DNA of 64,000 bases from Solibaculum intestinale (GTDB lineage: Bacteria > Bacillota > Clostridia > Oscillospirales > Acutalibacteraceae). The notes beneath the pieces are model-generated. The model was not told the DNA's origin. It did no database searches and saw only the letters and a list, made by a program, of their open reading frames with translations. The number at the start of each line of letters is the position of its first letter. Positions within the stretch are counted from its first letter, which is position 1. The translations under genes were made by a program, and so were the position numbers. Below are positions 1 to 64,000 of this stretch, one piece after another. The stretch is taken from contig NZ_JBBMFD010000014.1 of assembly GCF_040096205.1 (NCBI RefSeq), forward strand, positions 4,579-68,578, written 5' to 3'.

Positions 1-2051
1 AGACCCATTCGAAAAAAGACATCTATCTGGATGCGGTAGGGCAGTCGTTTCGCAAGCTGTCCCCCCGGATTCAGATTAAAAACCCGGTGATGCTGGTAGT
101 TTACATCGGCGCCATCTTCATCACCGCCCTGTATTTCCTCACCTTTGCCGGTATCAAGGACGGCGAAGGCTGGTATGTACTCACCATTGCATTTATCCTC
201 TGGTTTACCGTCCTGTTTGCAAACTTCGCGGAAGCCATCGCTGAAGGCCGCGGCCGGGCGCAGGCGGATACCCTGCGCCGGTCCCGCCGGGACTGCAAGG
301 CCAAAAAGCTCAAGGAGCCCCGGCCCGACGCGGACTATACCGAGGTGCTCTCCAATGAATTGAAACCCGGCGACGTGGTTCTGGTAAGCGCCGGCGAACA
401 GGTGCCTATGGACGGCGAGGTCATTGAAGGCGTCGCTTCGGTGGACGAAAGCGCCATCACCGGCGAGTCGGCCCCGGTCATCCGTGAGTCTGGCGGCGAC
501 CGCAGCGCGGTTACCGGCGGCACCACGGTAGTGTCCGACTGGCTGGTGGTCAAGGTTACCGCCCAGGCGGGCAACAGCTTCCTGGATAAAATGATCGCCA
601 TGGTGGAGGGGGCCTCCCGCAAAAAAACCCCTAACGAAATTGCCCTGCAGATTTTGCTGGTTACCCTGACCATCATCTTCCTAGCGGTGGCGGCCACCCT
701 GTTGCCCTTCTCCGAGTTTTCAAGCGAGCAGGCCGGGGCCGGCAGCGCCGTTTCCCTGACGAACATTGTTGCTCTCCTTGTCTGCTTAGCGCCCACCACC
801 ATCGGCGCTCTCCTTTCCTCCATCGGCATCGCCGGTATGAGCCGTTTAAACCAGGCGAATGTCCTGGCCATGAGCGGCCGGGCCATCGAAGCGGCGGGCG
901 ATGTGGACGTGCTGCTTTTGGATAAGACCGGCACTATCACCCTGGGAAACCGCCAGGCCAGCGAGTTTCTGCCCGTTTCCGGTGTTACCGAAAGGGATCT
1001 GGCCGATGCGGCCCAGCTTTCCTCCCTGGCGGACGAAACGGCGGAAGGCCGCAGCATCGTGGTTTTGGCCAAGGAACGCTTTGGCATCCGCGGCCGGGAC
1101 CTGTCGGATAAACACGCGAAATTCATTGAGTTCTCTGCCAAAACCCGCATGAGCGGCGTGGACTTGGATGGAGAAGAGATCCGCAAAGGCGCCGCCGACG
1201 CGGTAAAGGCCTACGTAGAGCAAAAGGGCGGAGAATACCCCCAGGAGTGCCAGACCATGGTCGAGCAGGTGGCAAATGCCGGCGGCACGCCCTTGGTTGT
1301 CGCCAGAAACGGCAAGGTGCTGGGCGTGGTGTACCTCAAGGACATCGTCAAAAACGGCGTCAAGGAAAAGTTTGAGGACCTGCGCAAGATCGGCATCAAG
1401 ACCATCATGATCACCGGTGACAATCCCATGACCGCCGCCGCCATCGCCGCGGAAGCGGGTGTGGACGACTTTATGGCGGAGGCCACTCCGGAAACCAAGC
1501 TCGAGCTCATCCGCCAGTACCAAAAGGAAGGCCATCTGGTCGCTATGACTGGCGACGGCACCAACGACGCCCCGGCCCTGGCACAGGCGGACGTGGCGGT
1601 CGCTATGAACTCCGGTACCCAGGCGGCCAAGGAAGCGGGCAACATGGTGGACCTGGATTCCAGCCCCACCAAACTGATTGAAGTGGTGCGCATCGGCAAA
1701 CAGCTTCTGATGACCCGCGGCGCCTTGACCACCTTCTCCATCGCCAACGACGTGGCCAAGTACTTCGCCATCATTCCGGTGCTCTTCGCGGGAATTTTCC
1801 CCCAGCTTGCGGCTCTCAACTTTATGCATCTGACCAGCGCCACCTCCGCCATTCTGTCAGCCATCATCTATAATGCCCTGATTATCGTGGCGCTCATTCC
1901 CTTGTCTCTCAAGGGCGTCAAATACCGGGAAGTTTCCGCCGGCAAGATGCTCAAACGCAATGTGCTCATCTACGGCCTGGGCGGAATCGTCGCTCCCTTT
2001 ATCGCCATCAAACTGATTGATATGATTCTGACCTTCTTCGGCATCGTATAA
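1..2051 (+). CDS. kdpB: Potassium-transporting P-type ATPase subunit KdpB, 5' end outside window
   Basis: The frame is open from nt 3 (translation ...[21 protein letters not shown]...) and matches KdpB throughout: [10 protein letters not shown] phosphorylation motif, [21 protein letters not shown] hinge. The track Met at 87 is internal. Confidence 0.95.
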
Positions 2052-2066
2052 AGGAGGAAAACAAGC

Positions 2067-2723
2067 ATGGAGAAAACACAAGTGCCCGCCAAGAAGGAAA
2101 AAATGCGGGTTTTAAAACCGGCGCTCATCTGCGTGCTGGTGCTTACCCTGCTGTGCGGCGTGATTTACCCGCTCCTGGTGACCGGCATTTCCCAGCTGTT
2201 CTTCCACGACCAGGCAAACGGCAGCATCATCACCGTGACTCTGAAAAAGGATTTGACTGTCACCACCACCGACGAAGAAACCGGAGAGGAATCCACCCAG
2301 GTCTATCCGGCCGGGGAAACGGTGGCCATCGGTTCGGCCTACATGGGGCAGGAATTCACGAGCCCTCAGTACCTGATCGGCCGGCCTACTCCCGGCGCGC
2401 CCACCAACCTTTCCCCGGAAAGCGAGGAGCATGCCCAGATGGTGCAGGAGCGCATCGACTTCTTTCATGAGCTCGATCCTTCCAACACCGCCGACATCCC
2501 CATGGACCTGCTGACCGTTTCCGGCAGCGGCGTGGACCCGCAGATTTCTCCCGAAGCGGCCGAATATCAAGTCAGCCGTCTGGCGAGGGAGCGGGGCATG
2601 AGCGAGGAGGATGTGCGCAAGATTATTGAAAAGCATACCTCCGGCCGTTTCCTGTGGATTTTCGGAGAACCGGCGGTCAACGTATTGCTGGTAAATCTGG
2701 AGCTGGACGGATACATTGCGTAA
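2067..2723 (+). CDS. kdpC: Potassium-transporting ATPase subunit KdpC
   Basis: 218-aa single-TM protein immediately after kdpB. RBS AAGGAGG precedes the ATG. Has the KdpC-like N-terminal TM and conserved C-terminal region. Confidence 0.85.
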   Translation: MEKTQVPAKKEKMRVLKPALICVLVLTLLCGVIYPLLVTGISQLFFHDQANGSIITVTLKKDLTVTTTDEETGEESTQVYPAGETVAIGSAYMGQEFTSPQYLIGRPTPGAPTNLSPESEEHAQMVQERIDFFHELDPSNTADIPMDLLTVSGSGVDPQISPEAAEYQVSRLARERGMSEEDVRKIIEKHTSGRFLWIFGEPAVNVLLVNLELDGYIA

Positions 2724-2849
2724 CCGTTCTACAGTACCCGCCGCCTTTGTACTTTTTAGAAAGCGCAAGGGCGGCTCGTCTATAATCGCAACCGGCCGTG
2801 TTCTTTGCTCGGGCGTTTCGTCCGAAAGAGCGCGCGGCCGTTGGGCAGA

Positions 2850-2890
2850 GCGCTTTGAAAAACGAATTCAAAGCGCGCTTTGCCATTTTT
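2850..2890 (+). terminator. Perfect 10-bp inverted repeat (GCGCTTTGAA-N7-TTCAAAGCGC) followed by a T-run, between kdpC and kdpD
   Basis: Read directly from the sequence. Could be an intrinsic terminator or attenuator separating kdpABC from kdpD, or a protein operator. Confidence 0.4.
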
Positions 2891-2902
2891 ATAAGAGAGG
2901 GG

Positions 2903-5563
2903 ATGACCGTTGTGTCCGAAGACGAACTGCGCCCGGATCCCGATGCGCTGCTCGAACAGGTCAGTACAGAAGAACCAAAACAGAACAAAGGCAAGCTGAA
3001 AATCTTTTTTGGCTACTGCGCCGGTGTTGGCAAGACCTACGCCATGCTCCAGGAAGCCCACGATTTGCTCGACAGCGGAGTGGACGTGGTGGTAGGCTAC
3101 ATCGAGCCCCATACCCGGGCGGAAACCATGCGCCTGGTGGAAGGGCTGCCGATTCTCCCAGTCAAGGAAATCCCCTATAAAAATATTATTCTGCGGGAGT
3201 TCGACCTGGACGCAGCCTTAAAAAGGCATCCCCAGGTGATTCTGGTAGACGAACTGGCCCATTCCAACGCCGTCGGCGTACGCAACAAAAAGCGTTATCA
3301 GGACGTGGAGGAGCTTCTCAACGCGGGCATCGACGTATACACCACTGTCAACGTCCAGCACATTGAAAGCCTCAACGACGTCATTCAGGAGATCACCAAT
3401 GTCTCGGTGCGGGAAACGGTGCCCGATTCCATCTTCGACGATGCCCAGAAGGTGGAACTCATCGACATCGAGCCGGAAGAGCTCTTAAAGCGGTTTCAAA
3501 GCGGGAAGATCTACCGGCCAGACCGGGCCGCCACCGCCATGCACCACTTCTTTACTCGCCAAAACCTGGACACCCTGCGGGAAATCTCCATGCGCCGCAC
3601 CGCCGACCGCATCTACCGGGACAGCGCGGCCAAAAACGGTCCCGCTGCCCGCACGGGAAGCACGAAGCTTTTGGTCCTCATCGGCATGTCCCCCTCCTCG
3701 GCGAAAAACATCCGAGTAGCCGCCCGGATGGCGGAGTCCTTCCATGCGCCCTGGACGGCGGTGTTCGTGGAAACCCCCGAGACCGAAAACGCATCTCTGG
3801 AGGAAAAGAAAATCCTGCGCGATCATATGACCCTGGCCGAACAGCTTGGTGCCCAGGTGGTCACCCTCTACGGGGAGGACGTGGTGCTCGTGGCCGCCCG
3901 GTACGCTCAGCTAAACGGCATTACCAACATCGTTATTGGCAAAAGCCGGCGAAAACGGGGAATTCTTCACTGCTTCGAGGAGGATTTCGAGGACCGGCTC
4001 ATCGGGGAACTGAGCGACGTAGAGGTGCACATCATCCCCGACGCCGGCCGCCGGGAAATTCCCTATAAAAAGCCGGGGCATGTGGACGTTAAAAACAGCT
4101 TTCCTTTTTCTGTGGCGGACCTGCTCAAAACCCTTCTGGTTCTGGCGGGAGCCACTGTCGTTTCCATCCTTCTGCGGGGGGCGGATATCGGCGCGCAGAA
4201 CAGCGCCATCGTCTACATTCTTTCCGTGGTGCTTATTTCGCGCTTTACCACCGGGTATCTTTACGGCATCCTCGCATCGGTCATTGGTCTAATCGGTTTC
4301 AACATCATCGACACCTATCCGTATTTTACCTTCGATTTTATGAAGACCGGGTATCCCATCACCTTTGTCATCATGCTCTGCCTGGCGGTAATCACCAGCG
4401 CCCTGACCGTGCGCATCAAAAAACAAGTGCAAAATTCCGCCGCCCGGGAGCAGCGCACCCAGATTTTATACGAAATCAATAAAAAGCTTCTTTCCACCCG
4501 AGGTCTGCGCAACATCGTCAATCTGGTCAACGGCTATATCGTCAAGCTGTTCGGCCGTTCGGCGGTCTTTTATACCATGGACAAGGACGGCCAGCCCGGC
4601 GGCGTACTGCTGGAGGCGGAGGATGAACGCAGTGCCGAAACCCTTCTGAGCGAAGAGGAAAAGGCGGTGGTCCAATGGGTGTTTCTCAACCGCAAGCGGG
4701 CGGGCTGCGGCACCGATACCCTGCAGGGGGCTTACGGGTTTTATACGCCGGTTATGTCCCAGGGCAGCGTGCTGGGTGTGCTGGGCGTTTCCTGTGAAAA
4801 GGGGGCATTGAGTCCGGACAGCCGGGCCTTTCTGCGGATGATCATTTCCCAGGTGGCTATGGCCCTGGAGCGCCAGCGCCTGTCCGACGAGCAGCGGCAG
4901 GTAAGCGTGGATTCCGAGAAGGAGAAAATGCGCAACAATCTTCTGCGCGCCATCTCCCATGATCTGCGCCAGCCCTTGACTGAGATTCACAAGGCTAGCG
5001 AAACCCTGGTCAGAGAGGATCGAACGGACGCAAAACTGGCGGGCTACATCGAGAAGGAATCGGCATGGTTAATGCGCATGGTGGAAAACTTGCTTTCGGT
5101 CACCCGGCTGCGGGAGGGAAGCCTACCTCTCAAAAAGGTTCCCGAACGTGTCAAGGCGGTGGCGGAGGAAGCGGCCGCCCGGATGAAAAACCGATATCCG
5201 GACCGTATTTTTTCCGTTTATGCAGCGGATCCCTCTCTCCTTGTTTTCATGGACGCCACGCTGATTGAGCAGGTGCTGATGAACCTGATGGAAAACGCCG
5301 TGCAGCATTCCCCGGCGGATACCGCCGTCGATATCCGCATCCAAAAGCGCATCCGCACCGTGCTCATTGAGGTGTGCGACCATGGCAGCGGAATCGCCAA
5401 GGAGAAGGTGGCCCATCTGTTTGACGCCGACGCCACCGCCGCTTTAAACGGCGGCATCGGCCTTTCTCTGTGCAAATCCATCGTCAACGCCCACGGCGGT
5501 GAGATGCGCGCCAAAAACAACAAGGATGGGGGCGCAGTCATCGGTTTTACCCTGCCGCTTTGA
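2903..5563 (+). CDS. kdpD: Osmosensitive K+ channel sensor histidine kinase KdpD
   Basis: KdpD N-terminal P-loop domain (GYCAGVGKTYAML), USP-like region, 4 TM helices, GAF, HisKA (AISHDLRQPL) and HATPase. Start chosen at ATG 2903 or GTG 2912 after GAGAGGGG; the track start at 2798 has no RBS. Confidence 0.9.
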   Translation: MTVVSEDELRPDPDALLEQVSTEEPKQNKGKLKIFFGYCAGVGKTYAMLQEAHDLLDSGVDVVVGYIEPHTRAETMRLVEGLPILPVKEIPYKNIILREFDLDAALKRHPQVILVDELAHSNAVGVRNKKRYQDVEELLNAGIDVYTTVNVQHIESLNDVIQEITNVSVRETVPDSIFDDAQKVELIDIEPEELLKRFQSGKIYRPDRAATAMHHFFTRQNLDTLREISMRRTADRIYRDSAAKNGPAARTGSTKLLVLIGMSPSSAKNIRVAARMAESFHAPWTAVFVETPETENASLEEKKILRDHMTLAEQLGAQVVTLYGEDVVLVAARYAQLNGITNIVIGKSRRKRGILHCFEEDFEDRLIGELSDVEVHIIPDAGRREIPYKKPGHVDVKNSFPFSVADLLKTLLVLAGATVVSILLRGADIGAQNSAIVYILSVVLISRFTTGYLYGILASVIGLIGFNIIDTYPYFTFDFMKTGYPITFVIMLCLAVITSALTVRIKKQVQNSAAREQRTQILYEINKKLLSTRGLRNIVNLVNGYIVKLFGRSAVFYTMDKDGQPGGVLLEAEDERSAETLLSEEEKAVVQWVFLNRKRAGCGTDTLQGAYGFYTPVMSQGSVLGVLGVSCEKGALSPDSRAFLRMIISQVAMALERQRLSDEQRQVSVDSEKEKMRNNLLRAISHDLRQPLTEIHKASETLVREDRTDAKLAGYIEKESAWLMRMVENLLSVTRLREGSLPLKKVPERVKAVAEEAAARMKNRYPDRIFSVYAADPSLLVFMDATLIEQVLMNLMENAVQHSPADTAVDIRIQKRIRTVLIEVCDHGSGIAKEKVAHLFDADATAALNGGIGLSLCKSIVNAHGGEMRAKNNKDGGAVIGFTLPL

Positions 5564-5621
5564 GAAAATCCTTGCAAATTTGCGTTTTTTTCTGAAGATT
5601 TGCGGCAAAGCTTAACTGTGC

Positions 5622-5651
5622 TTGACAGAGGGACAGGAAAAAGGCTATACT
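5622..5651 (+). promoter_or_regulatory. Sigma-A-type promoter (TTGACA-18-TATACT) upstream of the cobalamin riboswitch
   Basis: Hexamers read in sequence. Positioned about 30 nt before the riboswitch aptamer. Confidence 0.5.
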
Positions 5652-5679
5652 AAAGCCAAACCTAATATCGTACGTCTGC

Positions 5680-5948
5680 CGGTTGCAGCTTGCTGCAAGA
5701 ATAGGGAATGCGGTGCAAAGCCGCAGCAGCCCCCGCTACTGTAAGAAGGGACGAAGCGCTTTTTCAAATGCCACTGGGAAACTGGGAAGGCAAAGGCGCA
5801 AAAGGACGATCTTCGAGCCAGGAGACCTGCCGCAGACGAGTCGCACAGATTTTCGGTGGGAAAATACATGGCGTTTGAGAGCGGCTGCCTTTGAAAGGCA
5901 GCGTCTTGCGTTGCGTAAAAGGACCGGATTTCGGTCCTTTTTTCTTTT
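5680..5948 (+). ncRNA. Cobalamin (B12) riboswitch with terminator-type expression platform
   Basis: Conserved core AATAGGGAATGCGGTGCAAAGCCGCAGCAGCCCCCGCTACTGTAAGAAGGGA, the GCCACTG motif, and a perfect B12 box AGCCAGGAGACCTGCC (5816-5831). Followed by a stem-loop AAAGGACCGGATTTCGGTCCTTTTTTCTTTT (5917-5948). Confidence 0.85.
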
Positions 5949-6004
5949 GCCGGAAAGAAGGCGGCGCGGTAGGATGGAAAATTAGAAGCGGAGGGATTCG
6001 TAAA

Positions 6005-7489
6005 ATGAAACATCTGAGTAAAACCATGCTGGGCGTTCTGCTGGCGCTGACGCTGCTTTTGTCGGCGGCGCTGCCCGCGGCGGCCCAGGAACCGGTGAAA
6101 GCCGCGGCTGTAAGCGACCAGGAACTCCACGACGCCCTTTTCGGCGCGCTCGAGTGGGCGAAGCTGGGGGAAGATACTTTATTAAATGACGCTTTTCTGG
6201 AGACGGCGGGCATCGGCGGGGAATGGCTGGTGCTGGCTGCCAGCCGGGCCGGGCTGAAAGAGGACTATTCCCGGTACCTGACTGCCCTGACCGCCTATGT
6301 GCAGCAAAAATACAAGGAAAACGGCAGTGCTAACGCCTTTCGCAATACCACCGACTGGCACCGCATTACCTTTGGCGTCCTTGCCTGCGGAGGGGACCCC
6401 ACCCATGTTGGGGAGGACCAAAACGGCAACCCCATCAACCTGATTGCCGACGGCGTCTATAACCGCAAAGATGAGAACGGACAGGGGGTCCTTCCCAACC
6501 AAGGCGTCAACGCTTTGATTTATGGCCTGCTGGCGCTGGATACTATGCGTTATGAGGTGCCCTTAGACGCGCTTTACGACCGGGACGACATCATTCAGGG
6601 CATCCTGGAGAACCAGACCACCACCGGCGGATTCGCGTGGTTTGGAGATAGCTCCGACCCGGACATGACCGGCATGGCCATCCAGGCCCTGGCCCCGTAC
6701 TATACCTCCGACAAGGTGTATTCCTACACCTCCGCCGTCCAGAAGGATCCGGACGGCGCTCCCGCCGCCTGCCAAAAGACGGTGCGCCAGGTGGTGGACG
6801 AAGCCATCGAAAGCCTCGTGCCCCAGCAGCTGGCCACCGGCGATCTGTATTCCCCCTGGTCCGTAGGCCCGGAAGCCACCGTTCAGCTGGTCATCGGTCT
6901 GTGCGCGCTGGGAATTGACCCCGCCCAGGACAGCCGCTTTGTCACCGAAGACGGCAAGACCCTTATCGACGGCATTCTGCGTCACCGCAACGAAGATGGC
7001 AGCTTCGGCAGCGGCGCCATGTCCACCGAGCAGGTGGCCTACACCCTTGCCGCCTATACCCGCCTGCGTGCAAACCAGCGCGACCTCTTTGATTTCCGGG
7101 CGGAGACCGACGCCACCCGGTTTGTCCTGGAGGCGAACGGCGAGACCATCGAAGTCCCGGTGACTGCCGGGCAGACGGAATATGCCGTCACCCTGCCGGC
7201 GGGGACTGCCTCGGTCAAAGTGGCGAACCTTCCAATGGGCCCCTATGATACGGCGGACGTTGCCGTGGGCCAGGAGCTGGCCGTTGCAGACGGCGGCAAG
7301 CTGACCGTAACGGTCACCGGCCGCGCCGGCGCCGTCACCGAATATCTTCTCACCGTCAGCCTGATCACGGCGAACAGCGACGCGGAGCCCTCTCCGCCCA
7401 CCGGCGTGCCGGCAGCTGCTTCGGCGGTGGTGCTGCTGGGCCTAAGCGCGGCGGCCGTGATCGCCCTGCGCAGAAAAGCAAACGCATAA
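6005..7489 (+). CDS. Secreted, putatively sortase-anchored surface protein with an alpha/alpha-toroid (prenyltransferase / transcobalamin alpha-domain-like) fold; candidate B12-binding protein
   Basis: First gene after the B12 riboswitch. Signal peptide (…LPAAAQE). Repeated Gly/aromatic motifs (GGFAWFGDSSDPDMTGMAIQALAP, DGSFGSGAMSTEQVAYTLAAY). C-terminal SPPTG + hydrophobic stretch + RRKANA sorting signal. RBS GGAGGG precedes the ATG. Confidence 0.6.
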   Translation: MKHLSKTMLGVLLALTLLLSAALPAAAQEPVKAAAVSDQELHDALFGALEWAKLGEDTLLNDAFLETAGIGGEWLVLAASRAGLKEDYSRYLTALTAYVQQKYKENGSANAFRNTTDWHRITFGVLACGGDPTHVGEDQNGNPINLIADGVYNRKDENGQGVLPNQGVNALIYGLLALDTMRYEVPLDALYDRDDIIQGILENQTTTGGFAWFGDSSDPDMTGMAIQALAPYYTSDKVYSYTSAVQKDPDGAPAACQKTVRQVVDEAIESLVPQQLATGDLYSPWSVGPEATVQLVIGLCALGIDPAQDSRFVTEDGKTLIDGILRHRNEDGSFGSGAMSTEQVAYTLAAYTRLRANQRDLFDFRAETDATRFVLEANGETIEVPVTAGQTEYAVTLPAGTASVKVANLPMGPYDTADVAVGQELAVADGGKLTVTVTGRAGAVTEYLLTVSLITANSDAEPSPPTGVPAAASAVVLLGLSAAAVIALRRKANA

Positions 7490-7513
7490 AGAGTCTCGAA
7501 CAACCGATTAAAA

Positions 7514-7554
7514 AACCGGGTGTTTCCGTTTGAATCAAGCGGAAATACCCGGTT
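7514..7554 (+). other. Long intercistronic hairpin (15-bp stem, 14/15 paired) without a U-tract
   Basis: AACCGGGTGTTTCCG...CGGAAATACCCGGTT between the first and second genes of the B12 operon. Possible processing or stability element, or partial terminator. Confidence 0.5.
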
Positions 7555-7578
7555 GCTGAATGCACAGGGAGGATTCGT

Positions 7579-8364
7579 ATGAAGAACCAAACCAAACGCT
7601 GGGCGTGGCTGCTGCTCTTGCTGGCGGCGGCGGTGCTGTTCTCCGGCTGCAAGGTGGAGTTTCCTCAGGACCGGCCGGCAGAGAGCAGTTCTCTTTCCAC
7701 CCAGTCCCTGCCTCAAAGCGCAATCAGCACTTTACCCGAGGAATCCTCTTTGCCGCAAGCGCCTTCCCAGCCGGACGGCGACTCCACGTCCTCCCAGCCG
7801 GCAGACGGGGGCGAAAGCGACCCGGCTTCGTCAAAGCCGTCCTCCCCGCAAAGCAAGGCCCCCCAGCAGCCCGCGGACGGTTCGTCCGCCCAAAGCCAAG
7901 GCAGTTCCTCTCAGGGCGGGGGAGAGGCGTCCGTCCCCTCGCCCGGTGTGCCTCAAACCCTCACCTGTACCCTTTCCATCCGGTGCGACAACATTCTCAA
8001 GCATATGGATCTGCTCGACCCTGCCCGCAGAGAATTCGTCCCTGCCTCCGGCGTTATTTACGCCGCCCGCCAGGTGACCTTCCAGGAAGGCGAGAGCGTC
8101 TACGACGTGCTCAAAAGGGAGGCGGACGCGGCGGGCATCCCACTTACCAAAAGCGGCAACGCCCTGTTTAAGACCATCTACATCACCTCCATCCAGAACC
8201 TGCGGGAAAAAGACTGCGGCGAAACCGGCGGCTGGATGTACCGGGTCAACGGCCAAACGCCGGGAATGAGCTGCGCGGCCTACCAGCTTAAGGACGGCGA
8301 CCGGGTGGAATGGGACTATACCGTGGTCAAGGGGGACGTGGGGGTCGTGGAGGGAAGCGAATGA
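7579..8364 (+). CDS. DUF4430-domain lipoprotein (transcobalamin beta-domain-like, putative cobalamin-binding)
   Basis: Lipobox LFSGC. About 100-aa S/P/Q-rich linker. C-terminal domain with the DUF4430 hallmarks (…SVYDVLKREADAAGIPL…GETGGWMYRVNGQTPGMSCAAYQLKDGDRVEWDY). RBS GGGAGGA. Confidence 0.8.
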   Translation: MKNQTKRWAWLLLLLAAAVLFSGCKVEFPQDRPAESSSLSTQSLPQSAISTLPEESSLPQAPSQPDGDSTSSQPADGGESDPASSKPSSPQSKAPQQPADGSSAQSQGSSSQGGGEASVPSPGVPQTLTCTLSIRCDNILKHMDLLDPARREFVPASGVIYAARQVTFQEGESVYDVLKREADAAGIPLTKSGNALFKTIYITSIQNLREKDCGETGGWMYRVNGQTPGMSCAAYQLKDGDRVEWDYTVVKGDVGVVEGSE

Positions 8365-9251
8365 CGAACAGCGGCTTTTCCTCCTACCATCCGGCGGTGA
8401 ATTTTTTGTTTTTCGCCGCGGTGCTCCTATTCTCCATGTTCTTTCTCCACCCAGTTTTTCTGGGCATTTCCTTTGTCTGCTCCCTCGCCTATGCCGTGCG
8501 GTTAAACGGCGTGCGAGCGATAAAATTCAGCCTTTTGGGGTTACTGCCCATGATGCTCCTGGTGGCTCTCATCAACCCCGCCTTCAATCACGACGGGGTG
8601 ACCGTTCTCGTGTATGTAAACGACAATCCCATCACCCTGGAAGCGGTCTGCTACGGCCTGGCGGCGGCGGTGATGTTCGCTTCGGTGCTTTTGTGGTTCT
8701 CCTGCTACAACGCCGTGATGACTTCCGATAAGTTCCTTTCCCTGTTCGGCCGGGTGATCCCGGCCTTGTCCATGCTGCTGTCCATGTGCCTGCGGTTTGT
8801 GCCCCGCTTCAAGGCCCAGGCGAGGGTCATCGCTCAGGCCCAGCGCTGTGTGGGACGGGACCCGGGGGCAGGGAGCCTTCTGCGCCGGGCGAAAAACGGC
8901 ATGCAGATTCTCTCCATTCTTACCACCTGGGCGCTGGAAAACGCCGTCGACACGGCCGATTCCATGAAGGCCCGGGGTTATGGGCTCAAAGGGCGGACCA
9001 GCTTCTCCCTTTACCGGTTTGACCGGAGGGACACGGCGGTTTTTCTCGGCCTGCTTAGTTTGCTTGTGCTGGTGTTCGCCGGGGCGGCCTTGGGGGAAAA
9101 CAGCATGCAGTATTTCCCCCGCCTCGTTCAAAAAGAGGTGACTGGCCTGAGCGCGGTTATTTATGCGGGATACGCCCTTTTGTGCCTGACCCCGCTGATT
9201 CTGGATGGAAAGGAGGCGCTAAAATGGCGGCGGTTGCTCTCGAAAACCTGA
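8361..9251 (+). CDS. ecfT: ECF transporter transmembrane (T) component EcfT/CbiQ
   Basis: Polytopic membrane protein of the CbiQ family. Start ATG 8361 after GGAGGGAAG, overlapping the upstream stop by 4 nt (ATGA). Confidence 0.85.
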   Translation: MTNSGFSSYHPAVNFLFFAAVLLFSMFFLHPVFLGISFVCSLAYAVRLNGVRAIKFSLLGLLPMMLLVALINPAFNHDGVTVLVYVNDNPITLEAVCYGLAAAVMFASVLLWFSCYNAVMTSDKFLSLFGRVIPALSMLLSMCLRFVPRFKAQARVIAQAQRCVGRDPGAGSLLRRAKNGMQILSILTTWALENAVDTADSMKARGYGLKGRTSFSLYRFDRRDTAVFLGLLSLLVLVFAGAALGENSMQYFPRLVQKEVTGLSAVIYAGYALLCLTPLILDGKEALKWRRLLSKT

Positions 9252-10909
9252 CCTTTTCTTACCCAAACCGAAAAACGCCCGCCCTTCGCGGCGTAACTCT
9301 TTCGGTCAAGGAAGGGGAGCTTGCGGTCTTATGCGGCAAGTCCGGCTGCGGGAAAACCACGCTTCTTCGGCAGTGCAAACCCGCCTTGGCCCCCCATGGG
9401 GAGAAAAGCGGGGAAATTCGCCTGTTCGGCCAGCCCATCGCCGCCCTTTCCCCCCGGGACCAGGCGGCGAAAATCGGTTTTGTCCTGCAAAACCCGGACA
9501 ACCAGCTGGTGACCGATAAGGTCTGGCACGAGCTGGCCTTCGGCCTGGAAAGCCTGGGAGTGGAAAACGCCGCCATCCGCCTGAGGGTGGCGGAGATGGC
9601 CAGCTTCTTCGGCATCGGCCCCTGGTTTCATAAGAACGTGGCTGACCTGTCCGGCGGGCAAAAACAGCTGTTGAACCTGGCCTCCATCATGGCCATGCAG
9701 CCTCGCCTTCTCCTGCTCGACGAGCCCACCTCCCAGCTTGACCCCATCGCCGCGGCGGAGTTTTTGCAGACGGTGCGAAAAATCAACCGGGAGCTGGGAG
9801 TGACGGTTCTTTTGACCGAGCACCGGCTGGAGGAAGCCGTCCCCATGGCCGACCGGGTGGTGGTTCTGGACGAGGGCCGTATCCTGGTGGACGCGCCGCC
9901 CAAGGAAGCGGGGGAGAGGCTCAAGGCCCTTGACCACCACATGTTCGCGTCTATGCCCGCCCCCATGCAGATTTACGCTGCCTTGGACGCGCCGCCCCCA
10001 TGCCCGCTGACTGTGCGGGAAGGGCGGCAGTTTTTGTCTAACCTGTTTCGGGAGAACCCGCCTAAGGTCAAGGCGCTGCCGGACAGCCCTGCGCCGAAGG
10101 GGAAAGGCGAGCCCGCTCTGGAACTGAAAGACGTGTGGTTTCGCTACGAGAAAACCGGCCCCGACGTCATCAAGGACCTGTCCCTGACGGTGGACAAGGG
10201 GAGCATTTTCGCCGTGATGGGGCAGAACGGGGCGGGAAAGACCACCCTGCTCACCCTGCTCACCGGTCAAAACCGCCCTCTGCGCGGCAAGGTGCGCATT
10301 CGGGGAAAGGAGATCGGAAAATATAAGGCCGGGGAGCTTTTCGACCGATGTCTTGCCATGCTGCCGCAGAACCCCCAGGCCCTCTTTGTCAAAAAGACCA
10401 TCCGGGAGGACCTGATGGAGATGCTGCAGGGGTGCGGCCGCCAGTCGGCGGACGCCCGGCTGATAGAGACGGCGAAGCTGGCCCAAATTGAGGACCTGCT
10501 CGACGCCCATCCCTACGACGTCAGCGGCGGCGAGCAGCAGCGGGCGGCTTTGGCCAAGGCATTGCTCTTAGAGCCGCGGATTCTGCTGCTGGACGAACCC
10601 ACCAAAGGACTCGACAACCACTATAAGGAGATCCTCAGCGGTATCTTAACCCGCCTTTGCGGCCAGGGGGTCACAGTGCTGCTCGTTTCCCACGACATTG
10701 AGTTTTGCGCCAAGTACGCCCACCGGTGCGCCCTTTTCTTCGACGGGTCCATCGTCTCCCAGGGAGAGCCCAAGGCCTTCTTCTCCGGCAACCGGTTCTA
10801 TACCACCGCCGCCAACCGGATGGCCCGCCATCTGTTTGCGGACGCGGTGACCAACGAGGAGGTGATTGCCCTATGCCGCGAAAACGGCGTTTCCCCGTCA
10901 AGACCTTGA
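9224..10909 (+). CDS. ecfA: ECF transporter fused double ATPase (EcfA-EcfA')
   Basis: Two complete ABC cassettes: Walker A GKSGCGKTT and GQNGAGKTT, signatures LSGGQKQ and VSGGEQQ, Walker B LLLDEPTS and LLLDEPTKG. Start at MAAVALENL after GGAAAGGAGG. Confidence 0.9.
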   Translation: MAAVALENLTFSYPNRKTPALRGVTLSVKEGELAVLCGKSGCGKTTLLRQCKPALAPHGEKSGEIRLFGQPIAALSPRDQAAKIGFVLQNPDNQLVTDKVWHELAFGLESLGVENAAIRLRVAEMASFFGIGPWFHKNVADLSGGQKQLLNLASIMAMQPRLLLLDEPTSQLDPIAAAEFLQTVRKINRELGVTVLLTEHRLEEAVPMADRVVVLDEGRILVDAPPKEAGERLKALDHHMFASMPAPMQIYAALDAPPPCPLTVREGRQFLSNLFRENPPKVKALPDSPAPKGKGEPALELKDVWFRYEKTGPDVIKDLSLTVDKGSIFAVMGQNGAGKTTLLTLLTGQNRPLRGKVRIRGKEIGKYKAGELFDRCLAMLPQNPQALFVKKTIREDLMEMLQGCGRQSADARLIETAKLAQIEDLLDAHPYDVSGGEQQRAALAKALLLEPRILLLDEPTKGLDNHYKEILSGILTRLCGQGVTVLLVSHDIEFCAKYAHRCALFFDGSIVSQGEPKAFFSGNRFYTTAANRMARHLFADAVTNEEVIALCRENGVSPSRP

Positions 10910-11592
10910 TTTCTCTATTCCTGGTTCTGGTGCTGGTTCCCGCCACCATCCTGCTTGGCGTCTTCGTCCTGCACGACCGGGCCTATTACTTTATCAGCCT
11001 TCTGCTGATTGTCTACACCATGGTTCCCTTTTTCCTTCTTTTTGAGAAGCGAAAGCCCCAGGCCAGGGAGCTGGTGGTGATCGCCGTGCTCTGCGCCATC
11101 GCGGTGGCGGGCCGGGCGGCCTTCTTCATGCTTCCGCAAGTCAAGCCTATGATGGCCGTCGTCATTCTTGCGGGGGTGGCGCTTGGGCCCCAGGCGGGAT
11201 TTCTGACCGGCGCGGTCTCCGCCTTTGTGTCCAACTTTTTCTTCGGCCAAGGCCCCTGGACTCCGTGGCAAATGTTCTGCTTTGGCATCGTGGGCTTTTT
11301 GGCGGGCCTCCTCTTCCGGGAAGGAAGGCTCAAACCCGGGCGCATCTCCCTATGCGTCTTCGGCGGGCTTTGCACCCTTGTGATTTACGGCGGCATCATG
11401 AACCCGGCTTCCGTGCTTTTGGGCTCATCCAAGCTCACCTGGGGGGCGGTGCTCACCTCTTACCTGACCGGCCTGCCCATGGACCTGATCCATGCGGCTT
11501 CCACCGTGGTGTTTTTGCTGGTCCTTTCGAAGCCCATGCTGGAGAAGCTTTCGCGGATTCAGATCAAATACGGCCTTTTGCGGGATTCTTAA
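10873..11592 (+). CDS. ECF transporter substrate-specific (S) component, candidate cobalamin-specific (CbrT-like)
   Basis: 239-aa protein with 6-7 predicted TM helices, last gene of the B12-riboswitch operon. Overlaps the ecfA end by 37 nt. Family assignment rests on context and topology only. Confidence 0.6.
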   Translation: MPRKRRFPVKTLISLFLVLVLVPATILLGVFVLHDRAYYFISLLLIVYTMVPFFLLFEKRKPQARELVVIAVLCAIAVAGRAAFFMLPQVKPMMAVVILAGVALGPQAGFLTGAVSAFVSNFFFGQGPWTPWQMFCFGIVGFLAGLLFREGRLKPGRISLCVFGGLCTLVIYGGIMNPASVLLGSSKLTWGAVLTSYLTGLPMDLIHAASTVVFLLVLSKPMLEKLSRIQIKYGLLRDS

Positions 11593-11593
11593 A

Positions 11594-11620
11594 AAAGCGG
11601 ACGTTTCGTCCGCTTTTTCC
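11594..11620 (+). terminator. Intrinsic terminator (GCGGACG-TTTC-CGTCCGC + TTTTT)
   Basis: Hairpin plus U-tract directly after the S-component stop codon. Confidence 0.7.
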
Positions 11621-11638
11621 TTTGTTTGGGCCCTTCGG

Positions 11639-11666
11639 TTGAATTTCAGAAAGAATCTGGTATAAT
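11639..11666 (+). promoter_or_regulatory. Promoter for metG (TTGAAT-16-TGgTATAAT, extended -10)
   Basis: Hexamers read in sequence, about 45 nt upstream of the metG ATG. Confidence 0.5.
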
Positions 11667-11711
11667 AATTCTTTATAGACGTCATATCCAAAACTGCGAG
11701 GAGGAACCATT

Positions 11712-13682
11712 ATGAGCAAAACCTTTTACATCACGACGCCAATCTACTACCCGTCCGACAAGCTGCACATCGGGCACGCCTATTGCACCGTTGCGGCCGA
11801 TACCATGGCGCGGTATAAGCGAATGCAGGGATATGACGTGATGTTTTTGACCGGCACCGACGAGCACGGCCAGAAAATTGAGGACAAGGCGAAGGCCAAA
11901 GGGGTCACGCCCAAGCAGTATGTGGACGACATTGTCGACGGCATCCTCAAGCTGTGGAAACTGCTCAACATCTCCAACGACAAGTTCATCCGCACCACCG
12001 ACGGTTATCACGAGGAAGCGGTCAAGAAGATTTTCAAGCAGCTCTACGACCAGGGGGACATCTACAAAGGGCATTACGAAGGGTGGTACTGCACTCCCTG
12101 CGAATCCTTCTGGACCGAAACCCAGTTAAAGGACGGCAAGTGTCCCGACTGCGGCCGGGAGGTCAAGCGGTCGGAGGAGGAAGCGTATTTCTTTAAGCTC
12201 TCCGCCTATGCCGACAAGCTGGTGGAGTATTATAAGGACCATCCGGATTTTGTCGAGCCCCAGTCCAGGCTCAACGAAATGATCAACAACTTCATTAAGC
12301 CCGGCCTGGAGGACTTGTGCGTTTCCCGCACCTCTTTCACCTGGGGCATTCCCGTGGACTTTGACCCGAAGCACGTGGTTTACGTGTGGATCGACGCGTT
12401 GAGCAACTACATCACCGCTCTGGGCTACGGCTCCGGCGACGATTCTCTCTATCGGAAATACTGGCCCGCCGACGTGCACCTGGTAGGCAAGGAAATCGTA
12501 CGGTTTCACACCATCATCTGGCCCGCCATGCTTATGGCGCTCAACCTTCCGCTGCCTAAGAAGGTGTTCGGCCACGGCTGGCTGGTCATCGGCGGGGGCA
12601 AGATGAGCAAGTCCAAGGGGAATGTGGTGGACCCTGTGGTCCTGTGCGAGCGGTACGGGGTGGACGCCATCCGCTATTTCCTTTTGCGGGAAATCCCCTT
12701 CGGGTCGGACGGCAACTTTACCAACGAAGCCCTGGTCAGCCGCATCAATTCCGACTTGGCCAACGACCTTGGAAACCTGGTATCCCGCACCCAGGCGATG
12801 ATCGAAAAGTATTTTGCCGGGACGCTTCCCACAGAGCGGGAGGCCCAGCCCATTGACGAGGACCTGATTTCCCTTGCCAAGGCCACCAAGGAAAACGCGG
12901 AGAAATATCTGGACAACATGCAGTTCTCCAGTGCCCTTGCGGAAATATGGAAGCTGATTTCGAGAACCAATAAGTACATCGACGAGACCATGCCCTGGGC
13001 CTTGGCCAAGGACGAGGCGAAAACGCCCCGCCTGGCTACGGTGCTCTATAATCTGGCGGAATGCATCCGCATCAGCGCCATCCTCATTGCCCCGTTTATG
13101 CCTTCCACCACGCCGGTGATTTTGGAAGGCCTGGGCCTGTCGGGGGCGGACGCCAAGTGGCAGGAGACAGCCGTATGGGGCTTGCTGCCGGAGGATTTGA
13201 CGGTGAAGAAGGGTGCCGCCCTTTTCCCCCGCATTGATATGAAAAAAGAGCTTGCGGAATTGGAAAAGCTCACGGGCCTGGACGCCGCCGGCCACACGGT
13301 GGAAAAGAAAGCGGAGAAGGCCCCGAAACAGGAAGAAAAGCCCCAAGGGATCGCCACGCTCATCGGCATTGAGGACTTTGCGAAGGTCGAGCTGCGCGCG
13401 GCGAAAATTAAGCTTTGCGAACCGGTCAAAAAGTCCGACAAGCTTCTGCGTCTGGAGCTCGACGACGGGGAAGGCATCCGGCAGGTGGTTTCCGGCATCG
13501 CCAAATGGTACCGGCCCGATGATCTGGTGGGCAAGACCGTCATCCTGGTGGCGAACTTAAAACCCGCCAAGCTGCGCGGCGTGGAAAGCTGCGGTATGAT
13601 TTTGGCGGCAGATGCGGCTGAGGACGATGTACGGGTGGTCTTTTTGGACGATGCGGTGCCCGCAGGCGCCAAAATCCGGTAA
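11712..13682 (+). CDS. metG: Methionyl-tRNA synthetase with C-terminal tRNA-binding (EMAP-like) domain
   Basis: HIGH motif (LHIGHAYC), zinc knuckle (CTPCESFWTE…CPDCGREV), KMSKS (GKMSKSKGN), C-terminal OB-fold. Confidence 0.95.
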   Translation: MSKTFYITTPIYYPSDKLHIGHAYCTVAADTMARYKRMQGYDVMFLTGTDEHGQKIEDKAKAKGVTPKQYVDDIVDGILKLWKLLNISNDKFIRTTDGYHEEAVKKIFKQLYDQGDIYKGHYEGWYCTPCESFWTETQLKDGKCPDCGREVKRSEEEAYFFKLSAYADKLVEYYKDHPDFVEPQSRLNEMINNFIKPGLEDLCVSRTSFTWGIPVDFDPKHVVYVWIDALSNYITALGYGSGDDSLYRKYWPADVHLVGKEIVRFHTIIWPAMLMALNLPLPKKVFGHGWLVIGGGKMSKSKGNVVDPVVLCERYGVDAIRYFLLREIPFGSDGNFTNEALVSRINSDLANDLGNLVSRTQAMIEKYFAGTLPTEREAQPIDEDLISLAKATKENAEKYLDNMQFSSALAEIWKLISRTNKYIDETMPWALAKDEAKTPRLATVLYNLAECIRISAILIAPFMPSTTPVILEGLGLSGADAKWQETAVWGLLPEDLTVKKGAALFPRIDMKKELAELEKLTGLDAAGHTVEKKAEKAPKQEEKPQGIATLIGIEDFAKVELRAAKIKLCEPVKKSDKLLRLELDDGEGIRQVVSGIAKWYRPDDLVGKTVILVANLKPAKLRGVESCGMILAADAAEDDVRVVFLDDAVPAGAKIR

Positions 13683-13857
13683 GAGAAAACCGGGTTTGCA
13701 GATGAGGAAAGCCGGTAAAAGCAAGAGCGTTTTTGCGTCTGCCCCAGCCTGCTTATTTTGAACCAATTTCGAACCGGGAAAGCCGAAGAAATGAAAAACG
13801 GCGGGAAAGCAATTTGCTTTCCCGCCCTGTTGTCATCAAACCCAAAGGAGGGTTCCT

Positions 13858-14664
13858 ATGTATGGCATTTTTGATTCCCACGCCCATTATGACGATGAGG
13901 CCTTCCGGGAGGACCGGGATGCTCTGCTGCAGAGCCTGCCAAAGCAGGGCATCTGCGGAGTAATCAACTGCGCGTCCGACCTGCCTACCGCCCTAGAAAG
14001 CATCGCGCTTGCGCAGAAGTATCCTTTTGTGTTTGCCGCAGCGGGCATTCATCCCCACGAGGCGGCAAAGGCCCCGGCGGACTGGTACGAGCAGCTTTGT
14101 GCCCTGATCGAAAATCCCAAGGTGGTGGCCGTGGGCGAAATCGGCCTTGACTATCACTATGACTTTTCTCCAAGAGACCTGCAAAAGCAGCTGCTGATCA
14201 AGCAGCTTGCCCTTGCTAAGGACTGCGGCCTCCCAGTGATTTTACACGACCGGGAAGCCCATGGGGACATGATGGAAATTTTGCGAAAAGCCCGTCCCAA
14301 GGGCGTGATGCACTGCTTTTCCGGCAGCGTGGAACTGATGAGGGAAACAGTGGCGTTGGGTATGTACATCGGTCTTGGCGGCGCTGTCACCTTCAAAAAT
14401 GCCCGGGTGCCGGTGGAGGTGGCCAGGGAAGTGCCTCTCGACCGGCTCCTTCTGGAAACCGACTGCCCGTATATGACGCCGGTCCCTTTCCGCGGCAAAC
14501 GAAACGATTCCACGTTCATCCCGCTTACGGCGCAGAAAATTGCGGCAGAGCGGGGAATGGACGCGCAGACGCTTGTGGACCAGTGCCGGAAAAACACCTG
14601 CGCGCTTTTTGATATCCCGGAATCCTCGTTACTTTACATGACAGAGAGTGAGAGACAGTTATGA
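13858..14664 (+). CDS. TatD-family metal-dependent DNase/hydrolase
   Basis: MYGIFDSHAHYDD…GEIGLDYHY…HCFSGS motifs of the TatD/YabD family. Confidence 0.9.
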   Translation: MYGIFDSHAHYDDEAFREDRDALLQSLPKQGICGVINCASDLPTALESIALAQKYPFVFAAAGIHPHEAAKAPADWYEQLCALIENPKVVAVGEIGLDYHYDFSPRDLQKQLLIKQLALAKDCGLPVILHDREAHGDMMEILRKARPKGVMHCFSGSVELMRETVALGMYIGLGGAVTFKNARVPVEVAREVPLDRLLLETDCPYMTPVPFRGKRNDSTFIPLTAQKIAAERGMDAQTLVDQCRKNTCALFDIPESSLLYMTESERQL

Positions 14665-15263
14665 CCATTACCTATGAAGTGGGCAATTCCCTGTACGTGA
14701 ACATCACCAACCGCTGCCCCAATGCCTGTGAGTTCTGCGTGCGCACTCACGGCTCCAGCTACGGCACTGCCGAGAGCCTGTGGCTCGATCGGGAGCCGAG
14801 TGTTCAGGAAATCATCGAGGACATTGAGAAGCGGGATTTGAGCCGGTACAAGGAACTGGTGTTCTGCGGGTACGGCGAGCCTCTCGAGCGAATCGACGAG
14901 CTGTGTGCAGTCAGCCGTGCGCTCAAGGAGCGGCATCCGTCGCTTAAAATCCGCGTCAATACCAACGGCCTGTCCGACTTGATTCACGGGCGAAAAACGG
15001 CGCCACAGCTAAAGGGTCTGGTGGACGTACTTTCCATCAGCCTCAACAGCGCCACTCCCGAGGATTACGACCGGATTTGCCACCCGAAGTTCGGCCTCAA
15101 AGCCCATCCGGCTCTTTTGCAGTTTGCAAAGGAAGCAAAAGCGTATGTGCCGCGGGTGGTGCTCTCGGTGGTGGACACCATCGGCAAAGAGGAAATCGAG
15201 AAATGCCGGGTCCTGGCAGAGACGGCGGGAACCGAGTTTCGAGTGCGAAAATACATTCCGTGA
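14661..15263 (+). CDS. TatD-associated radical SAM protein
   Basis: CxxxCxxC radical SAM triad (NRCPNACEFC). Start overlaps the tatD stop (ATGA). Known conserved gene pair (TIGR04038-type). Confidence 0.8.
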   Translation: MTITYEVGNSLYVNITNRCPNACEFCVRTHGSSYGTAESLWLDREPSVQEIIEDIEKRDLSRYKELVFCGYGEPLERIDELCAVSRALKERHPSLKIRVNTNGLSDLIHGRKTAPQLKGLVDVLSISLNSATPEDYDRICHPKFGLKAHPALLQFAKEAKAYVPRVVLSVVDTIGKEEIEKCRVLAETAGTEFRVRKYIP

Positions 15264-15484
15264 CAAGAGATACATATCCGCTGGCCTTAAAATGGCGATA
15301 CCGCAGGCTGGCAAGGCAGTTACAGCCGCCTCGCCAAAGCGGGGCCAACCGGGACTTCCGATTGCCGCGAGGACAGGCTGGAATACTTGCGAAACGGCGC
15401 AGGCTTTTGCATAGGAAGGCTTTCTTTCCCTGCCTGCCGTTGTGCGCCGCTCGTATCGGGTGCGCAAAGAAAATAAAAGAAAAA

Positions 15485-15514
15485 CCGGGTCCATTTCGGA
15501 CCCGGTTTTTCTTT
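15485..15514 (+). terminator. Intrinsic terminator (CCGGGTCC-ATTTC-GGACCCGG + T-run)
   Basis: Perfect 8-bp stem and U-tract, about 220 nt downstream of the radical SAM gene. Confidence 0.65.
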
Positions 15515-15693
15515 CTTTAGCTTGAGGGGTGCTTTGAGGAGGGTATATGTACCCACGCGAACGGTGCGGCTCCGTTTCTCTTCGGGGTACATTTAGATTA
15601 TAATCAGGTTCTTTTGCCGAGATATGAAATCGATATGAATAATCTTAAAACAATATATGGCAGTGCATTTTGTGAAAAATATTCATACAAAAG

Positions 15694-15707
15694 GAACGTT
15701 TGTTTGC
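15694..15707 (+). promoter_or_regulatory. Candidate LexA (Cheo-like) box GAACGTTTGTTTGC
   Basis: One mismatch to GAAC-N4-GTTC. Overlaps the -35 of the proposed lexA promoter. Confidence 0.45.
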
Positions 15708-15732
15708 AATTTTCAAATTTGTATGGTAGAAT
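15704..15732 (+). promoter_or_regulatory. Candidate lexA promoter (TTGCAA-17-TAGAAT)
   Basis: Hexamers read in sequence, about 95 nt upstream of lexA. Confidence 0.4.
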
Positions 15733-15827
15733 AAAACCGGTAAAACCAGCGTGTCATCGCAAAGCTGTTCGGCAGGGGGATGGCCCTCATGCTGGGTGGG
15801 ATTGCGGGATGATAGGAGGAGCAGGCG

Positions 15828-16421
15828 ATGAAGGAAATCAGCGAGGCCCAGGCGAGGATTTATAATTTTCTCCGCGAGCGTATCCAGACGGACGGGGTTC
15901 CCCCTTCCGTGCGGGAAATCTGTACGGCCACCGGCATCCGCTCCACGTCTACGGTGCATTACCACCTTAAGGCGTTGGAGAACGCCGGGTACATCAGCCG
16001 GGACGAGGGGCTCAATCGTTCCATCCGCATTGTTGGGGAAAGCGCCCGGTTTATCCCGGTCCTCGGTCGGGTTACTGCCGGCCAGCCGATTCTGGCGGTG
16101 GAGAATGTGGAAGATTATTTGCCCTTTACCAGCCGCCTCAAGCGAGCGAGTGAGCTGTTCGCCCTGCGGGTCATGGGAGAAAGCATGATCGGCGCCGGGA
16201 TTTTGGATGGGGACATCATCGTGGTGGAGCGCACCCCTACCGCCAAGAACGGCGAGATCGTGGTGGTTCTTATTGACGACGAGGCCACCTGCAAGCGGTT
16301 CTACAAGGAAAACGGGCACTACCGCCTTCAGCCGGAGAACCCTGCCATGGAGCCCATTATTACCGACCATGTGGCGATTCTGGGAAAGGTCGTCTCCTGC
16401 ATCCGGTATTACGAGCCGTAA
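15828..16421 (+). CDS. lexA: LexA repressor
   Basis: N-terminal winged HTH. Cleavage-site region and Ser/Lys dyad (GESMIGAGI…CKRF). RBS GGAGGAG. Confidence 0.95.
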   Translation: MKEISEAQARIYNFLRERIQTDGVPPSVREICTATGIRSTSTVHYHLKALENAGYISRDEGLNRSIRIVGESARFIPVLGRVTAGQPILAVENVEDYLPFTSRLKRASELFALRVMGESMIGAGILDGDIIVVERTPTAKNGEIVVVLIDDEATCKRFYKENGHYRLQPENPAMEPIITDHVAILGKVVSCIRYYEP

Positions 16422-16531
16422 TCCAAAAAAGAGAAAACGCATCCGTCTGCAGCATTTGCGGCCGGGTGCGTTTTGTCGTGTTGTCCGTGCCGTCAAGGGA
16501 TGGGCGCGGAAACGGCGGTTTGATGGCGGAT

Positions 16532-16699
16532 TTATTTGTGGTTGCTGTCTACCCAGTTTTTGTTCTGAATCACGTGGTCCTCATTTGGAATGGCCATGTT
16601 GGTTTCCTCATCGCGGGAATCGGGATGGGTGATGGCCTGGTAATAGAAAGCGCCGGTCAGCTTTTCCGGCTTTGCGGATTTTTTCGGGTCTTTTTTCAT
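16532..16699 (-). CDS. Small hypothetical protein (55 aa, below the ORF-track size cutoff)
   Basis: Translation MKKDPKKSAKPEKLTGAFYYQAITHPDSRDEETNMAIPNEDHVIQNKNWVDSNHK. Strong SD (GGAAAGGAGGTG, 8-nt spacer). Lies in the lexA-glnA intergenic region; the longer overlapping track ORFs lack RBSs. Confidence 0.4.
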   Translation of the reverse strand: MKKDPKKSAKPEKLTGAFYYQAITHPDSRDEETNMAIPNEDHVIQNKNWVDSNHK

Positions 16700-16821
16700 C
16701 CGTGACACACCTCCTTTCCTTAATGTGTACGTGTGCCATCTTCTTTATACGCCCCATTTCGTCAGCGGATTTTACCAATCCTTCCAGGGTGAATCGGTCT
16801 TCTTTGGGGCAAAATAAGAGC

Positions 16822-16850
16822 TTGAACGGCAGCCGGATCAATGCTATAAT
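16822..16850 (+). promoter_or_regulatory. glnA promoter (TTGAAC-17-TATAAT)
   Basis: Hexamers read in sequence, about 105 nt upstream of the glnA start. Confidence 0.5.
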
Positions 16851-16954
16851 GTGTAACAATGCAAAAGGCGCCGGACACGGTACGAGCAAAGGCCTGACGG
16901 CGGTGTTTTCAGGAGGAGCGGATCCTCTTGCAAGGAAAAAAAGGAGGCCAAACT

Positions 16955-18286
16955 GTGATCAAATACACCAGGGAAGACATCATGCGTATCTGCACGGAGG
17001 AAAAAATCCGTTTCATCCGCCTGCAGTTTACCGACATTACCGGTTCGCTGAAAAATATTGCGATTACCACAAGCCAGCTGGAAAAAGCGCTGGACAACAA
17101 ATGCATGTTTGACGGTTCGTCCATCGAAGGCTTCGTGCGCATCGAGGAATCCGATATGTACCTGGTGCCGGACCTGGACAGCTTTGTGATCTTCCCGTGG
17201 ATGGATGCGCCGGGCCGCACCGCCCGCCTCATCTGCGACGTGTACCGTCCCGACGGGAAGCCCTTTGCCGGCGACCCGAGAAGCGTGCTGCGCTCGGTGC
17301 TCGATCGGGCGGCTAAGATGGGCTACACGTTCAATGTTGGCCCGGAATGTGAATTTTTCCTTTTTAAAACCGATGAGGACGGCCAGCCCACCACCGACAC
17401 CAACGACAAAGGCGGTTATTTTGAATTAGGCCCCATCGACCTGGGGGAATACGCCCGGCGGGACATTTGCCTGGTTCTGGAGGACATGGGCTTTGAAATC
17501 GAAGCCTCCCATCACGAGGTGGCCAACGGCCAGCACGAAATCGACTTCAAGTACGACCACGCCCTGCGCGCGGCGGACGATATCATGACCTTTAAGCTGG
17601 TGGTCAAGTCGGTGGCCATGCAGCACAAGCTGCACGCCACCTTTATGCCCAAGCCCCTCTTTGGCGAGGCGGGCTCCGGGATGCACATCAACATGTCCCT
17701 GCAAAAGGACGGCAGGAACGTCTTTGACGATCCCAACGGGGAAAACGGCCTGAGCAAGGAAGCCTACGGCTTTATCGCCGGCCTGATGGAACACATCACC
17801 GGCATGACCGCGGTCACCAATCCCTTGGTCAACTCATATAAGCGGCTGGTACCCGGTTTTGAAGCGCCGGTTTATATTGCCTGGTCCGCTTCCAACCGCA
17901 GCCCACTCATTCGCATTCCCGCCTCCCGCGGCATAGGAACCCGTATTGAGCTTCGCAATCCCGACCCGGCGGCAAACCCCTATCTGGTGCTGGCTTTGTG
18001 CCTGGCGGCGGGTCTCGACGGCATAGAACGGGGACTCACGCCTCCTCCTGCCATTGACGGGAACATTTTCCTCATGAGCAAGAAGGAGCTGGAGGAAAAG
18101 AATGTTCGCAGCCTGCCCGATTCCCTCAAGCATGCCATCCGGGATATGACTCAGGATCAGCTGGTACGGGATACTCTGGGCGAGCATATCTACAACAAGT
18201 ACGTGGAGCATAAGCTGCACGAATGGTACGAGTACACCACCCGGGTCACTCCGTGGGAGCTGGACCGCTATCTGGTGCGCTATTGA
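16955..18286 (+). CDS. glnA: Glutamine synthetase type I
   Basis: GS catalytic motifs throughout (…FDGSSIEGF…, [26 protein letters not shown]). Start GTG 16955 after AAAGGAGG; the track ATG at 16928 has no RBS. Confidence 0.93.
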
Positions 18287-18299
18287 TTTTATAAAGAAA

Positions 18300-18330
18300 G
18301 GCCCCGGCGTCAATGCCGGGGCCTTTTTCT
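18300..18330 (+). terminator. Intrinsic terminator (GGCCCCGGC-GTCAAT-GCCGGGGCC + TTTTT)
   Basis: Perfect 9-bp GC stem and U-tract after glnA. Confidence 0.75.
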
Positions 18331-18383
18331 GTATAAATACGAAGGCTCATTTATATGAAAGCAATGAAAGCTGAAACACGCCG

Positions 18384-19265
18384 TTAGTTGGAGGCGGGCC
18401 CCTGCCGCAGCGCTAGGCCGCCGGCGGATACCTTGCCTTCAATCTTATACTGGCCGCTTCCCAAAACGCCATTGATGTCCTTCTTGGCGGCATTGTTATA
18501 GGAATTAAGGTCAAAGTCGGAGGAGATGCTGCCGGCGCTGGCGTGCAGGTTGACCACGGCGGAGGCGTCAGAAGGAATGGTCACGTCCGCATTGCCCGCG
18601 CTAACCTCTACTTCGATGTCTCTTATCAGGCTGGTCACGTTGGCAATCAGCTTTCCGGCGTTTACGTCGCCGTCAAAACCGCCCACAATGCCGTTTACCT
18701 GCATGGTTCCGGCGTTGACCTTCAGGTCCAGCTCCAGGGCCTGCACCCCTTCGCAGGAAAGAGAACCGGCGTTGAGGGTCAGATTCACCTCGTCCAGACC
18801 CGACAGAGCCTCCACCCTGGCGCTGCCCGCGTTTACCTTGATGTCCAGATCCCGGGCGTAGGCTTTGGGCAGATATACCGTCAGCTTGCGCTCCCAGGCA
18901 CCGAAGTTGAACCATTGGAAGCGCTCGTCCACATAGACCGACAGGGTATCGCCGTCCCGCTCCACCATCAGCTCCGGCTTGCGTGAGGCTCCGCTCTGCT
19001 TGTATTCTGCGGAAAGCTGGGGGTCGTCGGTGAGAATCACATTGAGTTCGCCGGCATTGGAAGAAATCTCGACCTTTTCAATGCCCGCAAGCGCCGCGCT
19101 TTTGCGGTCCTGATAGTCCTCCACCGGCTTTCCCTCCGCCGTGATGTAGCGCCCCTTAAAAAAGTCAACGATTTCGTCCTTCGCCACCGCCGCGCAGATG
19201 CTTCCCGCTATCAGCGTCACGCCGAATACACACGATAGGGTGATGATTACCGATCGCATTTTCAT
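18384..19265 (-). CDS. DUF4097 (putative beta-helix 'adhesin', LiaG/YvlB-like) membrane-anchored protein
   Basis: N-terminal TM, repetitive V-N-A-G-S/T beta-solenoid repeats (NAGSARVEA, NAGSLSCEG, NAGTMQVNG, NAGKLIANV). RBS GGGAGGGA. Confidence 0.8.
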   Translation of the reverse strand: MKMRSVIITLSCVFGVTLIAGSICAAVAKDEIVDFFKGRYITAEGKPVEDYQDRKSAALAGIEKVEISSNAGELNVILTDDPQLSAEYKQSGASRKPELMVERDGDTLSVYVDERFQWFNFGAWERKLTVYLPKAYARDLDIKVNAGSARVEALSGLDEVNLTLNAGSLSCEGVQALELDLKVNAGTMQVNGIVGGFDGDVNAGKLIANVTSLIRDIEVEVSAGNADVTIPSDASAVVNLHASAGSISSDFDLNSYNNAAKKDINGVLGSGQYKIEGKVSAGGLALRQGPASN

Positions 19266-19937
19266 TTAGATTCCCTCCCTGCAAAGCTTTGCACAGAATT
19301 TGATGTAGATGGCGATAAAGCGAATGAAGTAATAGGAGACGTAGTACATTCCGATGCCCGCCAGACCCGACAGGGCGATGAGGCTGACTCCCAAGAGCGA
19401 AAAGATCAGCGGAAGCATACCCGAAAAACTCACGATTGCGCCCACCATCACAGCAAGCCCGCCGCCGAACAGGGAAATCGGTACGGCCCACAACGCGATC
19501 ACAGTGCAGGCCAGGGCGATGAGAATCCAGACGCCCAGGAAAAAGTTAAAGAGCACCACCAGCACAATGCCCAGAGCCTGGCTCCCTTGGGGCCTTTCCC
19601 GGGATGCAGGGGTGCCCTGCGCGGTCCCTGCCGGTGCGTAAGGCCGCAAAGATGGTTCCTGGGTTGCTTGTAATACAGGCTCGCCGCTGCCCGGATCCGG
19701 TTTTCCCGTTGCTTCGGCGTCAGGCCCGCTTCCTTTCCCGCCTGCCAGCTCCTCGATATAGGCCCTTGCAAGCTCGGATGGGTCCCCCAAGGCCTCCGCC
19801 ACCTCCTCTGGGGTCTTCCCGTTTTCCTGCCCGGCGCGGAAATGTTCAATGTAATCGCTGAGGATATCCTCCCGTTCGCTGCGGGAAAGGGGAGAAAGGG
19901 CCTCGTTGAGCGTCGTCAAAAATTGTTCCTTATTCAC
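19266..19937 (-). CDS. DUF1700-like membrane protein (YvlC/PspC-context)
   Basis: Soluble N-terminal helical domain followed by TM helices. Likely start is GTG 19937 after GGAGGTGAGG, which overlaps the padR stop (GTGAATAA). Confidence 0.7.
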   Translation of the reverse strand: MNKEQFLTTLNEALSPLSRSEREDILSDYIEHFRAGQENGKTPEEVAEALGDPSELARAYIEELAGGKGSGPDAEATGKPDPGSGEPVLQATQEPSLRPYAPAGTAQGTPASRERPQGSQALGIVLVVLFNFFLGVWILIALACTVIALWAVPISLFGGGLAVMVGAIVSFSGMLPLIFSLLGVSLIALSGLAGIGMYYVSYYFIRFIAIYIKFCAKLCREGI

Positions 19938-20253
19938 TTTCCTCACCTCCATGAATGATCGTGTCAACCTGGGCGGAAAACCGCCGCCATTCCTCCACGA
20001 GCAAGGATAAAAATTCCTTGCCCTTCGGTGTCAAGGTGTAATACTTCCGCGGCGCACCGCCCTGGGATTCGCGCAGATAAGAGGTCAGGTAGTCATCCTG
20101 CTGGAGCCTCCTGAGAACCGGGTAGACCGTTCCGTCGGAAATATCAATGCCTTTGGTCAGGGAAGCCGCAATTTCATACCCGTAGCGGTCACGGCTGTCA
20201 AGCAGCGCGAGCACGCATAGCTCCAGTACCCCCTTTTTAAACTGAATAGTCAT
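19930..20253 (-). CDS. PadR-family transcriptional regulator
   Basis: Winged-helix PadR signature (LELCVLALL…YGYEI…GTVYPVLRRLQ). RBS GAGGTGA. Confidence 0.9.
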   Translation of the reverse strand: MTIQFKKGVLELCVLALLDSRDRYGYEIAASLTKGIDISDGTVYPVLRRLQQDDYLTSYLRESQGGAPRKYYTLTPKGKEFLSLLVEEWRRFSAQVDTIIHGGEESE

Positions 20254-20307
20254 GGCGTCACCTCACAATATTAAATTTGGACAGGTATTATTTCATAAAT
20301 AATACTG

Positions 20308-20336
20308 AATATAAAACGAAATAGTACATTTGTCAA
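20308..20336 (-). promoter_or_regulatory. Promoter of the padR operon (TTGACA-17-TATATT)
   Basis: Near-consensus hexamers on the minus strand, about 50 nt upstream of padR. Confidence 0.55.
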
Positions 20337-20515
20337 TAGCCTCAGCGCTTTTTTTCTGCGAAATTTGCAATTCATGCGAATTTATGGTACACTCCCTTTG
20401 GAAATTTGTAAAATTGGGCTTGACAAGGGAAAAAGAACCGCCGTTTTAGGCGCCGGCAATCGCGCTGTCCCGGCAAAGCCCGCCATTTTAAGAGGAAAAT
20501 AGGAGTCATTGGCAG

Positions 20516-21361
20516 ATGGAGAACATCATCATTACAGGGGACAGCACCTGCGACCTGTCGCAGGAACTAAAGGAACGCTATCGGATTGAGACGGTGCCTC
20601 TTTACGTGAACTTCGGTGAGGAAAGCCGGCGGGACGGGGTGGACGTCCAGCCTGACGATATTTACGCCTATTATAATCAGAATGGGAAGCTTCCCACTAC
20701 CTCCGCCACTACCCCTGCCGATTATATGGAGTTTTTCTCCCGCAAAGCCAGGGAAGGGGACGCGGTGATTCATTTCAACATCAGTTCCGGCTTTTCCGCC
20801 GCTCATAACAACGCCTGTCTGGCTGCTAAGGAGTTTTCCAACGTCTATGTGGTGGACTCCAAGAACCTCTCCACCGGAACGGCTCTTTTGATGCTCCGCG
20901 CCTGTGACATGGCCAAGGAAGGGGTCCCGGCGGCGAAAATCGCCGAAGAAATGAAACGGCTGCGGGACAAGGTACGTGCCAGCTTTATTATCGACAAGCT
21001 TGAATACCTGTGGAAAGGCGGGCGCTGCTCCGGTATTACAGCGCTGGGCGCCAACCTGCTGCGCCTAAAGCCCTGCATCGAGGTGGAAGACGGCAATATG
21101 AAGGTGGGGAAGAAGTTCCGCGGCAAACTGGGAGACGTGCTGGAAGAGTATGTGGAAAACCGTCTGAAAGGAAGAGAGGATTTGGCCCTCGACCGCATTT
21201 TTATTACGCACGCCGGCATTGCCCAGGAGCACATCGACCGGGTCAGACGCAAGGTGGAGGAATTTGCAAGCTTCCATGAAATCCTGGTGACCCGAGCGGG
21301 GTGTACCATCAGCAATCACTGCGGCCCCAATACCCTGGGTGTTCTTTTTATCACAAAATAG
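20516..21361 (+). CDS. DegV-family fatty-acid-binding protein
   Basis: DegV/EDD fold motifs (IITDSTCDL, SSGFS). Confidence 0.9.
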   Translation: MENIIITGDSTCDLSQELKERYRIETVPLYVNFGEESRRDGVDVQPDDIYAYYNQNGKLPTTSATTPADYMEFFSRKAREGDAVIHFNISSGFSAAHNNACLAAKEFSNVYVVDSKNLSTGTALLMLRACDMAKEGVPAAKIAEEMKRLRDKVRASFIIDKLEYLWKGGRCSGITALGANLLRLKPCIEVEDGNMKVGKKFRGKLGDVLEEYVENRLKGREDLALDRIFITHAGIAQEHIDRVRRKVEEFASFHEILVTRAGCTISNHCGPNTLGVLFITK

Positions 21362-21686
21362 GGAAATTGAGGGGATAATAGGGAATTTATTTCAGAAATT
21401 TGCGCCGGATAGAGGAAAACTCAAATAATTTTTTTAGCAGTCGCAAAAAATGCTTCTGAAAAAAAACAGGAATTTTTACGTCTTTTCAAACGTTGCTTTT
21501 TTTGTAGAAATTAGTGGTGAATGTCTAATTTTTATAAGAAAATCAACGCCTCTCGCTCTGTCTGGATTTTTATGGATGTATCAGATTTGTGAACGCAACT
21601 GACGACATTGCCATAAAAAGGCCGGTTTTGCTGCGAAATAAATGGCGTTTTTAATAAACAAAATATTGCCTTTTCATCAAGTTCAC

Positions 21687-21713
21687 TTGACAGACTGACA
21701 AATCTGATATAAT
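21687..21713 (+). promoter_or_regulatory. Promoter with extended -10 (TTGACA-15-TGaTATAAT) for the yesM-like operon
   Basis: Read in the sequence, inside a long AT-rich intergenic region. The spacer is short (15 nt) but the extended -10 is perfect. Confidence 0.45.
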
Positions 21714-21784
21714 ATATAGTAAAAATTGATGGAAAACGACCACGGTTCCAATTTCGGGAGAGAGTAATTGGGAGAGTTGTGAAA

Positions 21785-23587
21785 ATGCTAAAAAGTGTCG
21801 GTGGTCTGTTCCGCGGACTTTCTCGTTTTTTTGTAAACTTGAAGATCCGGCACAAGTTCCAGTTGGTTTTCACAATTTTGTTGATCTTTATTTTTTCCGT
21901 TACTTTCTTGGCTGCGCAACTTTCGCTGGATTCTTACAATCAGGTGCTCTTTGAGCAATCGGCGCAGGTTCTCAATATGTCTGCGCTGAATGTGGAGTCG
22001 GTGGAGAAATCAGTGGATACCATTACCCATATCATGATTACCGACGACGCCATCTTCGAAGAGCTTACCGGCATCAACCACAGCGACATGACGGATGCAG
22101 ACCTTCGCTGGGAGATTCGCCGGTTGATGAAGCGGTTTTGGCGGTTTTCCTATTCGGATGCCTGCATCCGGTCCATGCAGTTTCTCTTTCCGGACGGGCA
22201 TGTAGGGAAAATCGGCCAGGACGCGGAAATGAGCGAGGAGTTCCAACAGGAGTTGACTGCTCTAGCCGAAGAGGCGGAAGGGGACATTGCGGTTTACGAT
22301 ACCATCCTGGATGGAACCACACTGGTTTTTGTCCGTCAATTTCGAAACCGGGCGCACCTTAAGCGCAGCGAAGGGATTCTCATTATTCGGTATGACCTGC
22401 AAATGTACCTGCGCAGAAACAACGTACCGTCGCAGCTGGACCCGAATATGAAATTCTATATGCTCACGCAGGACAGCGTCGTTTACCCCGGCGGAGCGGA
22501 GAACGAGGCCTTTTTGGATGACCTGAGGCAGCGCGATCTTCCGAGCCGCGAAGGATACACGTTTGAAACGGTCAATGGAAGCAAACAGTTCATTGCGTAT
22601 CAGTATTCAGAAGGCCGGCACTGGCTGTATGTGATTGCCATCGAATATAACCATATTTTCCAGAATATCATTGTATTGAGAAATACGTTGATCGTGGCTT
22701 TGGCGGTCCTTCTTCTGTTGGCCCTGTTTGTGACAAACCGGCTGATTGCCTCCATTACCCAGCCTCTTGACCGGCTGGTTGCCTATATGCAACAAAGCGA
22801 ACCTACCGGCACCCAGCCCCCGCGCAACCAGAAACTGGCGGAGCGCGGCGATGAAATCGGGTATCTCTACCGTAATTTTTCGCTTTTGGTTTCCCGCATC
22901 GACCGTTATGTGAGCGAGGACTACAAAAAGCGCCTTCTTTTGAAGGACTATCAGTACCGCTCGCTGCAAAGCCAAATCAATCCCCATTTTTTGTACAACA
23001 CCCTGGATTCGATCAATTGGTTAGCCAAGCGCTCCAGACAGAAGGACATCTCGACCATGGTGGAAGCCCTATCCCACTTGATGCGCTATTCCATCAGCAA
23101 AAACGACGCATCCACCATTACCCTTCGTCAGGAGATTGATATTGTAAAAGACTACATAGATATTCAGTCCATCCGGTTTGGAGAGGAACTTCAGTTTGAA
23201 CTGGATGTGGAGGATGACCTTTATCCCTATACTTTGCCCCGGCTGACCATTCAGCCGATTGTGGAGAACTGCATGAATTATGCGGTAGGGGCTACCGACC
23301 ACCCGTGTGTGGTGCGGCTGGAGGCGCACAGCGAAGGCAATTGCATCCGTTTGTGCGTGTCGGACAGCGGACCGGGTCTAAGCCCGGAGGATTTCGAAAA
23401 GATCGCATCCTTCAAAACATCGCCTCACGGCCTTGGAATCGGACTGAAAAACATCAATGAGAGAATAAAGCTGTGTTTCGGAGAAGAGTATGGAATGAGC
23501 TTCGAGAACAACCCAGGCGGAGGCTTGAAGGTGATTCTTACGATTCCGAAGGTGGTGAAAGAGGATGTACAAACTGCTCATAGTTGA
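21785..23587 (+). CDS. Two-component sensor histidine kinase, YesM/LytS-like (His_kinase PF06580 type)
   Basis: Two TM helices flanking a sensor domain, HAMP, a His-kinase region with NPHFLYNTL, and HATPase. Start at ATG 21785 (GGAGAG + 8 nt) rather than the track GTG. Confidence 0.85.
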   Translation: MLKSVGGLFRGLSRFFVNLKIRHKFQLVFTILLIFIFSVTFLAAQLSLDSYNQVLFEQSAQVLNMSALNVESVEKSVDTITHIMITDDAIFEELTGINHSDMTDADLRWEIRRLMKRFWRFSYSDACIRSMQFLFPDGHVGKIGQDAEMSEEFQQELTALAEEAEGDIAVYDTILDGTTLVFVRQFRNRAHLKRSEGILIIRYDLQMYLRRNNVPSQLDPNMKFYMLTQDSVVYPGGAENEAFLDDLRQRDLPSREGYTFETVNGSKQFIAYQYSEGRHWLYVIAIEYNHIFQNIIVLRNTLIVALAVLLLLALFVTNRLIASITQPLDRLVAYMQQSEPTGTQPPRNQKLAERGDEIGYLYRNFSLLVSRIDRYVSEDYKKRLLLKDYQYRSLQSQINPHFLYNTLDSINWLAKRSRQKDISTMVEALSHLMRYSISKNDASTITLRQEIDIVKDYIDIQSIRFGEELQFELDVEDDLYPYTLPRLTIQPIVENCMNYAVGATDHPCVVRLEAHSEGNCIRLCVSDSGPGLSPEDFEKIASFKTSPHGLGIGLKNINERIKLCFGEEYGMSFENNPGGGLKVILTIPKVVKEDVQTAHS

Positions 23588-24434
23588 TGATGAAAAGATT
23601 AGCCGTGAGGGATTAACGGAATGCATTGACTGGGAAAAGTACCAGGTTCGGGTAATCGGAGCAGCGCAAAACGGGAAGGAAGCCATGGCAATCATCACCG
23701 CGCAGCATCCCGATTTGGTTATTACCGATATAAAAATGCCGCTTATGGATGGAATAACCCTGATCGATCAGGCGCGTATGCTGTCGCCGGATACGATTTT
23801 TGTCGTCCTCTCCGGCCACGGGGAGTTCGAATATGCACAAAAGGCGATGCGCTGCGGCGTGAAGCACTACCTGCTCAAGCCGTGCAATGAAGAACAGATT
23901 GCGGAGATGCTGGTGGAGATCAAGGCCGAGCGCCTGCAAAAGCAGCGCCTGGATAACTTAATTAAAACGATCAATGAAAATATGGAAAAGATGCCGGATG
24001 CAGTGAGGGAATTATTTCCTCCTGACTTTGCCACCTGGGCGGACAAAGATCAGCTTGACTATCTGGAGACCCGGCATGGAAACATCGCCCAGATTATCAT
24101 CCGCTATGTGCAGACACATTATGCGGACCCAAATTTGTCACTCAAGCAGCTTGCGCATGAAGTAATATTTATGAACGATGGTTACCTTGGGAAGCTTTTC
24201 AAAAAGGAGGTGGGCGAAAAGTTTACACAGTATGTTCTCAAGGTACGCATGGAAAATGCGAAGTATCTGATTGAAAACAGCGATGGCGAAAGGCTTTATG
24301 AGGTGGCCACACAGGTTGGCTTGGGTGAGAACCCTCAGTATTTTAGTCAGGTGTTCAAGAAGTATGTGGGGTACACTCCCAGCGAGTATAAACGCACCCT
24401 GCAACAAAACCCACAAATAATTGAACAGAATTGA
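23565..24434 (+). CDS. Response regulator with AraC-type HTH output (YesN-like, shortened)
   Basis: REC domain (LLIVDDE…DLVITDIKMP) plus C-terminal AraC HTH. Only 289 aa. Confidence 0.85.
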   Translation: MYKLLIVDDEKISREGLTECIDWEKYQVRVIGAAQNGKEAMAIITAQHPDLVITDIKMPLMDGITLIDQARMLSPDTIFVVLSGHGEFEYAQKAMRCGVKHYLLKPCNEEQIAEMLVEIKAERLQKQRLDNLIKTINENMEKMPDAVRELFPPDFATWADKDQLDYLETRHGNIAQIIIRYVQTHYADPNLSLKQLAHEVIFMNDGYLGKLFKKEVGEKFTQYVLKVRMENAKYLIENSDGERLYEVATQVGLGENPQYFSQVFKKYVGYTPSEYKRTLQQNPQIIEQN

Positions 24435-24527
24435 CGGTTTTTTTTATTTCTTTTCGGCTCGACTTAGTTTATTATAGGTCTGTGACGAAACTTTCGTCCA
24501 CAAAATTCATAGGAGGTTTGTTGAACA

Positions 24528-25874
24528 ATGAAAAAGACATCTCTTGTTCTCTGCCTGCTGTTGGTCCTCATGACGGTTCTTTCCGCATGCGGCGGCGACA
24601 GCGGCACCAGCAGTACCGGAACCACTTCCGGCGCTACTTCCACGCAGGCGTCCAGCGAGGACACCACGAGACCGATTACCCTGGGTATTTCCTGGTGGGG
24701 CGGTTCTACCCGTCATGACTACACCAACAAGATTCTTGACCTGTACAAGTCCAAGAATACCAACGTCACCATCAACGCTGAGTATGTCAGCTGGGACGAC
24801 TATTGGAGCAGCATGAACACCAAGGCCGCTTCCAACACCCTGCCGAGCGTTATGCAGCAGGACTATGCGAAGATCGGTCAGTTCATTGACAACGGCACCA
24901 TCGTTGACATGACCGCGCAGGTTGAGAATAAGAACCTGGATCTCTCCGACATCAAGGGCGATGCCTTCTATGGCGGCAAGATCGACGGCAAGCTGTACGG
25001 CATTTCCACCGGTGTTAACGCGTTCTGCTACCTGTACGATGCGACTGCTCTGAAGGATGCCGGCGTTACCGCTCCTTCCGAGAAGTTCACTTGGGACGAA
25101 TTCGACACCATTTCTAAGGAAATGATGTCCAAGGCGAATCTGCCGACTGTTCCGCTGATTTCTACCGACCCGAAATTCTTCGTTGAGATGTATGTCCGCA
25201 ACCAGGGCAAGCATATGTACTCTGAAGATGGCAAGACCTTCGGTTTTGACAAGGCTCTCCTTCAGGAAGCCTTCCAGGTTCAGGAAGATCTCAGCAAGTC
25301 CGGCAACGCTCTGAGCCCTGACATTGTTTATGCGGCTAATCAGGATAACGACCTGCTGGCCCAGAAGAAGACTTGGGGCGAACCGCTGTGGAGCAACCAG
25401 GTTATCAACGTTATGAAGCTGGCCAACGACGAAACCCGTGACTTCCAGCTCACCATGATGCCCGGTACCGACAATGGCGGTATCTACCTGAAGCCCTCCA
25501 TGCTGTGGTCCATCACCAGAGACTGCCCGGAAGCCGATCGCAATGCGGCTGCCAGACTGATCTCCTTCATCCTTAACGACATCGAAGCCAATAAGCTCGC
25601 TGGCGCGGATCGTGGTGTTACCATCATGAAGAAGGTCAACGAAGCTCTTGTTGCAGAGGCTGACGCCAACAACAAGAAGGTTTACGATTACATCGACGTG
25701 GTCGGCAAGTATGCCACCGAGATCGATCCTCCGGAGCCTGTTGCTGGTTCTGAAATCACCAAGGAAATCAAGGATCAGTTCGACGCCATCGTGTACGGCA
25801 AGAAGACCGCTCAGCAGGCTGCTGACGATTGCTGGAACAACAGCGAGCAGATCTTTGCAAACAACGCTGGTTAA
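24528..25874 (+). CDS. Sugar ABC transporter substrate-binding lipoprotein (family 1 SBP, YesO-like)
   Basis: Lipobox LSAC followed by a Gly/Ser/Thr linker. SBP_bac_1-type sequence. Confidence 0.85.
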   Translation: MKKTSLVLCLLLVLMTVLSACGGDSGTSSTGTTSGATSTQASSEDTTRPITLGISWWGGSTRHDYTNKILDLYKSKNTNVTINAEYVSWDDYWSSMNTKAASNTLPSVMQQDYAKIGQFIDNGTIVDMTAQVENKNLDLSDIKGDAFYGGKIDGKLYGISTGVNAFCYLYDATALKDAGVTAPSEKFTWDEFDTISKEMMSKANLPTVPLISTDPKFFVEMYVRNQGKHMYSEDGKTFGFDKALLQEAFQVQEDLSKSGNALSPDIVYAANQDNDLLAQKKTWGEPLWSNQVINVMKLANDETRDFQLTMMPGTDNGGIYLKPSMLWSITRDCPEADRNAAARLISFILNDIEANKLAGADRGVTIMKKVNEALVAEADANNKKVYDYIDVVGKYATEIDPPEPVAGSEITKEIKDQFDAIVYGKKTAQQAADDCWNNSEQIFANNAG

Positions 25875-26032
25875 TCTCAGATCCATCGGTATTTTTGTAG
25901 ATTCCTATTCTGCAGCGAAGTAATAAACTGAGTCTTGTGACAGAAAGACGCAAAAAGTCAGCGCTTTTTGCGTCTTTCCTGCCGAATACTTGAAATTAGG
26001 TGTTGATTACAGGACTGGATAAGGAGTTGTCT

Positions 26033-26998
26033 GTGGTGAGAAATGCGAACGCTGCTGTAAAGCAGCCGAAGAACCAGCTCACACGTCGCAGCGGTTGGTC
26101 ATCGTTTATCAACAGCGAAAACGCGGCTGGTTATATTTTCCTTGCACCGTGGCTGATCGGATTCCTGGTATTCACCGCTTATCCGATCTTTGCATCCCTG
26201 TATTATTCCTTTACCAACCTCAATCCCTTGAAGGGCTTGGGGAAGGAAACGTTTGTCGGCTTCCAGAACTATATCAATATGTTTACGACCGACAGCGTTT
26301 ACTATACCGCATTGCGTGTTACGTTCGTGTATGCACTGGTATCCGTGCCGCTGCGTCTGATTTTTGCGTTGCTTGTTGCAATGCTCCTCAATCGGAAGTC
26401 CAAGGCCTCTGGTGTGTATCGTACGATTTATTATCTGCCCTCCATCGTCGGCGGCAGCGTTGCTGTTGCTGTTATGTGGAGATCCCTCTGGATTCAGGAA
26501 GGTACCATCAACGCGGTTCTTCAGTCTATTGGTATTCAATGTGATTGGGGCTGGCTAACACAGCCATCCACGGCACTGATGTGTCTGATTATTCTAGCGG
26601 TCTGGCAGTTCGGCTCTTCCATGCTGATCTTCCTAGCTGGACTGAAGAACATTCCTGCTGAGTATTACGAGGCAGCGACGGTGGACGGCGCGGGCCCATT
26701 CCGCAAGTTCTTTAGCATTACCATCCCGATGCTGACCCCGGTTATTTTCTTCAACCTTATCAATCAGTTAATTCTTGGCTTTACGGCCTTTACGCAAGCC
26801 TATATTACGACCCGCGGCGGCCCGATGAACGAAACGATGTTCTACGCGTTGCATCTCTACCGTCAGGGCTTTGAGTACAACAAGATGGGCTATGCTTCCG
26901 CTATGGCGTGGATTTTGCTGATTATCGTTGCCATCATGACGGCGATTATCTTTAAGTCCTCCAATTCTTGGGTTTACTATGAGTCGAAGGGGGAATAA
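26033..26998 (+). CDS. Sugar ABC transporter permease (MalF/YesP-like)
   Basis: Permease with an EAA-like loop. Start GTG 26033 after AAGGAG. Confidence 0.85.
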   Translation: MVRNANAAVKQPKNQLTRRSGWSSFINSENAAGYIFLAPWLIGFLVFTAYPIFASLYYSFTNLNPLKGLGKETFVGFQNYINMFTTDSVYYTALRVTFVYALVSVPLRLIFALLVAMLLNRKSKASGVYRTIYYLPSIVGGSVAVAVMWRSLWIQEGTINAVLQSIGIQCDWGWLTQPSTALMCLIILAVWQFGSSMLIFLAGLKNIPAEYYEAATVDGAGPFRKFFSITIPMLTPVIFFNLINQLILGFTAFTQAYITTRGGPMNETMFYALHLYRQGFEYNKMGYASAMAWILLIIVAIMTAIIFKSSNSWVYYESKGE

Positions 26999-27001
26999 GA
27001 T

Positions 27002-27856
27002 ATGAAAACAAGAAGACAAGTTGGAACCGTAATCTATCATATTTTCATGATCCTCTTCGCATTGCTGATGCTCTATCCGATCGTTTGGATGGTCATGAGT
27101 TCACTCAAACCCAGTATTGATGTTATGTCCAAGTCCTATGAACTGATTCCGAGTACTTGGGATTTCACCAACTACTACAAGGGCTGGGTTAACGGTATCA
27201 GTAACATCCCGTTTAGCACCTTTACCTGGAACTCTCTGTACATTTCTGTTCTGGCAACGCTTGGTACCATTATTTCGTCGTGCCTTGCCGCTTACGCGTT
27301 TGCGCGTTGTAAGTTTAAACTGCGCGGTTTCTGGTTTGCCTGCATGCTCATCTCCATGATGATGCCGATTCAGGTCGTTATGATCCCGCAGTACGTGATG
27401 TTCCAGCAGTTTGGTTGGGCTCAGAGTTCTTTGCCTCTGATCGTTCCGGCCTTCTTCGCCGCTTCCTACGGTCCGTTCTCCATCTTCCTGATGATGCAGT
27501 TTATGCAGGGAATTCCGAGAGATCTGGATGAAGCGGCCACTATCGACGGCTGCGGCAAGTATTCGATTTTCTTCCGCATTATTATGCCGTTGGTCAAGCC
27601 CGCTATTGCGTCGGCTGCGATCTTCGCTTTCTACTGGAAGTGGGACGACTTCATCGGCCCGTTGCTTTACCTCAACAAGCCGCAGAACTACACCATTTCC
27701 ATGGCCTTGCGCATGATGTCCGATAAGGACGCCATTACCGACTGGGGCGTTATGTTTGCAATGAGCACCGTGTCCCTGATCCCGACGCTGATTATTTTCT
27801 TCTGCTTCCAGAGATATCTGGTGGAAGGTATCAGCACCACCGGTCTGAAGGGCTAA
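27002..27856 (+). CDS. Sugar ABC transporter permease (MalG/YesQ-like)
   Basis: Six TM helices, EAA loop (DEAATIDGCG). Confidence 0.9.
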   Translation: MKTRRQVGTVIYHIFMILFALLMLYPIVWMVMSSLKPSIDVMSKSYELIPSTWDFTNYYKGWVNGISNIPFSTFTWNSLYISVLATLGTIISSCLAAYAFARCKFKLRGFWFACMLISMMMPIQVVMIPQYVMFQQFGWAQSSLPLIVPAFFAASYGPFSIFLMMQFMQGIPRDLDEAATIDGCGKYSIFFRIIMPLVKPAIASAAIFAFYWKWDDFIGPLLYLNKPQNYTISMALRMMSDKDAITDWGVMFAMSTVSLIPTLIIFFCFQRYLVEGISTTGLKG

Positions 27857-27892
27857 TCCATTGACCTTACTCTCACAATAAGGGGTTTCAAA

Positions 27893-28933
27893 ATGAGTAT
27901 TGATCAGGAAAAGCTTCAACTTGCCAAAAAGGTGCTTGATGTTCTTCTCAAGACCGAGCGCAAGGACGGCTTTTATGACCACATGAACATGGACAACTGG
28001 GAATGGCCGGTTGGGGTTGCACTGTACTGCATGTTCAAGATTTATAAAAAGACTGGTGATCTGGACTTTTATAATGCCTTGATTGATTGGTACGATAAGC
28101 AGCTTCAGAAGGAGCCGCCTCATCGCAATGTCAATACGGTTGCCCCAATGCTGACCATGGTTTGCCTCTATGAGGAAAACAAGAACCCGGTTTATCTCGA
28201 ACATATCGAGAGCTGGATCAATTGGGTCATGAATGAGATGCCTCGTACCGAGTACGGCGGCATGCAGCACATGACGGTGTGGAATCGGCACAATCAGCAG
28301 TTGTGGGACGATACCCTTTTTATGACGGTGCTTTTCCTGGCGAAAGCCGGAAAGGTGCTTGATCGTCCACAGCTGGTGGACGAAGCAAAATATCAGTTCC
28401 TGTTCCATATTAAGTATTTGCAGGACAAGCGTACCGGTCTTTTCTATCATGGCTGGACGTTTGATTGCCGGCATAATTTTGCCAATGCCTTCTGGGCGCG
28501 CGGCAACAGCTGGTTTACTTCCGGTGCGGTAGAGTTCATCGACATTGTCGGGGAACGTGACGCGACCACTCGTTTTGTAGAGGTTGCGTGGAAGGATCAA
28601 GTGAAGGCTTTGATCAAGTATCAGAGCATCAATGGTCTTTACAATACTCTCGTCGATGTAGAAGAAAGCTACTGGGAAACTTCGGCCACCGCCGGCATTG
28701 CTTATGGACTGCTCAAGGGTATCCGTATGGGTTTGCTGGACAAGGAAAATGAATTTTACGCGATGAATGCGGCTAATGCAGTTCTCGCGAAGATTCAGGA
28801 CGACGGGATTGTGGCCGGTGTGTCTTACGGCACGGGAATGGGCAAGGATTTTGATTTCTATAAGAATATCAAAATTTGCCCGACTGCCTACGGCCAGGGC
28901 CTTGTACTGCTCATGCTTACGGAACTCATCTAA
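27893..28933 (+). CDS. Unsaturated rhamnogalacturonyl hydrolase, GH105 (YesR-like)
   Basis: 346 aa, the same size as B. subtilis YesR. GH105/GH88 alpha6/alpha6 barrel motifs (WNRHNQQLWDDTLFM, WARGNSW). Confidence 0.75.
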   Translation: MSIDQEKLQLAKKVLDVLLKTERKDGFYDHMNMDNWEWPVGVALYCMFKIYKKTGDLDFYNALIDWYDKQLQKEPPHRNVNTVAPMLTMVCLYEENKNPVYLEHIESWINWVMNEMPRTEYGGMQHMTVWNRHNQQLWDDTLFMTVLFLAKAGKVLDRPQLVDEAKYQFLFHIKYLQDKRTGLFYHGWTFDCRHNFANAFWARGNSWFTSGAVEFIDIVGERDATTRFVEVAWKDQVKALIKYQSINGLYNTLVDVEESYWETSATAGIAYGLLKGIRMGLLDKENEFYAMNAANAVLAKIQDDGIVAGVSYGTGMGKDFDFYKNIKICPTAYGQGLVLLMLTELI

Positions 28934-29149
28934 GCGACTTATGTTGTATAAAAGGGCTGCCTTTCATGGGCAGTCCTTTTTCATTAACTCGAAAAATGCA
29001 GAAAAATAGGAATTAAAACCAAAAAAACACGGTTTTTTTGCAGAAATATCGCAGTTTCCTTCTTCCCATTTGGATATTTCGCAGTATAATGGTAAGCGTA
29101 AAGTTATGGATGCTTCCAGGACATACAAAAGAATAGGAGTGTTTATTCA

Positions 29150-30172
29150 ATGGCAAAAGTTGTTACCTTTGGTGAGCTGATGCTTCGTCTGGCACCTCCC
29201 GGCTATCTGCGTTTCACGCAGGCGGATACCTTTACCGCTACCTATGGCGGCGGTGAGGCGAACGTGGCGGTTTCTCTTGCGAATTATGGCATGGATGCCG
29301 CTTTCGTTACCAAGCTGCCGGAAAACGACATCGGTCAGGCCGCGGTGAATTCCCTTCGCCGCTATGGCGTGGACGTGAGCAAGATCGTCCGTGGCGGCCC
29401 CCGTGTGGGTATTTACTATCTGGAAAAAGGCGCTTCTCAGCGTCCTTCCAAGGTCATTTATGACCGTGCCGGTGCTTCCATTGCTCTGGCTCAGCCTGGT
29501 GATTTTGACTGGGATTCCATCTTCGAGGGTGTGTCCTGGTTCCATTTCACCGGCATCACCCCCGCTCTGGGCGACAATGTGGCGGCCTGCTGCCTGGAAG
29601 CCTGCAAGGCTGCAAAGGCAAAGAACATTACGGTCAGCTGCGACTTAAACTTCCGCAAGAACCTCTGGACTTCCGAGAAGGCTGGCCAGGTTATGGGCCA
29701 GCTGATGGAGTATGTGGATGTCTGCATTGCCAATGAAGAGGATGCGGAGAAAGTCTTCGGCATCCGCGCGGCAGCTACCGATGTGACCACCGGCAAGCTC
29801 AACCACGACGGATACCGTGAAGTGGCCAGCAAGCTCAAGGAGCGCTTTGGTTTCTCCAAGGTTGCGATTACTCTTCGCACCAGCATCTCTGCCAACGATA
29901 ATAAGTGGGCGGCCATGCTCTATGATGGAGAGGATTACTACTTCTCTAAGAGCTACGACGTGCATATTGTGGACCGCGTTGGCGGCGGCGACAGCTTCGG
30001 CGGCGGCCTGATTTACGCGCTGCTGGCCGGTAAGTCCTCCAAGGACGCACTGGAGTTTGCGGTTGCGGCTTCCTGCCTGAAGCATTCCATCGAAGGCGAC
30101 TACAACGCCGTTTCCGTCAAGGAAGTGGAGACGCTCGCCGGAGGCGACGGCACCGGCCGCGTACAGAGATAA
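29150..30172 (+). CDS. kdgK: 2-dehydro-3-deoxygluconokinase (PfkB family)
   Basis: PfkB motifs GGGEANVA and DRVGGGDSFGGGLIYALL. Confidence 0.85.
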   Translation: MAKVVTFGELMLRLAPPGYLRFTQADTFTATYGGGEANVAVSLANYGMDAAFVTKLPENDIGQAAVNSLRRYGVDVSKIVRGGPRVGIYYLEKGASQRPSKVIYDRAGASIALAQPGDFDWDSIFEGVSWFHFTGITPALGDNVAACCLEACKAAKAKNITVSCDLNFRKNLWTSEKAGQVMGQLMEYVDVCIANEEDAEKVFGIRAAATDVTTGKLNHDGYREVASKLKERFGFSKVAITLRTSISANDNKWAAMLYDGEDYYFSKSYDVHIVDRVGGGDSFGGGLIYALLAGKSSKDALEFAVAASCLKHSIEGDYNAVSVKEVETLAGGDGTGRVQR

Positions 30173-30198
30173 TTACGCTTGAAAAAAGCGACAGCAAA

Positions 30199-30232
30199 AG
30201 AGGCCATGCGAGTAATCGCATGGCCTCTTTGT
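30199..30232. terminator. Bidirectional intrinsic terminator (GAGGCCATGCGA-GTAA-TCGCATGGCCTC flanked by A- and T-runs)
   Basis: Lies between the convergent kdgK and DUF975-like genes. Confidence 0.7.
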
Positions 30233-30260
30233 TATGCAGAGAGAGGGACGGTAGTTTATG

Positions 30261-31202
30261 TTACGCGTTTGGATAGGAAGGCGGAAGCTGGGAATTGGCC
30301 GGGGAAGCAAAGCCAAGCTCCTCCAGCGAGCATTGGCCGCTCTGGATGGCGTTATGCCGGCACTGGGCGTAGAGCTCCGCATAGGTGGCCTGCAGATAGG
30401 GGATCAGGAAAATGATGCTCACAGCTCCAAATCCACAGGTAAGAAAAGTGGCGCCGAGGACAGCCAGATACCAGGGGAAGAAGGACCAGTAGAGACCGAA
30501 AATGTGCCCCTTTTGTCCCCAAGTCATGATCTTGCTCAGTTCCATCGCCCGGCGGTATCCGATTTGCGGATTGTCCGCCAGGATCCAGGGGATAAAGACG
30601 TACCGCAGCGAAGCAATAATGGGAAGCACAATAAGACCGATGACCACAAGCAGCAGAAGCGGCATTAGAAAGGCAACGCTTGCATTGGTTTGTGCAACCG
30701 CCATGATCACAAAGATCAAAGCATAGGGAACCAAAGCGGGCAGCGTCCACAGGAATAAGAAGAGATAACGGTAGGCCATCGCTCCGACCACCTTCCAGTA
30801 AGAGGTGCGGGTAAAGGCGCAGAAGAGATTCTGGTACCCCGGGCGCGCCGGCGTTTCCCGGTTGCGGGAATACCAGTTGAGCTCGCCTACCTGGAGGGGA
30901 TGGAAGGCAAAAAATTGCGGCAGGAAGCTCATGACCACCGTAAGGATCATGGTAGGCAGCATCCGCAGGAAAAACTGCGAGACTTCGTAGTAGGAACCGT
31001 AGGAATACGAACCGTACGAATAGGAATTGTTGAGCAGAGAAGGAAACAGAGAGGAAAACATGGCTGTGGAAGAAACGATACTGAGCAGCCAAGTAATTCC
31101 GTAGGTAATGCCCCAAATGATCAGGGAGGCCAGCAAGGCGCTCCAATACTTATTGGCCAGGCTGTATTTCGCCCGCTGTTTGAGTTGTCCACAGGTCCAC
31201 AT
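30261..31202 (-). CDS. Polytopic membrane protein (DUF975-like) with a Ser/Tyr/Gly tandem repeat
   Basis: Multiple TM helices. SYSYGSYSYGSYY repeat. RBS GGAGGT. Confidence 0.6.
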   Translation of the reverse strand: MWTCGQLKQRAKYSLANKYWSALLASLIIWGITYGITWLLSIVSSTAMFSSLFPSLLNNSYSYGSYSYGSYYEVSQFFLRMLPTMILTVVMSFLPQFFAFHPLQVGELNWYSRNRETPARPGYQNLFCAFTRTSYWKVVGAMAYRYLFLFLWTLPALVPYALIFVIMAVAQTNASVAFLMPLLLLVVIGLIVLPIIASLRYVFIPWILADNPQIGYRRAMELSKIMTWGQKGHIFGLYWSFFPWYLAVLGATFLTCGFGAVSIIFLIPYLQATYAELYAQCRHNAIQSGQCSLEELGFASPANSQLPPSYPNA

Positions 31203-31279
31203 AAGGATACCTCCAATGAGCTGGATTACAGCGCAGGAAGAGGGGTCTTCCTAGCGCTTCGGTTTATAAAGCGAACAGG

Positions 31280-32722
31280 TTACGCATCCTTGGATTTCTC
31301 GGGCATGCCGTCCTCCGAGACAGCCGTTTCTTCCGCGCAGGAGGCTGCGGCCGGCTCCACCGATTCGCCCAGCCAATCGGGAAGCTCCATTCCCGCCTGG
31401 CGGAAGAGGTCCTGAAGCGGCGGGACCGACTTGAGCATCCCCGAGAGGAAGTTTGCCGTGGTGGGAGCCCCGTTTTGGCCGTTCATCGAATCCCAGACCG
31501 TCACCTTGTCGATCTTTAGGTTCTTGATGGCATCCACCTGGATGCGGGTGAGCTCGGGAAGCTTGTCGGCGATCATCAACTGCACGCCGGCCGACGGATT
31601 TCCGCCCGCCGCCGCCACGATCTTGGAAAGGCCGGCGGCCTGCTTGGTCAGCAGCTCTTCCACACCCTTTGCCTGGGCTTCCATTTTTGCAAAGATGGCG
31701 TCCGCCTCGCCTCGGGCCCGGCGGCGCAGCTGCTCGGCTTCCGCTTCCGCTGCAATTTCCTTTTCCCGCTTGGCGATTTGAGCCTTCACGATGATATCCG
31801 CTTCCTGGGACGCTTGTTCCAAAGACGCACGGGTCTTTTCTGCCTCCTGCTGGGCTACATAGGCTTCCTGCAGCGCCTTGGCCGCCTGTACTTTTTCCGC
31901 CGCTGTGGCAATGCGCAGCGCCTCGGCCTCCTTTTCCCGGCGGGTCGCTTCCGACTGGGCGATTTCCACCCGCGCAGCGTTCTCACCCTGGATAGCGGTA
32001 GCGTTGGCGGCGGAGACATTGATGCGCTGGTCACGCTGGGCGTTTGCCTGGCCGATGGCCCCGTCCCGGTCCTTTTCCGCCACGCTCTTCTTGGCGTCGT
32101 TGATTGCCTTAGCAGCGGCTTCCTTACCGAGCGCTTCAATATATCCGGATTCGTCGTTGATGTCGGTGACATTGACGTTAATCAGCCGCAGGCCAATCTT
32201 TTTGAGCTCGATTTCCACATTGTTGGACACCGCCTCTAAAAACTTATCCCGGTCGGTGTTGATTTCCTCAATATCCATGGTGGCGATGACCAGACGCAGC
32301 TGGCCGAAAATGATGTCTTTGGCGAGTTCCTGCACCTCCTGGAGCTTGAGGCCCAAAAGACGCTCGGCAGCGTTTTGCATGACGCCCGGCTCGGTGGAAA
32401 TGCCCACTGTAAACCGGGAAGGAACGTCCACTCGGATGTTCTGCCGGGAAAGGGCGTTTTGCAGGTCTACGTTGATGGAAATGGGCGTCAGGTCCAGATA
32501 CTCGTAGGCTTGCACCAGCGGCCAGATAAAGGCGGCGCCGCCGTGAATACAGCGGGCGGAACGCTGCTGACCGTTTTTATCCGCCCCAACCTTACCGTAA
32601 ATGACCATTACCTTGTCGGACGGACACTTGCGGTAGCGGGTGGCAAAGGTGAGCAAAATCAGGAAAAGAACCAGAACAATACCGCAAATCAAAAAATAAC
32701 CGTGATATCCATGCGTGAACAT
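31280..32722 (-). CDS. Flotillin / SPFH-domain protein (YqiK/FloT-like)
   Basis: N-terminal TM, SPFH domain, long Ala/Glu-rich coiled coil, flotillin C-terminal region. Confidence 0.9.
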   Translation of the reverse strand: MFTHGYHGYFLICGIVLVLFLILLTFATRYRKCPSDKVMVIYGKVGADKNGQQRSARCIHGGAAFIWPLVQAYEYLDLTPISINVDLQNALSRQNIRVDVPSRFTVGISTEPGVMQNAAERLLGLKLQEVQELAKDIIFGQLRLVIATMDIEEINTDRDKFLEAVSNNVEIELKKIGLRLINVNVTDINDESGYIEALGKEAAAKAINDAKKSVAEKDRDGAIGQANAQRDQRINVSAANATAIQGENAARVEIAQSEATRREKEAEALRIATAAEKVQAAKALQEAYVAQQEAEKTRASLEQASQEADIIVKAQIAKREKEIAAEAEAEQLRRRARGEADAIFAKMEAQAKGVEELLTKQAAGLSKIVAAAGGNPSAGVQLMIADKLPELTRIQVDAIKNLKIDKVTVWDSMNGQNGAPTTANFLSGMLKSVPPLQDLFRQAGMELPDWLGESVEPAAASCAEETAVSEDGMPEKSKDA

Positions 32723-32740
32723 ACCCCTTTCGTCGATTGC

Positions 32741-33406
32741 TTAATTTTCTTTCTCTACAACCAAAAGATCGTTGACCAGGTCCACCACCCGCACCACCGT
32801 GGAGGGCTTCAAATCCTCGTCGCCATAGGTGATGGCGTCTAGCTCGGAAAACCGCTCCTGAATGGTCATGGTGATTTTTCCCTGCCCTTCGCCCTTTTTC
32901 GGGATGCGGATATAAACTACACCCGTCTGCCCTAGGGCGTTGCGCAGGGAAATGGTCCCATTTGATTGCAGCCGGGTGGCCCACTGGTAGAACTTAGCCA
33001 CGCCCAAGAGCGCCACCGCCCCCACCATAAACCCGATCAGCAGGGAAAGCGCCGCAGGAACCTGAGATTGTACACAGACAATGGCGGTCCAGGAAAACAG
33101 GGTAAAAAAGGCTACGATTCCCTGGAAGGTAAAGAGCCGCAGAGACGGGTCGCCCCCAATGTCCCCAGGTGCGTCGGCCGGGTCCATAGAGCTGTCCGGC
33201 GTTCCCGCATCGCTTCCACCGGGTGTACCGGCATCCGGGTCCAGGCCGGAAGTGTCACTGGCGTTGAAGTCCCCATCCCCGTGGCCCAGGCCGAAGAGGG
33301 AGAGAACGACCTGCAAAAGCAGCAGCAGCGACGCGGGAAACGCAATGCAGTAGAGAACCTTGAGTAAGCTGGACAGACCTTCCCACCATTCAAACATAAG
33401 CAACAC
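32741..33406 (-). CDS. NfeD-like membrane protein (YuaF-like flotillin partner)
   Basis: N-terminal TM helices, acidic linker, C-terminal OB-fold-like beta domain. Immediately upstream of the flotillin gene. Confidence 0.8.
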   Translation of the reverse strand: MLLMFEWWEGLSSLLKVLYCIAFPASLLLLLQVVLSLFGLGHGDGDFNASDTSGLDPDAGTPGGSDAGTPDSSMDPADAPGDIGGDPSLRLFTFQGIVAFFTLFSWTAIVCVQSQVPAALSLLIGFMVGAVALLGVAKFYQWATRLQSNGTISLRNALGQTGVVYIRIPKKGEGQGKITMTIQERFSELDAITYGDEDLKPSTVVRVVDLVNDLLVVEKEN

Positions 33407-33434
33407 CTCTCTGCTGTAACTTCAAATTACCATA

Positions 33435-33463
33435 ATTATACCGATTTCGATAACATCTGTCAA
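33435..33463 (-). promoter_or_regulatory. Consensus sigma-A promoter (TTGACA-17-TATAAT) for nfeD-flotillin
   Basis: Perfect hexamers and spacing on the minus strand. Confidence 0.6.
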
Positions 33464-33558
33464 TATAATTTACGCAAAATATGAAGAAGTTTTGAATAAG
33501 GCCAGAGTGCGCCGTCGAAAAAGGACAATTTTTTCGAGGAAATTTTCGCATACGCCCC

Positions 33559-33587
33559 TTGTAATTCTCTTTCAAATCTGATAAAAT
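33559..33587 (+). promoter_or_regulatory. Divergent promoter (TTGTAA-17-TGaTAAAAT) for the XRE/TPR regulator
   Basis: Read in the sequence. Confidence 0.5.
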
Positions 33588-33630
33588 ACTTATGTAAACA
33601 AGATTTACTTTGCGCAAGGTGGTGAGAGAA

Positions 33631-34578
33631 ATGTCAAAGCAGGCTCTTGGTCAGAAAATCAAGGAGCTGCGTCTCGCAAAGAAATTGACGCAGCGGGAAG
33701 TGGTAGGAGATTTCATCACCCGTAACATGCTCAGCCAGATCGAAAGCGGCACGGCCACCCCGTCGGTACGCACGCTTGCATATTTGGCGAAGGTGCTGGA
33801 GGTGCCTGTTTCCACCCTGCTGGAGAGTGAAGAAACGCAGGGGGTAGCAGCTGATCTGGCGGAGGCGAAGCGGCTCTACCGCCAAGGAAAATTAAAGCCG
33901 TGCATGGCGGCGCTCTCTCGGGTGGAAGAGGAATTTGCTGACGAAGCGAACGCCCTCAAAGCGAAGGCTAGCCTGAAGCTGGCGCAGGAGGCGCTTTTGG
34001 CGGGGGACTTTGACCAGGTACGCGGGCATGCCGGGAATGCCATCGCGTTCAACGACGACACCATCTATGGTTCTCAGTCCATCAAAGCGGAAGCTCTGCT
34101 GTGCCTCGACGAGGTGACAAACGAGGGCTGGGATTACTTTATGCAGTACCAGAGCGCGCTGCAGTCCTCTTTTCTCAGCGCCCATTCCTCCCTCATCAAC
34201 GCCGAGATGTACTTAAACGAGGGCAATTTCGATCAGGCGCAGATTGTGCTGAAGTCGCTGGAAGGGGGAGGGTACAGCGAAAGCATAGACATGGGGCGTA
34301 TCAAGCTGCTGCAAGGCCGCGTGGCTATGGGGCGCGGAAAGTGGGACGAAGCCCTTTGTCTCTTCCGGGAAGCGGACGAATGCTGGGCGGACCTGCCTAG
34401 GCACGCGCTGCGGCCTTCCCTGTACCAGAATATGGAGCAATGTGCCATTGAGCTGGGGGATTACAAGCAGGCCCATTACTTTGCCACCATGCGCCTTGCG
34501 CTAGCCACCGGCGAGGCGCCGCCCTGCGAGCCGCAGGAGGAAGTGAGCAAAGTCCCGAACCACCGCGTGATACGCTAA
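33631..34578 (+). CDS. XRE-family HTH transcriptional regulator with C-terminal TPR-like domain (RNPP/Rgg-like architecture)
   Basis: HTH_XRE (LGQKIKELRLAKKLTQREV…NMLSQIESG) followed by about 230 aa of helical repeats. Start at 33631 after GGTGGTGAG. Confidence 0.75.
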   Translation: MSKQALGQKIKELRLAKKLTQREVVGDFITRNMLSQIESGTATPSVRTLAYLAKVLEVPVSTLLESEETQGVAADLAEAKRLYRQGKLKPCMAALSRVEEEFADEANALKAKASLKLAQEALLAGDFDQVRGHAGNAIAFNDDTIYGSQSIKAEALLCLDEVTNEGWDYFMQYQSALQSSFLSAHSSLINAEMYLNEGNFDQAQIVLKSLEGGGYSESIDMGRIKLLQGRVAMGRGKWDEALCLFREADECWADLPRHALRPSLYQNMEQCAIELGDYKQAHYFATMRLALATGEAPPCEPQEEVSKVPNHRVIR

Positions 34579-34613
34579 GGAAACCTATGCGAACAGGAAG
34601 AGATTCATGCGGG

Positions 34614-34652
34614 AAAAAGCCTGGCATCCAAGCTTGGATGCCAGGCTTTTTC
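34614..34652. terminator. Bidirectional terminator (perfect palindrome GCCTGGCATCCAAGCTTGGATGCCAGGC flanked by A5 and T5)
   Basis: Lies between the convergent XRE regulator and LiaF-like genes. Confidence 0.75.
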
Positions 34653-34740
34653 GGTTTGCTAACTGCATTTTTTCAACCCTGCGCTGCAAACGAGGGGAGG
34701 AATAAGTCGTACCTGCTTGCGAAGAAAGGCGAAAGGAGAA

Positions 34741-35628
34741 TCAGGACTCGGCCGGGAGGGAAGAAACGTCTAGGGGTTCGGACGATTCCAGCTGGGAAGA
34801 TTCCGAGTAGGAAGAATCCGATTGAGGAGAATCGTTTCCGTCTTCAGGTCTGCTGGAATACGGATCATAAGAATCGCCGTAAGAGGGATTGTGCAGTTCC
34901 TCATATGAGGTCAAGCGTCCATCCTCATACCGCCCGGTATAGAGATTGGGAACCGTATCCCCAAGCGTTGAAAGGCCCCTGTAGTTGATCAGGTTCAGGC
35001 GTACCGCGTCCGGTTTCTCGACGACATACTCCACATAAAGCCGTGCGCCGGTCATATTATAATTCATGGAGCTTGGGCCTCCTGTGATGGTCATTGTACC
35101 GTCCTCAGACACGGTTTTTACATTGTCCCGGTACAGGGTAAGCAGCTGGTCGCAGGCCTCCTTGTCATTATAACGCACCGTAATGTTACGGGTAACCCGC
35201 AGTTGGTTGGAAGGTATTATCTTTACGTCGGCGCTCTGGTCGTCCAGGGTCAGCGTCGTGGCATCGGAAGCATCGATCTTATCCGATACGGCGACCGAGT
35301 ACTGGTACCGGTCCATCCTTTCCTCCAGCCATACCTTGGTCACGTCGCTTTGGAAAACAGCGGTGACGCCGTAGGCAATCAGGCTGCCCACCAGAATCAA
35401 GCAAACGAAGAAGATGCTCAAACCGTCAAACTGAATGCGGGGTTTTTCATCTTTGGAAAAGTAGAGGTAGAGGAGCATTTCAATCCCTAGGAGGATCATG
35501 ATGATGGGCCAGCCGATGGCAATGGCCTTGCCGAAGTTTAGGTCGGTAAAGTTGGAAACCAGCAGCAGCACTCCCGCTACAATCAGGATCGCCGCCATGG
35601 AAATGTTGCCTACGCGCCAGCGCCTCAT
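34741..35628 (-). CDS. Membrane protein with LiaF-like TM region, DUF4097-like beta-rich domain and low-complexity acidic C-terminus
   Basis: Three N-terminal TM helices, a beta-strand-rich extracytoplasmic region, Ser/Asp/Tyr/Pro-rich tail. Last gene of the ECF sigma operon. Confidence 0.6.
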   Translation of the reverse strand: MRRWRVGNISMAAILIVAGVLLLVSNFTDLNFGKAIAIGWPIIMILLGIEMLLYLYFSKDEKPRIQFDGLSIFFVCLILVGSLIAYGVTAVFQSDVTKVWLEERMDRYQYSVAVSDKIDASDATTLTLDDQSADVKIIPSNQLRVTRNITVRYNDKEACDQLLTLYRDNVKTVSEDGTMTITGGPSSMNYNMTGARLYVEYVVEKPDAVRLNLINYRGLSTLGDTVPNLYTGRYEDGRLTSYEELHNPSYGDSYDPYSSRPEDGNDSPQSDSSYSESSQLESSEPLDVSSLPAES

Positions 35629-36263
35629 TTGTCTTCCTCCTTCGTGTCAGAATGTAGGTCCTGCTCGTAATAGGGAATATCCTCCTCCTTAGGGGCCTTA
35701 GGCTTAGTGGCTTTGAGCAGATAAACACCGCCGAAAATCAGAGCGCCGGCCACAAGAATCTGCCAGAAGAGATTGCGGATGCTACGGATGAGATTGAAAA
35801 TTCGGTTGATCTGTTCGCTGGAATAGTTATTGGAAGAAAGGATCATATCCAGGACGATGTTAAAGCCATTGTTAAGCAGGAAGAGCACGCCCAGCACAAT
35901 CAGGATCCAGGCCAGAATTTTGCCCCAGCTCTTGCCTTTGGGCGTAAACTTGTCAGGAAGGTGGAGCCATTCGAAGATGCCCAGATTTTCCTGGGCCATC
36001 TGCCGGGGGTCCACCAGCTGCTGATTGATCAGGTTCTTCTTGGTTACCGCGTCAAAAATGCTGTAGCAGAAGAAGACCGGCAGAAAGAACAGCAGCAGGG
36101 AAAAAACGTTCCCGAAGAAGCTGACGGTAAGGCTGCTTAAAAAGATGGTTCCGAAAAAGAGGACCATCAGCTGAATGCCCTGTTTGATCAGACCCAGGTA
36201 CATGTGGCCCGCGCCGGGCAGAAAAGAAAAGAGAATGGTCAGGAAGGTGCTTTTTGTTTTCAT
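35625..36263 (-). CDS. TM2-domain-like membrane protein
   Basis: PGAGHMYLG motif (TM2 G-x-H-x-x-YLG) and four TM helices. Confidence 0.6.
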   Translation of the reverse strand: MKTKSTFLTILFSFLPGAGHMYLGLIKQGIQLMVLFFGTIFLSSLTVSFFGNVFSLLLFFLPVFFCYSIFDAVTKKNLINQQLVDPRQMAQENLGIFEWLHLPDKFTPKGKSWGKILAWILIVLGVLFLLNNGFNIVLDMILSSNNYSSEQINRIFNLIRSIRNLFWQILVAGALIFGGVYLLKATKPKAPKEEDIPYYEQDLHSDTKEEDK

Positions 36264-36838
36264 TTCGTCGTCTCCTTTTCGGATTGGGATGAGGCCTTTG
36301 CGTTGCTGCCCTTGAGCCAGTCGGCCAGTATGTCGTAAAGCTTAGGGGAATCTTCTTCCTTGCCTTCGTAAGCGTCTTGGTTGAGATGTTCCTCTTCCTT
36401 TTGCGTAGGCTTGGGTGCGGCCATGGAGTTGAGCCCCGTGGTAATCTGCCCGGTAAACTGAGTCAGTGCGTTGGCGCTGGCGGGCAGAGCCTGGGCCAGG
36501 CCTTCGCCGAAGTTTGTGAAAGCGCCGGTGAAGGTGATGACCAGTGTGGCCACGGCCGCAGCCGTGTAACACCAGATCATCCTCCTGCGAAATTGTGGCG
36601 TCACCGTTTTGAGCACTGGCTTGGGAACGGGCCGTACCGCAGGCAGGGAATCCATCACCTCATCGGCGAAGTCCACCCCACAAACCTTTTGCCCTTCCAG
36701 CAGACCGGTAAACGTTTGAAGACAATGGTCGCAGCCGAAGAGATGCGCTTCCATTTCGTCCCGGCGTTCCTCGTCCAAGGTGTTATCTATGTATTGCCGC
36801 CACTGCGCCTCGTCGTAATGCTTCGTCACAATTCTCAC
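36260..36838 (-). CDS. Zinc-binding (ZAS-type) anti-sigma factor, single-pass membrane
   Basis: H-x3-C-x2-C motif (HLFGCDHC), one TM helix. Immediately downstream of the ECF sigma gene and overlapping it. Confidence 0.7.
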   Translation of the reverse strand: MRIVTKHYDEAQWRQYIDNTLDEERRDEMEAHLFGCDHCLQTFTGLLEGQKVCGVDFADEVMDSLPAVRPVPKPVLKTVTPQFRRRMIWCYTAAAVATLVITFTGAFTNFGEGLAQALPASANALTQFTGQITTGLNSMAAPKPTQKEEEHLNQDAYEGKEEDSPKLYDILADWLKGSNAKASSQSEKETTK

Positions 36839-37364
36839 CCCACTTTCTTTTAATCATCTGTTTGGCCCGGTAGAGCTGGGATTCCACGGTTTTTTGTGCC
36901 TGGCCAGTGATGGCGGCGATCTGCGCCACGCTGCGGCCTTCCATATGCCGCAGCCGGACCACCCTGGCGTACCGTTCCGGGAGACTGTCGATCACCGTCA
37001 GGAGTTTCCGGTACTCGTCGCGAAGCTCCACATCCTCCTCAAATTCTCCGCCCGAAGGCTCATTCCCGTTCTCAGGGAATTCCGTGGTATGCTGGAGATG
37101 TCGGGTCCATTTCCGCTTAACGTCGATCGCTTTGTTGGTCGCAATGCGGCAGATCCAGGTTTTAAAGCCACGCCCCTCGTACCGGTCCAGCGACAGATAC
37201 GCGTGGATAAACGCCTCCTGTGCCACATTTTCCGCTTCCATTTCATCTCGCAGGATGGAATAAGCGATGGAGTAGAGCAGGCCCTGGTACTGTTTGACGA
37301 TCTCTTCAAACAGTTCTTTTTCGCCGGATAAAATCCTTGCGACCAGTTCTTCTGCATGGGCCAT
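36783..37364 (-). CDS. ECF (sigma-70 family, group 4) RNA polymerase sigma factor
   Basis: Region 2 (LLYSIAYSILRD…AQEAFIHAY) and region 4 (LPERYARVVRLRHMEGRSVAQIA). Start ATG 37364 after GGGAGGAAAG. Confidence 0.85.
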   Translation of the reverse strand: MAHAEELVARILSGEKELFEEIVKQYQGLLYSIAYSILRDEMEAENVAQEAFIHAYLSLDRYEGRGFKTWICRIATNKAIDVKRKWTRHLQHTTEFPENGNEPSGGEFEEDVELRDEYRKLLTVIDSLPERYARVVRLRHMEGRSVAQIAAITGQAQKTVESQLYRAKQMIKRKWGENCDEALRRGAVAAIHR

Positions 37365-37649
37365 CGGCTTTCCTCCCATCCTTTGAATTTCGTTTCCTTG
37401 GTACCAGTATAATAGACGCGGGCCGAAAACAAAACCCTGCAAAATCGCCCATGGAAATAGTCGGCAGTTTCTCCGCACGGATTCCGGCATTTTTGCAAAT
37501 GTTGCACACCGTCTTCGGTATACTCGGGACAAGCGCCGCATATTTATGGGTAGCAGTCACACAAAGAAGGAAATACTGTCACAATTGCACAATTCAAACG
37601 ATAAAAATTCATGAGCTAAGAAAATTTTTATGAAATGCGCTAATTTTTC

Positions 37650-37678
37650 TTGAATTGTGTGGGCAAATACGCTATAAT
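37650..37678 (+). promoter_or_regulatory. Promoter TTGAAT-17-TATAAT for the EF-G paralogue
   Basis: Read in the sequence, about 100 nt upstream of the TTG start. Confidence 0.55.
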
Positions 37679-37777
37679 TATCCCTGTCGGTATTTTGGAA
37701 CTGTGAAACATGGCGATACCGAAATGGCAAAGATGCCAAGTTCGTGCAAATAAGTACATCGGAAGGGGAATCTTACC

Positions 37778-39841
37778 TTGAAACAGTATTCGGCCAAAGA
37801 CATTCGTAATGTTGTTCTTACGGGACATGGCGACTCAGGAAAGACCTCTCTGGCAGAGGCCATGTTGTTTCTCGCAGGAGCGACGGACCGCCTGGGCAAG
37901 GTAGCCGACGGCAATACCGTGTGCGACTTTGACCCGGAGGAAATCAAACGCAAAACTTCCGTTTCCACGGCGGTCGCGCCGCTGGAATGGTTGAATAAAA
38001 AGATCAATGTGATCGACACGCCCGGCCTGTTCGACTTTGCAGGCGGCCTGTGCGAGGGAATCCGCGCGGCAGAGCTGGCAGTGATCGTGGTATCCGGCAA
38101 GACCGGCGCATCCGTTGGCGCGGAAAAAGGATACAAGGCGGCGGAGAAGCGCGGTATCCCGAAATACTTCTTCATCAGCCGTCTCGACGAAGAGAACAGC
38201 GATTTTTTCAAAAGCTACCAGTCCCTCAAGGACGCGTTCGGTGTGACGGTCTGCCCGATTATTATGCCCCATGTGGAAAACGGCAAGATCGACTGCTTTG
38301 TGGATCTTTTGAAGCTCAAGGCCTATTCCTGCAGCGGCGGCAAACGGCATGAGGTCCCCATGCCCGACGTGGATGACCGCTTAAGCGAAATGCGCGATGC
38401 CATAGCGGAAGCCGTGGCACAGACCAGCGAAGAATTGATGGAAAAGTATTTCAGCGGCGAGGAGTTTACCTCCGAGGAGCTGATTGCTGGGGTTTCCTCC
38501 GGTGTGCGCAACGGGGAAATTACCCCGGTGTTGGGCGGTTCCGCATCCACTCTCGACGGCGTTGGTCTTTTGATGGATAACATTGTGTCCCTGGCTCCCT
38601 CGGCAGAGGAAGCGGCGGGCGAGATGGGGGAGACCCCTTCCGGCGACGCAGTGGAGCTGAAAGTGAACGAGAGCGAGCCCACCGCCGCGATTGTTTTCAA
38701 AACAGTGGCCGATCCCTTCGTGGGCAAGCTTTCCTATTTTAAAGTGATCTCTGGCAAGATGACGCCGGAAACCCAGATGGTCAATTCCCGTACCGGGGCT
38801 ACTGAGAAAATCGGCAAGCTGTTGACCATCCGAGGCAAAAAGCAGGAGGATACGCCTTGCGTGGTAGCTGGAGATATCGGCGCAGTGGCGAAGCTTACCT
38901 CTGCCAACACCGGCGATACCTTGGCGGCTGTGTCCCGTCCGGTTACTTTGGCGGGAATCGACTTCCCGGCACCCAGCCTTTCCAAGGCGGTCACGCCCAA
39001 GGCAAAGGGCGATGAGGAAAAGATTGCGGCGGGTTTGGCAAGACTCAAGGAAGAAGACCCCACCATCCGGGTGGAAAACAATATCGAGACCCATCAGATG
39101 ATTCTAAGCGGCCTGGGCGAGCAGCATCTGGACGTGATTGTTTCCAAGCTCAAGCAGAAGTTTGGTGTGGACGTGGAGCTTTCCGCACCTAAGATTGCCT
39201 ACCGGGAAACCATCCGCAAGAAGGTGAAGGTCCAGGGCCGGCATAAGAAGCAATCGGGCGGCCACGGCCAGTTCGGCGACGTGTGGATCGAGTTCGAACC
39301 CTGCGATGGGGATGATCTGGTGTTTGAAGAAAAGGTGTTCGGCGGCGCGGTGCCCAAGAACTTCTTCCCGGCGGTGGAAAAGGGTCTACGTGACTGTGTA
39401 CAGGCAGGCGTGCTGGCGGGCTATCCCATGGTGGGCCTGAAGGCCACATTGGTGGACGGCTCCTACCACCCAGTGGACTCTTCAGAAATGTCCTTTAAAA
39501 TGGCGGCCAGCCTCGCTTACAAGGCGGGTATCCCTCAGGCGGGCCCGGTTCTCCTCGAACCCATCGGCAGCCTGAAGGTGTACGTGCCGGAGGCGAAGAT
39601 GGGCGACATCATCGGGGAAGTCAACAAGCGCCGCGGCCGCGTGTTGGGTATGGATGCGGGTCCGGACGGTTTGCAGGAAGTCAGCGCCGAGGTGCCGGTG
39701 GCGGAAATGGCGGACTTTACCACCTATCTGCGCCAGGTGGCCCATGGCCGCGGGCATTTTACCTTGACCTTTGAGCGTTACGAGGAAGCGCCTCCCTTTG
39801 TGGCCCAGAAGGTCATTGAGGAAGCAAAGAAAGCCGAATAA
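37778..39841 (+). CDS. Elongation factor G paralogue (EF-G-like GTPase with degenerate G4 motif)
   Basis: G1 GHGDSGKT, G3 DTPG, EF-G domain IV loop (RQSGGHGQFG) and EF-G C-terminal domain. G4 is SRLD instead of NKxD. TTG start with SD GGAAGGGG. Confidence 0.85.
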   Translation: MKQYSAKDIRNVVLTGHGDSGKTSLAEAMLFLAGATDRLGKVADGNTVCDFDPEEIKRKTSVSTAVAPLEWLNKKINVIDTPGLFDFAGGLCEGIRAAELAVIVVSGKTGASVGAEKGYKAAEKRGIPKYFFISRLDEENSDFFKSYQSLKDAFGVTVCPIIMPHVENGKIDCFVDLLKLKAYSCSGGKRHEVPMPDVDDRLSEMRDAIAEAVAQTSEELMEKYFSGEEFTSEELIAGVSSGVRNGEITPVLGGSASTLDGVGLLMDNIVSLAPSAEEAAGEMGETPSGDAVELKVNESEPTAAIVFKTVADPFVGKLSYFKVISGKMTPETQMVNSRTGATEKIGKLLTIRGKKQEDTPCVVAGDIGAVAKLTSANTGDTLAAVSRPVTLAGIDFPAPSLSKAVTPKAKGDEEKIAAGLARLKEEDPTIRVENNIETHQMILSGLGEQHLDVIVSKLKQKFGVDVELSAPKIAYRETIRKKVKVQGRHKKQSGGHGQFGDVWIEFEPCDGDDLVFEEKVFGGAVPKNFFPAVEKGLRDCVQAGVLAGYPMVGLKATLVDGSYHPVDSSEMSFKMAASLAYKAGIPQAGPVLLEPIGSLKVYVPEAKMGDIIGEVNKRRGRVLGMDAGPDGLQEVSAEVPVAEMADFTTYLRQVAHGRGHFTLTFERYEEAPPFVAQKVIEEAKKAE

Positions 39842-39862
39842 ACGTACAGAATAAAAAGAAAT

Positions 39863-39898
39863 CAGCCCTGTCTGTTTCCGGACAGGGCTGGTTTTTGT
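39863..39898 (+). terminator. Intrinsic terminator (CAGCCCTGTC-TGTTTCCG-GACAGGGCTG + T-run)
   Basis: Perfect 10-bp stem plus U-tract after the EF-G paralogue. Confidence 0.75.
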
Positions 39899-40000
39899 GT
39901 TTCTCAGAGGCAGCATGGGCGCTGGGAACGCGCACATACATCAGCTATGGGAGGATGCCTTACCGGGAACAGAAGAATTCCCGCCCAGCCGCACCTTTCT

Positions 40001-40597
40001 TTAAGAGGACGTGGAAGAAGCCGATTGGGAGGGGAGGGGAGCGGAGGATTCCGGAAGGGCGGACGGGGTGTAGGGGTATGGTCGCGCATAGGGACCTCTT
40101 TCCGTAGGATCTGGCGCATAGGTGAGCGAGCCGTGCTCGGCTACATAATAGTAGATCTCCTCCATCAGCGCATACATGCGATTCAGATCGTCTACAGAAT
40201 ATCCGCCGGTGATACATGGCTTATCATATCCATCAAAGCAGGAAAAGCCCGTATCCAAGGTATAGCGAATGCGCCCGCCGCCTTTCACAGTAAACTCCAG
40301 AGAGTAGCTCCAGCCTCCGACACGGTGCAAGGGCGATCTGGAACGTCTGTGAAAACGAAAGGTATCCAATTCCTCAAGAACCTGAGCGATGTATGCGGTA
40401 TCAGGGGTTTCATATCGCGCATAGAGCCAAGCGTCAATTTCCATGGATTCAATTTCCTCTGCTTTGAGAGAAATCGCGTCGGAAAAGCCGATGTTTGCAT
40501 AGAGGGCGTAATCCACCGCGTACCAGATTCCGCCCGCCAAGAGCACCAGCAAAAGAAAAAGAGGGAACCGATGTGGTTTCCAAGACCATTTTATCAT
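40001..40597 (-). CDS. Hypothetical membrane-anchored protein with Pro/Ser-rich tail
   Basis: N-terminal signal anchor. No recognisable motifs. RBS AAGGAG. Confidence 0.55.
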   Translation of the reverse strand: MIKWSWKPHRFPLFLLLVLLAGGIWYAVDYALYANIGFSDAISLKAEEIESMEIDAWLYARYETPDTAYIAQVLEELDTFRFHRRSRSPLHRVGGWSYSLEFTVKGGGRIRYTLDTGFSCFDGYDKPCITGGYSVDDLNRMYALMEEIYYYVAEHGSLTYAPDPTERGPYARPYPYTPSALPESSAPLPSQSASSTSS

Positions 40598-40761
40598 AGC
40601 ATAGACTCCTTCTGATTCCTCTGCGTTGCTATCTTAGAAAATCAGGCGATCTTTCCCTTGTCATGAAAACTATTATTCACATCCAGTCTATCAGATAACA
40701 GACGCAAAAACAACGTGATTTTAACAAAACAGCCTGCCTATAAAAAGGCAGGCTGTTTTTA

Positions 40762-41529
40762 TTATTTGCTTTCCTCCACCGTGCAGCGCCCCTCAAAGCA
40801 AATGCCCCGCTGGGTCACGCCGCGAAACAGGAAGGCGTTTTCTCCGCTCTCGTCCGCCCCCGCGTGGATGGCGATTTCTTCGCCTTCCAAGGCTTCCTTG
40901 AGAAAGGAAATCTGATACCCGGTCAAAACCCGCCCGTCCATGCTGCCGGGAATAAAATCGGTCAGCAGGTCCGCGTAAACGGTGTTGTTAAGATGGCCGT
41001 TGTAATCGGTATCCGAATAGCGCACAGTGCGCACGCCCACCTGCGGCAGCCCGTCTGGGAGGATGAGCTTGCCCGGGTCGGATGCGCCCACGCTTTCGAG
41101 CGGCTGCATGTGAATGTCGTACTTTTCGAAGAATACCTTTGGCCGAAGCACCCGGTGGGTATGTGGGTCGATCATCGCAAAGGTCGTCACCGATTCCACC
41201 GCTGTCTCTCCCTTCGCATCCGTGAAGCGGTAGCAGCGGATGAACTGAGCCCCTTTGTTTTCCCGGTGCCAGGTGGTCAGGGAAAACCGTTCCTCCAGCG
41301 TAAGCGGACGATAAATTTTGCAGCTGGTACGGGACAGAACAAACACCAGCCCGTTGTCATAAAGCTGGGCGTAGGACATGTTCCCGCCTGACAGATGCAG
41401 CTCTCCCACCTCCTGCTGGTACTTGAGGATGGAAGAGGGCTTTAAGTGCCGGTGCTGGTCCCCGTCAAAGGTTCCCACGTGCCCGGGCATGGTATATTGA
41501 GGCGGATATCCGCCGACAAATTCGCTCAC
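40762..41529 (-). CDS. Acyl-ACP thioesterase (FatA/FatB-like hotdog)
   Basis: Acyl-ACP_TE family pattern with two hotdog halves. GTG start after AGGAGGGG. Confidence 0.8.
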   Translation of the reverse strand: MSEFVGGYPPQYTMPGHVGTFDGDQHRHLKPSSILKYQQEVGELHLSGGNMSYAQLYDNGLVFVLSRTSCKIYRPLTLEERFSLTTWHRENKGAQFIRCYRFTDAKGETAVESVTTFAMIDPHTHRVLRPKVFFEKYDIHMQPLESVGASDPGKLILPDGLPQVGVRTVRYSDTDYNGHLNNTVYADLLTDFIPGSMDGRVLTGYQISFLKEALEGEEIAIHAGADESGENAFLFRGVTQRGICFEGRCTVEESK

Positions 41530-43844
41530 AGAGAATCCCCTCCTGATTCAGCCGTTACCGAGACATGCTCTCCCTTTGCCTGCAGCTTGAGCACACTGGG
41601 TGGATTGTCGCACTGGTTCACCAGAATGGTGGCAATGCGATCCTCCACCTCCCGGCGGATGATGCTGCGCAGGTCCCGAGCGCCATGCTTGCCGTGCCCC
41701 GCCAGTTTCGCCAGCAGCGCGGTGACCGCCTCGTCCCAGGAAATAGAGATCCCCTTTTCATCCACGGCCTCTTTGAGCTCGCCCAGCATCAGCTCTGCGA
41801 TCTTTTTCAGGTCCTCCGCGTCCAAGGGCCGGAACACTACGATTTCGTCCACCCGGCTCATAAATTCAGGGCGCAAGAAGTCGGACAGGGCTTTGAGCGC
41901 CCGGTCCCGGCTGGCGTCGTAGGCGGACTTGGCGAAGCCCAGCGCGTTGGTATCCCGGCTGCCGGCGTTAGAGGTCATGACAATGACCGTATTTTCAAAA
42001 TTCACCGTCCGGCCATGGGCGTCGGTCACCTTACCCTCGTCGAGAATTTGCAGCAGAATGTTCATCACATCCGGATGCGCCTTCTCGATTTCGTCGAACA
42101 GCAGCACCGAATAGGGCTTGCGGCGGACCTTCTCGGTCAGCTGCCCCGCCTCGTCGTACCCCACATAGCCAGGAGGAGAACCGATGATGCGGGAAACCGA
42201 ATGCTTTTCCATGAATTCGGACATGTCCAGACGGATGAGCGTCTCCGGCGTATCGAAGAGCTCGGCCGCCAGCACCTTCACCAATTCCGTTTTGCCCACG
42301 CCGGTGGGGCCAACGAAAATGAAGGAAGCCGGCCGGCGGCGTGTACTGATCTGCACACGGCTACGGCGCACGGCAGCCGCCACGGCGGACACCGCTTCCG
42401 ACTGGCCGATGATTTTCTTGCCGAGTGCCTCCTCTAAGTGAGACAGCCGTTTAAGCTCCGACTGCTCTACCCGAGCGGCGGGAATCCCCGTCCACAGCTC
42501 CACGACCTTGGCAAGGTCGCCCTTGGTCACAGCATTGCCAAGCGCCGTCGGCGCCAGCTCGTCGATTTTCGTCTGAAGTTGGGCGATTTGGGCCCGCACC
42601 GAGGCGAGAGTCTCGTAATCGGTAAATTCCGGGTCCTCCGCCATGCTTTCTTCCCGCTCGCTCAGCTCCTTGGCCCGTTCCACCGCCTTGTCGTACTCTA
42701 GAATCACGGTATTGCGCAAAGAAGCATGGGCGCAGGCTTCGTCCAACAGGTCGATGGCCTTGTCAGGCAAAAAGCGGTCGGTAATGTACCGTTCCGAAAG
42801 GGAAACGGCGGTGGCAAGAAGCGAATCCGGAATGGAAACCCGGTGGTAGGCTTCATAATAGTGCTTGATGCCCTTGAGCATCTCCACCGTTTCCTTTATC
42901 GAAGGTTCCTCCACCGTCACCGGCTGGAACCGGCGTTCCAAGGCGGAATCCTTCTCGATATACTTGCGGTATTCGGTAAAGGTAGTGGCGCCGATTACCT
43001 GGATCTCTCCCCGGGACAAGGCGGGCTTTAAGATGTTCGCCGCATTCATGGAGCCTTCCGCGTCGCCGGTACCCACCAGGTTATGCACCTCGTCAATGAA
43101 TAAGATTACGTTGCCGTCGGCCTTTACTTCGTCGATCAGGCCTTTGATGCGGCTTTCAAACTGGCCGCGAAACTGGGTCCCCGCCACCAGAGCCGTCAGG
43201 TCCAGCAGGTGGATTTCCTTTTTCGCCAGCCGCATGGGCACATCCCCTGCCGCAATACGAAGCGCCAGGCCCTCGGCAATGGCGGTTTTGCCCACACCCG
43301 GCTCACCGATCAGGCAAGGGTTGTTTTTCGTGCGGCGGGAAAGAATCTGAATGACCCGGTAAATCTGCTGGTCCCGGCCGATGATGGCGTCGAGCTCTGA
43401 GCGCTTGGCCTTCTCGGTGAGGTTGGTGCAGTACATGTCCAAATACTTGCGCTTTTTGCCGTTCTTTTCCTTTGACCGGCGTCCCCGCTTGGGTGCCGAC
43501 TCCTCCTCGCCGTCTACTTCCCCGACCACATGCTCCAACTCTTCCTCTTCCGACCCGGGCTGGGCGCCGAAGAGGTTTTGCAAAAACGGATAGGTAGCTG
43601 CTCCGCCCGGCTCAAAGTTTTCATCGTCCGGGTCGCCTGCGGCACTAATCATGTCCGTCATCTGTTCGCTTAGATTCTCAATATCGGAGTCGCTGACTCC
43701 CATCTTGTTCATCAGGTCGTTGACCGGCTTGATACCCAGTTCCTTTGCGCACACCAGGCAGAGGCCTTCGTTATAGCTTTTGTCGCCTTCCATGCGGGTG
43801 ATGAACACAACCGCCATGCGTTTTTTGCATCTGCTGCACATCAT
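41526..43844 (-). CDS. clpE: ATP-dependent Clp protease ATP-binding subunit ClpE (N-terminal zinc finger)
   Basis: N-terminal C-x2-C…C-x2-C (CSRCKK…CLVCAKE). Two AAA+ modules (GEPGVGKT, GPTGVGKT). ClpB/C-type signature. Confidence 0.85.
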   Translation of the reverse strand: MMCSRCKKRMAVVFITRMEGDKSYNEGLCLVCAKELGIKPVNDLMNKMGVSDSDIENLSEQMTDMISAAGDPDDENFEPGGAATYPFLQNLFGAQPGSEEEELEHVVGEVDGEEESAPKRGRRSKEKNGKKRKYLDMYCTNLTEKAKRSELDAIIGRDQQIYRVIQILSRRTKNNPCLIGEPGVGKTAIAEGLALRIAAGDVPMRLAKKEIHLLDLTALVAGTQFRGQFESRIKGLIDEVKADGNVILFIDEVHNLVGTGDAEGSMNAANILKPALSRGEIQVIGATTFTEYRKYIEKDSALERRFQPVTVEEPSIKETVEMLKGIKHYYEAYHRVSIPDSLLATAVSLSERYITDRFLPDKAIDLLDEACAHASLRNTVILEYDKAVERAKELSEREESMAEDPEFTDYETLASVRAQIAQLQTKIDELAPTALGNAVTKGDLAKVVELWTGIPAARVEQSELKRLSHLEEALGKKIIGQSEAVSAVAAAVRRSRVQISTRRRPASFIFVGPTGVGKTELVKVLAAELFDTPETLIRLDMSEFMEKHSVSRIIGSPPGYVGYDEAGQLTEKVRRKPYSVLLFDEIEKAHPDVMNILLQILDEGKVTDAHGRTVNFENTVIVMTSNAGSRDTNALGFAKSAYDASRDRALKALSDFLRPEFMSRVDEIVVFRPLDAEDLKKIAELMLGELKEAVDEKGISISWDEAVTALLAKLAGHGKHGARDLRSIIRREVEDRIATILVNQCDNPPSVLKLQAKGEHVSVTAESGGDSL

Positions 43845-43985
43845 GATTGATTACCCCCCTGCATCCCAATGGGACGCGGTACAAATATAGGGAACATCGC
43901 CCAACTCGTCCGAGTTTTGCGTATCCGTTTGCGAAAGAAAAGGGGCCCGGCCACATTTGTTACAGGCCGCGCCGCCTTTGAACCG

Positions 43986-44558
43986 TTATTTTTTTGGCGT
44001 TGCCTTGAGCAGTTGAAAGAAGAGCATGGCATACCGGATCAAGGCGAACACCATGAACGCCGCTACGATTGCCACCAGAATGGTGATGGCCAAATCGTTC
44101 ATAGCCGGGATAAAAACAATGACCAGCATCACCGCGTAGAACACCATGGTCGCCACCTTGCCGAACCACAACGCCGCGGTAGGCCGTGCGCCCCGGCGCA
44201 GAAGCACCAGGCTGCCGATGCCCATGAGGATTTCCTTTGCAAGGAAGATCAGCACCAGAGGGATCAAAAATTTATTCTGCTGATGCATGATCGCGATGCA
44301 GATGACCACCGTCGCCTGAGTAAGCTTGTCGGCAATGGGGTCAAGAATCTGCCCGAGCTGGGTGATTTGATTGAAATGCCGGGCAATATAGCCGTCGAGC
44401 ATGTCGGTAGCGCCGGAGATGAGAAGCACCACGCCCGCGGAAATCCCGTAGTCCACCGCCGAACGTTCTAGGTACAGATAGATAAACAGCGGGATCAGCA
44501 AAATCCGGAACACCGACAGCAGGTTCGGGATAGTCAAATTCTTTTTAAAGTAAGACAT
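43986..44558 (-). CDS. pgsA: CDP-diacylglycerol--glycerol-3-phosphate 3-phosphatidyltransferase
   Basis: CDP-alcohol phosphatidyltransferase motif (D-x2-DG-x2-AR…G-x3-D-x3-D: DMLDGYIARHF…GQILDPIADK). Start chosen at MSYFKKNLTIPN by alignment to PgsA N-termini. Confidence 0.85.
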   Translation of the reverse strand: MSYFKKNLTIPNLLSVFRILLIPLFIYLYLERSAVDYGISAGVVLLISGATDMLDGYIARHFNQITQLGQILDPIADKLTQATVVICIAIMHQQNKFLIPLVLIFLAKEILMGIGSLVLLRRGARPTAALWFGKVATMVFYAVMLVIVFIPAMNDLAITILVAIVAAFMVFALIRYAMLFFQLLKATPKK

Positions 44559-44612
44559 ATCGGATATCATTCCTTCCGAAGAGCAATTCATTCTGTTTGC
44601 CGATTCGTTCTT

Positions 44613-45344
44613 TTAAACAGCCGCGAACAGCCCTTCGGTAAACTGCAACAGAATGTTGTGATCGAGGACAAAGCGGAACAGGTAAGAGCTTTCGATGGTC
44701 TGGGTATTCAGGAAGGGGATGGTGTCTCCCCACAAGGTTATGGCAAACCAGCACAGCGCCGTGACACACAGCGCCATAATGGCGGCGTTTAGTAGCCCCA
44801 AGACTCCGCCCAAAAACCGGTTGACGCCCCGCACAATCGGAATGTTGACCACCAGGTTGGCCGTACGGGATAAAAGCCGGATGAGAAACCAGCCCAAAAT
44901 CAGGAATACCAAAAGCAGGATACCGCGCAGCATGAGGATGACCACCGGTTTTACCACCGTGTCCACAATGGCTGCCGCCGCCGCGGCGCTTTGCCCGGCG
45001 ATGGACTCCTGAATCTGCGGCGCCAAATCCTGCACCGAATAGCCAAAACTTTCGATGAGCGAGGAAAGGAAGCCAGGAAGGCCCGCAACCGCCTGCCCGA
45101 TGATGTCCTCCAATTCGGTGGAGGAAACGGTGGCCAGCTGTACCTGTACCCGGTCTACCAAGGCGTTACGCAAGCCTGCGTCAAACAGCCAGTCCGCCGC
45201 CGCGAAGGAAAGAAACACCGCCGCGAAGAATACCGCAATGTTCCCCACCGTGCGGATAAAAATAGAGGTAAATCCCCGCCTTGCCGCCGACCAAATGAGC
45301 AAAAACGCCAGCGCAACGAGAATCAGATCGAGAAAAAGTCCCAT
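44613..45344 (-). CDS. CvpA-family membrane protein
   Basis: N-terminal LDLILVALAFLLIWSAARRGF resembles the CvpA start. Four TM helices. Start ATG 45344. Confidence 0.6.
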   Translation of the reverse strand: MGLFLDLILVALAFLLIWSAARRGFTSIFIRTVGNIAVFFAAVFLSFAAADWLFDAGLRNALVDRVQVQLATVSSTELEDIIGQAVAGLPGFLSSLIESFGYSVQDLAPQIQESIAGQSAAAAAAIVDTVVKPVVILMLRGILLLVFLILGWFLIRLLSRTANLVVNIPIVRGVNRFLGGVLGLLNAAIMALCVTALCWFAITLWGDTIPFLNTQTIESSYLFRFVLDHNILLQFTEGLFAAV

Positions 45345-45600
45345 ATCAAAAAACAGGCCCCTTTCAGGCAAAATGAGAAGTACACTTGCTTTTCTTAGAC
45401 GTAGCAAAAAAGAAAAACACTGCTGATTAAAACCAACCATCGGTTTTTCCCAAAACTGCCATAGGCGTAACAAATATACTATAGCACAATCGCCGCCGTA
45501 TTTACAAGCATATGCTGCATTTTGCCCCAAAATGTTGTAGCCTATCCCATACGAAAACCGGCATGCAGCCGATAGGCCGCATGCCGCACGAAGCTTCCCC

Positions 45601-46767
45601 TTAACTGATAAAATCCTTGAGCTTGTCGAAAAAGCCCTTGCGCTTTTGGTAATTGTGGTCGGAAGCGTTCGACTCGAATTCCTTGAGCAGTTCCTTTTGC
45701 TTTTCGGTCAGGTTCTTGGGGACCTCGATGGTCACCCGGACAAACTGGCTGCCCTTGCCCCGGCCGTTTAAGTGGGGAATACCCCGGTCCTTGAGCTTAA
45801 ACACGTCCCCAGGCTGGGTGCCCTCGTGCACGTGGTAGCTGACTTTGCCGTCCAGGGTAGGAACCGTGATGTCCGCCCCCAGAGCCGCCTGGGAGAAGGT
45901 CAGGGGAATCTCGCACCACACATCGAACCCGTCCCGCTCAAAGAGAGGATGGGGCCGCACGTTGACGGTAATGTGCAGGTCGCCCGCCGGGCCGCCGTTG
46001 GCGCCGTAGTCGCCCTGGCCCCGCAGGTTGACGCCCTGGCCATCGTCGATACCAGCCGGGATAGTGACCTCCAGCCGCCGCGAACGTCGGATCTGGCCGG
46101 TGCCGCTGCAGTTTTTACAGGGTGTGTCGATGATCTTGCCCTTGCCCCGGCATTTCGAACAGGTGCGCTGGGTCTGCATCACGCCGAAGGGGGTGCGCTG
46201 GGTCACCCGGACCTGGCCTCTGCCTCCGCATTCCGGACAGGTTTTCGGGGAAGTCCCCTTTGCTGCACCCGAACCGCCGCATTCCGGGCAGTTCTCCACC
46301 CGCGGTGCGTTTACCTCCACCTTGCAGCCCTTGGCCGCCTCCTCAAAGGAGATGGTGACGGCGGTGTTGATGTCCGCGCCGCGTCTTGGAGCGTTGGGGT
46401 TGGCAGAGCGGCTGCTGCCCCCGCCGAAGATGGAGCCGAAGATATCGCCTAAGTCCCCCATGTCGCCGAAGTCAAAGCCGCCGAAGCCGCCGCCTCCATA
46501 ACCGCCGGCGCCGTACCCGCCGCCCGCGCCATAGCTGGGGTCTACTCCGGCATGGCCAAATTGATCGTAACGCGCCTTTTTGTTGCTGTCCGAGAGAACC
46601 TCGTAGGCTTCGTTAACCTCCTTGAACTTGGCCTCGGCATCTTTGTCGCCGGGGTTTAGATCCGGATGGTATTGTTTTGCCATCTTGCGATAGGCCTTTT
46701 TGATTTCGTCCTCCGACGCGTTTTTTTCCACGCCGAGTACTTCGTAATAGTCGCGTTTTTGAGCCAA
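45601..46767 (-). CDS. dnaJ: Chaperone DnaJ
   Basis: J-domain with HPD, G/F region, four CxxCxGxG zinc-finger repeats. Apparent TTG start. Confidence 0.95.
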
Positions 46768-46920
46768 AGTAATCCCGCCTTGTATGAAAAGTCATGGGTC
46801 GTGGCCGCCGGGCGGCCACATGCGTCTGCTATGTAACCGCTCTTCCATAAACAGGCGAACGCGTAAGGAGGAAACTCCCCCTTACGCGGTACGTCGCCCG
46901 GTTTGGTTCAAACGGGTTTC

Positions 46921-48792
<1,872 letters not shown>

Positions 48793-48825
48793 CTATCTGT
48801 GAATCTATGAAAAACGCTGCGAACG

Positions 48826-49386
48826 TTAATTGGCTACCTTGACCATGCTGTAACGGATGACCCGGTCGCCGGTTTTATAGCCCTTCTGGAAGCACTCGAC
48901 GATTTCGCCGTCTCCCGCTTCCTCGTCCTCCACATGCATCACCGCATGATGCAAGGACGGGTCGAGCGTTTCGCCCACCGTGGGGATTTCCTCCACCTTG
49001 AGCTTTGCAAGGGCATCGAGAAACTGCTTGTGGATCATTTCCACACCCTTCTTAATGTCCTGCGCGTCCCCCTGGGCGGTCAGCGCCCGCTCCAGATTGT
49101 CAAGCGCCGGGAGAAACTCCGCAACCGTCGACGCCTTCGCGTCGTTCCAAGTAGCGTCCTTTTCCTTGGCGGTGCGTTTGCGGTAGTTGTCGTACTCCGC
49201 CGCCGTGCGCAGCAGCAGCTCCTTTTGCTCTTTGAGCTCCTTTTGCAGCTGCTCCACCTGCGCCTGCAACGGATTTTCCGCCTCAGGCTCCTTCGCCGTG
49301 TCCTGCTCCTGATTTTCCGCCGCTTTGTTTTGAACCGTCTCGTTTTCCGCGGCCTTCGTTTCCGCCTTTGCGTCTTTCTTTTTCAA
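48826..49386 (-). CDS. grpE: Nucleotide exchange factor GrpE
   Basis: GrpE coiled-coil and C-terminal beta domain. Start TTG 49386 (SD AGGTGGGA), alternatively GTG 49398. Confidence 0.9.
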   Translation of the reverse strand: MKKKDAKAETKAAENETVQNKAAENQEQDTAKEPEAENPLQAQVEQLQKELKEQKELLLRTAAEYDNYRKRTAKEKDATWNDAKASTVAEFLPALDNLERALTAQGDAQDIKKGVEMIHKQFLDALAKLKVEEIPTVGETLDPSLHHAVMHVEDEEAGDGEIVECFQKGYKTGDRVIRYSMVKVAN

Positions 49387-49401
49387 TGTGCGTCCCACCT
49401 T

Positions 49402-50463
49402 CTATGTTTGTTGTGAATCCGCTTGTGACCCGCCTCCTTCGTCCAGGTCCTCCGATAGGAGGTTGCCTAAACGCAGGGCGAAATATTCAAGGCTTGGGAT
49501 GATTTTTGAATAATTCATCCGGCTCGGTCCGATGACGCCGATGGTGCCGCCCTCCCGGCTGCCCAGCCGGTACCGGGCGATGACCACGCTCGAACCCGAC
49601 AGCTCCGGGGTGGGGCTTTCGCTTCCCAGCACCACGTTCACGCCTCCGTGGTATTGATGGAGCAACTCGGCAAGCTCCTTGCGCTTGGCTAAAAACTCCA
49701 TAAGCCGCCGTACGTGCTCCCCGTCAAACTCCGGATGGATCAGCAGGTTCGCCTGGCCTTCCAGCCGTACCTGCGCCTGTGCCGCCTCGCTCGCCGTCTC
49801 GTACAGGCCGATGAGCAGCGGGGTCATGGTGAAGGCGTGTTCCCCTAAAGACGCGGCCAGCGTCTGGACAAAGGGAAGACAGATGTCCGACAGGGGCACG
49901 CCGCAGACATGTTCGGCCGTCACCCGGCGAAACCGTTCGCACAGCTCCGGGGTAATGTCCGTGTCGGTCTTAAACAGCTTCGATTTCATCATGCCCGCCG
50001 ACGTGACCAGTAAAAGGATGGCTAGCCGCCGTCCCGCCGCGATCAGCTCGCATTTGAGAATGACCGCCGTCTCGCTTTCCGGGGTGGTGGACAATGCCGC
50101 AAACCGGGTCAGCTGCGCCAATGCCAGCGACGCGTTTTCCAAAAGCCGTTCCGGGTCGTCGGCGTGTTCCTCCAGCATTGTATCAATAAACCGGCGCTCT
50201 TCCTTTGTTACCGGGGCATGGGACATAAGCTTGTCAATATACAGCCGGTATCCTTTCGGGGACGGAATCCGCCCAGCCGAGGTGTGCGGCTGCTCCAAGA
50301 GGCCAAGCTCGGAAAGCTCAGCCATGTCGTTGCGGATGGTAGCAGAGGAAACCGCTCGGTCGAGGGCCTCCTGCAACGCTTTGGAACCAACTGGTTCGCC
50401 CGTGTTGATGTAAGCCTCGATGAGAGCGGACAGCACCTTTAATTTGCGCTCACCAAGCTCCAT
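49402..50463 (-). CDS. hrcA: Heat-inducible transcription repressor HrcA
   Basis: HrcA N-terminal wHTH (LSALIEAYINTGEPVGSKAL). Start ATG 50463 after GGAGGT, 23 nt downstream of CIRCE. Confidence 0.9.
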   Translation of the reverse strand: MELGERKLKVLSALIEAYINTGEPVGSKALQEALDRAVSSATIRNDMAELSELGLLEQPHTSAGRIPSPKGYRLYIDKLMSHAPVTKEERRFIDTMLEEHADDPERLLENASLALAQLTRFAALSTTPESETAVILKCELIAAGRRLAILLLVTSAGMMKSKLFKTDTDITPELCERFRRVTAEHVCGVPLSDICLPFVQTLAASLGEHAFTMTPLLIGLYETASEAAQAQVRLEGQANLLIHPEFDGEHVRRLMEFLAKRKELAELLHQYHGGVNVVLGSESPTPELSGSSVVIARYRLGSREGGTIGVIGPSRMNYSKIIPSLEYFALRLGNLLSEDLDEGGGSQADSQQT

Positions 50464-50485
50464 GGTTACAAACCTCCAGACTGTT

Positions 50486-50512
50486 TTAGCACTCAATAAC
50501 TTAGAGTGCTAA
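50486..50512. promoter_or_regulatory. CIRCE operator (TTAGCACTC-N9-GAGTGCTAA), perfect consensus
   Basis: Exact 9-N9-9 inverted repeat immediately upstream of hrcA. Confidence 0.9.
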
Positions 50513-50522
50513 TCTGAGTATT

Positions 50523-50551
50523 AATTTACCATTCCCGTTCTTCTTTGTCAA
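50523..50551 (-). promoter_or_regulatory. hrcA operon promoter (TTGACA-17-TAAATT)
   Basis: On the minus strand just upstream of CIRCE. Confidence 0.45.
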
Positions 50552-50631
50552 GAGGCCATTTGTAAATACTTTATGTACAAACGAAAAAAGGCGGCCACCC
50601 CGGTATGGGGCGGCCGCCTTTGGCATGTTCT

Positions 50632-52161
50632 TTAAACAAGGGCATAGAAGAGGGCGCTGCCGAAGGAGAAAAGCCCCACCAGAAAAACGCATGCATACTG
50701 GGGCCAGCGGATGGGTCGTTTCGCCCGCTCGGTTATCATTTGCCCGGCCAGCGCCAGGAAGAACCCGCCGCATAAAATGGCCGACGCCATATACCGCACG
50801 TCCATGGTACAGGCGTGAGGCATTTGAAAGCAGAAGTTTAAGTAAGAGGCTGCTTGCAGCAGCACGTTCCCGGCAAGCAGGGCCAGCGGGAGCCGAGGGC
50901 CCCGACCGAACCCTTTGACAAGGCAATAGACAAACGCCGCTGCAATCAGCAAAAGCATCGCCAGGTTTGCATAGACGAGAACCCAGGCGAAGGGGGCGAG
51001 GGCCTGGTAGCTGGCCTCGCCGAAGAGGGAGTTCTTGACCACGTACATGGGGATGTTGTAATCGTCCGCCACCGACACGTAGGGAGAGCCGGTGAACTGG
51101 TCAAAAGGCAGGGAAAAGAGCCGCTGGAAAACGGAATAGTTGCCCACATACTGAAAGCTGTCCTCCGGCAGCATGGGTACGTAGCCGAAGGGCTGGCCGA
51201 AGCGCAGAAAATTGCGCACCGAGTACCATAGCCCCAGCGGCGCGCATACCGCCCCAAAGGCCGCGAACTGGCCCACCAAGCGTCCCTTTTTCCTCGATTT
51301 GAGAAACCCATACAGCAGCACGGGCGCCACCAAAATCGCCACAATGCCGCAGGAGAGCTTGGTCATCATGCCAAGCCCGATGCACAGCGCCAGCAGCAGG
51401 ATGTTGCCGAAGGTCTGCCGATAGTACCACCGGATGGTAAACAAAACGGTAAGCAGGAAGAACAGGAGCATTAGAATGTCGTTGTTGATGCCGCTGCTCA
51501 TGTAGAGCATGGTGGGGTGGAAGGCGGCGAAGAGAAGGGCGCACAGCTGAAAAACCGGGGAAAGACGGAAATAGGCGAGAATCTTTTGAAGCACCACTAA
51601 AATCGCCATGGAGTAGAAGACGGTCAGAAGCTGGATGTTTTCCACGCACCGTTCCACCGAGAAACCCAAAAGCAGCCCCGCCTTGACCCACAGGGCTGAG
51701 ATTATATGATGAAGGGGCGGCTGGTAGAACTGCCAGTCGTCGCTCTGAGGAAGGGTTCCCTCTTCCCAGAGAAGCTGCATGTATCCCAAGTGCCCCTGAC
51801 CGCCCAAGCCCTCCACGTCGTGCTGGCGGATGGTATAAGGCGTAGCGGCCATGTAAAGAATACGGAGGAACAAGGCCCCCGCCAGCATGAGAAACACCGC
51901 CTGCTGCAAGGTAAGCTTGCCCGACAGGTACCGGGCCGCCCCCACGCAGGCGGCCGTCCCTACCAGAAGCAGCAGCACGGCCCGCCAGACGGCGCTTTGA
52001 AACAAGGTGATTTGGCTCTGGTCGAAGAAGAAAAAGAGCAAAAGGAGAATCCCGCCCGTCGCCGCCAGAAAGGGGGCGAAGCGGATGGACGGGGGAGAAC
52101 CGATGGCAGTGTGCGGATTCAACAGACCGCCTCCTTGCGTCGTCAGATGGATTCGGGCCAT
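50632..52161 (-). CDS. Polytopic membrane glycosyltransferase, GT39/ArnT-like (PMT_2 type)
   Basis: About 12 TM helices and an ArnT/PMT-like N-terminal loop. Start uncertain. Confidence 0.55.
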   Translation of the reverse strand: MARIHLTTQGGGLLNPHTAIGSPPSIRFAPFLAATGGILLLLFFFFDQSQITLFQSAVWRAVLLLLVGTAACVGAARYLSGKLTLQQAVFLMLAGALFLRILYMAATPYTIRQHDVEGLGGQGHLGYMQLLWEEGTLPQSDDWQFYQPPLHHIISALWVKAGLLLGFSVERCVENIQLLTVFYSMAILVVLQKILAYFRLSPVFQLCALLFAAFHPTMLYMSSGINNDILMLLFFLLTVLFTIRWYYRQTFGNILLLALCIGLGMMTKLSCGIVAILVAPVLLYGFLKSRKKGRLVGQFAAFGAVCAPLGLWYSVRNFLRFGQPFGYVPMLPEDSFQYVGNYSVFQRLFSLPFDQFTGSPYVSVADDYNIPMYVVKNSLFGEASYQALAPFAWVLVYANLAMLLLIAAAFVYCLVKGFGRGPRLPLALLAGNVLLQAASYLNFCFQMPHACTMDVRYMASAILCGGFFLALAGQMITERAKRPIRWPQYACVFLVGLFSFGSALFYALV

Positions 52162-52412
52162 TTTGACCCGTCAGGATACGGACAGGACAGGCCCTTCTTT
52201 CTTGCCCGCACCAGCACGAAACAGCCGCAGTACCGGCAGGCCCCGTCAAAGAGGGCGCCGCACTTCTGACAGACTTTCAGCCTCGCCTGATAGGCCTCGT
52301 CGCTTACACACCGTTCCTCGGGCAGGGAAGCGGCGTATTCTTCCACCGTCCGGCGGAAGGCTTCCCCGTCCGTCCGTTCCAGGCAGCGGGGGCAGGGGAC
52401 CGGATGGGTCAT
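52143..52412 (-). CDS. Small Cys-rich (putative zinc-ribbon) protein, translationally coupled between abfA and the GT39 gene
   Basis: 89 aa with CPRC…CQKC…CRYCGC. The 4-nt ATGA overlap with the abfA stop is the only start-site support; no SD at the start was checked. Overlaps the downstream GT39 start. Confidence 0.45.
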
Positions 52413-53884
52413 CGGACCGTCACCACCGCCACCGATTTGGCCGGCAGGGTGAAGGATAGGACGTCCTCATTTAAGGTTACGGGAAGAGACATCGGCTTAA
52501 CCGTTTCGCCCGCCTCAAAATCGTTGCCGGCGTTCATGGCATGTGCCGTGAGCACCCGGCCGGCGGCTTCCTGCACCGCTTTGCCCCGAAGTTCACAGGT
52601 AACCGATTCGCTTTCATTGGGACTCAGGTTGCACAAAGTCAGGTTTACAGCCCCGTCCTCCGCCAAGGAGGAGGAAACGCTTACCTTGGGCAAGGTAATT
52701 TCCCCGAAGGTATAGTCGGGCGTCTGCACCGCCGCGTCAAGGAGCTTCGCATCCTGATGGACGGCGTACATTTCGATTACGTAATAGGTGGGCGTGCGGA
52801 CCATTTTCGCCCCGTCGGTGAGGATGGGAGCCTGAAGGACGTTGACCAGCTGGGCGATGTTCGCCATCTGTACCCGGCGGCTGTGGCGGTTGAAAATGTT
52901 CAGAGACAGCCCCGCCAGCACCGCGTCGCGCATAGTATTGCGCTGGTAGAGGAAGCCGCGGACGGTGCCCGGCTCCTCGTCGTGCCAGGCGCCCCACTCG
53001 TCCACCAGCAGGCCGATGCGGTTTTGGGGGTCGTATTCGTCCATGATGGCGGTGTGCCGGACGATTTCTTCCTCGATTCCCGCCGCGTCTTTGAGCATTT
53101 CGGCCCATTCGGCTTCCCCGAACTGGGTGGCAGACCGGTTCTTTTTATTATAGGAGTAATAATGCAGCGTCAGCCCGTCCATAAAAGGGGCCGCTTCCCG
53201 CATGAGAACTCTCGTCCACTCATAATCGCCCCGGTTGGGACCACAGGCGATTTTATAGAGCTTATTGTCCCCATAATTGAGGCAATAGGTAGAGAACCGG
53301 CGGTACAGGTCTGCGTAATACTGGGGCCGCATGAAGCCGCCGCAGCCCCAGTTTTCATTGCCCACACCGAAATACTTTACCTTCCACGGTTCCTTGCGGC
53401 CGTTTTCCTCCCGAAGCTTCGCCATGGGGGATACCCCGTCAAAGGTCATGTACTCGATCCATTCCTGCATTTCCTGAACCGTGCCGCTGCCTACGTTGCC
53501 GTTGATATAGGGCTCGCATCCCAGCTGCCTGCACAGCTCGAAGAACTCGTGGGTGCCGAAGGAATTGTCCTCCACCATTCCGCCCCAGTGGACGTTGATC
53601 ATCTTTTTGCGGGACTCTTTGGGTCCGATTCCGTCCTTCCAATGGTAGGTATCCGCAAAGCAGCCGCCCGGCCAGCGTAGCACCGGGATCTTCATTTGTT
53701 TGAGCGCCTCCACCACGTCGGTGCGCATACCGTTGCGGTTTGGAATCTGGGAATTCTCGCCCACATAAAGTCCTTCGTAGATACAGCGGCCCAGGTGCTC
53801 GGCAAACTGGCCGTACAGGTTGCGGTTGATGGTGTGCTGAGGCTGGTCGGCGTTGATGGTAAGGATCGCCATAGTGTCATCCAT
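52409..53884 (-). CDS. abfA: Alpha-L-arabinofuranosidase, GH51
   Basis: GH51 catalytic region ([22 protein letters not shown]). Alternative start at M5 (53872) has better SD spacing. Confidence 0.9.
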
Positions 53885-53991
53885 CCTTTGTGTGAATCGT
53901 TATTTTTATAAGGAGAACCTGGAAAGAGCCGGAGCCTTTCGTCCCCGTGCCACCGGGAGAAGATTTTCTCGCTCCAAAACCTTTTTTGCCT

Positions 53992-56292
53992 TTATAGGCT
54001 CATGAGGGAAAGGTCGATTTGATATTCCGGGGAAAGCTGCGCTTGCTCGATGCGGCAAGCCACGCCGTTTTCCAGCTTGGGCGGGCAGTCAAAGAAAATG
54101 TCGTCCCCTTCCCGGTAGGCGGTGATTTCCAGGCGCACATCTGTGTCCCCTTTGATCTCAAAGCGGGATAAGCCAATGTCCCACACCCCGTCAATGTAAT
54201 AGGTGTCTGCCGCCAGGGCGCCGTCTAAGTAAAGCCGCGCCTCGCTGCCGGCCCAATGAAGCTGCAAAAACAGGTCGTGAATGCCCTTCGGCTCGCAGGA
54301 GATGGTTACCTTCCAGGTCCGTACGTTTTCCTTCATGCAGGGTATCTCTTCCAGACGGAGCTGGGTTTCTACCGGTGTAAGCGCCAGGGAATGCCGATAA
54401 TACCCGGTAGCGGGGTCGGTTCCTTGGCAGGTTACCTGTACGCCGTCGGTTTTTACCTGAGGCGGCAGGGCATGAGGGGTACACACCGCCGTGAACGCCG
54501 TCCGAGAAAAGAGGGCGGCGGTTTCCCCGTCGTCTATGACAAGGCCCGGGAAGAAAATCGCCTGGCCGTTTGACAGAAAGGAAAGAGTCAGCGCCGCCTC
54601 ATAGGGCAGGCAGCGCAGCCGCACGGTCCCGGATTTCCCTTTTAGGGTGGCGGCCATCGCCTTTTTCGGATCGGACACAGACAAAACAAGCAAATCCTCC
54701 GCCTTGTCCTGCACCCCGTTTTCCAGCGCCGTTACGGTAACACCTTTGAGCGCAAACTGCCCGGGAATCCCCTGCGGCGTGAAAAAGAGATATTCAGGCG
54801 TATCGTCCACCACCGTGCGCCCAATCGGCTGGGCGGTGGCCCAAGGAAGGGACACCCCGTCCAAAGACAGCCCGAAGGGAAGGATGGCCCGGCAGCCGTT
54901 TGAAAGGGTCAGGTCCGGGAACGTTACGGGTCCGATCTTGGTTTGCAGGGCAATGGAAAGAACCTTTTGGGTCATGACTCGTTTGCGCTGGTAGTTGTTG
55001 AGAAAGAGAAAGCCGCTTTTCCCGTCCGTTTGGATGGACAGGCGCGGCGTATCCATGTCCTCCGCTTCCTTAGAGTTGACAGGCGGGATCACCGTTTCCA
55101 TCGCAGTCAGCGCGCCGCCGAACTCTTTGAGGAAAAAATGCAGCAGTTTACAGGTGTGATACGCGTCGTTTGCCTGGCCGAACTCGCCAAGCGGCGCCTG
55201 AAAATCGTAGCTGAGCTTGGGGTAGTTGTTGTTGCCGCCGGTCTGGCGGGATTCCTCGAAAGAGGAACGGCGCCCCATGGGATTCGTGCCCCCATGGTAC
55301 ATGTAATATCCTACCAGGTTGACCCCGGAAGCAAGCTTCGATAAAATCATGGCCTGGGTGTCGTCCCCGGTGACCTTGATGCGGCGATGATGAGTGGGCA
55401 TCAGGCCGCCCCCCAGCTCCGCCGTGGAGAAGGGATAACGCGCAATGTCGCAGGTAAAGCCGTCGTCGTCCGCCTCCCGAAAGTCGGAGGCGATGGCAGT
55501 ATCGTTGAGAAAGGGTTCGATCAAATAGTTGACGTTGGCGGGCAGCTCATTGGTATGCTGGGTCCAGGGCGCTTCTACATAGCCGCCCAGCACCGGCAGC
55601 ATCTCGTCGTCCACCACGATACCGCCGCCCCAGGCCGTCGCCGTGTAAAAAGGAACGGCAAAGCCCTCCTCCACGGCGATCCGCTTGAGGGTGCGCAGAT
55701 GCTCTTTTCCCGCTTCGCCCGTCAGGCCGCCCACATGGCCGTACTCGTTTTCCAGCTGCACCCCGATAATGGGGCCGCCCTGGGAGAAGAGCAGGCCGTC
55801 CACCTGCTTATAAATGTTGTGATAAAAGCCACGCACACAGTAAAAATAGCCCTCGTTGTTCTCTCGCAGCGGAAAAGGCTTTTTCATAAGCCAGTCGGGA
55901 AACCCGCCGTTGCGGCATTCCCCATGGACCCAGGGCCCGATGCGAAGGAGCAGGGAAAGCCCGTGTCTGCCGCAAAGGGCTACAAACCGGCGCAGGTCTT
56001 TGTTCCCGCTCCAGTCCCACTGGCCCTCAATTTCCTCGTGGTGAATCCAGAATACATAAGTGGCCACCACGTTAATTCCGCCGGCTTTCATCTTCAAGAA
56101 CTCTTCCTCCCAGCGATTGCAGGGAAAACGGGAAAAGTGAAATTCGCCCATAACCGGGAACCAGGGCTTGCCGTTTTTCTCAAAATAACCGCTGTTGGCC
56201 GATAAGGTTTCCCCCTTGGGCGACATGCCCAGAAAGGGGAGCGGAGTCGTCTTTTTGGCTTCATAGCCGGATACATCCAAGGACAGACGCAT
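53992..56292 (-). CDS. Beta-galactosidase, GH35
   Basis: GH35 signature GGPIIGVQLENEYG and TIM-barrel N-terminal half plus C-terminal beta domains. Start ATG 56292 after GGAGGGAG. Confidence 0.85.
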   Translation of the reverse strand: MRLSLDVSGYEAKKTTPLPFLGMSPKGETLSANSGYFEKNGKPWFPVMGEFHFSRFPCNRWEEEFLKMKAGGINVVATYVFWIHHEEIEGQWDWSGNKDLRRFVALCGRHGLSLLLRIGPWVHGECRNGGFPDWLMKKPFPLRENNEGYFYCVRGFYHNIYKQVDGLLFSQGGPIIGVQLENEYGHVGGLTGEAGKEHLRTLKRIAVEEGFAVPFYTATAWGGGIVVDDEMLPVLGGYVEAPWTQHTNELPANVNYLIEPFLNDTAIASDFREADDDGFTCDIARYPFSTAELGGGLMPTHHRRIKVTGDDTQAMILSKLASGVNLVGYYMYHGGTNPMGRRSSFEESRQTGGNNNYPKLSYDFQAPLGEFGQANDAYHTCKLLHFFLKEFGGALTAMETVIPPVNSKEAEDMDTPRLSIQTDGKSGFLFLNNYQRKRVMTQKVLSIALQTKIGPVTFPDLTLSNGCRAILPFGLSLDGVSLPWATAQPIGRTVVDDTPEYLFFTPQGIPGQFALKGVTVTALENGVQDKAEDLLVLSVSDPKKAMAATLKGKSGTVRLRCLPYEAALTLSFLSNGQAIFFPGLVIDDGETAALFSRTAFTAVCTPHALPPQVKTDGVQVTCQGTDPATGYYRHSLALTPVETQLRLEEIPCMKENVRTWKVTISCEPKGIHDLFLQLHWAGSEARLYLDGALAADTYYIDGVWDIGLSRFEIKGDTDVRLEITAYREGDDIFFDCPPKLENGVACRIEQAQLSPEYQIDLSLMSL

Positions 56293-56433
56293 GATTTCTC
56301 CCTCCATAGAAGGCTTCATTTGCAAAATCGACTCAAACGCCGATGCTACGCTCATTTTACCAGCATGTTCCTACCCGCGCAAGGGGCCAAAACACAAAAG
56401 ATTTCCTTTTCCTTGGAAGTGTTTCTTTTGGGT

Positions 56434-56462
56434 TTGACGACGGGACAAAGGCGCGGTACAAT
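56434..56462 (+). promoter_or_regulatory. Promoter TTGACG-17-TACAAT upstream of the DUF2461 gene
   Basis: Read in the sequence. Confidence 0.45.
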
Positions 56463-56497
56463 AAAGCAGCAACCCCCAACGAAAGGAGCGAACACAT

Positions 56498-57187
56498 ATG
56501 GAAAAAACCGCGCCCTTTTCCGGCTTTACACAGGACACCATCGACTTTTTGTGGAACCTGCGGCTCAACAACAACCGCGCCTGGTTTGAGGAGCATAAGG
56601 CGGAGTACCGCCGGCATCTTTTCGATCCCTTCACCAGCCTTTCTAAGGAACTGACTGAATTTGTGTCCGGGCTTGACCCGAATCGTCTCTTCAACGTGCG
56701 TATTTCCCGCATTTATAAGGACATGCGTTATTACCACGGCGACGCGATTTACCAGGACCATCTGTGGACAGCGCCCAAGCCCGCCGTGGAGAACTGGAAG
56801 ACGGTTCCCATGTTTTACTTCCAGTTAAGGCCCGAGGCCTACGAATACGGCATGGGGTATTTTGACGCCGCCGCCGAAACCATGGATGCCCTGCGCGCCC
56901 GCATCGACGCGAATCCCGCCGAGTTTGAAGCGGTGCGAAAGGCGGCCGAAAAGGCGGATGCCTTTGCGATGCTCGGTTATCTTTATAAAAAGAAATACGC
57001 TGGAAAACCGCCCGAAATCGCCCAGTGGTACCAGCGCAAGGAGCTTTACTTCCAGGCGACCCGTCCCATTGATGAGAAGGTTTTTTCCCGGGCGTTGCTC
57101 GAACAGGTAAAGGCAGATTTTACCTCCATCCTGCCCGTGTATCAATACCTGTGGTCTCTTTGCCCCCAGGAAAAGGTGAGCCGATGA
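56498..57187 (+). CDS. DUF2461 (TIGR02453) family protein
   Basis: Conserved FLWNLRLNNNRAWFEEHKAEY…RIYKDMRY pattern. Confidence 0.8.
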   Translation: MEKTAPFSGFTQDTIDFLWNLRLNNNRAWFEEHKAEYRRHLFDPFTSLSKELTEFVSGLDPNRLFNVRISRIYKDMRYYHGDAIYQDHLWTAPKPAVENWKTVPMFYFQLRPEAYEYGMGYFDAAAETMDALRARIDANPAEFEAVRKAAEKADAFAMLGYLYKKKYAGKPPEIAQWYQRKELYFQATRPIDEKVFSRALLEQVKADFTSILPVYQYLWSLCPQEKVSR

Positions 57188-57969
57188 GACGAAGAAAAAC
57201 GCCGGTTTTGCGTGCCCTTCTGGTCGTTCTGGACCTGCTGCTTCTTCTCTGGTGCGCGTCCCCGATTTTCAGCGGGGTGTGGCACGTGGGGATGACCGGG
57301 GCCGCGGCGGCAGAACTTGCCGTATTGGTGGTATTGTTGTTCTGGCCCGGCTTTAAAAGGCTTGTTTGCGCCGTCTGGTCCAAATGGGCGGGGAAGGCGG
57401 CTCTTTGCGCCCTCGGCGTTGTTCTTGCCGCGGGAATCGGGACATGCCTGGTATTTACCGGGCAGATGCTCTATGCCGCTTATGGAGGCCCTGCCCCCCA
57501 GAGCCACACGGTGGTCATTCTCGGTGCGAAAGTGGACCCAGCCGGGCAGCCTTCCGCCGCCCTTGCCGCCCGGTTGGATTTGGGCGCTGCCTATCTGCAG
57601 GAGCACCCGGACGCGGTGTGCCTGGTGACCGGAGGCCAGGGAGCCAACGAACCGGTCAGCGAGGCGAAGGCCATGCAGGCGTACCTGTCCGCCAAGGGGA
57701 TCGACCCGTCCCGCATTTTGCTGGAGGACCGGGCGACCGATACCCGGGAAAACCTTTCCTACTGTGCCGCCATCCTCAAAGAGCAGGGCCTTTCCAGCCA
57801 GATCGTGCTGGTGACCGACGGGTACCACCAGTGGCGTTCTCAGATGCTTGCCAGGGAAGCGGGCCTTTCGCCCCAGCCGCTGGCAAACGCCACCCGGTTT
57901 GATATGCTGCCGGGCTATTGGGTGCGAGAGTGGTTCGCCCTGGCGGAATATCTCTTTTTAGGCGGCTGA
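57184..57969 (+). CDS. DUF218 / YdcF-like (ElyC/SanA family) membrane-anchored protein
   Basis: N-terminal TM helices and the DUF218 core (VVILGAKV…GQGANEPVSEA…ATDTRENL). ATGA overlap with the upstream gene. Confidence 0.8.
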   Translation: MRRRKTPVLRALLVVLDLLLLLWCASPIFSGVWHVGMTGAAAAELAVLVVLLFWPGFKRLVCAVWSKWAGKAALCALGVVLAAGIGTCLVFTGQMLYAAYGGPAPQSHTVVILGAKVDPAGQPSAALAARLDLGAAYLQEHPDAVCLVTGGQGANEPVSEAKAMQAYLSAKGIDPSRILLEDRATDTRENLSYCAAILKEQGLSSQIVLVTDGYHQWRSQMLAREAGLSPQPLANATRFDMLPGYWVREWFALAEYLFLGG

Positions 57970-58014
57970 CCGGCAAAGAAGCATATAGAAAAACCTGTCT
58001 GTTTCAAGCGAGAA

Positions 58015-58050
58015 GGAGGGGGCTGACGTAGCGTCAGCCCCCTCCTTTTC
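58015..58050 (+). terminator. Intrinsic terminator (GGAGGGGGCTGACG-TAGC-GTCAGCCCCCTCC + T-run)
   Basis: Perfect 13-bp stem and U-tract. Confidence 0.75.
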
Positions 58051-58129
58051 CTACAAAACCAGCCGATGCCGATAGGGATGCCTTTGCGCCTGCACTTGGC
58101 AAGGCCTAATAAGCGCCGGGGCAATCGGT

Positions 58130-59233
58130 TCAACTCTGCGGGTACCCGATCTTCAAAGACATCCCTTCCACCGCAACCCCGGGGCTTCTGGTGATGGGAA
58201 GCTTCTGCTCGGCGGAAAACCCGATGGTTTCCCCGTCACGAAGGACCACGTCCTGTGCCAGCACGTAATAGGACAGGTCAAAGAGAAAGTCCCGCAGGTC
58301 GCCCGGGCTTGCCGGCGTGTCCAGCACCTCGATTTCGTCCTTTCCGAAGGCATTAAGGCCGTAGGTATAGCCGCAGATCCCGTTTTCCGTGCGGTATAGC
58401 CCGAAGTAGACCCAGTTGAGCAGAGGCAGTTCCCCTTCCTTCATGGTATCAGCCGCCTGCAGGTAAAAGCCCGGCTCGAACACCGTCCCGCAGGCGTAGA
58501 CGCCGAGGGCATTCTCCTGCTTTAAGCAGGCGGCGGTGACCTTGACCCAAAGCCTGGCGATTTCCTGTGCACAACGCTCCTTGCCAAGCACCGCCACCAG
58601 AAGGTGGGCCTGGTGGGTCTTGGTCACCTCCACCGCTTGGGGCCACAGATAATTGGTGGCGGCGTTTTGTTCCGCCTCGCCGCCGGGGACCGGGGCGGGC
58701 ATCAGGCTGACCGCTGCCATCATTCCGTCCACGTCGAAAACCAGACTGTCCCCGCTCTCATCGCCGGCCGCTTCGCCCGGTTCCTGGGAGCAGGAAATCC
58801 CCCAATCCGCAAGCAGGTCCGCCTTGTATTTCTCCGGGTCCCACCGGGCGCTTTCCAACAGCACAAAGCTGGCAAAGGGGCCAGTTTCCCGTTCCTCCGG
58901 CTCCTGGGAGGCCTGTCTGGCCTGCTCCATCCAATATTCCCGGATCTTTTCCACCATGGCCGTGGCCTTCTCCTTGGCGGTCGCGGGATCGTAGGCTTCC
59001 ATTTCGCTGAACACATGTCCGCAATGCTGGGATTCTCCTGGCTCATACCCGCCGCATATCCCCAGCAGCCAGGGACCTAAAACGGATTTTTTGTACTTAA
59101 AGATATAATAGTGCAAATTATGCAGGTCGAATTCGCCCGCCAGCTCGAGTTTTACCGGGGCTTTTCCCAGCTCCTGCGGATGGGAAAGCCATGCGGCCAT
59201 TGCGTCTTTCGCGGCGCTTTGCTGTTCATTCAT
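58130..59233 (-). CDS. Conserved hypothetical protein (DUF4026-like C-terminal region)
   Basis: 367-aa soluble protein with no catalytic motifs recognised. SD AGGAAGG. About 150-nt leader. Confidence 0.55.
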   Translation of the reverse strand: MNEQQSAAKDAMAAWLSHPQELGKAPVKLELAGEFDLHNLHYYIFKYKKSVLGPWLLGICGGYEPGESQHCGHVFSEMEAYDPATAKEKATAMVEKIREYWMEQARQASQEPEERETGPFASFVLLESARWDPEKYKADLLADWGISCSQEPGEAAGDESGDSLVFDVDGMMAAVSLMPAPVPGGEAEQNAATNYLWPQAVEVTKTHQAHLLVAVLGKERCAQEIARLWVKVTAACLKQENALGVYACGTVFEPGFYLQAADTMKEGELPLLNWVYFGLYRTENGICGYTYGLNAFGKDEIEVLDTPASPGDLRDFLFDLSYYVLAQDVVLRDGETIGFSAEQKLPITRSPGVAVEGMSLKIGYPQS

Positions 59234-59461
59234 AGGGGTCGCCTTCCTTTCTGTTGAGAGAAATTTTCCGGGCGGCTTTAAGCGCGAAGCGTTCGGGCAA
59301 AGGAAACCGCCTGCGGTTATCTCGAGTTTTACAGGGAAGTTTACGCGGATAACCCGTCCATTCGGCGGCGATACTCATGAATTTTGCAGCCGGATGGATA
59401 TCGGTTTCAGTATACCATGGCAGAGGAAAAAGAACTCTCTTTTTTAGAAGGAAAGCCAGAC

Positions 59462-59508
59462 TTTTGCAAAAAAGCCCGGGTGTCCGGCAAAACCGCCGGA
59501 CACCCGGG
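59462..59508 (-). terminator. Intrinsic terminator for the FAD oxidoreductase gene (CCCGGGTGTCCGGC-N6-GCCGGACACCCGGG, T-run on the minus strand)
   Basis: Perfect 14-bp stem. Plus-strand A6 corresponds to the U-tract in the minus orientation. Confidence 0.7.
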
Positions 59509-59565
59509 TATGGCTTGGATTTCTCTTTTGTGTGCATCCGCTTTTCAGGGAAGGGGGAAGCCCGT

Positions 59566-60858
59566 TTAGCGCCTGGCTTCCTTGCGCTTGCGGCTGCCCG
59601 CGTGGCCGGCCGGCTTGTACCGACACGGCGCGAATAGGGCCAGGTCCTCGGAAGGCTCGCCCTTGTGCAGTTCAAGCAGCAGTTCGGAGGCAATGTTGGC
59701 CCAGAGGATGCCGTTGTCGCCGGGGCACAGGGCGAAATACCAGCCCGGATGCTCCGCTTCTCCGCCGATGATGGGCAGTCCGTCCACGGTGGTGCAGAAG
59801 GCGCCCGCATAGTCGTATTCGGCAGACAGGCCCCGGATCCCGGGGAACATGTCCTTGAGATGGGTTTCCAGCTCGCAATACCGCTTGGAAGCCAGATAGG
59901 GCATGGAAAGAATGCCGCCGATGCGTCCGCCGCCGTCGATGAAGGAGCTGGACAGGCCGCCGATGATGACCCGATTGTCGGCGGTGGTGCGCAGGTAAAG
60001 CTCGGGGCAGTCGTGGTTGCGCAGGATGCTCCGGTCCTCCCAGCCCGCGAACCCTTCCACCGGCTTCGTCGCCATGGCAAAGACGGTGCTCTGGCTGGTA
60101 AGGCCGCCGGTGAACTGGGCTGCGTCGTAGCCGGAAGCGATGACCACCTTGTTGGCGTAGACATAGTGGCGGGTAACCGAGCTTAATACCTGGTCCTGGG
60201 TCTGACGCTTGTCGTCGGTGACGATGTTATAAATGCGGGAATGCTCGTAGATCCGGGCGCCCGCTTGCTTCGCCGCTGCCACCAGCGCGTGGGTCAGACG
60301 ATAGGGGTCCACCTCTGCCGACGCGTTTTTGCTCACGATGCCGCTGGAAATGGGGAAGGAGTACCGGTCCTTCGCCGTCGTCCGGTCGATCAGCTCCACG
60401 TCGAAGCCGGTGTGCCGCCGCTTGAGGTATTCCTCGTGGATAAAGCCGTCGTGCTCGGGGCAGTCGCAGTAATAGAGGCTGTCCCGGCGGGTAAAGCCCG
60501 CGTTGTCGGGCAGCTCGCCAGCCAGGCGCTCCATTTTGTGCACCGCCGCTTCGGCCATTTCATATACCCGTACCGCCTCATCCGAGCCGATTTTTTCCGT
60601 CAGCTCCGTCAGCGTTCCCGCCGCGTCGTATTCCAGTAGCCCCGTGCTTACCGAGGTGCTCCCGTAACCGATGGACGAGCCGGCCAGCAGCACCGTGTCG
60701 ATCCCCGCCTTGGCAAACTGATAGGCGATCATCGCCCCGGTAAGTCCCGCGCCCACCACGGCCACCTCGCAGCTTTCGTCCTTCTCGAGCCATGGGTACT
60801 GTACCGGAACGGCATTTATCGCAGTCCACAAAGGATTTCCATGTACCAAATCCGTCAT
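59566..60858 (-). CDS. FAD-dependent oxidoreductase (DAO family)
   Basis: N-terminal Rossmann GxGxxG (VAVVGAGLTGAMIA) and DAO-like body. Confidence 0.8.
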   Translation of the reverse strand: MTDLVHGNPLWTAINAVPVQYPWLEKDESCEVAVVGAGLTGAMIAYQFAKAGIDTVLLAGSSIGYGSTSVSTGLLEYDAAGTLTELTEKIGSDEAVRVYEMAEAAVHKMERLAGELPDNAGFTRRDSLYYCDCPEHDGFIHEEYLKRRHTGFDVELIDRTTAKDRYSFPISSGIVSKNASAEVDPYRLTHALVAAAKQAGARIYEHSRIYNIVTDDKRQTQDQVLSSVTRHYVYANKVVIASGYDAAQFTGGLTSQSTVFAMATKPVEGFAGWEDRSILRNHDCPELYLRTTADNRVIIGGLSSSFIDGGGRIGGILSMPYLASKRYCELETHLKDMFPGIRGLSAEYDYAGAFCTTVDGLPIIGGEAEHPGWYFALCPGDNGILWANIASELLLELHKGEPSEDLALFAPCRYKPAGHAGSRKRKEARR

Positions 60859-61048
60859 ATTCTCTCCAGCCTTTCAATAATATAGTGTACAACCTTTATT
60901 TTGCTTGTTCGGCGGGGCAATATGCATGGCGGACGGAAAAATCGCGCAAAGAAATTTCCGATTTTCTGCAACGTTTTGCCCTCCGTCCTCGTCTTATGGA
61001 TATGAGAGATGTCTGTATGGACGAAGTTGGTCGATGGGAGGGAGAGCA

Positions 61049-61165
61049 ATGCGCAGCAAAATGTTTTACGGCGTGTCCTGCGCGATCTGTTTGGCGGTGA
61101 TCGTCATCGGCATTTTGCTGGTGGGGTATTGGCTGGGGCCGGTTATGCTCTTCTCTTCCATCTGA
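61049..61165 (+). CDS. Small membrane miniprotein (38 aa)
   Basis: MRSKMFYGVSCAICLAVIVIGILLVGYWLGPVMLFSSI. Strong SD GGGAGGGAG with 5-nt spacer. Directly followed by a terminator. Confidence 0.4.
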   Translation: MRSKMFYGVSCAICLAVIVIGILLVGYWLGPVMLFSSI

Positions 61166-61173
61166 CAACGCGC

Positions 61174-61216
61174 AAAAAAGAGGGCTGGGAACATTATGTT
61201 CCCAGCCCTCTTTTTC
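61174..61216. terminator. Bidirectional terminator (GAGGGCTGGGAAC-ATTATG-TTCCCAGCCCTC flanked by A6/T5)
   Basis: Serves both the miniprotein gene (+) and glnS (-). Confidence 0.75.
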
Positions 61217-61235
61217 TGTCATAACTATACGCGCT

Positions 61236-62897
61236 TTATTTTTTCGTCTTTGCCCAGGAATCCTTGAGTGCCACCGTACGGTTGAATACCAGATGGTTTT
61301 CAGTCGTGTCCGGATCCACGGTAAAATACCCGTTTCGCATGAACTGGAAGGTCTCGCCCGGCTTTGCGCCTTCCAGGGTCTCCTCCAGCTTGCAGCCGGT
61401 GAGAACAACGAGGGAATCGGGGTTTAGATGGTCCTCAAAGCTCTCCACTCCACGTTCGTCCGACGGGTTTTCCGCTGCGAAAAGCCGGTCATAGAGCCGA
61501 ACTTCGGCATCCACCGCTTTTTCGGCGCTGACCCAGTGAATCGTACCCTTGACCTTGCGCCCGTCCGGCGAGTTGCCGCCCCGGGAAGCAGGGTCGTAGG
61601 TTACATGCACCGCTAAGATGTTGCCGTCCTCGTCCTTGTCCGCATGGCTGAACTTCACAAAGTAGGCGCTCTTTAAGCGGACCTCCTTGTCCGGACAGAG
61701 GCGGAAATATCCCTTGGGCGGGTCCTCCGTGAAATCCTCCCGCTCGATGTAAAGCTCCTTCGAGAAGGTGACCGTCCGCGTACCCAGCTCCGGCCGGTCG
61801 GGGTGCAGCTCGATCTCCAGATCCTCGGTTTTCCCGTCGGGGTAGTTGTCCACAATGACTTTGAGCGGACGCAGCACCGCCATGGCCCGGGGCGCCTTTC
61901 TGCTCAATTCGTCGCGCACGCAGAATTCCAGCAGCGCGTAGTCCACCACGCTGGCGGCCTTCGCCACGCCGATGCGCTCGCAGAAGTCCCGGATGGCCTC
62001 TGGGGGATAGCCCCGCCGGCGCATCCCGCTTAAGGTGGACATGCGCGGATCGTCCCAGCCGGACACGATGTGGTCTTTGACGAGCTTTAAGCACTTGCGC
62101 TTGGAGGTGAGCATGTAGTTTAAGTTCAGGCGGGCAAACTCGATCTGCCGGGGCGGCTGCTCGATTCCCACTTCCCGAAGCACCCAGTCATAAAGGGGCC
62201 GGTGGTCCTCAAATTCCAGCGAGCACAGGGAATGGGTGACTTTCTCCGCCGCGTCGGACAGAGGGTGCGCAAAGTCATACATGGGATAGACGCACCACTG
62301 ATCCCCGGTGCGGTGGTGAGTAGCCTTGAGCACCCGATAGATAATCGGGTCGCGCATGTTCAGGTTGGGGGAAGCCATGTCGATCTTCGCCCGCAGCACC
62401 TTCGCCCCGGTTTCAAATTCTCCGGCGGTCATTCGGGCGAACAGGTCCAGGTTCTCCTCCACCGAACGGCTCCGATAAGGACTTTCCTTGCCCGGCTCGG
62501 TCAGAGTCCCCCGGTATTCCCGGATTTCGTCCGCCGTCAGGTCACACACGTAGGCCTTGCCTTTTTCAATGAGCTTGACCGCGCAGGCGTGGATAAACGG
62601 AAAATAGTCCGACGCGTAATACACATGGTCCCACTGATATCCCAGCCACTGAATGTCCTCCATGATGGACTCCACGTATTCCACGTCTTCCTTGGTGGGG
62701 TTCGTGTCGTCGAAGCGCAGATTGCAGATGCCGTTATACTTCTTCGCCGTGCCGAAATTGATGCTGATGGCCTTGGCGTGGCCGATGTGCAGATAACCGT
62801 TGGGTTCGGGCGGAAACCGGGTCTGTACCCGGTTGTATACCCCGGCCTCCAAATCGGCGTTGATGGCCTCATGAATGAAATTTACGCTCGTTTCCAT
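61236..62897 (-). CDS. glnS: Glutaminyl-tRNA synthetase
   Basis: N-terminus [11 protein letters not shown]…[19 protein letters not shown] is diagnostic of GlnRS. Anticodon-binding beta-barrels. Start ATG 62897 after GAGGAGG. Confidence 0.93.
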
Positions 62898-62946
62898 GAA
62901 ACGTCCTCCTCGTTTTCCCGTTTTTTCACCCGCAAGCAAACCGCCT

Positions 62947-64000
62947 TTACAGGCATTCCGAAAGCCTTTGGCGCACCTGTTCTTCGCCCAAAAGCTGCAT
63001 AATCGCGTACAAATCGGGGGTATTCCTCCGGCCGGTTACCGCGATACGGAGAATAGAACTCACATCCCCCACATGCCCCTTGTATCCGTCCGGGTTTTTC
63101 TTATATTCCTTGACCTCTCTTGCAAAGCCCAGCGGCTCGCACAAATCCTTGATGGCGGCAAACCATTCGTCCTTGCTGTGAGCGGGATGATAGGCGTCCA
63201 GATAAGCCGATAACACCGCCCTTACGTCCTCTTTGGAAAGGTTCTCCGGCATCGGGCGCTGCCGGTCCCAGAGCTCGTCGTAGAAGTAGCTCACGTAATC
63301 GCGCACGTCGCTCCACTTGCCGATGTCCTTGCGCGGCTTGACCGGCGTGCGGTCAATGTCGAAAATCGCGGTGGCGAACGCTTCGTCCCTGTCGAGCAGC
63401 TTAGAAAGCGGCGGATCGTATTCCCTGGCCCACTCGGCCGCCAGCGCAAAAACTTCCTTGGCCGACATGACCGAAATCACGTTCTTGCTCACGTCGTTGA
63501 GCTTCTTCAGGTCAAAGAGCGCGCCCGACCGGCTCATAGCCGAAAGCTTAAAAGGAAACGTCCGGTTGTCTGCCTTGGGATTTGCCTTGCGCCAGTCTTC
63601 AAAATTGGAGTTGGCAATGGTCAGCAGGTATTCGATGACGCTTGCCGCCGGGTATCCCTCCTGCCGGTAGTATTCCACCGACGCCTCCGGGTCCTTGCGT
63701 TTGCTCAGCTTGCGCTTGCCCCCGTCCTCTTCCTTCATGATGGGGGACACGTGGGCATAGACAGGCGGCTTAAAGCCCAGCACATAGAAAAGCTGCAGAT
63801 GCACCGGCGCCGAGGAAATCCACTCGTCCCCACGGATGACGTGGGTGGTGCCCATCAGCGTGTCGTCCACCGCGTGGGCAAAGTGGTAGGTAGGGATGCC
63901 GTCGCGCTTTAGCAGCACAATGTCCTGCTCGTTTTCCGGCATTTCGATCTTGCCCTTGACCGCGTCTTTAAAGGAACATTTGTGGTTGGGGCGGCCCGGG
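62947..64000 (-). CDS. gltX: Glutamyl-tRNA synthetase (C-terminal part; 5' end beyond window)
   Basis: [14 protein letters not shown]…KLSKRK (KMSKS) and C-terminal anticodon-binding domain. The frame stays open to the window edge. Confidence 0.9.

What the first reader, a model, noticed from the sequence alone, without database searches (positions are those of the whole stretch)
5622..11620. Cobalamin-riboswitch operon encoding a split transcobalamin-like surface capture module fused to an ECF importer
A single promoter and a B12 riboswitch precede five genes. (i) A secreted alpha/alpha-toroid protein with a C-terminal SPPTG sortase signal. (ii) A lipoprotein whose globular part is a DUF4430 domain, the bacterial homologue of the beta-domain of transcobalamin/intrinsic factor. 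(iii-v) EcfT, a fused EcfAA' ATPase and an S component. Eukaryotic B12 carriers have an alpha6/alpha6 barrel plus a beta domain in one polypeptide. Here the two halves appear as separate, differently anchored cell-surface proteins (cell wall versus membrane) upstream of the transporter. This suggests a Gram-positive B12-scavenging relay (wall-anchored binder, then lipoprotein, then ECF-S). To my knowledge this has not been experimentally characterised as a system.
Basis: partly seen in the sequence, partly recalled or inferred. Interest (0 to 1): 0.8.

Follow-up and report, generated by a model that had tools for sequence, protein, structure and literature searches.

The report
B12-switched vitamin B12 capture-and-import operon
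This is a five-gene operon, switched off by vitamin B12 through a riboswitch, that very probably lets a gut Clostridia-type bacterium capture B12 at its surface with two proteins resembling the two halves of the human B12 carrier and import it through an ECF transporter; the design was predicted in 2007, is widespread in Firmicutes, and has not been shown biochemically to bind B12.

Summary

- **Regulation:** a promoter, a full-length cobalamin riboswitch (Rfam RF00174, 126 bits) and a terminator hairpin precede the genes.
- **Genes:** five translationally coupled genes follow.
  - A secreted alpha/alpha-toroid protein with an SPPTG sortase signal.
  - A lipoprotein with a DUF4430 domain.
  - EcfT, a fused EcfAA', and an S component.
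- **S component:** its only significant solved relative is CbrT, the proven B12 S component.
- **DUF4430 domain:** its predicted fold is specifically like the beta domain of haptocorrin, intrinsic factor and transcobalamin.
- **Toroid:** it resembles the transcobalamin alpha domain only at fold level and scores slightly closer to class II terpene cyclases.
- **Conservation:** the same gene order occurs in 65 of 79 related loci, and about 51 carry a B12 riboswitch.

The idea is not new. Burroughs et al. (2007) predicted such operons, and a five-gene Lactobacillus sakei operon described with the same five parts was knocked out in 2019 and linked to heme. This locus uses a rarer anchoring: a sortase signal on the toroid plus a 100-residue tether on the lipoprotein. 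It is a new member of a known but biochemically untested kind. Interest is moderate.

The parts
5622..5651 (+). Sigma-70-type promoter-like site (TTGACA, 18 nt spacer, TATACT)
   Evidence: Consensus scan gives 11 of 12 matches, the best site in 5400-11900. Function is inferred.
5662..5848 (+). Cobalamin riboswitch aptamer (Rfam RF00174)
   Evidence: cmscan 126 bits against gathering 31.5, E 3e-31, full model 1-189, B12-box GCCACUG aligned.
5917..5947 (+). Expression platform: intrinsic terminator hairpin (11 bp stem, 3 nt loop) plus U tract, 58 nt before the gene 1 start codon
   Evidence: Terminator scan. The hairpin appears in both the MFE and the centroid fold of 5820-5950. OFF-switch logic is inferred from established riboswitch behaviour.
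6005..7489 (+). Gene 1 (494 aa), a secreted toroid protein. Signal peptide at about residues 1-27, (alpha/alpha)6 toroid at about 38-355, beta-sandwich at 372-453, and a cell-wall sorting signal (SPPTG at 463-467, nt 7391-7405, then a hydrophobic helix and RRKANA).
7579..8364 (+). Gene 2 (261 aa), a lipoprotein. Lipobox LFSGC at residues 20-24 (nt 7636-7650), a 100-residue Ser/Pro/Gln-rich tether at residues 25-124, and a DUF4430 (SLBB) domain like the transcobalamin beta domain at residues 125-261 (nt 7951-8361).
8361..9251 (+). Gene 3 (296 aa), the EcfT (CbiQ-family) transmembrane coupling subunit. Its start overlaps the gene 2 stop.
   Evidence: PF02361 E 2.1e-9, 37.8 bits against cutoff 25.
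9224..10909 (+). Gene 4 (561 aa), fused EcfA-EcfA' with two ABC ATPase domains
   Evidence: PF00005 matched twice, E 2.9e-57. TIGR04520 ECF_ATPase_1 at 332.6 bits against cutoff 315. Walker A motifs at residues 38 and 333.
10873..11592 (+). Gene 5 (239 aa), a CbrT-like ECF S component with an extra N-terminal region of about 57 residues holding two hydrophobic segments
   Evidence: PF07155 E 1.2e-14 and PF12822 E 1.7e-11. The only significant solved relative is 6fnp_A, CbrT of the L. delbrueckii ECF-CbrT B12 transporter: E 5.6e-11, residues 58-234 aligned to 4-178. Start codon corrected.
11592..11628 (+). Operon-end intrinsic terminator (12 bp stem, 3 nt loop, T-rich tail)
   Evidence: Terminator scan. 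The next gene, metG, has its own promoter-like site at 11639-11666.

Best explanation
This is a B12-repressed corrinoid scavenging and import operon.

1. **Regulation.** When intracellular cobalamin is high, the aptamer binds it and the downstream hairpin terminates transcription. When cobalamin is low, all five genes are transcribed.
2. **Placement of the two capture proteins.** Gene 1 is exported and probably attached to peptidoglycan by a clostridial (S/P)PxTG-type sortase. Gene 2 is lipid-anchored to the membrane and holds its domain out on a disordered tether of about 100 residues.
3. **Capture.** The toroid and the transcobalamin-beta-like domain most likely close together on one corrinoid molecule. 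This is how the alpha and beta domains of transcobalamin and intrinsic factor act, here as two separate chains. The pair would raise affinity and capture radius.
4. **Import.** The ligand passes to the CbrT-like S component. The dedicated EcfT-EcfAA' module then drives import with ATP, as shown for ECF-CbrT.

**Shown here:** aptamer class, terminator, protein families and folds, gene order, and its conservation together with B12 riboswitches.

**Inferred:** ligand binding by genes 1 and 2, their joint action, hand-off to the S component, and sortase anchoring.
For: - **Regulation.** Cobalamin aptamer at 126 bits with a terminator 69 nt downstream.
- **S component.** It is homologous to CbrT of PDB 6FNP. 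ECF-CbrT transports cobalamin and cobinamide, and hemin does not compete (PMC5997447).
- **Conserved gene order.** 563 relatives were found in species-representative genomes. Of the 79 loci kept, 65 have toroid > SLBB > EcfT and 50 have all five genes in this order.
- **Riboswitch association.** 51 of 79 loci have a same-strand B12 riboswitch upstream, 40 of them at E 1e-6 or better. Of the 28 without one, 14 are cut at the 5' end. Rfam confirmed the riboswitch in 5 of the 8 loci scanned and in L083.
- **Natural fusions.** Chains of the form signal peptide, toroid, TM, TM, SLBB replace the two genes directly upstream of EcfT. This is seen in two lineages, one of them in three independent assemblies.
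- **Anchor and tether vary together.** All 3 loci with a sortase-type toroid have SLBB tethers of 102-163 residues. The 62 loci with membrane-anchored toroids have a median of 22 residues.
- **Prior prediction.** Burroughs et al. predicted such proteins cooperate in B12 scavenging in operons with CbiO and CbiQ (PMC1796856).
Against: - No binding or transport data exist for any member with B12. A 2026 review calls extracellular cobamide capture in Gram-positive bacteria entirely uncharacterized (PMC13616437).
- The one genetically studied operon described with the same five parts was linked to heme uptake (10.1101/864751).
- At least six related loci with enough upstream sequence lack a riboswitch: L025, L034, L038, L043, L073 and L080.
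- No complex model could be computed. Four loci with membrane-anchored toroids also have long tethers, so the anchor-tether link is suggestive only.
- No sortase gene was seen in the window (pattern scan only).
Confidence: 0.62

Rival explanations
1. Ordered relay. The wall-anchored toroid binds B12 on its own at the outer wall, passes it to the membrane lipoprotein, which passes it to the S component. Each step is a separate single-protein binding event down an affinity gradient, as in the staphylococcal Isd heme relay or the Bacteroides BtuG/H/J/K relay.
For: - The two proteins are anchored at different depths: a sortase signal against a lipobox.
- Most related loci carry extra upstream toroid and SLBB paralogues of 500-2000 residues, which suggests several capture layers.
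- Multi-protein extracellular relays for cobamides are described in Bacteroides (PMC13616437).
Against: - In the solved carriers, B12 is sandwiched between both domains, neither alone forming the full site (PMC1796856).
- Natural single-chain fusions and near-universal adjacency point to a joint unit.
- The 100-residue tether appears exactly where the toroid is wall-anchored. That looks like a device to let the two domains meet rather than stay apart.
- In 62 of 65 loci both proteins are membrane-anchored with tethers of about 22 residues, so there is no depth gradient.
Confidence: 0.2
2. The operon takes up heme or another tetrapyrrole rather than corrinoids, as reported for the Lactobacillus sakei lsa1836-1840 operon, which is described with the same five parts.
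For: Deleting lsa1836-1840 impaired heme accumulation and complementation restored it. Its alpha-like and beta-like proteins were modelled with heme docked between them (10.1101/864751). Some related loci have no B12 riboswitch.
Against: - This operon is under a high-scoring cobalamin aptamer, as are most relatives.
- The S component's only solved relative is CbrT, and hemin did not compete for CbrT transport.
- The L. sakei authors report that their S component lacks the residues they regard as binding cobalamin, so it may be a diverged case.
- Sequence relatedness between the L. sakei proteins and those here was not tested.
Confidence: 0.06
3. Gene 1 is not a ligand binder but an enzyme or wall-modifying protein of the terpene cyclase / six-hairpin glycosidase type. 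It might open the wall or strip B12 from host or dietary carriers. Only the DUF4430 lipoprotein would bind B12.
For: - The closest structures are class II terpene cyclases, and many glycoside hydrolases and epimerases score like transcobalamin.
- The family keeps a conserved D-x-D-(I/M/V)-T-(A/G)-M motif (D220 invariant, D218 in 90% or more; residues 218-224 here) that resembles the cyclase DxDDTAM motif.
Against: - The third Asp of the cyclase motif is replaced.
- The protein is secreted, where isoprenoid diphosphate substrates are not expected.
- There is no significant match to any glycosidase family.
- Tight genetic coupling and fusion with the SLBB domain match the two-domain B12 carriers.
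Confidence: 0.08

Closest known systems
ECF-CbrT vitamin B12 transporter of Lactobacillus delbrueckii (Santos et al. 2018, PDB 6FNP)
   Same: The S component is homologous over its full core (E 5.6e-11). Both use an EcfT plus two ATPase domains, and both sit in a B12-related genetic context.
   Different: CbrT shares a general ECF module encoded elsewhere (group II). Here the module is dedicated and in the same operon, with the two ATPases fused. The S component here has about 57 extra N-terminal residues. ECF-CbrT worked in liposomes without any extracellular binder, whereas this operon adds two. The L. delbrueckii cluster nrdJ-cbrS-cbrT-pduO includes cbrS, whose nature I could not check.
Bacterial transcobalamin-like SLBB proteins with alpha/alpha toroids in CbiO/CbiQ operons (Burroughs, Balaji, Iyer, Aravind 2007, PMC1796856)
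   Same: This is the same kind of system. It has secreted or Gram-positive-anchored SLBB proteins, a toroid either fused or encoded alongside, operons with CbiO-like ATPase and CbiQ-like membrane protein, and a predicted role in scavenging B12.
   Different: That work was purely computational. The passages I read do not mention the riboswitch, the S component, or the anchor and tether variation. This locus is a minimal two-protein version, whereas most relatives have extra paralogues.
[quoted passage not shown] 2019, bioRxiv 10.1101/864751)
   Same: As described by the authors, it has the same five components: S, fused EcfAA', EcfT, a transcobalamin-beta-like protein and an alpha-like toroid protein, both exported.
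   Different: Heme uptake was assigned experimentally and no riboswitch is mentioned. Here a cobalamin riboswitch controls the operon. Sequence relatedness to the proteins here was not tested.
Mammalian transcobalamin, intrinsic factor and haptocorrin
   Same: They combine an (alpha/alpha)6 toroid with a beta-grasp SLBB domain. Gene 2's domain is closest to their beta domains, and gene 1 superposes on their alpha domains.
   Different: There both domains are in one soluble chain, whereas here they are two separately anchored chains. The toroid has no sequence-level match to the Cobalamin_bind family. Delivery is to an ECF transporter rather than to an endocytic receptor.
Bacteroides thetaiotaomicron BtuG/BtuH/BtuJ/BtuK surface cobamide relay (review PMC13616437)
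   Same: It uses surface-anchored accessory proteins that capture cobamides ahead of the membrane transporter, usually under B12 riboswitch control.
   Different: The folds are unrelated. It is built on an outer membrane with a TonB-dependent BtuB and a BtuFCD importer, in a Gram-negative envelope.
BtuFCD with its substrate-binding protein BtuF
   Same: Both have an extracytoplasmic high-affinity binder feeding an ATP-driven B12 importer.
   Different: BtuF is a class III periplasmic binding protein that docks on a type II ABC importer. ECF transporters are generally described as lacking such binders.

Membership tests
Cobalamin riboswitch (Rfam RF00174) | Covariance-model score at or above the curated gathering score over the full aptamer | tested here: met
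   126 bits against 31.5, model positions 1-189 of 189, E 3e-31.
Cobalamin riboswitch (Rfam RF00174) | Downstream expression platform able to control the operon | tested here: met
   A terminator hairpin plus U tract at 5917-5947 lies between the aptamer and the start codon. The alternative antiterminator pairing was not worked out.
Cobalamin riboswitch (Rfam RF00174) | Binds a cobalamin and changes gene expression | not testable with these tools
   Needs in-line probing or a reporter assay.
Group I (dedicated) ECF transporter | EcfT, two ATPase domains and an S component encoded together | tested here: met
   PF02361; PF00005 matched twice in one 561-residue chain, with TIGR04520 above cutoff; PF07155 and PF12822. 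The genes overlap.
CbrT family of B12-specific S components | Sequence homology to characterised CbrT across the core | tested here: met
   6fnp_A at E 5.6e-11, residues 58-234 aligned to 4-178. No other S component in the PDB passed E 0.1.
CbrT family of B12-specific S components | Transports cobalamin or cobinamide | not testable with these tools
   Inferred from homology and the riboswitch only.
Transcobalamin-like SLBB / DUF4430 (PF14478) | Pfam match above the gathering score | tested here: met
   61.3 bits against 23.8, E 1.2e-16.
Transcobalamin-like SLBB / DUF4430 (PF14478) | Beta-grasp fold with the clade-specific beta-hairpin after the helix, closest to the beta domains of transcobalamin, intrinsic factor and haptocorrin | tested here: met
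   [not shown]
Transcobalamin-like SLBB / DUF4430 (PF14478) | Binds a corrinoid | not testable with these tools
No published test for a bacterial member was found in the searched library.
Transcobalamin / intrinsic factor alpha domain (Pfam Cobalamin_bind PF01122) | Sequence match to PF01122 | tested here: not met
   No hit at E 0.1 or better for gene 1, and none at E 1e-3 or better among 39 family members.
Transcobalamin / intrinsic factor alpha domain (Pfam Cobalamin_bind PF01122) | (alpha/alpha)6 toroid fold that superposes on the carriers | tested here: met
   [not shown]
Transcobalamin / intrinsic factor alpha domain (Pfam Cobalamin_bind PF01122) | Toroid covalently joined to the beta domain, forming one B12 site | tested here: not met
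   They are two genes here. Some relatives are fused, but through a two-helix membrane hairpin and not a soluble linker. Whether a shared site forms was not testable.
Class II terpene cyclase / prenyltransferase toroids | Pfam match above threshold and an intact DxDD catalytic motif | tested here: not met
   PF00432 at 20.5 bits against cutoff 26.5. The motif is DPDMTGMA, with the third Asp replaced. The protein is secreted. It is structurally the nearest group.
Sortase-anchored surface proteins | Tripartite C-terminal sorting signal: a motif, a hydrophobic stretch and a basic tail | tested here: met
   SPPTG, then VPAAASAVVLLGLSAAAVIAL, then RRKANA. The motif fits the (S/P)PxTG type known for Clostridioides difficile sortase B (my own knowledge). 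Seven of the 120 homologues have [ST]PxTG signals, counting the two closest relatives and a 55%-coverage fragment identical to gene 1; an eighth was flagged by the motif pattern as SPKTG.
Sortase-anchored surface proteins | A cognate sortase in the genome | tested here: inconclusive
   A pattern scan of the 64 kb window found no convincing sortase. The rest of the genome is not available.
Bacterial lipoproteins | Signal peptide ending in a lipobox with an invariant Cys | tested here: met
   MKNQTKRWAWLLLLLAAAVLFSG-C, with Cys24. A lipobox is present in 34 of 120 homologues.

The most novel reading that the evidence does not exclude
The wall-anchored toroid and the long-tethered lipoprotein form a ligand-induced, wall-spanning two-chain version of transcobalamin that feeds an ECF transporter. 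That would make this the first ECF importer shown to depend on extracytoplasmic substrate-binding proteins for B12. It would also be a living example of the split bacterial ancestor from which animals are proposed to have acquired their B12 carriers. The tether length would be tuned to the depth at which the partner is anchored.
Probability: 0.4. Interest if true: 0.6.

Novelty: new member of a known kind. Interest (0 to 1): 0.4.

Why it matters
- **A possible exception to a general rule.** ECF transporters are usually described as working without extracellular binding proteins. A large Firmicutes family that couples a CbrT-type ECF importer to two transcobalamin-like surface proteins would be an exception.
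- **Corrinoid competition in the gut.** It would add a Gram-positive counterpart to the Bacteroides surface relays. That bears on how Clostridia compete for scarce corrinoids. The closest relatives here are metagenome-assembled Clostridia genomes.
- **Origin of animal B12 carriers.** It also bears on the proposal that these carriers came from Gram-positive bacteria.
- **A tractable test case.** This locus is a compact five-gene unit with one toroid and one SLBB protein, so it is a convenient system for testing B12 binding directly.

Tried and rejected
1. **Gene 1 against PDB sequences.** Single-sequence and profile searches found only squalene and drimenyl cyclases at E about 1e-4, and no B12 carrier.
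2. **Gene 2 against PDB sequences.** The single sequence found nothing. The full-length profile was dominated by the low-complexity tether and gave spurious hits. The trimmed domain profile reached only weak ThiS-type beta-grasp hits. The link to the carriers therefore rests on Pfam and on fold comparison.
3. **Natural fusion or toroid-SLBB pair model.** I considered modelling a natural fusion protein or a concatenated pair to test the clamp.
5. **Rodionov et al. 2009.** This paper, which named CbrT, is not held. Statements about it come through Santos et al. 2018.
6. **Cobalt or nickel uptake (CbiMNQO type).** Rejected: there is no CbiM or CbiN, the S component is CbrT-like, and the control element is a B12 riboswitch.
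7. **Sortase gene and other sortase substrates.** Neither was found in the window.
8. **B12-dependent or B12-biosynthetic genes.** None were found among the 13 flanking or large ORFs scanned. Those identified were kdpBC, kdpD, metG, tatD, glnA, a flotillin-like gene, fusA-like, clpB and dnaK; three had no family match.


Full report
**Observation**

- A sigma-70-type promoter-like site (TTGACA, 18 nt, TATACT) lies at 5622-5651.
- It is followed at 5662-5848 by a full-length match to the Rfam cobalamin riboswitch RF00174: 126 bits against a gathering score of 31.5, E 3e-31. This is the only Rfam match in the 64 kb window.
- A strong hairpin with a U tract at 5917-5947 sits between the aptamer and the first start codon. 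It appears in both the minimum-energy and the centroid folds.
- Five genes on the + strand follow. Each has a GGAGG-type ribosome-binding site, and the last four are joined by overlaps.
- A terminator at 11592-11618 closes the unit.
- The flanks are unrelated housekeeping genes: kdpB, kdpC and kdpD upstream, and metG, tatD and glnA downstream.
- One small correction: the ATG of the last gene is at 10873.

**The transporter genes**

- Gene 3 matches CbiQ/EcfT.
- Gene 4 has two ABC ATPase domains in one chain and passes the curated cutoff of the ECF ATPase model TIGR04520.
- Gene 5 matches the two Pfam ECF S-component families.
- Against all PDB sequences, gene 5 has one significant relative: chain A of 6FNP, at E 5.6e-11 across the whole core. 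That chain is CbrT, the S component of the Lactobacillus delbrueckii ECF-CbrT transporter.
- ECF-CbrT was shown in liposomes to import cobalamin and cobinamide with ATP, and hemin does not compete (PMC5997447).
- Gene 5 carries about 57 extra N-terminal residues with two hydrophobic segments that CbrT lacks.

**Gene 2**

- It starts with a lipoprotein signal (LFSG-C, Cys24).
- It continues with 100 residues made mostly of Ser, Pro and Gln.
- It ends in a DUF4430 domain: PF14478, E 1.2e-16.
- An AlphaFold model of that domain is confident, with pLDDT 91.7.
- Next comes a solved bacterial DUF4430 protein from Ruminococcus gnavus (11.2). The next hits are generic beta-grasp proteins at 8.7 or less.
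- Sequence profiles alone did not reach the carriers in the PDB.

**Gene 1**

- The AlphaFold model (pLDDT 89.4, pTM 0.80) shows four parts:
  - a signal peptide;
  - an alpha/alpha toroid at residues 38-355;
  - a beta-sandwich at residues 372-453;
  - a short disordered stretch and a C-terminal helix.
- The C-terminus reads SPPTG, then a hydrophobic stretch, then RRKANA. This is a complete cell-wall sorting signal.
- The motif is of the (S/P)PxTG type used by clostridial sortases (my own knowledge).
- Foldseek ranks a drimenyl diphosphate synthase first, squalene-hopene cyclase second and human transcobalamin third.
- At sequence level there is no match to the Pfam Cobalamin_bind family. There are weak matches to prenyltransferase and squalene cyclase models.
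- The family keeps a conserved D-x-D-(I/M/V)-T-(A/G)-M motif that recalls the cyclase DxDDTAM motif with its last Asp lost (D220 invariant, D218 in 90% or more).
However, the similarity is at fold level and is not specific.

**Relatives elsewhere**

- A scan of one genome per bacterial species found 563 stretches encoding a relative of gene 1. The best 79 loci were studied.
- They come from many Clostridia and some Bacilli, including Peribacillus, Pseudogracilibacillus, Kurthia and Solibacillus.
- The closest are two metagenome-assembled Clostridia genomes at 94% and 81% identity.
- Gene order toroid > SLBB > EcfT holds in 65 of 79 loci. All five genes are in order in 50, and most of the others are cut by contig ends.
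- Rfam found a cobalamin riboswitch upstream on the same strand in 5 of the 8 loci tested.
- A sequence model built from those aptamers found one in 51 of 79 loci, 40 of them at E 1e-6 or better. Of the 28 loci without one, 14 start within about 400 nt of the locus edge.
- The link is not universal. L025, L034, L038, L043, L073 and L080 have enough upstream sequence and no aptamer at the Rfam threshold.
- Most loci also carry one or more extra upstream toroid proteins (1000-2000 residues) and larger SLBB proteins. The window has the minimal set.

**Evidence that the two surface proteins act together**

1. They are adjacent almost everywhere.
2. In two lineages they are one chain: signal peptide, toroid, membrane helix, membrane helix, SLBB.
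   - This chain sits directly before EcfT, with no separate SLBB gene.
   - One such protein was found in three independent assemblies. The other lies behind an Rfam-confirmed cobalamin riboswitch.
3. Anchoring varies together.
   - Of the 120 homologues retrieved, 94 end in a membrane helix with a charged cytoplasmic tail and 8 were flagged as ending in a sortase-type signal, 7 of them [ST]PxTG.
   - In the 65 syntenic loci, all three with a sortase-type toroid have SLBB tethers of 102-163 residues.
   - The 62 with a membrane-anchored toroid have a median tether of 22 residues. Four of them are exceptions, at 67-134 residues.
   - A long tether exactly where the partner is fixed in the wall is what one would expect if the two domains must meet.

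This evidence is circumstantial. I could not compute a model of the complex.

**Most likely mechanism**

1. Low intracellular cobalamin lets transcription read through the leader (inferred from the aptamer class and the terminator).
2. The toroid is exported and fixed to the wall. The SLBB domain is lipid-anchored on a flexible tether. Both are inferred from the signal sequences.
3. [quoted passage not shown]
4. The ligand passes to the CbrT-like S component. The dedicated EcfT-EcfAA' module imports it with ATP (inferred from homology to ECF-CbrT).

Heme uptake, as reported for the Lactobacillus sakei operon, is unlikely here because of the riboswitch and the CbrT relationship. An enzymatic role for the toroid is unlikely because it is secreted, lacks the full catalytic motif, and is genetically tied to the SLBB domain.

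**Comparison with what is known**

- Burroughs, Balaji, Iyer and Aravind (2007, PMC1796856) defined the transcobalamin-like SLBB clade.
  - They noted its fusion to alpha/alpha toroids in bacteria.
  - They also noted signal peptides, Gram-positive anchors and second paralogues in the same operon.
  - The operons also encode CbiO-like and CbiQ-like proteins.
  - They concluded that these proteins scavenge B12.
- Verplaetse et al. (2019, bioRxiv 10.1101/864751) described lsa1836-1840 of L. sakei.
  - It comprises S, EcfAA', EcfT and separate exported beta-like and alpha-like transcobalamin proteins.
  - They proposed a heterodimer that hands its ligand to the S component.
  - They showed by deletion and complementation that the operon supports heme accumulation.
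- Santos et al. (2018) proved that ECF-CbrT transports B12.
- The architecture and the idea are therefore published.
- I found no paper in the searched library showing B12 binding by a bacterial toroid-SLBB pair.
- A 2026 review states that extracellular cobamide capture in Gram-positive bacteria is entirely uncharacterized (PMC13616437).

**Verdict**

It overstates the toroid's specific kinship with transcobalamin and overstates the novelty.
- The locus is a new member of a known, computationally predicted kind. It is the less common variant with a sortase signal and a long-tethered lipoprotein.
- Interest is moderate. The value lies in a compact, testable example of a widespread system whose B12 binding has never been shown.

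Noticed in passing
window 7514-7554: There is a 15-bp inverted repeat (AACCGGGTGTTTCCG ... CGGAAATACCCGGTT, one G-U pair, 11-nt loop) in the 89-nt gap between gene 1 and gene 2, with no T run after it. It could be an mRNA stability or processing element, or a weak attenuator that sets the ratio of toroid to downstream proteins.
   Followed up: no
window 10873-11043: The S component has about 57 N-terminal residues with two hydrophobic segments that are absent from the solved CbrT (182 residues). Relatives in other loci align from near residue 1 of this protein, so the extension appears to be conserved in the operon-encoded form.
   Followed up: partly
window 6656-6679: The toroid family keeps DPDMTGMA (D220 and M224 invariant; D218 and T222 in 90% or more of 39 sequences). 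This resembles the DxDDTAM acid motif of class II terpene cyclases with the third Asp replaced. It may have been reused as part of a ligand site.
   Followed up: partly
L035 3401-8004, and many other loci such as L011, L020, L028 and L052: Most related operons start with extra surface proteins ahead of the core pair. These are toroid proteins of 1000-2000 residues and lipoproteins of 500-700 residues that end in an SLBB domain. In L035 the first gene after the riboswitch is a large repeat-rich lipoprotein with no match to my toroid or SLBB profiles. This suggests multi-layer capture machines of which the window holds the minimal form.
   Followed up: partly
L007 4965-5148 and 5286-5435; also L004 and L010: Some relatives have two cobalamin aptamers in tandem upstream of the operon. 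In L007 both pass the Rfam threshold, at 115 and 45 bits.
   Followed up: no
L048 4990-5142 (minus strand): One locus has the riboswitch on the opposite strand, facing a divergently transcribed 1608-residue SLBB-containing protein. The core operon on the other strand shows no aptamer of its own.
   Followed up: no
L025, L034, L038, L043, L073, L080: These related loci, most with the complete five-gene core (L073 shows no S-component match), have ample upstream sequence but no cobalamin riboswitch at the Rfam threshold. They may be regulated differently or may have a different ligand, which could connect to the heme report in L. sakei.
   Followed up: partly
L080-L082 gene at 7001-8803 (L082: 5605-7407); L083 gene at 1414-3249: These are natural single-chain fusions of the toroid and the SLBB domain, joined by a two-helix membrane hairpin that keeps both domains outside the cell. 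I did not see this topology mentioned in the passages of the papers I read.
   Followed up: yes
[not shown]
   Followed up: no
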